Origin: Macrostomum lignano
Lineage: Eukaryota
DNA: 37,407 nucleotides
Direction of reading: 5' to 3'
Assembly (NCBI GenBank): GCA_002269645.1
Contig: NIVC01003446.1
Span: 1 to 37,407, forward strand
Within the stretch, counting starts at the first letter, position 1. Every line of letters begins with the position of its first letter. Shown one piece after another: positions 1 through 37,407 of the stretch. The notes beneath the pieces were generated by a model that saw nothing but the letters and a program-made list of their open reading frames with translations, did not search any database and was not told the origin of the DNA. A program made the translations under genes and the position numbers.

Positions 1-3000
1 TGTCTGGCAGTATGGGTGTCTGGTAGTGTGGCTGTCTGGCAGTGTGGGTGTCTGGTAGTGTGGGTGTCTGGCAGTGTGGGTGTCTGGTAGTGTGGTGTCT
101 GGCAGTGTGGGTGTCTGGTAGTTGGGTGTCTGGTAGTGTGGCTGTCTGGTAGTGTGAGTTTCTGGTAGTGTGGTGTCTGGCAGTATGGGTGTCTGGTAGT
201 GTGGTGTCTGGTAGTGTTGGTGTCTGGCAGTGTGGGTGTCTGGTAGTGTGGTGTCTGGTAGTGAGGGTGTCTGGTAGTTGGTGTCTGGTAGTGTGGCTGT
301 CTGTAGTGTGGCTTTCTGGCAGTGTGGGTGTCTGGTAGTGTGGGTGTCTGGCAGTGTGGGTGTCTGGTAGTGTGGGTGTCTGGTAGTGTTGGTGTCTGGC
401 AGTATGGGTGTCTGTAGTGTGGGTGTCTAGCAGTGTGGGTGTCTGGTAGTGTGGGTGTCTGGCAGTGTGGGTGTCTGGCAGTATGGGTGTCTGGTAGTGT
501 GGGTGTCTGGTAGTGTTGGTGTCTGGCAGTGTGGGTGTCTGGTAGTGTGGGTGTCTGGTAGTGTGTGTGTCTGGCAGTGTTGGTGTCTGGTAGTGTTGGT
601 GTCTGGTAGTGTTGGTGTCTGGCAGTGTGGGTGTCTGGTAGTGTTGGTGTCTGTAGTGAGGGTGTCTGGTAGTGTTGGTGTCTGTAGTGTGGGTGTCTGG
701 CAGTGTGGGTGTCTGGTAGTGTGGGTGTCTGGTATAGTGTGGGTGTCTGGCAGTGTGGGTGTCTGGTAGTGTTGGTGTCTGGCAGTGTGGGTGTCTGGTA
801 GTGTGGTGTCTGGCAGTGTGGGTGTCTGGTAGTGTGGGTGTCTGGCAGTGTGGGTGTCTGGTAGTGTGGGTGTCTGGTAGTGTGGTGTCTGGCAGTGTTG
901 GTGTCTGGTAGTGTGGGTGTCTGGTAGTGTGAGTGTCTGGTAGTGTTGGTGTCTGGTAGTGTTGGTGTCTGGTAGTGTGGATGTCTGGTAGTGTTGGTGT
1001 CTGGCAGTGTGGTGTCTGGTAGTGTGGGTGTCTGTTAGTGTGGTGCTGCAGTATGGGTGTCTGGTAGTGTGGTGTCTGGCAGTGTGGGTGTCTGGTAGTG
1101 TGGGTGTCTGGCAGTGTGGGTGTCTGGTAGTGTGGGTGTCTGGCAGTGTGGGTGTCTGGTAGTGTTGGTGTCTGGCAGTGTGGGTGTCTGGTAGTGTTGG
1201 TGTCTGGTAGTGTTGGTGTCTGGCAGTGTGGGGTGTGGAGGTGTCTGGTAGTGTGGGTGTCTGGCAGTTTGGTGTCTGGCAGTGTGGGTGTCTGGTAGTG
1301 TTGGTGTCTGGCAGTGTGGGTGTCTGGTAGTGTTGGTGTCTGGTAGTGGGGTGTCTGGTAGTGTTGGTGTCTGGTAGTGTTGGTGTCTGGCAGTGTGGGT
1401 GTCTGGTAGTGTTGGTGTCTGGTAGTGTGGTGTCTGGTAGTGTGGGTGTCTGGTAGTTGGGTGTCTGGCAGTGTGTGTCTGGTAGTGTGGTGTCTGGCAG
1501 TGTGGGTGTCTGGTAGTGTGGTGTCTGGCAGTGTGGGTGTCTAGCAGTGTGGGTGTCTGGTAGTGTTAGTGTCTGGCAGTATGGGTGTCTGGTAGTGTTG
1601 GTGTCTGGTAGTGTTGGTGTCTGGCAGTATGGGTGTCTGGTAGTGTGGTGTCTGGCAGTGTGGTGTCTGGTAGTGTTGGTGTCTGGTAGTGTTGGTGTCT
1701 GGTAGTGTGGTGTCTGGTAGTGTTGGTGTCTGGTAGTGTTGGTGTCTGGCAGTGTGGGTGTCTGGTAGTGTGGGTGTCTGGCAGTATGGGTGTCTGGTAG
1801 TGTTGGTGTCTGGTAGTGTGGGTGTCTGGTAGTGTGGTGTCTGTAGTGTGGGTGTCTGGCAGTGTGGGTGTCTGGTAGTGTGGTGTCTGGCAGTGTGGGT
1901 GTCTGGTAGTGTTGGTGTCTGGTAGTGTTGGTGTCTGGCAGTGTGGGTGTCTGGTAGTGTGTTTTCTGGCAGTATGGGTGTCTGGTAGTGTGGCTGTCTG
2001 GCAGTGTGGGTGTCTGGTAGTGTGGTGTCTGGTATGTTGGTGTCTGGTAGTGCTGGTGTCTGGTAGTGTGGGTGTCTGGCAGTATGGGTGTCTGGTAGTG
2101 TGGGTGTCTGGCAGTATGGGTGTCTGGTAGTGTGGCTGTCTGGCAGTGTGGGCGTCTGGTAGTGTTGGTGTCTGGCAGTGTGGGTGTCTGGTAGTGTGGG
2201 TGTCTGGTAGTGTGGGTGTCTGGTAGTGTGGTGTCTGGTAGTGTTGGTGTCTGGCAGTGTGGGTGTCTGGCAGTGTGGGTGTCTGCAGTGTGGGTGTCTA
2301 GCAGTTGGGTGTCTGGTAGTGTTGGTGTCTGGCAGTATGGGTGTCTGGTAGTGTTGGTGTCTGGTAGTGTTGGTGTCTGGCAGTGTGGGTGTCTGTAGTG
2401 TGGGTGTCTGGCAGTGTGGGTGTCTGGTAGTGTGGGTGTCTGGGTATGTGGTGTCTGGTAGTGTTGGTGTCTGGTAGTGTGGGTGTCTGTTAGTGTGGGT
2501 GTCTGGCAGTATGGGTGTCTGGTAGTGTTGGTGTCTGGTAGTGTGGGTGTCTGGTAGTGTGGGTGTCTGGTAGTGTTGGTGTCTGGTAGTGTTGGTGTCT
2601 GGCAGTGTGGTGTCTGGTAGTGTGGGTCTGGCAGTGTGGGTGTCTGGTAGTGTGGTGTCTGGCAGTGTGGGTGTCTGGTAGTGTGGGTGTCTGGTAGTGG
2701 GTGTCTGGTAGTGTGGTGTCTGGTAGTGTGGGTGTCTGGCAGTATGGGTGTCTGGTAGTGTGGGTGTCTGGCAGTATGGGTGTCTGGTAGTGTGGCTGTC
2801 TGGCAGTGTTGGTGTCTGGTAGTGTGGGTGTCTGGTAGTGTGGTGTCTGGTAGTGGGTGTCTGGCAGTTGGGTGTCTGGTAGTGTGGGTGTCTGGCAGTA
2901 TGGGTGTCTGGTAGTGTTGGTGTCTGGTAGTGTGGGTGTCTGGTAGTGTGGGTGTCTGGCAGTGTGGGTGTCTGGTAGTGTTGGTGTCTGGCAGTGTGGG

Positions 3001-5945
3001 TGTCTGGTAGTGTGGGTGTCTGGTAGTGTGGTGTCTGGTAGTGTTGGTGTCTGGCAGTATGGGTGTCTGGTATGGGTGTCTGGTAGTGTGGGTGTCTGGC
3101 AGTGTGGGTGTCTGGTAGTGTGGTGTCTGGTAGTGTTGGTGTCTGGTAGTGTTGGTGTCTGGTAGTGTAAGTTTTTGGTAGTGTTGGTGTCTGGCAGTAT
3201 GGGTGTCTGGTAGTGTGGGTGTCTGGTAGTGTGGGTGTCTGGTAGTGTGGGTGTCTGGTAGTGTTGGTGTCTGGTAGTGTGGGTGTCTGGTAGTGTTGGT
3301 GTCTGGCAGTATGGGTGTCTGGTAGTGTGGTGTCTGGTAGTGTGGGTGTCTGGTAGTGTGGGTGTCTGGCAGTGTGGGTGTCTGGTAGTGTGGGTGTCTG
3401 GCAGTGTGGGTGTCTGGTAGTGTGGGTGTCTGGTAGTGTTGGTGTCTGGTAGTGTGAGTTTCTGGTAGTGTGGGTGTCTGGCAGTATGGGTGTCTGGTAG
3501 TGTGGGTGTCTGGTAGTGTTGGTGTCTGGCAGTGTGGGTGTCTGGTAGTGTTGGTGTCTGGTAGTGAGGGTGTCTGGTAGTGTTGGTGTCTGGTAGTGTG
3601 GCTGTCTGGTAGTGTGGCTTCTGGCAGTGTGGGTGTCTGGTAGTGTGGTGTCTGGCAGTGTGGGTGTCTGGTAGTGTGGGTGTCTGGTAGTGTTGGTGTC
3701 TGGCAGTATGGGTGTCTGGTAGTGTGGGTGTCTAGCAGTGTGGGTGTCTGGTAGTGTGGGTGTCTGGCAGTGTGGGTGTCTGGCAGTGTCGGTGTCTGGT
3801 AGTGTTGGTGTCTGGTAGTGTTGGTGTCTGGCAGTGTGGGTGTCTGGTAGTGTGGGTGTCTGGTAGTGTGTGTGTCTGGCAGTGTTGGTGTCTGGTAGTG
3901 TTGGTGTCTGGTAGTGTTGGTGTCTGGCAGTGTGGGTGTCTGGTAGTGTTGGTGTCTGGTAGTGAGGGTGTCTGGTAGTGTTGGTGTCTGGTAGTGTGGT
4001 GTCTGGCAGTGTGGTGTCTGGTAGTGTGGGTGTCTGGTAGTGTGGGTGTCTGGCAGTGTGGGTGTCTGGCAGTGTTGGTGTCTGGCAGTATGGGTGTCTG
4101 GTAGTGTGGGTGTCTAGCAGTGTGGGTGTCTGGTAGTGTGGGTGTCTGGCAGTGTGGGTGTCTGGTAGTGTGGGTGTCTGGTAGTGTGGGTGTCTGGCAG
4201 TGTGGGTGTCTGGTAGTGTGGGTGTCTGGTAGTGTGGGTGTCTGGTAGTGTTGGTGTCTGGTAGTGTTGGTGTCTGGTAGTGTTGGTGTCTGGCAGTGTG
4301 GGTGTCTGGTAGTGTGGGTGTCTGTTAGTGTGGGTGTCTGGCAGTATGGGTGTCTGGTAGTGTGGGTGTCTGGCAGTGTGGGTGTCTGGTAGTGTGGGTG
4401 TCTGGCAGTGTGGGTGTCTGGTAGTGTGGGTGTCTGGCAGTGTGGGTGTCTGGTAGTGTTGGTGTCTGGCAGTGTGGGTGTCTGGTAGTGTGGTGTCTGG
4501 TAGTGTTGGTGTCTGGCAGTGTGGGTGTCTGGTAGTGTTGGTGTCTGGCAGTGTTGGTGTCTGGCAGTGTGGGTGTCTGGTAGTGTTGGTGTCTGGCAGT
4601 GTGGGTGTCTGGTAGTGTGGGTGTCTGGCAGTATGGGTGTCTGGTAGTGTTGGTGTCTGGTAGTGTGGTGTCTGGTAGTGTTGGTGACTGGTAGTGTTGG
4701 TGTCTGGTAGTGTGGTGTCTGGTAGTGTTGGTGTCTGGTAGTGTTGGTGTCTGGCAGTGTCGGTGTCTGGTAGTGTTGGTGTCTGGCAGTGTCGGTGTCT
4801 GGCAGTGTGGGTGTCTGGTAGTGTTGGTGTCTGGTAGTGTGGGTGTCTGGCAGTGTGGGTGTCTGTTAGTGTGGGTGTCTGGCAGTATGGGTGTCTGGTA
4901 GTGTGGGTGTCTGGCAGTATGGGTGTCTGGTAGTGTTGGTGTCTGGTAGTGTGGGTGTCTGATAGTGTGGGTGTCTGGCAGTGTGGGTGTCTGGTAGTGT
5001 TGGTGTCTGGCAGTGTGGGTGTCTGGTAGTGTGGGTGTCTGGTAGTGTTGGTGTCTGGTAGTGTTGGTGTCTGGCAGTGTGGGTGTCTGGTAGTGTGGGT
5101 GTCTGTTAGTGTGGGTGTCTGGCAGTATGGGTGTCTGGTAGTGTGGGTGTCTGGCAGTGTGGGTGTCTGGTAGTGTGGGTGTCTGGCAGTGTGGGTGTCT
5201 GGTAGTGTGGGTGTCTGGCAGTGTGGGTGTCTGGTAGTGTTGGTGTCTGGCAGTGTGGGTGTCTGGTAGTGTGGGTGTCTGGTAGTGTTGGTGTCTGGCA
5301 GTGTGGTGTCTGGCAGTGTAGGTGTCTGGTAGTGTGGTGTCTGGTAGTGTGGGTGTCTGTAGTGTGGGTGTCTGGTAATGTGGGTGTCTGGTAGTGTGGG
5401 TGTCTGGAAGTGTGGGTGTCTGGTAGTGTTGGTGTCTGGTAGTGTGGGTGTCTGGTATTGTGGGTGTCTGGTAGTGTTAGTGCCTTGGTAGTGTGGGTGT
5501 CTGGTAGTGTGGGTGTCTGGTAGTGTGGGTGTCTGGTATTGTGGGTGTCTGGTAGTGTTAGTGCCTTGGTAGTGTGCATGCCTTGGTAGTGTGGGTGTCT
5601 GGCAGTGTGGATGCCTTGGTAGTGTGGGTGTCTGGTAGTGTGGGTGTCTGGTAGTGTTAGTGCCTTGGTAGTGTGCATGCCTTGGTAGTGTTGGTGTCTG
5701 GCAGTGTGGATGCCTTGGTAGTGTGGGTGTCTGGTAGTGTTAGTGCCTTGGTAGTGTGCATGCCTTGGTAGTGTGGGTGTCTGGCAGTGTGGATGCCTTG
5801 GTAGTGTGGGTGTCTGGTAGTGTGGGTGTCTGGTAGTGTTAGTGCCTTGGTAGTGTGCATGCCTTGGTAGTGTGGTTGTCTGGCAGTGTGGATGCCTTGG
5901 TAGTGTGGGTGTCTGGCAGTGTGGATGCCTTGGTAGTGTGGGTGT
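1..5945. repeat. Satellite with ~16-bp unit (GGTGTCTGGTAGTGTG and variants), probably inside a PHTF intron
   Basis: Directly visible. The upstream PHTF exon is missing from the window, so an intronic position is inferred. Confidence 0.95.
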
Positions 5946-6017
5946 TTGCAACTGGAAGATTGCATTGCAAATAGACACTTTGCATAAAATAATTGTATAT
6001 TCAATTTTCACCTGCAG

Positions 6018-12470
<6,453 letters not shown>

Positions 12471-12550
12471 ATGGCTGACTCATCACATTGTGCGCTGCAC
12501 CCCGCCGCAGTGGAATTTTATTTTGTCGCATTTATTTTTTATTTAAAACA

Positions 12551-12556
12551 AATAAA
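12551..12556 (+). promoter_or_regulatory. Candidate polyadenylation signal of PHTF
   Basis: AATAAA 80 nt after the stop, followed by T-rich sequence. Confidence 0.5.
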
Positions 12557-12789
12557 GTGTTGCCGAGTAACTCAAGTGATAAAAATCAATGAAAAGCATT
12601 TTGACTTAAAAATACCTTTTTTTATATTGGCTTTTTTTGTGACTAAAATTTGTTTTACTGCTACTTTTGCTAATGTTAGCCTGTTAGTAGTGTGTTGCGC
12701 ACGTAGCTTCTTATAAAATCACGATGGTCATTAAAAGTAAACCTTCCTCTTGCTGATTTAAGCTATCGATTTTCAATCGATTAGACAGA

Positions 12790-15700
12790 TGACTTCTATT
12801 TAGACAGCATTCAATTAGACAGACAGCATTGAATTAGACAGACAGCATTCAATTAGACAGACAGCATTCAATTAGACAGCATTCAATTAGACAGACAGCA
12901 TTCAATTAGACAGCATTCAATTAGACAGACAGCATTCAATTAGACAGACAGCATTCAATTAGACAGACAGCATTCAATTAGACAGACAACATTCAGTTAG
13001 ACAGCATTCAGTTAAACAGACAGCATTCAATTAGACAGACAGCATTCAGTTAGACAGACAGCATTCAATTAGACAGACAGCATTCAATTAGACAGACAGC
13101 ATTCAATTAGACAGACAGCATTCAATTAGACAGACAGCATTCAATTAGACAGACAGCATTGAATTAGACAGACAGCATTCAATTAGACAGCATTCAATTA
13201 GACAGACAGCATTCAATTAGACAGACAACATTCAATTAGACAGACAGCATTCAATTAGACAGACAACATTCAATTAGACAGACAGCATTCAATTAGACAG
13301 ACAGCATTCAGTTAGACAGACAGCATTCAATTAGACAGACAGCATTCAATTAGACAGACAGCATTCAAATAGACAGCATTCAGTTAGACAGACAGCATTC
13401 AGTTAGACAGACAGCATTCAAATAGACAGACAGTATTGAATTAGACAGACAGCATTGAATTAGACAGACAGTATTGAATTAGACAGACAGCATTCAATTA
13501 GACAGACAACATTCAATTAGACAGACAACATTCAATTAGACAGACAGCATTGAATTAGACAGACAGTATTGAATTAGACAGACAGCATTCAATTAGACAG
13601 ACAACATTCAATTAGACAGACAACATTCAATTAGACAGACAGCATTCAATTAGACAGACAGGATTCAGTTAGACAGACAGTATTGAATTAGACAGACAAC
13701 ATTCAATTAGACAGACAGCATTCAATTAGACAGACAGTATTGAATTAGACAGACAGCATTCAATTAGACAGACAGCATTCAATTAGACAGACAGCATTCA
13801 ATTAGACAGACAACATTCAATTAGACAGACAGCATTCAGTTAGACAGACAGCACTCAATTAGACAGACAGTATTGAATTAGACAGACAGCATTCAGTTAG
13901 ACAGACAACATTCAGTTAGACAGACAGCATTCAATTAGACAGACAGCATTCAATTAGACAGACAGCATTCAATTAGACAGACAGCATTCAATTAGACAGA
14001 CAGCATTCAGTTAGACAGACAGCATTCAGTTAGACAGCATTCAATTAGACAGACAGTATTGAATTAGACAGACAACATTCAATTAGACAGACAGCATTCA
14101 GTTAGACAGACAGCATTCAATTAGACAGACAGCATTCAATTAGACAGACAGCATTCAATTAGACAGACAACATTCAATTAGACAGACAGCATTCAATTAG
14201 ACAGACAGTATTGAATTAGACAGACAGCATTCAATTAGACAGACAGTATTGAATTAGACAGACAGCATTCAATTAGACAGACAACATTCAATTAGACAGA
14301 CAGCATTCAGTTAGACAGACAGCATTCAATTAGACAGACAGCATTCAGTTAGACAGACAGCATTCAATTAGACAGACAGCATTCAGTTAGACAGACAGCA
14401 TTCAATTAGACAGACAGCATTCAATTAGACAGACAACATTCAATTAGACAGACAGCATTCAATTAGACAGACAGCATTCAGTTAGACAGACAGCATTCAA
14501 TTAGACAGACAGCATTCAATTAGACAGACAGCATTCAAATAGACAGCATTCAGTTAGACAGACAGCATTCAGTTAGACAGACAGTATTGAATTAGACAGA
14601 CAACATTCAATTAGACAGACAGCATTCAATTAGACAGACAGTATTGAATTAGACAGACAACATTCAATTAGACAGACAGCATTCAATTAGACAGACAGCA
14701 TTCAATTAGACAGACAACATTCAATTAGACAGACAGCATTCAATTAGACAGACAGCATTCAGTTAGACAGACAGCATTCAATTAGACAGACAGTATTGAA
14801 TTAGACAGACAGCATTCAATTAGACAGACAGCATTCAATTAGACAGACAACATTCAATTAGACAGACAGCATTCAATTAGACAGACAGCATTCAATTAGA
14901 CAGACAGCATTCAGTTAGACAGACAGCATTCAATTAGACAGACAGCATTCAGTTAGACAGACAGCATTCAATTAGACAGACAGCATTCAGTTAGACAGAC
15001 AGCATTCAGTTAGACAGACAGCATTCAATTAGACAGACAGCATTCAGTTAGACAGACAGTATTCAATTAGACAGACAGCATTCAATTAGACAGACAGCAT
15101 TCAATTAGACAGACAGCATTCAATTAGACAGACAACATTCAATTAGACAGACAGCATTCAATTAGACAGACAGCATTCAATTAGACAGACAACATTCAAT
15201 TAGACAGACAGCATTCAATTAGACAGACAACATTCAATTAGACAGACAGCATTCAATTAGACAGACAGTATTGAATTAGACAGACAGCATTCAATTAGAC
15301 AGACAGCATTCAATTAGACAGACAGCATTCAGTTAGACAGACAGCATTCAATTAGACAGACAGCATTCAATTAGACAGACAGCATTCAGTTAGACAGACA
15401 GTATTGAATTAGACAGACAGCATTCAGTTAGACAGACAGCATTCAATTAGACAGACAGCATTCAATTAGACAGACAGCATTCAATTAGACAGACAACATT
15501 CAATTAGACAGACAGCATTCAATTAGACAGACAGCATTCAGTTAGACAGACAGCATTCAATTAGACAGACAGCATTCAATTAGACAGACAGCATTCAGTT
15601 AGACAGCATTCAGTTAGACAGACAGCATTCAATTAGACAGACAGCATTCAGTTAGACAGACAGCATTCAATTAGACAGACAGCATTCAGTTAGACAGACA

Positions 15701-16165
15701 GCATTCAATTAGACAGACAGCATTCAGTTAGACAGACAGCATTCAGTTAGACAGACAGCATTCAATTAGACAGACAGCATTCAGTTAGACAGACAGTATT
15801 CAATTAGACAGACAGCATTCAATTAGACAGACAGCATTCAATTAGACAGACAGCATTCAATTAGACAGACAACATTCAATTAGACAGACAGCATTCAATT
15901 AGACAGACAGCATTCAATTAGACAGACAACATTCAATTAGACAGACAGCATTCAATTAGACAGACAGCATTCAGTTAGACAGACAGCATTCAATTAGACA
16001 GACAGTATTGAATTAGACAGACAGCATTCAATTAGACAGACAGCATTCAATTAGACAGACAGCATTCAGTTAGACAGCATTCAGTTAGACAGACAGCATT
16101 CAATTAGACAGACAGCATTCAGTTAGACAGACAGCATTCAATTAGACAGACAGCATTCAGTTAGA
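12790..16165. repeat. 19-bp satellite (CAGCATTCAATTAGACAGA)n between PHTF and DGAT2/MOGAT
   Basis: Directly visible. Occasional 15-bp units lack one GACA. Confidence 0.96.
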
Positions 16166-16702
16166 CGGCATTCAATGGACGATCAAAATATCACTCGCCA
16201 TTGGATGAGGGTTTCTGAATTTGAACTCTGATTTGCTGGTGGCTGAGTCGAACGTTTTCACTCGATGCTCACTCCATGCTCTCCAAATGCTGCTCAGATG
16301 CAGGCACTACGCAAACTTTTGACTGCATCTGGTTTCTTGGCGAGCCCAGACGCCAAATCAAAAAGTACAAGCGCCTTGACTCGGTCAAGAATTGGATAAG
16401 CCAGCCAACTCTGATTTAATCAATTCTGCAATTTCATGCCTTCAAACCTCTCCTGTGACCGGGACAGATTTGAGTCAGAGAGAAAAACAAAGAAAGCTTA
16501 TCTGTGTCTGCTATCTGTTGCCGAGTGGTCACGCTGGACGGTGGCGGGCCTGCTTGAGTTTGAATGGACCTTTGAACTGCACACTCGGGCTGGCATGCTT
16601 GATAAGCGCTCTCGGCGGGGTTGAGGCAAGAAAGCAGATCGCAGACAGGTTTTTCAGCGAGCGAGAAAAACTCTTGTTGCAGATCAAATCCCGAGATCAG
16701 CC

Positions 16703-18369
16703 ATGTCTAATGGGTTCGGTTTGTCCACCGCGGCCGCCGCGGATCTCAAAGCTCCACTGCCGCTGAATGCCGACGCCGAAGTCGGGTTTGAGGAGGCGCA
16801 GCAGTCGGCGTCGCCGAATGTCGATATCGGAGCTGGCGACATGTCGGCCCAGCTGGAAGTGAAGCTGGGCAGCGGCGACCGGGCTGATGAGCGTGTGGAG
16901 CCAGCGTCTAATGGGAGTCTGCGAGAGTCCGGTGATGAAGCTAAGGTTCAGGATGCTGGGGAGAAACCTCAAGGTCAGACTCCTAAAGCTACTGAGCAGC
17001 CTAAAGGTCAAACTACTGGAGCAAATGAGAAGCCTGAAGGTCAGACTCCTGAAGCTAATGAGAAGCCTGAAGGTCAGACTCCTGAAGCTAATGAGAAGCC
17101 TGAAGATCAGACACCTGAAGCTAATGAGAAGCCTGAAGGTCAGACTACTGAAGCTAATGAGAAGCCTGAAGGTCAGACTTCTGAAGCTAATGACAGGCCT
17201 GAAGGTCAGACTCCTGAAGCTAATGAGAAGCCTGAAGGTCATATTCCTGAAGCTACTGAGCAGCCTGAAGGTCAGACTACTGAAGCAAATGAGAAGCCTG
17301 AAGGTCAGACTCCTGAAGCTAATGAGAAGCCTGAAGGTCAGACTCCTGAAGCTAATGAGAAGCCTGAAGGTCAGACTCCTGAAGCTAATGAGAAGCCTGA
17401 AAGTCAGACACCTGAAGCTAATGAGAAGCCTGAAGGTCAGACACCTGAAGCTAATGAGAAGCCTGAAGGTCAGACTCCTGAAGCTAATGAGAAGCCTGAA
17501 GGTCAGACTCCTGAAGCTAATGAGAAGCCTGAAGGTCAGACACCTGAGCCGTCAGAGAAGCCTGAACCTCAATCAAAGCCTGAACCCCAGACTCCTGAGC
17601 CGTCAGAGAGGCCTGAACCTGAATCGAAGCCTGAAACCCAGACTCCCAAGGCTTCCCAAGAGACGCATACCCAAGCTGAACCGTCAGCTTCCAAAAGAGC
17701 AGAGAACAGAAGCAGAAATCCGGACCAAAGGAAGAGCAGCGAAGGTGAACCGGCCGAGAGCCAACGCGGCTTCAGAATCTTCGGCATCGAATTCGCGCCG
17801 CTCAATACGCCGATGCGCCGACGCCTGCAGACTCTGGCGGTGCTGCAGTGGCTGCTGTCCATCACCGTGATGCCCATCATCTGCGTGCTGTTCATCATGA
17901 TGACCCTGCTGACCCCGCTGGCTCCGCTGTCTCTGGCCTATGTCGCTTGGATATTTTTCTTCGACCGCAACACGTCGCAGCGCGGCGGCCGGCGCCTCGA
18001 GCGCGTGCGCCGCTGGTCGCTGTGGCGCCACTACCGGGATTATTTTCCCATCCGGCTGGTGAAGTCCGCCGACCTGGACCCCGCGCACAACTACCTGATC
18101 GGCTACCATCCGCACGGCATCATCAGCTGCGGCGCCTTCTGCAACTTCGGCACCGAGGCCACCGGCTTCAGCGCCAAGTTCCCCGGCATCAAGCCGTACC
18201 TGCTGACCCTACGGATAAACTTCTTCTGGCCGCTGCTGCGCGGCTACTTCATGTCTGTGGGCGTGTGCGACGTCAGCAGGAGCAGCCTGCGCTGGATTCT
18301 CGGCCGCGAGGGCGGCGGCAATGCCGCTATAGTCGTGGTCGGAGGGGCTCAGGAGGCTCTGGATGCCAG
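16703..18369 (+). CDS. DGAT2/MOGAT: DGAT2/MOGAT exon 1
   Basis: ORF 16703-18373, donor ag|gtgaat. The start codon is less certain than the catalytic core. Confidence 0.85.
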
Positions 18370-19622
18370 GTGAATGATTGGTGAACTCAGTGCCAGGTGT
18401 GAATGATTGGTGAACTCAGTGCCAGGTGTGAATGATTGGTGAACTCAGTGCCAGGTGTGAATGATTGGTGAACTCAGTGCCAGGTGTGAATGATTGGTGA
18501 ACTCAGTGCCAGGTGTGAATGATTGGTGAACTCAGTGCCAGGTGTGAATGATTGGTGAACTCAGTGCCAGGTGTGAATGATTGGTGAACTCAGTGCCAGG
18601 TGTGAATGATTGGTGAACTCAGTGCCAGGTGTGAATGATTGGTGAACTCAGTGCCAGGTGTGAATGATTGGTGAACTCAGTGCCAGGTGTGAATGATTAG
18701 TGAACTCAGTGCCAGGTGTGAATGATTTGTGAACTGGGTTGCCGGGTGTGAATGATTGGTGAACTCAGTGCCAGGTGTGAATGATTGGTGAACTCAGTGC
18801 CAGGTGTGAATGATTGGTGAATTCAGTGCCCGATGTGAATGATTGGTGAACTCAGTGTCAGTGTGAATGATTTGTGAACTGGGTTGCCGGGTGTGAATGA
18901 TTAGTGAACTCAGTGCCAGGTGTGAATGATTTGTGAACTGGGTTGCCGGGTGTGAATGATTGGTGAACTCAGTGCCAGGTGTGAATGATTGGTGAACTCA
19001 GTGCCAGGTGTGAATGATTGGTGAACTCAGTGTCAGTGTGAATGATTTGTGAACTGGGTTGCCGGGTGTGAATGATTTGTGAACTAGCTCTGTCTGCAAT
19101 GCAATTCAATTCAATCATTGCGCAAGGCCCGGCAACTACAAGCTGACGCTGCTGAAGCGCAAAGGGTTCGCCCGGATGGCCCTGCAGACGGGGGCCCACC
19201 TGGTGCCCTGCTTCAGCTTCGGCGAGAACGACCTGTTCAGGCAGGCGGCCAACCCGCCAGGGTCCTGGGTTCGAGCGTTCCAGCAGATCTTCAAGGTGAG
19301 CCTAAGAAAAGGATTCACTGCGTGTACACGGCAACATCAAAACTCCTCAAAACTTCTTCCTCTTCCCCAGGGTGCCCTGGGCTCCTCTCCGCCGTTCTTC
19401 TACGGCCGCGGCGTGTTCAACTACACCTTCGGGCTGCTGCCTTACCGCCACGCGGTCACCACGGTGGTTGGCGCGCCAATCCCGGTGGAGAAGTGCCCGG
19501 AGCCCAGCGCTGAGCAGGTGGACCGGCTGCACCGCCTGTACATGGAGCGGCTGGCCGACCTGTTCGACGAGTTCAAGGCTGAGCACGGGGTGAAGGAAGA
19601 CGTCCGGCTTGAGTTCGTCTGA
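16703..19622 (+). CDS. DGAT2/MOGAT: Diacylglycerol/monoacylglycerol O-acyltransferase (DGAT2/MOGAT family), ~695 aa with a long repetitive N-terminus. Exons 16703-18369, 19127-19295, 19371-19622.
   Basis: Motifs [69 protein letters not shown]. Intron phases (2 and 0) join correctly. Substrate class (DGAT vs MGAT) cannot be assigned from sequence alone. Confidence 0.93.
16961..17656 (+). repeat. Coding 33-bp minisatellite: 18 x [11 protein letters not shown] plus two 51-bp (17-aa) derived units
   Basis: In frame within the DGAT2/MOGAT exon 1 ORF. Counted from the translation. Confidence 0.92.
18364..19085. repeat. 29-bp minisatellite (TGCCAGGTGTGAATGATTGGTGAACTCAG), DGAT2/MOGAT intron 1
   Basis: Directly visible. 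Begins at the exon/intron junction. Confidence 0.95.
19127..19295 (+). CDS. DGAT2/MOGAT: DGAT2/MOGAT exon 2 ([15 protein letters not shown]...QQIFK)
   Basis: Acceptor cgcaag (AAG), donor gtgagc. Restores the conserved ARPG motif. Confidence 0.88.
19371..19622 (+). CDS. DGAT2/MOGAT: DGAT2/MOGAT exon 3
   Basis: Acceptor cttcctcttccccag. [14 protein letters not shown]...LEFV*. Confidence 0.9.
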   Translation, partial: GALGSSPPFFYGRGVFNYTFGLLPYRHAVTTVVGAPIPVEKCPEPSAEQVDRLHRLYMERLADLFDEFKAEHGVKEDVRLEFV

Positions 19623-19920
19623 CCCGGGAGTGCGGCTCGCGCATTCATTCTGCGGCTCGCTATCGGAAAGTTGAATAGCCGGGAAACTTTTTTAGATTTT
19701 CTACTGACTACTTGTAGTGAGTAGCTAGTTAGTAAATATTCTGTCACCAATGTGATTGGGACCTATCTAGTATTAAAATTCTAATTAAATTTAGGCGCTC
19801 TATTAAGCTGAATCGAGTGCATGTACACAGTGAAGATTTTTATAGTACATTGGTCTACTGAAGGCGAATATCTTGCACTTTTTAACTTTTGTGTTGACCG
19901 CGCTTTCTTGACTCTTCATT

Positions 19921-19926
19921 AATAAA
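19921..19926 (+). promoter_or_regulatory. Candidate polyadenylation signal of DGAT2/MOGAT
   Basis: AATAAA ~300 nt after the stop. Confidence 0.45.
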
Positions 19927-20218
19927 AGTACATGCAATCAAATTGTAATGCAGCAATTTATCGCAATGAAATGGCCCTGCTGGCCGTGTCTGAGCGGTAT
20001 GTCTGCGGTACCGACTGTATCTCCCGTGTCGTCATGATGAACCCATGGGCCGCTGGTACTTGCGATGTACATTGACATAGTATGGATAGAGAAAAGAGAT
20101 CAAGGTGGCACGATCTGTTCACGAAGCTCTTGACCGCAATAAACAATATCCAGGACAAGCATGCTTGCGAACAGGCCACTTCCACCAGCACATCTGTATG
20201 ACTGTCTATCTATGTTTG

Positions 20219-20220
<2 letters not shown>

Positions 20221-20266
<46 letters not shown>
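20221..20266. repeat. (TCTA)n / GATA microsatellite
   Basis: Directly visible. Confidence 0.9.
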
Positions 20267-20267
<1 letters not shown>

Positions 20268-20825
20268 GTCTGTCTATCTGTGCACAAAAGTCTACTGTTG
20301 CTAGTGTACCTACGAAAATGGAGGCAAGTTCTCAATACACCTAATCAGCGTTCAGAGGCTCAAACTTTAAAGCAGCATTTGTCTCTCAGAAGCTGAGACG
20401 CGTGCTGAGCGATCGGAAGCCGCGGTAGTGCGGGAGTTAAGCGTGTTATTTAGCTCCAGGCCACTGCCAAGAATGCTGTACACGTGCATACAACTGTTCT
20501 TCCGATTGGAGAATTCTGGACCAGGATTTTCTTGATGAATTTTGAAAGATGACGAATTGTGAACGAGATGTTTTGAAAAGGTGAATTGGAACCGTTGAGA
20601 CTCGTTTCTGTTGCTACTGTTGCGGATACTTCGTTGATTGTTGATAATAATTAAGATTTACCACGCTGCAGTTAGCTCGTCTTACAGTACTTCATGCATA
20701 GTGTTATGTATTACACATAGGCTCCGATACTACTTGTCGGATTTTGGTTACAAGCAGTAGTGCGCTGCGGACTTGACCGTATTTATTAGTGCAAATAGAT
20801 AATCCAGCACATGGCTGCGGGCCAG

Positions 20826-21040
20826 AGGAGAGGAGAATGAGAGGAAAGATGAGAGAAGAGAGGAGAGAGGGTGAAAAGAGATGGTAGAGGAGAGAGAGGA
20901 GGGGAGAAAAGAGAACAGAGAGTAAAGGGAAGAAAAGAGCAGAGAGAAGAGTGGAGAGAAAAGATCAGAGAACAGGGAAGAAGAGGGTAAGAAAGTAGAG
21001 GGGAGAGAAAAGCAAGAAGAGGGAAGAAAGCAGAGAAGAC
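20826..21040. repeat. Low-complexity polypurine (AG-rich) tract
   Basis: Nearly all A/G on the + strand. Confidence 0.8.
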
Positions 21041-22969
21041 AAACATCGAACGGGTCGGATTGCTATTGTGAAGTTTCAAAGGGCCACAAGGGGGAGTACA
21101 GCTGGGGGCTTGGCAGGACGCATGTTTGCCCAATGGCCCCAGCTGCAGTGTTCATATGCGATGCGGGATAAGGTTGGACACGCGTCTCAGCTTCACTCCA
21201 TTCTCAGAGTATTACAGAAACCAGCTGCTGAGCAATGGGATAGCTTTCCTAGATCTGTCTGTGAGCTTCTTGCATTGTTTACGGCAGTAAACAACAAACG
21301 ACGCACGCAGCCCTGAGAAGTAGAGTCATGCGGTCAGCGGCGCTAAAATGAGTGCCAAAAATTAGTCATGTACATGTTGAATTCTTGGCTTTGTCCCCCA
21401 CCATAAAATCCATGGCGACGGCCTTGGCAGCAGGACGTCCTGTGGCTGAATCGCACCAGTAATTGGCACATTTGGAAAATGCCATTTAGATATTATAAAG
21501 ATAAGCGAGAAGATAGCAAATAATCAAGCGTAACAAACACCCCTTAGCGAGAAGCGACTCTGGCAACTGAAATAAGAGTGTTGCGCAAGTTGCGTCACTG
21601 GCGGTTTGAAGTGACTGAAACCCTCGCTAAGGGCGCAAATTCTAGCCAAGAAGCCCAAGCCTTAAGATAGATATCACGGTTCGATCGAAATGTGCTCGAT
21701 GGGGTGAGTCAGTGCGTGGGTAGAGAAGCCTTTTCTTTTGGAGCAGGAAAATGCGTCAGTTTTTCTCTATCAGTCAGTCTGTATGAACAGGGAGGGTCAT
21801 TTTGACCAAAACTTGCGATCTTTTGGGTTTCGGGCTGGGTTTCACGCCTTGTCTAGCATGGCCTACAGTGTCTACACATCGGTGCGCCCTTCTTGCACAA
21901 CCGCTCTGTTCAATTTCGTCAGCAAAGATTATCACGCCTGGGTCGGGAGAGAAAGGGAGACAGGGACAGGCCCAAGACAGGCGGGTTGGGTGTACACAGA
22001 ATGGCACTAAAAATAGCTCGGGTGTACACTACAGCCAGATTGGACAATTGGGGTTGGCTTTGGGACTTTAAACACTGAATCAACTGATTGTGACGCGCTG
22101 CTAAAAATAGCCGCGAGCCGCCAGGGCATAAAACTGGCCGCCACGGCGCGCTCAGAGGCCTCCAAGCGGAGAGCGCAGGCCAGTTGGATCTGCTTTCACA
22201 AGTCGGCTGACACCATGACCGACTGGAAGTGGGTCCTGTCGAGGAATAAGCGGGACCCCTGTTGCCGCAGCACGCTTACTTCGTCAATGCCGCGGCTTTC
22301 AAGTCCGCGGCGTCGCCAATTCTCCATCTGAAGCCTCTCGCTTCGGTTCCGGAGGGCGCCAACGCTCGGACACCAGCGACCCCGCAATCACACCGTCCGG
22401 TGTGCTCAGGGGTGTCCAGTTGGCCGCTCTCTGGGACCACAGCTGGTCTCGCAGTCCACGCAGCTCCCAGCAGGTGTCTTGGGCTGTGCAAATCCGAATG
22501 CAGCTCGGGACTCTGTGAACTGGGACTGAGGACGCGCCAGCTGTGGAAGCAGACTGATCGACTGCTGCCTCCGGGGCCGAGCGAGACTCCCCTGCGCGCT
22601 GCTGTGGCATCAGGGGTTTCGCTTGCTTCTCGACAGGACTTGTGTCTTAGTTTTGTTAGAGCAGCTCTGTGGTTACCTGTGACACTCTCGCGCCAAATAA
22701 GTGCGTTTCCGTGCGAGGGCCGATCCCCGAAGGCCAACGCACGTTGTGTACATGCACCCTGTGCGAGCGCGTTTGTACTGAGTCATGCATGCTTGTACAG
22801 TTTCTTGCAGTCTACGAAATTCGACTTTTTATCCTGAATCCTCAGATTGTAATCCTAACCCGACATCTAGCCCTAACCTAAACCGTAATTCCTAATAAGG
22901 GGTTTTAATATCTCCACAATCTCAGGCCCCGAAAATGTCGGAAAATATGTAGCATCGGATATAGGAAGC

Positions 22970-23910
22970 GTCTGGGATATGAAGTGTCGGGGATATGAAG
23001 TGTCGGGGATATGAAGTGTCGGGGATATGAAGTGTCTAGGATATGAAGTGTCGGGGATATGAAGTGTCGGGGATATGAATTGTCGGGGATATGAAGTGTC
23101 GGGGATATGAATTGTCGGGGATATGAAGTGTCGGGGATATGAATTGTCGGGGATATGAAGTGTCGGGGATATGAAGTGTCTAGGATATGAAGTGTCGGGG
23201 ATATGAAGTGTCGGGGATATGAAGTGTCGGGGATATGAATTGTCGGGGATATGAAGTGTCGGGGATATGAAGTGTCTAGGATATGAAGTGTCGGGGACAT
23301 GAAGTGTCGGGGACATGAAGTGTCGGGGATATGAAGTGTCGGAGATATGAAGTGTCGGGGATATGAAGTGTCTGGGATATGAAGTGTCGGGGATATAAAG
23401 TGTCGGGATATGAAGTGTCGGGGATATGAAGTGTCGGGGACATGAAGTGTCGGGGATATGAAGTGTCGGGGATATGAAGTGTCGGGGATATGAAGTGTTG
23501 GGGATATGAAGTGTCGGGGATATGAAGCGTCGGGGACATGAAGTGTCGGGGATATGAAGTGTCGGGGACATGAAGTGTCGGGGATATGAAGTGTCGGAGA
23601 TATGAAGTGTTGGGGATATGAAGTGTCGGGGACATGAAGTGTCAGGGACATGAAGTGTCAGGGATATGAAGCGTCGGGGATATGAAGCGTCGGGGATATG
23701 AAGCGTCGGGGATATGAAGTGTCGGGGACATGAAGTGTCGGGGATATGAAGCGTCGGGGATATGAAGCGTCGGGGATATGAAGTGTCGGGGATATGAAGC
23801 GTCGGGGATATGAAGCGTCGGGGATATGAAGTGTCGGGGATATGAAGCGTCGGGGATATGAAGCGTCGGGGATATGAAGTGTCGGGGACATGAAGTGTCG
23901 GGGATATGAA
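22970..23910. repeat. 16-bp satellite (GGGGATATGAAGTGTC)n
   Basis: Directly visible. Confidence 0.95.
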
Positions 23911-24563
23911 AGAGGTGCAGTCGAAGATGCATGTCAAAGAACCCCATTCCTAAACCCTGCTTATCCAAAACCCTAATCCAAGCCTAAATAATCAGCAGTC
24001 AGACTGCGGCAGTGCCCGCAGCCCCCTGCAAACTAAGTGAACTGCTTGAACGATTTCCTTATGTAATATCCTCTGTAGTTTGCTCAAGAAAACGGATATT
24101 AAAAACAAAATTCTGCTCACTGAAACTGTTTTAGCTAACGAAGAGTATCCTTCTCAAGCCGAAATATAAAAATCCGAGATATTATCATAGCGCTTCTATT
24201 TTATTTAACTCAAATTCATTAGAAAAGCACAAATAAGTATTACATTTTGATTAAACTAGCTATTTCTATTGCTTGAGCGACCGGCCGACGATAGGCAAAA
24301 AATTCTAGCTTTAATATAATATTATTAATCAGTAAAAGTAGGGAAAAGACACAAAAAGTATTCTGTAAGAAATTCAAAGGAGAGGCGATAAGGTAAAAAC
24401 AGGAGTTTGTAGTGTGTGATAAACTGTTAGCAAAGGCAATTGGGAAAACTAATTTGACAGTTAATTAGGAACACGGGAGGTCCGGGTGTACTTTTAAGAG
24501 CTGTGCAATGAAATAGCAATTGAGTAAGGCGGCTGGGTTCAGTAAATCAGAAAATTGTCTTAT

Positions 24564-24710
24564 TTAGCACAGGTAATTAAGTAAAACTATGGAATTATTT
24601 GATTTTCAATTCATCCTAGCAGCTGGCAAACGCTGCGTGTTTTGTGACGCATTAATGACGCATTATTAATAAATAAAAATCAATAGTGCAATTAATTACA
24701 CCTGTGCTAA
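24564..24710. mobile_element. Possible MITE-like element bounded by imperfect inverted repeats
   Basis: TTAGCACAGGTAATTAA (24564-24580) and TTAATTACACCTGTGCTAA (24692-24710) are reverse complements apart from a 2-nt indel. No clear TSD. Confidence 0.35.
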
Positions 24711-24714
24711 TGGC

Positions 24715-24925
24715 CAGATGTGCAACCGACAGCTTATCCAAGGACTGGGGGGTCGCCACACACACCCTCAATTACCCCAGCTAATGCTTGCAGCCATTTT
24801 ACAGCTGGGTGAGCTGAAGCAATGCAGAGTTAAGTGTCTTGCTCAAGGACACAAATTGTTCCGAGTGGAGCCGAGAATCGAACCCTCGACCTTTCAGTCG
24901 TGAGTGCGACACTCTGAACACAGGC
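24715..24925 (-). mobile_element. tRNA-derived SINE with CORE-like domain (boundaries approximate)
   Basis: The minus strand has a B box GGTTCGATTC (+24874-24883) followed by GTGTCCTTGAGCAAGACACTTAACT...CACCCAGCTGTAAAATGG, resembling the recalled CORE domain of MIR-like SINEs. The A box is degenerate. Confidence 0.7.
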
Positions 24926-25694
24926 GGAACAGTGTACAAGAGGGGGCCGGAGCCTTGTGGTCAGCGTCCCAGGCTCGATTCCAAGTGCAGTCGCATTAAT
25001 TTGAGGCTAAATTGGAATCTCAGCTTGGCTCTGCTCGTGCAACTAACGCCCAAGGCCTAACCATAAATACATTCAGGGCCGCTGTGCACTCCTGTGTGGG
25101 TCTGTGCCTGTGCGTATGACTGCGTACGTATCCGCGCGCTTGTGTGCCTGCTCAGGGGGGGGGGCAGTAATGCCTCTCGCCGGTTGTGTGACAATGTCGC
25201 TTAAAGTGCGCCAGGGTTCCACATAGCCAGAAACAGTGCAAAAAAAACTCAGAGAAAAGCAAGTAAACACAGTGCAAAAGCAAAGTCATTAAGCGGTTAA
25301 TAAGTCCAAGGCGAGAAAAGTAAGCTTGCTTTTAAACAGGTACACAGAAGCTGCAGAAAGGGTGGATTTGCCTTAGCAAAGAAAAGTCAATCACAGCAAG
25401 TTTTGTCCATCCAGTGTGTCACAGTTTGTCTGTTATGACAAAAAGTCAAATTGATAGAAATAAACCGGAGCCAAAATGCTCGCCGACAGGACAGCTGAGT
25501 GCTGCGCGCAAAAAATGAGTTCAACTGTAAACGCTTCGGCAAAGATCGGGAATCCCGTTCGCAGACTAATAACACTTACTATCGGAACCGAAGCGCCAGC
25601 AGTGCATTACTAAGCTGGTTATACAATAAACAGTGCCGAGTATGGACAAACCGACAGCTTAAGCACCGTTATAGAATAGAGAAGTTTAGAGTTT

Positions 25695-27230
25695 GTCGGG
25701 GAGCGAGTGTACATTGGGGTGGTTGGAGCGGAGAGGGCTTGAGGTGGACAGGGAGCGAGTGTACATTGGGGTGGTTGGAGCGGAGAGGGCTTGAGGTGGA
25801 CAGGGAGCGAGTGTACATTGGGGTGGTTTGAGCGGAGAGAGCAGGAGCTCGGCGGGGAGCGAGTGTACATTGGGGTGGTTGGAGCGGAGAGGGCAGGAGC
25901 TGGGCGGGGAGCGAGTGTACATTGGGGTGGTTGGAGCGGAGAGGGCAGGAGCTGGGCTGGGAGCGAGTGTACATTGGGGTGATTGGCAGAAGGGCAGGAG
26001 CTGGGCTGGGAGCGAGTGTACATTGGGGTGATTGGCAGAAGGGCAGGAGCTGGGGGAGTGTACATTGGGGTGGTTGGCAGAAGGGCAGGAGCTGGGGGGA
26101 GTGTACATTGGGGTGGTTGGCAGAAGGGCAGGAGCTGGGGGGAGTGTACATTGGGGTGGTTGGAGCGGAGAGGGCTTGAGGTGGACAGGGAGCGAGTGTA
26201 CATTGGGGTGGTTGGAGCGGAGAGGGCTTGAGGTGGACAGGGAGCGAGTGTACATTGGGGTGGTTGGAGCGGAGAGGGCTTGAGGTGGACAGGGAGCGAG
26301 TGTACATTGGGGTGGTTGGAGCGGAGAGGGCTTGAGGTGGACAGGGAGCGAGTGTACATTGGGGTGGTTTGAGCGGAGAGAGCAGGAGCTCGGCGGGGAG
26401 CGAGTGTACATTGGGGTGGTTGGAGCGGAGAGGGCAGGAGCTGGGCGGGGAGCGAGTGTACATTGGGGTGGTTGGAGCGGAGAGGGCAGGAGCTGGGCTG
26501 GGAGCGAGTGTACATTGGGGTGATTGGCAGAAGGGCAGGAGCTGGGCTGGGAGCGAGTGTACATTGGGGTGATTGGCAGAAGGGCAGGAGCTGGGGGAGT
26601 GTACATTGGGGTGGTTGGCAGAAGGGCAGGAGCTGGGGGGAGTGTACATTGGGGTGGTTGGCAGAAGGGCAGGAGCTGGGGGGAGTGTACATTGGGGTGG
26701 TTGGAGCGGAGAGGGCTTGAGGTGGACAGGGAGCGAGTGTACATTGGGGTGGTTGGAGCGGAGAGGGCTTGAGGTGGACAGGGAGCGAGTGTACATTGGG
26801 GTGGTTGGAGCGGAGAGGGCTTGAGGTGGACAGGGAGCGAGTGTACATTGGGGTGGTTTGAGCGGAGAGAGCAGGAGCTCGGCGGGGAGCGAGTGTACAT
26901 TGGGGTGGTTGGAGCGGAGAGGGCAGGAGCTGGGCTGGGAGCGAGTGTACATTGGGGTGATTGGCAGAAGGGCAGGAGCTGGGCTGGGAGCGAGTGTACA
27001 TTGGGGTGATTGGCAGAAGGGCAGGAGCTGGGGGAGTGTACATTGGGGTGGTTGGCAGAAGGGCAGGAGCTGGGGGGAGTGTACATTGGGGTGGTTGGCA
27101 GAAGGGCAGGAGCTGGGGGGAGTGTACATTGGGGTGGTTGGCAGAAGGGCAGGAGCTGGGGGGAGTGTACATTGGGGTGGTTGGAGCGGAGAGGGCAGGA
27201 GCCGGGGGGGGGAGCGAGTTTACATTGGTA
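25695..27230. repeat. Composite G-rich minisatellite (43-52-bp monomers sharing GAGTGTACATTGGGGTG) with a 541-bp higher-order repeat
   Basis: Identical ORF blocks recur at 25791/26332, 25828/26369 and 25922/26463 (offset 541). Confidence 0.93.
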
Positions 27231-27466
27231 GGCCAGAGTGTGCCAGACTATTAAGTACGCCATGGACTCTAACTGCTTCCTATGCAGTTAAATTACGAGT
27301 TTTAAACTACGAGCGTAGTACATACGAATAATAAATTTGCGGTGAACCTAATTGTAAAAAGCAAGCACGATAAGTACTAAAGGTCCAAAAGCAGGCTGTA
27401 AAAGTCATGTCTATAGATAAGCGTCTGTTTGTGAACAGAGAGAAAATCTCCACCCAGTCGGGCCCG

Positions 27467-27914
27467 TCAGGAAGCGGCAGCCACGGCGGCCAGGTTGTCC
27501 TTCACTGCGGCATCGTTTTCGTCGGCGACCTTATCTGGCGGGTCGCCACGGCATTCGACGGGACGACGGGGGACGGGGCCACCGTTGGCGGCCCCATGCG
27601 GCCGCAGCTGCTGGTCAACAAGCTTCAGCTGGGCCTCCGCCCACTCCCTGGTGATGCCGGCAGTCCAAGCTGGAGGTGGCCGCCTGCTGTACTTCATCAA
27701 CAGCAGGCTGGTGACCTCATCGATAATCTGCACGCTGCGATCGATGATGTCGAGGCTGTGCGCGGCGGACAGGCAGAATCGAGCCCGGGACTCGATGATA
27801 GGCGTGGCCGGGTAGCCGACAACCACCGTGCCGAGGCCGCGCTTCAGCGTCTCCCGGCCGAAGGCGGCGATCTTGCCGGGCATGAAGATCATCACGGGCA
27901 CCACCGGGCTGGTT
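27467..27914 (-). CDS. SPTLC2: SPTLC2 terminal exon
   Basis: Acceptor cgccccag. [11 protein letters not shown]...[10 protein letters not shown], then a C-terminal tail. Confidence 0.92.
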
Positions 27915-30900
27915 CTGGGGCGGGCGGGAGTCAGCAGCTTTATATACTGCATAGAATAGTATTTTTAGCATATGGATTGCTGAATTGCCCGTGCTTCCCA
28001 TGAGTAGGCAAATACTGTGCCTGTCTAATGTACTGTACCTGTCCAATACCTGACTAATAATACTGTGCCTGTCCAATACCTGACTAATAATACTGCACCT
28101 GTCCAATACCTGACTAATAATACTGTACGTGTCCAATACCTGACTAATAATACTGTACCTGTCCAATACCTGACTAATAATACTGTACCTGACTAATACC
28201 TGACTAATAATACTGAACCTGTCCAATACCTGACTAATAATACTGTACCTGTCCAATACCTGACTAATAATACTGTGCCTGTCCAATACCTGACTAATAA
28301 TACTGTACCTGACTAATACCTGACTAATAATACTGTGCCTGTCCAATACCTGACTAATAATACTGTACCTGTCCAATACCTGACTAATAATACTGTACCT
28401 GACTAGAAATTTTGAAATTATTAAGCAAATTTATAAGAGAGCTCGAACTCGCGACCGCCTACCCACCTGTGGCCATAGACAATAACGCCAAGCCGGTGCA
28501 GAGAGGCCCGGAAGTACTGCGTATTGACCTCCAGCTGCTTGAGCCGCCTGGCGCCCTCTCCGGGTGGGCCGGCCCGGCCCATCAACATCTGGAAGGCGGT
28601 GACCACCTGGGCGGCCACAGGGGCTGGCAGGGAGGCTCCGTAGAGGCCGCTGTGACTGCGCTGGCGCAGCAGCGCAACGAGGTGCTGGCTTCCGGCGATG
28701 TAACCGCCAGCTCCGCCGAAGCTCTTCGTGAAGGTGCCCATCAGGACGTCGACGTCTCTGGGATCGCAGCCGAAATAGTCCACTACGCCTCGGCCGTGAG
28801 GCCCATGGCCCCGATGGAGTGCGCCTCGTCCAGGTACAAGTACGCTTTGTACTTCTTCTTCAAGGCGATTAGTTCCGGCAGGCGGGTGACACTGCCCTCC
28901 ATGCTGTAGACGCCCTCCACCTGGGTTGGGAGGAACGGGAGCGACTGGCTTTTAAGTTCAACTGTACCGGTATACCCTTACTCTGCACCGAAGTGGGCTC
29001 ATGGGTTATCTAGACTGGACATCTGGGAACCGGAAGTGGGCTCATGGGTCATTCAGACTGGACATCTCACATCTGGAAACCGGAAGTGGGCCCATGGGTC
29101 ATCCGGACTGGACATCTGGAAACCGGAAGTGGGCCCATGGGTCATCTAGACTGGACATCTGGGAACCGGAAGTGGGCTCATGGGTATCTAGACTAGACAT
29201 CCAGGAACCGGAAGTGGGCTCATGGGTCATCTAGACTGGACATCTGGAAACCGAAAGTGGGCTTATGGATCATCCAGACTGGACATCTGGAAACCGGAAG
29301 TGGGCTCATGGGTCATCCACACTGGACATCTAGGAACCAGAAGTGGACTCATGGGTCATCCCCAATGGACACATGGAAACCGGAAGTAGGCTCATGGGTC
29401 ATCTAGACTGGACATCTGGGAACCGGAAGTGGGCTCATGGGTCATCCACACTGGACATCTGGGAACCGGAAATGGGCTCATGGGTCATCCACACTGGACA
29501 TCTGGGAACCGGAAGTGGCCTCATGGGTAATCCACACTGGACGTCTGGGAACCGAACACAGAATATTCTGTGGAACCGAAATTGGGCTCGTAGGTCATCC
29601 AGAACCATAGACAACAGGAATTGAGCTGGGTGAGACGAAGACTACCCAAAAGCTCACCACAATAAGAATCTTTTTAAACGGTCGCCTAGTCCTATCCTGG
29701 CCATAGACAATGGCGTCCCTCAGCTTGGCCTCCACATCGGCTATGTCGTTATGCCTGAACACTTTGATCTTAGCGCCAGTGAGGCGGGCACCCAGCACCA
29801 GAGAGCTATGGTTGAGCTCGTCGGAGAGCACGCAGCAGCCTTTGCCAATGAGGGCTGGCATGTTCAAGGCGTTAGTGGCGAATCCCATCGGGAAGATGAT
29901 GGCGTCCTCGGCGCCGACAAACTCGGCCACAGTGGCTTCGAGCCGGGTGTGCAGGTCCAGGTTGCCGGCCTCTGCGCGCGGGCTGCCGACTCCGCAGCCG
30001 AACGTCTCGGTGGCAGCGGCCGCGGCGTCGGCGCAGGGGCCGTCGGTCTCGGCGAAGCCCAGATAATTATAGCTGCCGAAGTTGATGGCCCGCGTGTGCG
30101 TGCCCGGGTACTCGAAGCTCCAGCCGTGGTCGGGGCTTTTCCGGTCGATCAGCTCAAACTCGGCGCCCGGGCAGGTGCGGATCGGCCGGTTCCAGCAGTC
30201 CCGGATTCGCCGGTACAAATTGCGGGTGTAGAAGGACTCGAAGTTTTGGTAGAGCGGCACGAAGTCCTGAGGGATCGGGAGTGAAGGCTGCGATTTGAAT
30301 TTCTTTTCTGGGGTCTTCCGATCGTTCGCTTTTAAAAGCTTAAAACTTCATAAGGCCCCAGTGACTGAGATCCGCTCTCCCAGTGTCTGAGATCCCCTCT
30401 CCCAGTGTCTGAGATCCCCTCTCCTAGTGTCTTAGACTCCCTCCCAGTTTCTGAGATCTCGTCTCCCAGTGTGAATATCCCCCCTCCCAGTGTCTGAGAT
30501 CCCCTCTCCCAGTGTCTGAGATCCCCTCTCCCAGTGTCTGAGATCCCCTCTCCTAGTGTCTTAGACTCCCTCCCAGTTTCTGAGATCTCGTCTCCCAGTG
30601 TGAATATCCCCCCTCCCAGTGTCTGAGATCCCCTCTCCCAGTTTTTGAGATCCCCTCTCCCAGTTTCTGAGATATCCTCTCCCAGTGTCAGAGATCTCCC
30701 CTCCCAGAGTCTGAGATCCCTACTCCCAGTTTCTGAGATATCCTCTCCCAGTGTCTGAGATCCCCTCTCCCAGTGTCTGAGATCCAAATACTCGGTCTCA
30801 GGCAAAGACTCTCAGATGGTTTAGATCCATCAAATTTTACTCAAATTCTTATTGACACAAAAAAGTTCATTTGTGTCAAACATCAATTTGCTGTTTACTA

Positions 30901-31166
30901 GAGCTACATAGGGTTGAAACTGTGAGTAATTTGGAGCAAGATAAACGACGCATTACAATGTCAGAGATAGCAGCTTATCAAACAAAATCTACTGCGCACA
31001 CCTTAGTCCTGGCCGGCTCAGTGGCAATCAGGTTCTTCTCGAAGCCATGGTTTCTTAGAAAATCGCGCATGTGGCCAAACACGGCCAACATGACGTAGCC
31101 AATGTAGGTGATGATGGCCACAACATAGGGTGTGGGTTCAAATTGCTCTTCGTGCTCTACTGACAT
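27467..31166 (-). CDS. SPTLC2: Serine palmitoyltransferase long-chain base subunit 2 (SPTLC2/3, LCB2), ~558 aa. Exons 31166-31002, 30266-29658, 28920-28467, 27914-27467. One base is missing at ~28793-28797.
   Basis: Motifs [64 protein letters not shown]-lysine motif [26 protein letters not shown]. Introns are GT-AG with consistent phases. Confidence 0.95.
28010..28405. repeat. 30-bp minisatellite (CTGTCCAATACCTGACTAATAATACTGTAC), SPTLC2 last intron
   Basis: Directly visible. Confidence 0.93.
28467..28920 (-). CDS. SPTLC2: SPTLC2 exon with PLP-binding lysine and apparent 1-bp deletion
   Basis: VEGVYSMEG...AMGLT is in one frame and GRGVVDYFG...GTFTKSFG in the adjacent frame. Donor ag|gtgggt. 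Confidence 0.92.
28990..29600. repeat. 43-bp degenerate minisatellite (GGAAGTGGGCTCATGGGTCATCTAGACTGGACATCTGGGAACC), SPTLC2 intron
   Basis: Directly visible, about 14 diverged copies. Confidence 0.9.
29658..30266 (-). CDS. SPTLC2: SPTLC2 exon (DFVPLYQNF...KKILIV)
   Basis: Acceptor ccctcag, donor gtgagc, 203 codons. Confidence 0.93.
30358..30790. repeat. 22-bp minisatellite (CTCCCAGTGTCTGAGATCCCCT) with a 129-bp block duplication, SPTLC2 intron
   Basis: The variant block starting CTCCTAG recurs at 30421 and 30550. Confidence 0.88.
31002..31166 (-). CDS. SPTLC2: SPTLC2 first coding exon seen ([13 protein letters not shown]...EPARTK)
   Basis: ORF 30978-31166, donor aag|gtgtgc. An upstream exon cannot be excluded. 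Confidence 0.85.
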
Positions 31167-34097
31167 CTTGGGGCTGCAGATTTAGTTGCAATTTGAGTCT
31201 GTTGTGATTCAAAATCAAATGCATTTGACCTGAATATTCAGGGTTTCATCGGACATTTTTTAACTACTAGTATTGCTAATGCACCTTTCAAAATAGCAAA
31301 ACTTGCGAATTCACAAACATTGTTACATCAAATTGCAGTACAATTTTTGAATTGATTAAATTTTTAGCACCAAACTTTATTAAAAAAAAATTTAATAGAT
31401 AAGAAGTATTACATATTTATTAGAATGTTTCATCTAAAAAATGCCAGATACTTGTTAGATATATATCATATATGCACAACACCTGGCCAAGCCAGCCAAT
31501 CTGGCTTGCAAGTCACCTAGCCAAGGTAAGCTGCAAAAATTCCTATCCAAAAATATAGAATTAGTAGTACTAATTAAATGGCAATGCTTTTAGCCTTAAT
31601 TAACAATATAGTTATAGACTATATAGACTATAAATTCTATAGACTACTCCTGCCATTTACCCAAAGTTACATTTTTGGTAAAAAAAGTTGCATAGGCCAT
31701 AGCCAATATAAATCAGGGGGGGGGGTGCACATGTATGTATATTACACTTTTTGATACATAATGAATAATACTATCTATTATACCATACTCCAAATGATGT
31801 AGTATATGTCCAAAAATTTGGGCATTCATTGGCCCTGCATGCCATAACTAGGTGTGCATCGTTGGCATGCATCACTCCTAAGAAAATAGTATGTGAGCAT
31901 ACTTGGCGTGCACTTTATAGAATCACATGTAAGAGTTATTGGAAAGTCAAAAATTTGAAAAAAAAATTTTTAAGCATAAATTTCAAGCTTTCTGGTGTTT
32001 CAAGCATGTAAAAAAGTATTTAAACAAATCTTTGCATGTATCTATTTTATGTTGTAAATAGTATTGCCAAAAAAGCATAAAAATCAACCAAATTCTGTTA
32101 ATAGGGTTCTATTTATGCAATTTAAAAAGGTAATTTATAGTCACAATGTAAAAAAGGTCATGCATCTCTTTAAATGCAAATATGGTAGGGCATCCAATGA
32201 TCATATTTATAGCCTAGGCCTAGTATTTGCAAAAATTAAAAAGGTGAAAAAGGGGTTTTCTTTAAATGGCTATAACCTTTTCAATATTTAGGTCTTACTA
32301 TATGGCAATGTTTTAGTTCTACTATATATTGTATATGGTAAAAATATAATATAGACCCTAATAGAATATAACATAAGGCCTACAGTAAATAAATATCATA
32401 AGAGCTTTATGTACTTTTATAGTTTTATAGACAATACATTTTTTAACTTGCTGTAATCTATCTATAGGCCTATTCTTCTCAAATATACACTATTTTTGGA
32501 ATAAACTCTTAAATGCAAAGTGCAACAAGGTCCTTGAAGCAATCTAATGCCATAGCCCAGGCCATAGCCTTTATATATACTAATATACCACGTACAATAA
32601 TGCACATTACATTAAATAAAATATAATAATATATATAATATATAATAATATATATAATAAAACAATCGTAATTCAACATTAAACACATCACAAATGTCAC
32701 GCAAATCCCATGCAAATGTATATGCTACAAATTATGTGTAGCCAAGCCAATTTTTAAATCACTTTTTTGTCAATTTAAATCAATTTTTTAAATCACAAAA
32801 CTAAAGTAAGCAAAAATATTAGGACCCAAAAGAAAAGAGGACCCAAAAGGGATTCAATTGTAAAAATCACGAAGCCCATTTTCAGTGGGACTGTGCATTT
32901 AAAAAAAATAAAATTACGAGTGACATGCAACACTGCTGCCACTGCTCCGCGCGGGCGGACTTTCTATAGTTGTAGAGGCTCTCTCGGGTGTTGAATGAGA
33001 CTTCAAAAGAACGCAAACGACAAATCTTGCGCTTAGGAAACAAACTAAACAGTAAAAATAAAATTAAATTTTGATTAAAATACAGGTCTTCTGGCGCTAA
33101 GAAGCTTTTGTTCAGTTTATTAAGTAATGCCTATAAGCATTACGATGTATATTGTTAAAACTAGTCAAACGTAGAGTAATTATTTAGGAGCCAACAAGTT
33201 GAGTCAGAAAATTACAACTTTTAAAGATCAAATTGTCTAGTTGGTTATTTAAGTTATAAATTGTGATTGCTCAGTAGTATAAAATTTAAACGTCTCAGAA
33301 ATTGATCACAATTCCACATAGAGCCGCCGGAATTATTTCGGAGCAGTAACACAAATTATAAATTATAAATTCAGAACTTTCTTAGAAACCAACCAAGCGC
33401 CTAAAAAGTTTTTACTTGCTTACATTTTTGTTGTTTTATGGTATTATTTAATGTATAATTATTTACAATGTTCATTCCTTTAATTCTTGCAATACTTTTT
33501 AACAAGTAGGTTTGCGATTGACAACACACTACTTTATGTCAAACTTGATTCACTTTTTGTTAGAAGACAGGACAGGCTAACTGTCTTGACATCAGGAATT
33601 TAAAAAGTCAAAATATTTTTGCGATTGCGAAGTGTGCATATGACTCTTGACTGTTAAATGATTTTCGAATTACAGTAGTCCCAAAAAGTCAATTTTCAGT
33701 ATTAAATTAAAATAGGGAATTAGGTAATAAGATATCACAAAATAGTTTGCTGTTTAATCTGACTATGTCTTATGATTATGAATGACTGAATGTATTATCT
33801 TTAATATAAAATAGGACAAAATTATGAATAAAAAAGTATTGTTAAACCTTTGATTATTGAAGCTTACAATATATGATTGTTTTATTGTGTTTGTTTCCTG
33901 TGCTAATTTAACTTTTCAATTTGCTTGGCTAAATAATATGTTTTCATCTTTTTCTTTGAATTCAAGCAAAAGCTTATCTGATTAGACCCATGGAAAACAT
34001 AAAGAATTTTACTTTTTGGTAACTTTTGTATGCCAGACTGAATTTTATATGATACCTTTCCACTTTTTAGCTTAATATTTAAAATCAGATAACTGCA

Positions 34098-34167
34098 ATG
34101 GAAGAAAAGGAGTTACTGCAGCCTCAGGCTACTCAGTGTGCCCCACAGCAGCAGCCAAAACTCATGG
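34098..34167 (+). CDS. ANO8: ANO8-like exon 1 (MEEKELLQPQ...KLM-D)
   Basis: ATG in gcaATGg context, donor gtaggg, phase 1 fits the next exon. Not conserved, so less certain. Confidence 0.6.
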
Positions 34168-36927
34168 GTAGGGATTAATTTTAATCTTATTTCTGTCTGC
34201 ATGGTAGTGACATTTTTTGTAAAGCTACATCTTCTGATTCTGACTCGCAGACCGCATCCGGTCATTTCCAAAAGACTTCGCTGACACTGGCCAGCTGATG
34301 ATCTCCGCCAAGCGCTGGCTGACCGTTTCCACTGAGCCCGTGCCTGACTGCGATATCGTCGTCATGTTTCCACGCGATGCTGACAAGGAATTCGTTGCTT
34401 GGTGCCGGCACTCGCTGCTGAATCATGTGCCTGATCTCACTCTGCGCCAAGTGGAACTGCAGTACTCCAGATGCGTTGCTCTCTATGTTACCGCGTCTTT
34501 TAGAAGGTTTGGCTTGACTCTGAAAAAAATTATTTTGTAATATTTCTGGGGTTCTAGAGGATTTAGGTGTGAAGGTGTGATGCGGCACCAGTTAGATCAG
34601 GAAGGGTAGTGGCGCTCGCTCACCTCCAACCACTTGGCTCGCCCATGGCCAGCCTATTAAAGGCCGCGGACACGGTGGGTCTTCGCAAGCGCCTCCGCAG
34701 CAGCTACGGCGGCGGCTACCAGGAGTTCACCCTGGAGGAGCTCGACCTGTTCGCTAATGGCCAGTCTGCCAGCGACTTTTTCAGTAGCCAGGAGCGCCAG
34801 GGACTCGTGCGGCATCTTCTGCTGAGCTGGCGGCTCGAGGCAGCCAATTGCTGGCCGGGACTCTCGCTGACTGAGCAGCAGCCAGCGCTGCCGCAACTGC
34901 AGGTATGAGCTGTGCTCATGCACAGTATGAGCTATGACTGTGCTCATGTACAGTATGAGCTATGACTGTGCTCATGTACCGTATGAGCTATGACTGTGCT
35001 CATGTAAAGTATGAGCTATGACTGTGCTCATGTACCGTATGAGCTATGACTGTGCTCATGTACAGTATGAGCTATGACTGTGCTCATGTACAGTATGAGC
35101 TATGACTGTGCTCATGTACCGTATGAGCTATGACTGTGCTCATGTACAGTATGAGCTATGACTGTGCTCATGTACCGTATGAGCTATGACTGTGCTCATG
35201 TACAGTATGAGCTATGACTGTGATCATGTACAGTATGAGCTATGACTGTGCTCATGTAAAGTATGAGCTATGACTGTGCTCATGTACCGTATGAGCTATG
35301 ACTGTGCTCATGTACAGTATGAGCTATGACTGTGCTCATGTACAGTATGAGCTATGACTGTGCTCATGTAAAGTATGAGCTATGACTGTGCTCATGTACC
35401 GTATGAGCTATGACTGTGCTCATGTACAGTATGAGCTATGACTGTGCTCATGTACAGTATGAGCTATGACTGTGCTCATGTTGCCCGCAGGTGCGCGGCC
35501 TGGTCCAGGCGGTTTTCCCGCTGCACTGCCAGCGCGATCTGAGCCGCCTTCAGGCCAGCTGGGTTGGCCGGCTGTTCCGGCCGCAGCCGCTTAACGCAGT
35601 GCAGGAATATTTCGGAGTAAAGGTCGCTCTGTACTTTGCCTGGCTGGGCTTCTACACCATGGCCTTGCTGGCTCCAGCCCTGGTCGGCGCCGCGGCGCAC
35701 TTTCTGAGCTCAAGCGACGCCGCCTGCGGGCTGCTGGTCTGCTTCAACATCCTCTGGGCCACCGTCTACCTGGAGATGTGGAAGCGGCACAGCTCTGTGC
35801 TCACCTACGACTGGGGCACCTTGGACAGCGGCAACACCGACCTGCTGGACGAGTGCCGGCCGCTGTTTAAGGTAGGGCATTTTCTTATAAGCTTTTTGTG
35901 GCCGTTGTGGGTCATGGTGGCTGATGTGGGTCATGGTGGCTGATGTGGGTCATGGTGGCTGATGTAGGTCCTGGTGGTTGTTGTTGGTCATGGTGGCTGA
36001 TGTGGGTCATGGTTGGCTGATCTGGGTCATGGTGGTTGTTGTGGGTCATGGTGGCTGATGTTGGTCATAGTGGCTGATGTGGTTCATGGTTGCTGATGTG
36101 GGTCAAGTGTATTGCATGGGTCAAGGTGTATTGCATGGGTCAAGGTGTATTGCATGGGTCAAGGTGTATTGCATGGGTCAAGGTGTATTGCATGGGTCAA
36201 GGTGTATTGCATGGGTCAAGGTGTATTGCATGGGTCAAGGTGTATTGCATGGGTCAAGGTGTATTGCATGGGTCAAGGTGTATTGCATGGGTCAAGGTGT
36301 ATTGCATGGGTCAAGGTGTATTGCATGGGTCAAGGTGTATTGCATGGGTCAAGGTGTATTGCATGGGTCAAGGTGTATTGCATGGGTCAAGGTGTATTGC
36401 ATGGGTCAAGGTGTATTGCATGGGTCAAGGTGTATTGCATGGTCAAGGTGTATTGCATGGGTCAAGGTGTATTGCATGGGTCAAGGTGTATTGCATGGGT
36501 CAAGGTGTATTGCATGGGTCAAGGTGTATTGCATGGGTCAAGGTGTATTGCATGGGTCAAGGTGTATTGCATGGGTTAAGTGTATTTTGCGGGTCAGTTA
36601 AGTACAAAGCGCAAAGCGAGCTCCTTACCACGCCGCAGGGCCAGCCCAGCATCAGCCGCATCACGGGCCGCGTGACCCTGGCGTATCCGGCATGGAAGCG
36701 GCTGGCCATCCGCTACCTGATCAGCCTGCCGGTCATCGCTGCCTGCCTGGCCGCGGTGGTCTGCCTGATGCTGCTGCAGTTCGCCTTCCAGGACTGGATC
36801 ACCGAGATGGTGACGGAGAAGGCGCTGCCGTCCGTGGTGGATTTTGCACCGAAAGTCACCAACGCCCTCGTCATCTCCATGTGCGACTATTTTTACAAGG
36901 GCATCGCCAAGTGGCTGAACGATTTGG
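34098..36927 (+). CDS. ANO8: Anoctamin/TMEM16 gene, ANO8-like, 3'-partial. Exons 34098-34167, 34251-34506, 34653-34902, 35491-35871, 36639-36927.
   Basis: Motifs CDIVVMFP, SLLKAAD..GLRK, GGGYQEF, FFSSQERQ, VFPLH, QPLNAVQEYFGVKVALYFAWLGFYT, LEMWKR, WGTLD, YPAWKR, WLND match recalled ANO8. Phases 1, 2, 0, 0, 1 are consistent. Confidence 0.9.
34251..34506 (+). CDS. ANO8: ANO8-like exon 2
   Basis: Acceptor gactcgcag, donor ag|gtttgg. Confidence 0.85.
34653..34902 (+). CDS. ANO8: ANO8-like exon 3
   Basis: Acceptor ggccag, donor cag|gtatga. Confidence 0.85.
34903..35480. repeat. 28-bp minisatellite (GTATGAGCTATGACTGTGCTCATGTACA) filling ANO8 intron 3
   Basis: One 22-nt unit, 19 full units and one 24-nt unit. 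Only the last 10 nt of the intron are unique. Confidence 0.95.
35491..35871 (+). CDS. ANO8: ANO8-like exon 4
   Basis: Acceptor ttgcccgcag, donor aag|gtaggg. Contains YFGVKVALYFAWLGFYT. Confidence 0.93.
35905..36590. repeat. Two adjacent 19-bp minisatellites (TGTGGGTCATGGTGGCTGA, then GTGTATTGCATGGGTCAAG), ANO8 intron 4
   Basis: Directly visible. The switch is at ~36105. Confidence 0.93.
36639..36927 (+). CDS. ANO8: ANO8-like exon 5
   Basis: Acceptor cgccgcag, donor g|gtgagg. Encodes TM segments and WLNDL. Confidence 0.9.
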
Positions 36928-36999
36928 GTGAGGGCGACAGTGGATGCGTGCTGAGTGCGAATGCGATTGAATGTCACCGACACTGGATTCTGGAAATAT

Positions 37000-37400
37000 C
37001 CATGGGTCACTGAACTCTGCGAAATCCCATGGGTCACTGAACTCTGCAAAATCCCATGGTCACTGAACTCGGCGAATGAGTCACTGAAATCTGCGAAATC
37101 CCATGGGGCATGGGACTCTTAATACGTCACTGCATTCATATGGGTCACTAAATTCTAATGGTTCACTGGATTCTATGGGTAACTAACTTCTGATGGGTAA
37201 CTGGATTCTTGTGGGCAACTGATTCTAATGGTAACTGGTTCTAATGGGTAACTGAATTCTAATGGGTAACTGAATTCTAATGGTTAACTGAATTCTAATG
37301 GGTAACTGAATTCTAATAGGTAACTGGGTTCTAATGGGTAACTGAATTCTAATGGTTAACTGAATTCTAATAGTAACTGGGTTCTACTGGATTTTAATTC
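37000..37400. repeat. Degenerate 18-26-bp repeats (CATGGGTCACTGAACTCTGCGAAATC grading into GGGTAACTGAATTCTAAT), ANO8 intron 5
   Basis: Directly visible. Confidence 0.8.
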
Positions 37401-37407
37401 AGCAAAT

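Follow-up and report, generated by a model that had tools for sequence, protein, structure and literature searches.

A putative coding minisatellite in the first exon of a MOGAT-like DGAT2-family gene of Macrostomum lignano

We analyzed the entire contig NIVC01003446.1 of Macrostomum lignano (37,407 nucleotides), which carries a MOGAT-like gene of the DGAT2 family in three exons (16703 to 19622, forward strand). Its first exon contains a 33-bp tandem array, which is probably a genuine coding minisatellite (VNTR) and would add a young, near-neutral passenger tail to an intact enzyme. We put the probability of this reading at roughly 65%. We infer that the array is translated because the RNA-guided GenBank model uses the same frame and because the positions of the start codons, taken with the conservation of the residues beyond the array, seem to require a start upstream of it.

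The gene and its enzyme core

The spliced model (Table 1) encodes 695 amino acids and is the same as the GenBank protein BOX15_Mlig028465g1 (100% identity and coverage; GenBank CDS, 16703 to 19622). The GenBank annotation was RNA guided: spliced-leader and poly(A) sites that had been mapped by experiment served to cut the StringTie/TACO transcripts, which were next analyzed with TransDecoder (PMC5730564). Because TransDecoder simply chooses long open reading frames, the CDS does not in itself prove translation. The protein is already deposited, as "hypothetical" only, and a full-text literature search found no mention of Mlig028465. Exon 1 is one open frame from the ATG at 16703 to the donor. 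The end of exon 1 plus its donor, TGCCAG/GTG, is present 18 times, as one real site and 17 copies. Rfam had no match anywhere in the contig.

A first-pass annotation, made from the DNA letters, had identified the enzyme as a DGAT2/MOGAT family member, and Pfam bears this out. DAGAT (PF03982) scores 388.6 bits (cutoff, 22), and residues 400 to 694 align to positions 2 to 296 of the 297 in the profile, which is nearly all of it. The family alignment is invariant at the catalytic HPHG (H469-P470-H471-G472) and at F448-P449, which Y447 precedes to complete YFP (see PMC3075658 for the definitions of the YFP and HPHG motifs). Upstream of these, P370 is in an invariant column of the family and A365, which is part of EFAPL (residues 363 to 367), is in a near-invariant one. 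The motif RxGFx(K/R)xAxxxGxx(L/V)VPxxxFG(E/Q) runs from R567 to residue 589. Hydropathy exceeds 1.6 at window centers 384 to 411, and helices are predicted at 371 to 388, 390 to 402, and 407 to 419 in a core that AlphaFold models with a pLDDT above 90. These predictions are compatible with an N-terminal transmembrane hairpin, and the family topology suggests that both termini are cytosolic. In a structure search, the fold of the core matched PlsC, PatA, LpxM, and GPAT1, which are generic acyltransferases only; a sequence search for a solved structure of the protein found none.

Nearly all of the top 120 matches are named MOGAT1/2/3 and are 49 to 61% identical, while fungal Dga1-type DGAT2s are 34 to 43% identical. 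Judged by its closest named relatives and by EFAPL, the gene belongs to the MOGAT-like branch of the family. The vertebrate 2-acylglycerol O-acyltransferases 1/2/3 have the same x-EFAPL-xxP-xRRLQT, YFP, HPHG, and RKGF...VP...FGE as the M. lignano core, and the hairpin predicted for that core would match theirs. The nearest relatives, P0073 (61% identical, 342 amino acids) and P0008 (57% identical, 420 amino acids), are from a Logan run and from metatranscriptomes; no Macrostomum spliced leader was seen at the 5' end of either. Preference for mono- or diacylglycerol cannot be read from the sequence, and acyltransferase activity is predicted only.

Table 1. Features of the gene and of the sequence just upstream of it
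Feature	Positions	Strand	Details
Acceptor-like motifs	16652-16682	+	TTTCAG 16652-16657, TTGCAG 16677-16682; candidate spliced-leader trans-splice sites
Unique N-terminal coding segment	16703-16960	+	aa 1-86; ATG 16703 in context GCCATGT
33-bp minisatellite, 18 units	16961-17554	+	aa 87-284; in register with ATG 16703; no indels
Two 51-bp (17-aa) units	17555-17656	+	aa 285-318
Hydrophilic unique linker	17657-17770	+	aa 319-356, 38 codons; 0 stops in frame 1; GC3 0.53
Exon 1, start of conserved core	17771-18369	+	EFAPL region, predicted transmembrane hairpin, YFP, HPHG; GC3 0.87
Intron 1	18370-19126	+	GT...AG; occupied by 29-bp minisatellite 18370-19085
Exon 2	19127-19295	+	Splice model, matches GenBank protein; GC3 0.93; holds RxGF...VP...FG motif
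Intron 2	19296-19370	+	75 bp, GTGAGC...CCCCAG
Exon 3	19371-19622	+	Stop codon 19620-19622; GC3 0.89

The tail and its repeat array

The residues upstream of the core form a tail of 356 amino acids (37.9 kDa) with a pI of 4.34, a net charge of -46, and no hydrophobic segment. AlphaFold gives it a pLDDT below 50, without secondary structure, so the acidic and disordered N terminus of about 356 residues that was first proposed is what the predictions return as well. Also as proposed, the array (18 units and two 17-residue derivatives) shares one reading frame with the coding-like segment on its 5' side and with the core on its 3' side: there are no stops in frame 1 from 16703 to 17786. The unique segment that precedes the array has no stops in this frame, whereas the two remaining forward frames have 2 and 8, and its GC content at the three codon positions (0.73, 0.49, and 0.65) is coding-like, with GC1 above GC2. 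As would be the case for a coding VNTR, the units of 33 and 51 bp are multiples of 3, are stop-free, and are in the same frame as both flanks.

Tandem Repeats Finder reported a 33-bp array at 16961 to 17566 (18.4 copies, 91% matches, 0% indels, score 993) and a 51-bp array at 17524 to 17646 (2.4 copies). The DNA consensus of the 33-bp unit is GAGAAGCCTGAAGGTCAGACTCCTGAAGCTAAT, which has 15 matches with at most 3 mismatches (0 expected, from 100 shuffles). Seven of the 18 units are identical to the consensus DNA, and 8 encode the exact consensus peptide of 11 residues. The identical units are central, and divergence is greatest in the units at the edges, which is consistent with the recent expansion that had been suggested. 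A single indel of 18 bp, which corresponds to a hexapeptide, separates the 51-bp unit from the 33-bp unit. When unit 18 is aligned to the first 51-bp unit, 30 of 33 positions are identical and there is a single 18-bp gap; by this alignment, unit 18 is the bridge between the two forms.

An open frame through the array is weak evidence for coding, because 7 of the 16 arrays in the contig, which is 51% minisatellite, have at least one stop-free frame, and we dropped it as an argument. The 33-bp array is open in frame +2 as well. Most arrays in the contig do have units that are not multiples of 3, as the first-pass annotation had noted (12 of 16; the exceptions include 36-, 30-, and 18-bp arrays). 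Its observation that the codons of the repeat mostly end in A or T, unlike those of the core, also holds up: GC3 is 0.27 in the 33-bp array and 0.47 to 0.65 in the flanking segments of the tail, while it is far higher in the core exons (Table 1) and is also higher in the conserved exons of two neighboring genes (0.81 and 0.92). Differences between the units and their consensus include 10 synonymous and 22 nonsynonymous changes, versus a neutral expectation of 21:73 (P = 0.12, binomial test). The same count in frame +2 gives 9:23, which is almost the same ratio, and the test does not discriminate. The variation among units looks neutral, and purifying selection is not evident. Together with the low GC3 of the tail, this neutral variation suggests a young, weakly constrained coding sequence.

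Start codons, splice sites, and other readings of exon 1

It seems rather unlikely that the array lies outside the enzyme, in an outron, a 5' untranslated region, or an intron, with an mRNA that is trans-spliced, cis-spliced, or initiated downstream and encodes a normal enzyme of about 325 to 340 amino acids. This would account for the difference in GC3 between tail and core, for the neutral variation in the array, and for the length of typical relatives (334 to 342 amino acids), and noncoding arrays elsewhere in the contig are often open. About 30 to 39% of M. lignano genes are trans-spliced (PMC8629364, PMC5730564), and the acceptor motif for trans-splicing is [T/C]TNCAG (PMC8629364). One site between the array and EFAPL, CTTCAG at 17770 to 17775, matches this motif, and the first-pass annotation had named it as a place where the mRNA might begin or be spliced in downstream of the repeat. 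But the site is in phase 2, so a spliced-leader AUG joined at 17776 would be out of frame and would read into a dead end of 31 codons, with a stop at 17868 to 17870. CTTCAG is the sole consensus acceptor in this interval, which leaves none that is in frame. We judged it unlikely to be a real acceptor, as its phase is wrong and its use would remove conserved residues.

The start codons point the same way. In-frame ATGs are found at codons 1 and 47 and then at codon 371 or later. Codon 371, which would be the first usable ATG for a downstream start, lies past EFAPL, A365, and the invariant P370, and all of these would be lost. If EFAPL through P370 is translated, then a start upstream of the array is needed, since there is no in-frame ATG between codons 47 and 371. 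Furthermore, the GenBank annotation cuts transcripts at mapped spliced-leader peaks, and its CDS still starts at 16703. The 86-codon segment that begins there is open, among the forward frames, only in the frame of the gene, and its GC1 exceeds its GC2, a coding-like pattern. Position -3 of the ATG at 16703 is a purine, and TTTCAG and TTGCAG, 20 to 45 nucleotides upstream of this ATG, resemble acceptors; both match [T/C]TNCAG. An exon that started at 16658 would set the spliced-leader AUG in frame with the open reading frame. There is an upstream in-frame stop at 16622. As for cis-splicing, no GT[A/G]AG donor is present in 16703 to 17030, and a relaxed scan for donors found only AAG/GTCAGA, which recurs in each unit.

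These per-unit motifs could also serve an "exitron," that is, the array could be coding but variably spliced out, in which case splicing and the genomic copy number would together determine the length of the tail. The motif matches 7 of 9 donor positions, and the true donors of the gene match 8 of 9. In-frame acceptors are present 3' of the array (for example, CCGTCAG/ at 17555), and in-frame pairs would remove residues 91 to 284, 91 to 301, 91 to 328, or 91 to 333. A gene model from the ML2 assembly, P0005, has a similar gap: it joins the same N-terminal 52 residues (with 6 differences) to the linker and the core, and it skips from residue 52 to the last 51-bp unit. However, P0005 switches frames repeatedly, which looks like a gene finder's workaround in an error-prone assembly; the pyrimidine tracts of the candidate acceptors are weak; and the RNA-guided Mlig_3_7 model does not have such an intron. 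We therefore consider an exitron decidedly improbable.

When we searched for homologs of the unique N terminus, the linker, and the first residues of the core, we found only P0005 and P0180, which are both frame scrambled, and no Macrostomum RNA contigs. The linker is present in both of these ML2-derived models, in mixed frames.

It is very improbable that the array was misassembled, in its copy number or at its junctions, or that the gene is a nonfunctional duplicate in decay: the 37-kb contig is repeat-dense, the Mlig_3_7 assembly contains 180 to 312 Mb of duplicated sequence (PMC5730564), and the exact 695-residue protein was found on one contig only, but none of the three exons is damaged, the splice sites are canonical, all family-invariant residues are present, GC3 is about 0.9, the array is just 600 bp long with unique sequence on either side, and the independent ML2 assembly links the same N terminus, linker, and core.

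Related proteins and the origin of the tail

Most members of the family start near EFAPL, as the first-pass annotation had stated: in a sample of 133 relatives, the offset has a median of -2 amino acids and a 90th percentile of 89. Typical MOGAT-like members start 1 to 3 residues before EFAPL, while the M. lignano protein is extended by 356 residues at its N terminus and lacks an ATG where such members normally start. Its tail is the longest in the sample of 133 relatives and the only one that is built of repeats. An exhaustive phmmer search of 1.84 billion representatives (188 matches) did not find a homolog of the tail outside M. lignano; besides P0005, the matches that we inspected were unrelated proteins with low-complexity repeats of 11-residue period, and none of these was a DGAT2.

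The first-pass annotation had also recognized this architecture in no described family member. This is correct for its construction, as we found a repeat-built tail in no other member, but not for the presence of an extension. Other DGAT2s have long, hydrophilic, nonhomologous extensions at the N terminus, including DGAT2 from Neurospora crassa (243 amino acids), TaDGAT2 from Thraustochytrium aureum (about 200 amino acids), and the tails of yeast Dga1 (PMC3733143; PMC3075658). These are lineage specific, lie before the first transmembrane segment, and are homologous to no known polypeptide; activity does not require them or is even inhibited by them (PMC3733143; PMC3075658). Our sample includes relatives with extensions of this kind, namely, P0018 (304 amino acids), P0023 (224 amino acids), and P0021 (156 amino acids). 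In contrast to the M. lignano tail, in which the fraction of repeated 5-mers is 0.43, the long DGAT2 extensions have a fraction of 0.00. They are also found in fungi and protists, in the branch of DGAT2 proper, whereas the M. lignano enzyme is a MOGAT-like enzyme from an animal.

Acidic tails do occur in MOGAT-like relatives: P0088 from Priapulus caudatus (90 amino acids, charge -23), P0013 (117 amino acids, -22), P0011 (137 amino acids, -23), and P0008 (79 amino acids, -6). As in M. lignano, an acidic, low-complexity tail lies right before a conserved hydrophobic-G-[IV]-EFAP junction. To judge from these sequences, acidic cytosolic tails recur in a minority of the MOGAT-like branch. The four tails are 3 to 4 times shorter than that of M. 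lignano, are unrelated to it in sequence, and contain at most poly-E runs or loose repeats.

Coding minisatellites that build disordered regions are known from mucin-type VNTR exons. By the family topology, however, the M. lignano tail would be cytosolic and would not receive mucin-type glycosylation. The Mucin-like domain of Pfam (PF16058) scores 24.1 bits, which is below the cutoff of 28.7, and we took this as compositional resemblance only. According to the report on Borg elements, their tandem repeats are coding and build intrinsically disordered regions of proteins (PMC9879509). Like the M. lignano array, the Borg repeats described there have units that are multiples of 3, are recent, nearly perfect, and lineage specific, and have a disordered product (PMC9879509). 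The M. lignano array differs from both the Borg and the mucin VNTRs in its host, which is a eukaryotic metabolic membrane enzyme.

About 15% of the M. lignano genome is tandem repeat. If the array is a coding VNTR, then it may have grown, by replication slippage or unequal exchange, from a short motif rich in Pro and Glu, of the KPEPQ(T/S) type, that was already inside a hydrophilic N-terminal tail, with the 51-bp units arising first and the 33-bp units later. The expansion could have been tolerated since the unit length is divisible by 3, the frame of the gene meets no stop in it, and this region of the protein is tolerant of change. In the DGAT2 family, both termini are cytosolic, and catalysis depends little on the N-terminal tail (PMC3075658; PMC3733143). 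The product would be an acyltransferase of the endoplasmic reticulum or lipid droplets of about 76 kDa, in which the core works normally and carries a 38-kDa acidic, proline-rich, disordered cytosolic tail. Most likely, the tail is a near-neutral passenger, or at most a "bristle" that acts as a spacer or aids solubility and so modulates stability or localization.

Alternatively, the tail might have a function, as an acidic disordered domain of polymorphic length in which the number of repeat copies adjusts partitioning from the endoplasmic reticulum to lipid droplets, turnover, or oligomerization, in a genome that routinely mints new disordered segments from arrays with units that are multiples of 3, as is reported for Borg elements. 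We consider this improbable. If it were true, the gene would offer a tractable test of the idea in an animal with RNAi and transgenesis.

If the tail is translated, whether as a passenger or not, this gene would be a clear animal example of a genome-wide minisatellite process by which a conserved metabolic membrane enzyme gains about 38 kDa of new disordered sequence and stays intact. The gene would be a case for two questions: how young, low-GC3, unconstrained coding sequence originates and whether the recurrent, independent N-terminal extensions of DGAT2-family enzymes have any role. Its wider significance is limited, as coding VNTRs and dispensable DGAT2 N termini are both known and the tail is probably tolerated rather than useful. 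RNAi and transgenesis are established in M. lignano (PMC5730564), so the full-length enzyme and a tail-less version could be compared in vivo. Among the 26 lysines of the tail, 18 are directly before a proline, so the array would be nearly trypsin-proof.

Repeat structure and the enzyme core

We classify residues 1 to 356 of the MOGAT-like protein (the tail) as a lineage-specific N-terminal extension of a DGAT2-family enzyme that is made by a probable coding minisatellite; extensions as such are not new in this family. When cut in register with the ATG at 16703, the minisatellite (the array) comprises 18 units of 33 bp (16961-17554) with an 11-residue consensus peptide. Seven of the 18 units match the DNA consensus exactly and eight encode the exact consensus peptide. 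The central units are identical, and divergence is highest in the first two units at the 5' end and in the final one. The consensus had 15 matches with at most 3 mismatches, as against none in 100 shuffles. Unit 18 and the first of the 51-bp units share 30 of 33 positions when aligned with a single 18-bp gap, so one KPEPQ(S/T)-type hexapeptide separates the two unit types. The first-pass annotation was correct on the array's coordinates and number of units, on the derivative units, and on the reading frame.

The modelled 695-amino-acid product matches GenBank "hypothetical protein BOX15_Mlig028465g1" (recorded CDS range 16703-19622) at 100% identity over 100% of its length. The GenBank annotation is not ab initio: RNA-seq transcripts were assembled on the genome, cut wherever experiments had mapped a spliced-leader or poly(A) site, and passed to TransDecoder for ORF calling (PMC5730564).

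Features of the contig, with the MOGAT-like gene model
Feature	Position	Strand	Details
PHTF1/2 N-terminal domain exon(s) of another gene	6587-7579	+	PF12129, E = 2.5e-13
GenBank-called gene	about 7310-9735		246 aa, no Pfam match
Candidate trans-splice acceptor-like motifs	16652-16682		TTTCAG, TTGCAG; 20-45 nt upstream of ATG 16703
Exon 1	16703-18369		3' end CAG|GTGAAT
33-bp array	16961-17566		Tandem Repeats Finder: 18.4 copies, 91% matches, no indels
51-bp array	17524-17646		Tandem Repeats Finder: 2.4 copies; overlaps 33-bp array
Two 17-aa units	17555-17656		directly after the 33-bp units
Intron 1	18370-19126		occupied by 29-bp minisatellite (18370-19085)
Exon 2	19127-19295		
Intron 2			75 bp, between exons 2 and 3
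Exon 3	19371-19622		
Class I/II aminotransferase exon(s) of another gene	29595-30260	-	PF00155, E = 3e-16

The core is well conserved. Residues 400-694 match Pfam DAGAT (388.6 bits, profile positions 2-296 of 297), and invariant alignment columns hold the YFP, HPHG, and RKGF...VP...FGE motifs (as defined in PMC3075658). AlphaFold2, run with a 37-sequence alignment, gave pLDDT above 90 across most of residues 370-695, and its three predicted helices at 371-419 coincide with the hydropathy peak. No solved structure of any family member was detectable by sequence; the best PDB matches to the predicted fold were the acyltransferases PlsC, PatA, LpxM, and GPAT1. The closest named relatives are animal 2-acylglycerol O-acyltransferases (49-61% identity), and fungal Dga1-type proteins are 34-43% identical. 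We file the protein as MOGAT-like within the DGAT2 family and assign it no substrate preference.

Is the array translated?

Combining all of the evidence, we estimate a probability of roughly 0.65 to 0.7 that translation of the enzyme includes the array. In-frame ATGs occur at codons 1 and 47, and then only at codon 371 or later. Codon 371 lies downstream of EFAPL (the motif at which the core starts), the near-invariant A365 within it, and the invariant P370. Thus, EFAPL through P370 can be translated only from a start codon 5' of the array, or else through an in-frame splice. A purine occupies position -3 of the ATG at 16703, and an in-frame stop precedes this ATG by 81 nt. Splicing at 16658 would set the AUG at the 3' end of the M. 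lignano spliced leader (PMC8629364) in frame and lengthen the protein by 15 residues ahead of Met1. The 86-codon unique segment that precedes the array is open, among the forward frames, solely in the gene's frame; its GC1 exceeds its GC2, and its GC3 is above the non-coding background (0.43-0.49).

It is unlikely that the array lies outside the mature coding mRNA. Several observations do point that way. At least one frame is stop-free in 7 of the window's 16 arrays, so an open frame is weak evidence of coding. ORFs of 350-700 codons cross clearly non-coding arrays, the longest spurious one having 703 codons, and frame +2 of the 33-bp array is free of stops as well. Units depart from the consensus by 10 synonymous and 22 non-synonymous changes (neutral expectation 21:73, binomial P = 0.12), and the same count in frame +2 is 9:23; these counts gave no sign of purifying selection among the units. 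GC3 also steps sharply: the unique N-terminus has 0.65, the array 0.27, the 51-bp units 0.47, and the 38-codon linker 0.53. It is 0.87, 0.93, and 0.89 in the three core segments and 0.92 and 0.81 in the conserved exons of the neighbouring PHTF1/2 and aminotransferase genes. The array's codons end mostly in A/T, unlike the G/C-ending core, as had been noticed from the sequence. On the other side, the transcript given by the RNA-guided pipeline keeps the array, with no cut downstream of it and no intron across it, and we found no GT[A/G]AG donor in 16703-17030. The first-pass annotation had named splicing in at CTTCAG (17770-17775) as a possible refutation. No other [T/C]TNCAG acceptor lies between the array and EFAPL, but this one is in phase 2, so a spliced-leader AUG would start a dead-end frame with its stop at 17868-17870.

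Variable "exitron" splicing within the array seems improbable. Every unit does contain a donor-like AAG|GTCAGA (at 16974 and then every 33 bp to 17535), which scores 7/9 as compared to 8/9 for the gene's own real donors. With the in-frame candidate acceptors at 17555, 17606, 17687, and 17702, splicing could remove anything from residues 91-284 up to residues 91-333. An assembly artefact or a decaying duplicate is more improbable still: the independent ML2 assembly joins the same N-terminus, linker, and core, which argues against a chimeric contig.

Rarity and probable origin of the tail

The tail has a pI of 4.34, a net charge of -46, and a mass of 37.9 kDa; the core's pI is 9.8. Residues 1-356 contain no hydrophobic segment, and AlphaFold predicted no secondary structure up to about residue 340, with pLDDT below 50 there. 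By the topology established for the family, with both termini on the cytosolic side (PMC3075658), the tail should be cytosolic.

Among 133 relatives whose alignment extends to the core start, the median N-terminal offset was -2 residues (75th percentile 8; 90th percentile 89). The Macrostomum tail is the longest in this sample (the longest other extensions have 304 residues) and the only one built from tandem repeats. Its repeated 5-mer fraction of 0.43 is followed by 0.14, from a poly-Glu run in Priapulus, and nearly all others are 0.00. An exhaustive phmmer search of 1.84 billion representative proteins with the tail found a single true relative, the M. lignano ML2 protein model P0005, which matches residues 1-54. 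The remaining 187 matches appear unrelated, and the six that we inspected are proteins with low-complexity repeats of 11-residue period. The observation is confirmed, and the interpretation first placed on it is supported, with translation probable and length polymorphism putative. Several invertebrate or protist MOGAT-like proteins also have acidic tails, but shorter ones, before a conserved hydrophobic-G-[IV]-EFAP junction. The extensions of Neurospora DGAT2 (243 amino acids) and Thraustochytrium TaDGAT2 (roughly 200) are hydrophilic and homologous to nothing, and removing the Neurospora extension raised activity in maize (PMC3733143).

The low GC3 and the neutral variation among units suggest young, weakly constrained coding sequence, so we favour the tail being a tolerated passenger. 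At most, it may be an acidic entropic spacer that affects stability or ER/lipid-droplet distribution. A short Pro/Glu-rich motif within a pre-existing hydrophilic tail was probably amplified by slippage or unequal exchange, the same process as in the rest of the contig and the gene's first intron. The expansion would have been kept because its unit is a multiple of 3, is stop-free in frame, and sits in a dispensable cytosolic tail.

Other features of the contig and of the ML2 models

Minisatellites (16 arrays with periods of 14-52 bp) make up 51% of this complete 37,407-bp contig of the free-living flatworm Macrostomum lignano (NIVC01003446.1; assembly GCA_002269645.1, Mlig_3_7). This fits the published genome-wide figure of about 15% simple and tandem repeats (PMC5730564). 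Several arrays are strongly strand-asymmetric, with a GC skew of 0.68 over 1-5945 and up to 1.0 over 10260-12006. An AT-rich island at about 31000-34000 (GC 0.28-0.35, versus roughly 50% elsewhere in the contig) contains neither long ORFs nor an Rfam match.

Both P0005 and another ML2 model, P0180, switch between frames along the linker and core. From residue 52, P0005 passes directly to the last 51-bp unit. It differs from the window at 6 of its first 52 residues and at none of the next 60 core residues. These discrepancies would be explained by either a second, diverged gene copy or errors in the ML2 assembly.

The 29-bp minisatellite in intron 1 starts exactly at the 5' splice site, and the exon end and donor are repeated in every unit: TGCCAG|GTG occurs 18 times, once as the real site and 17 times in the tandem copies. 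The copies read GTGTGA and the real donor GTGAAT. Use of a copy would insert 29n nt with TGA codons, so the spliceosome must choose the first site.
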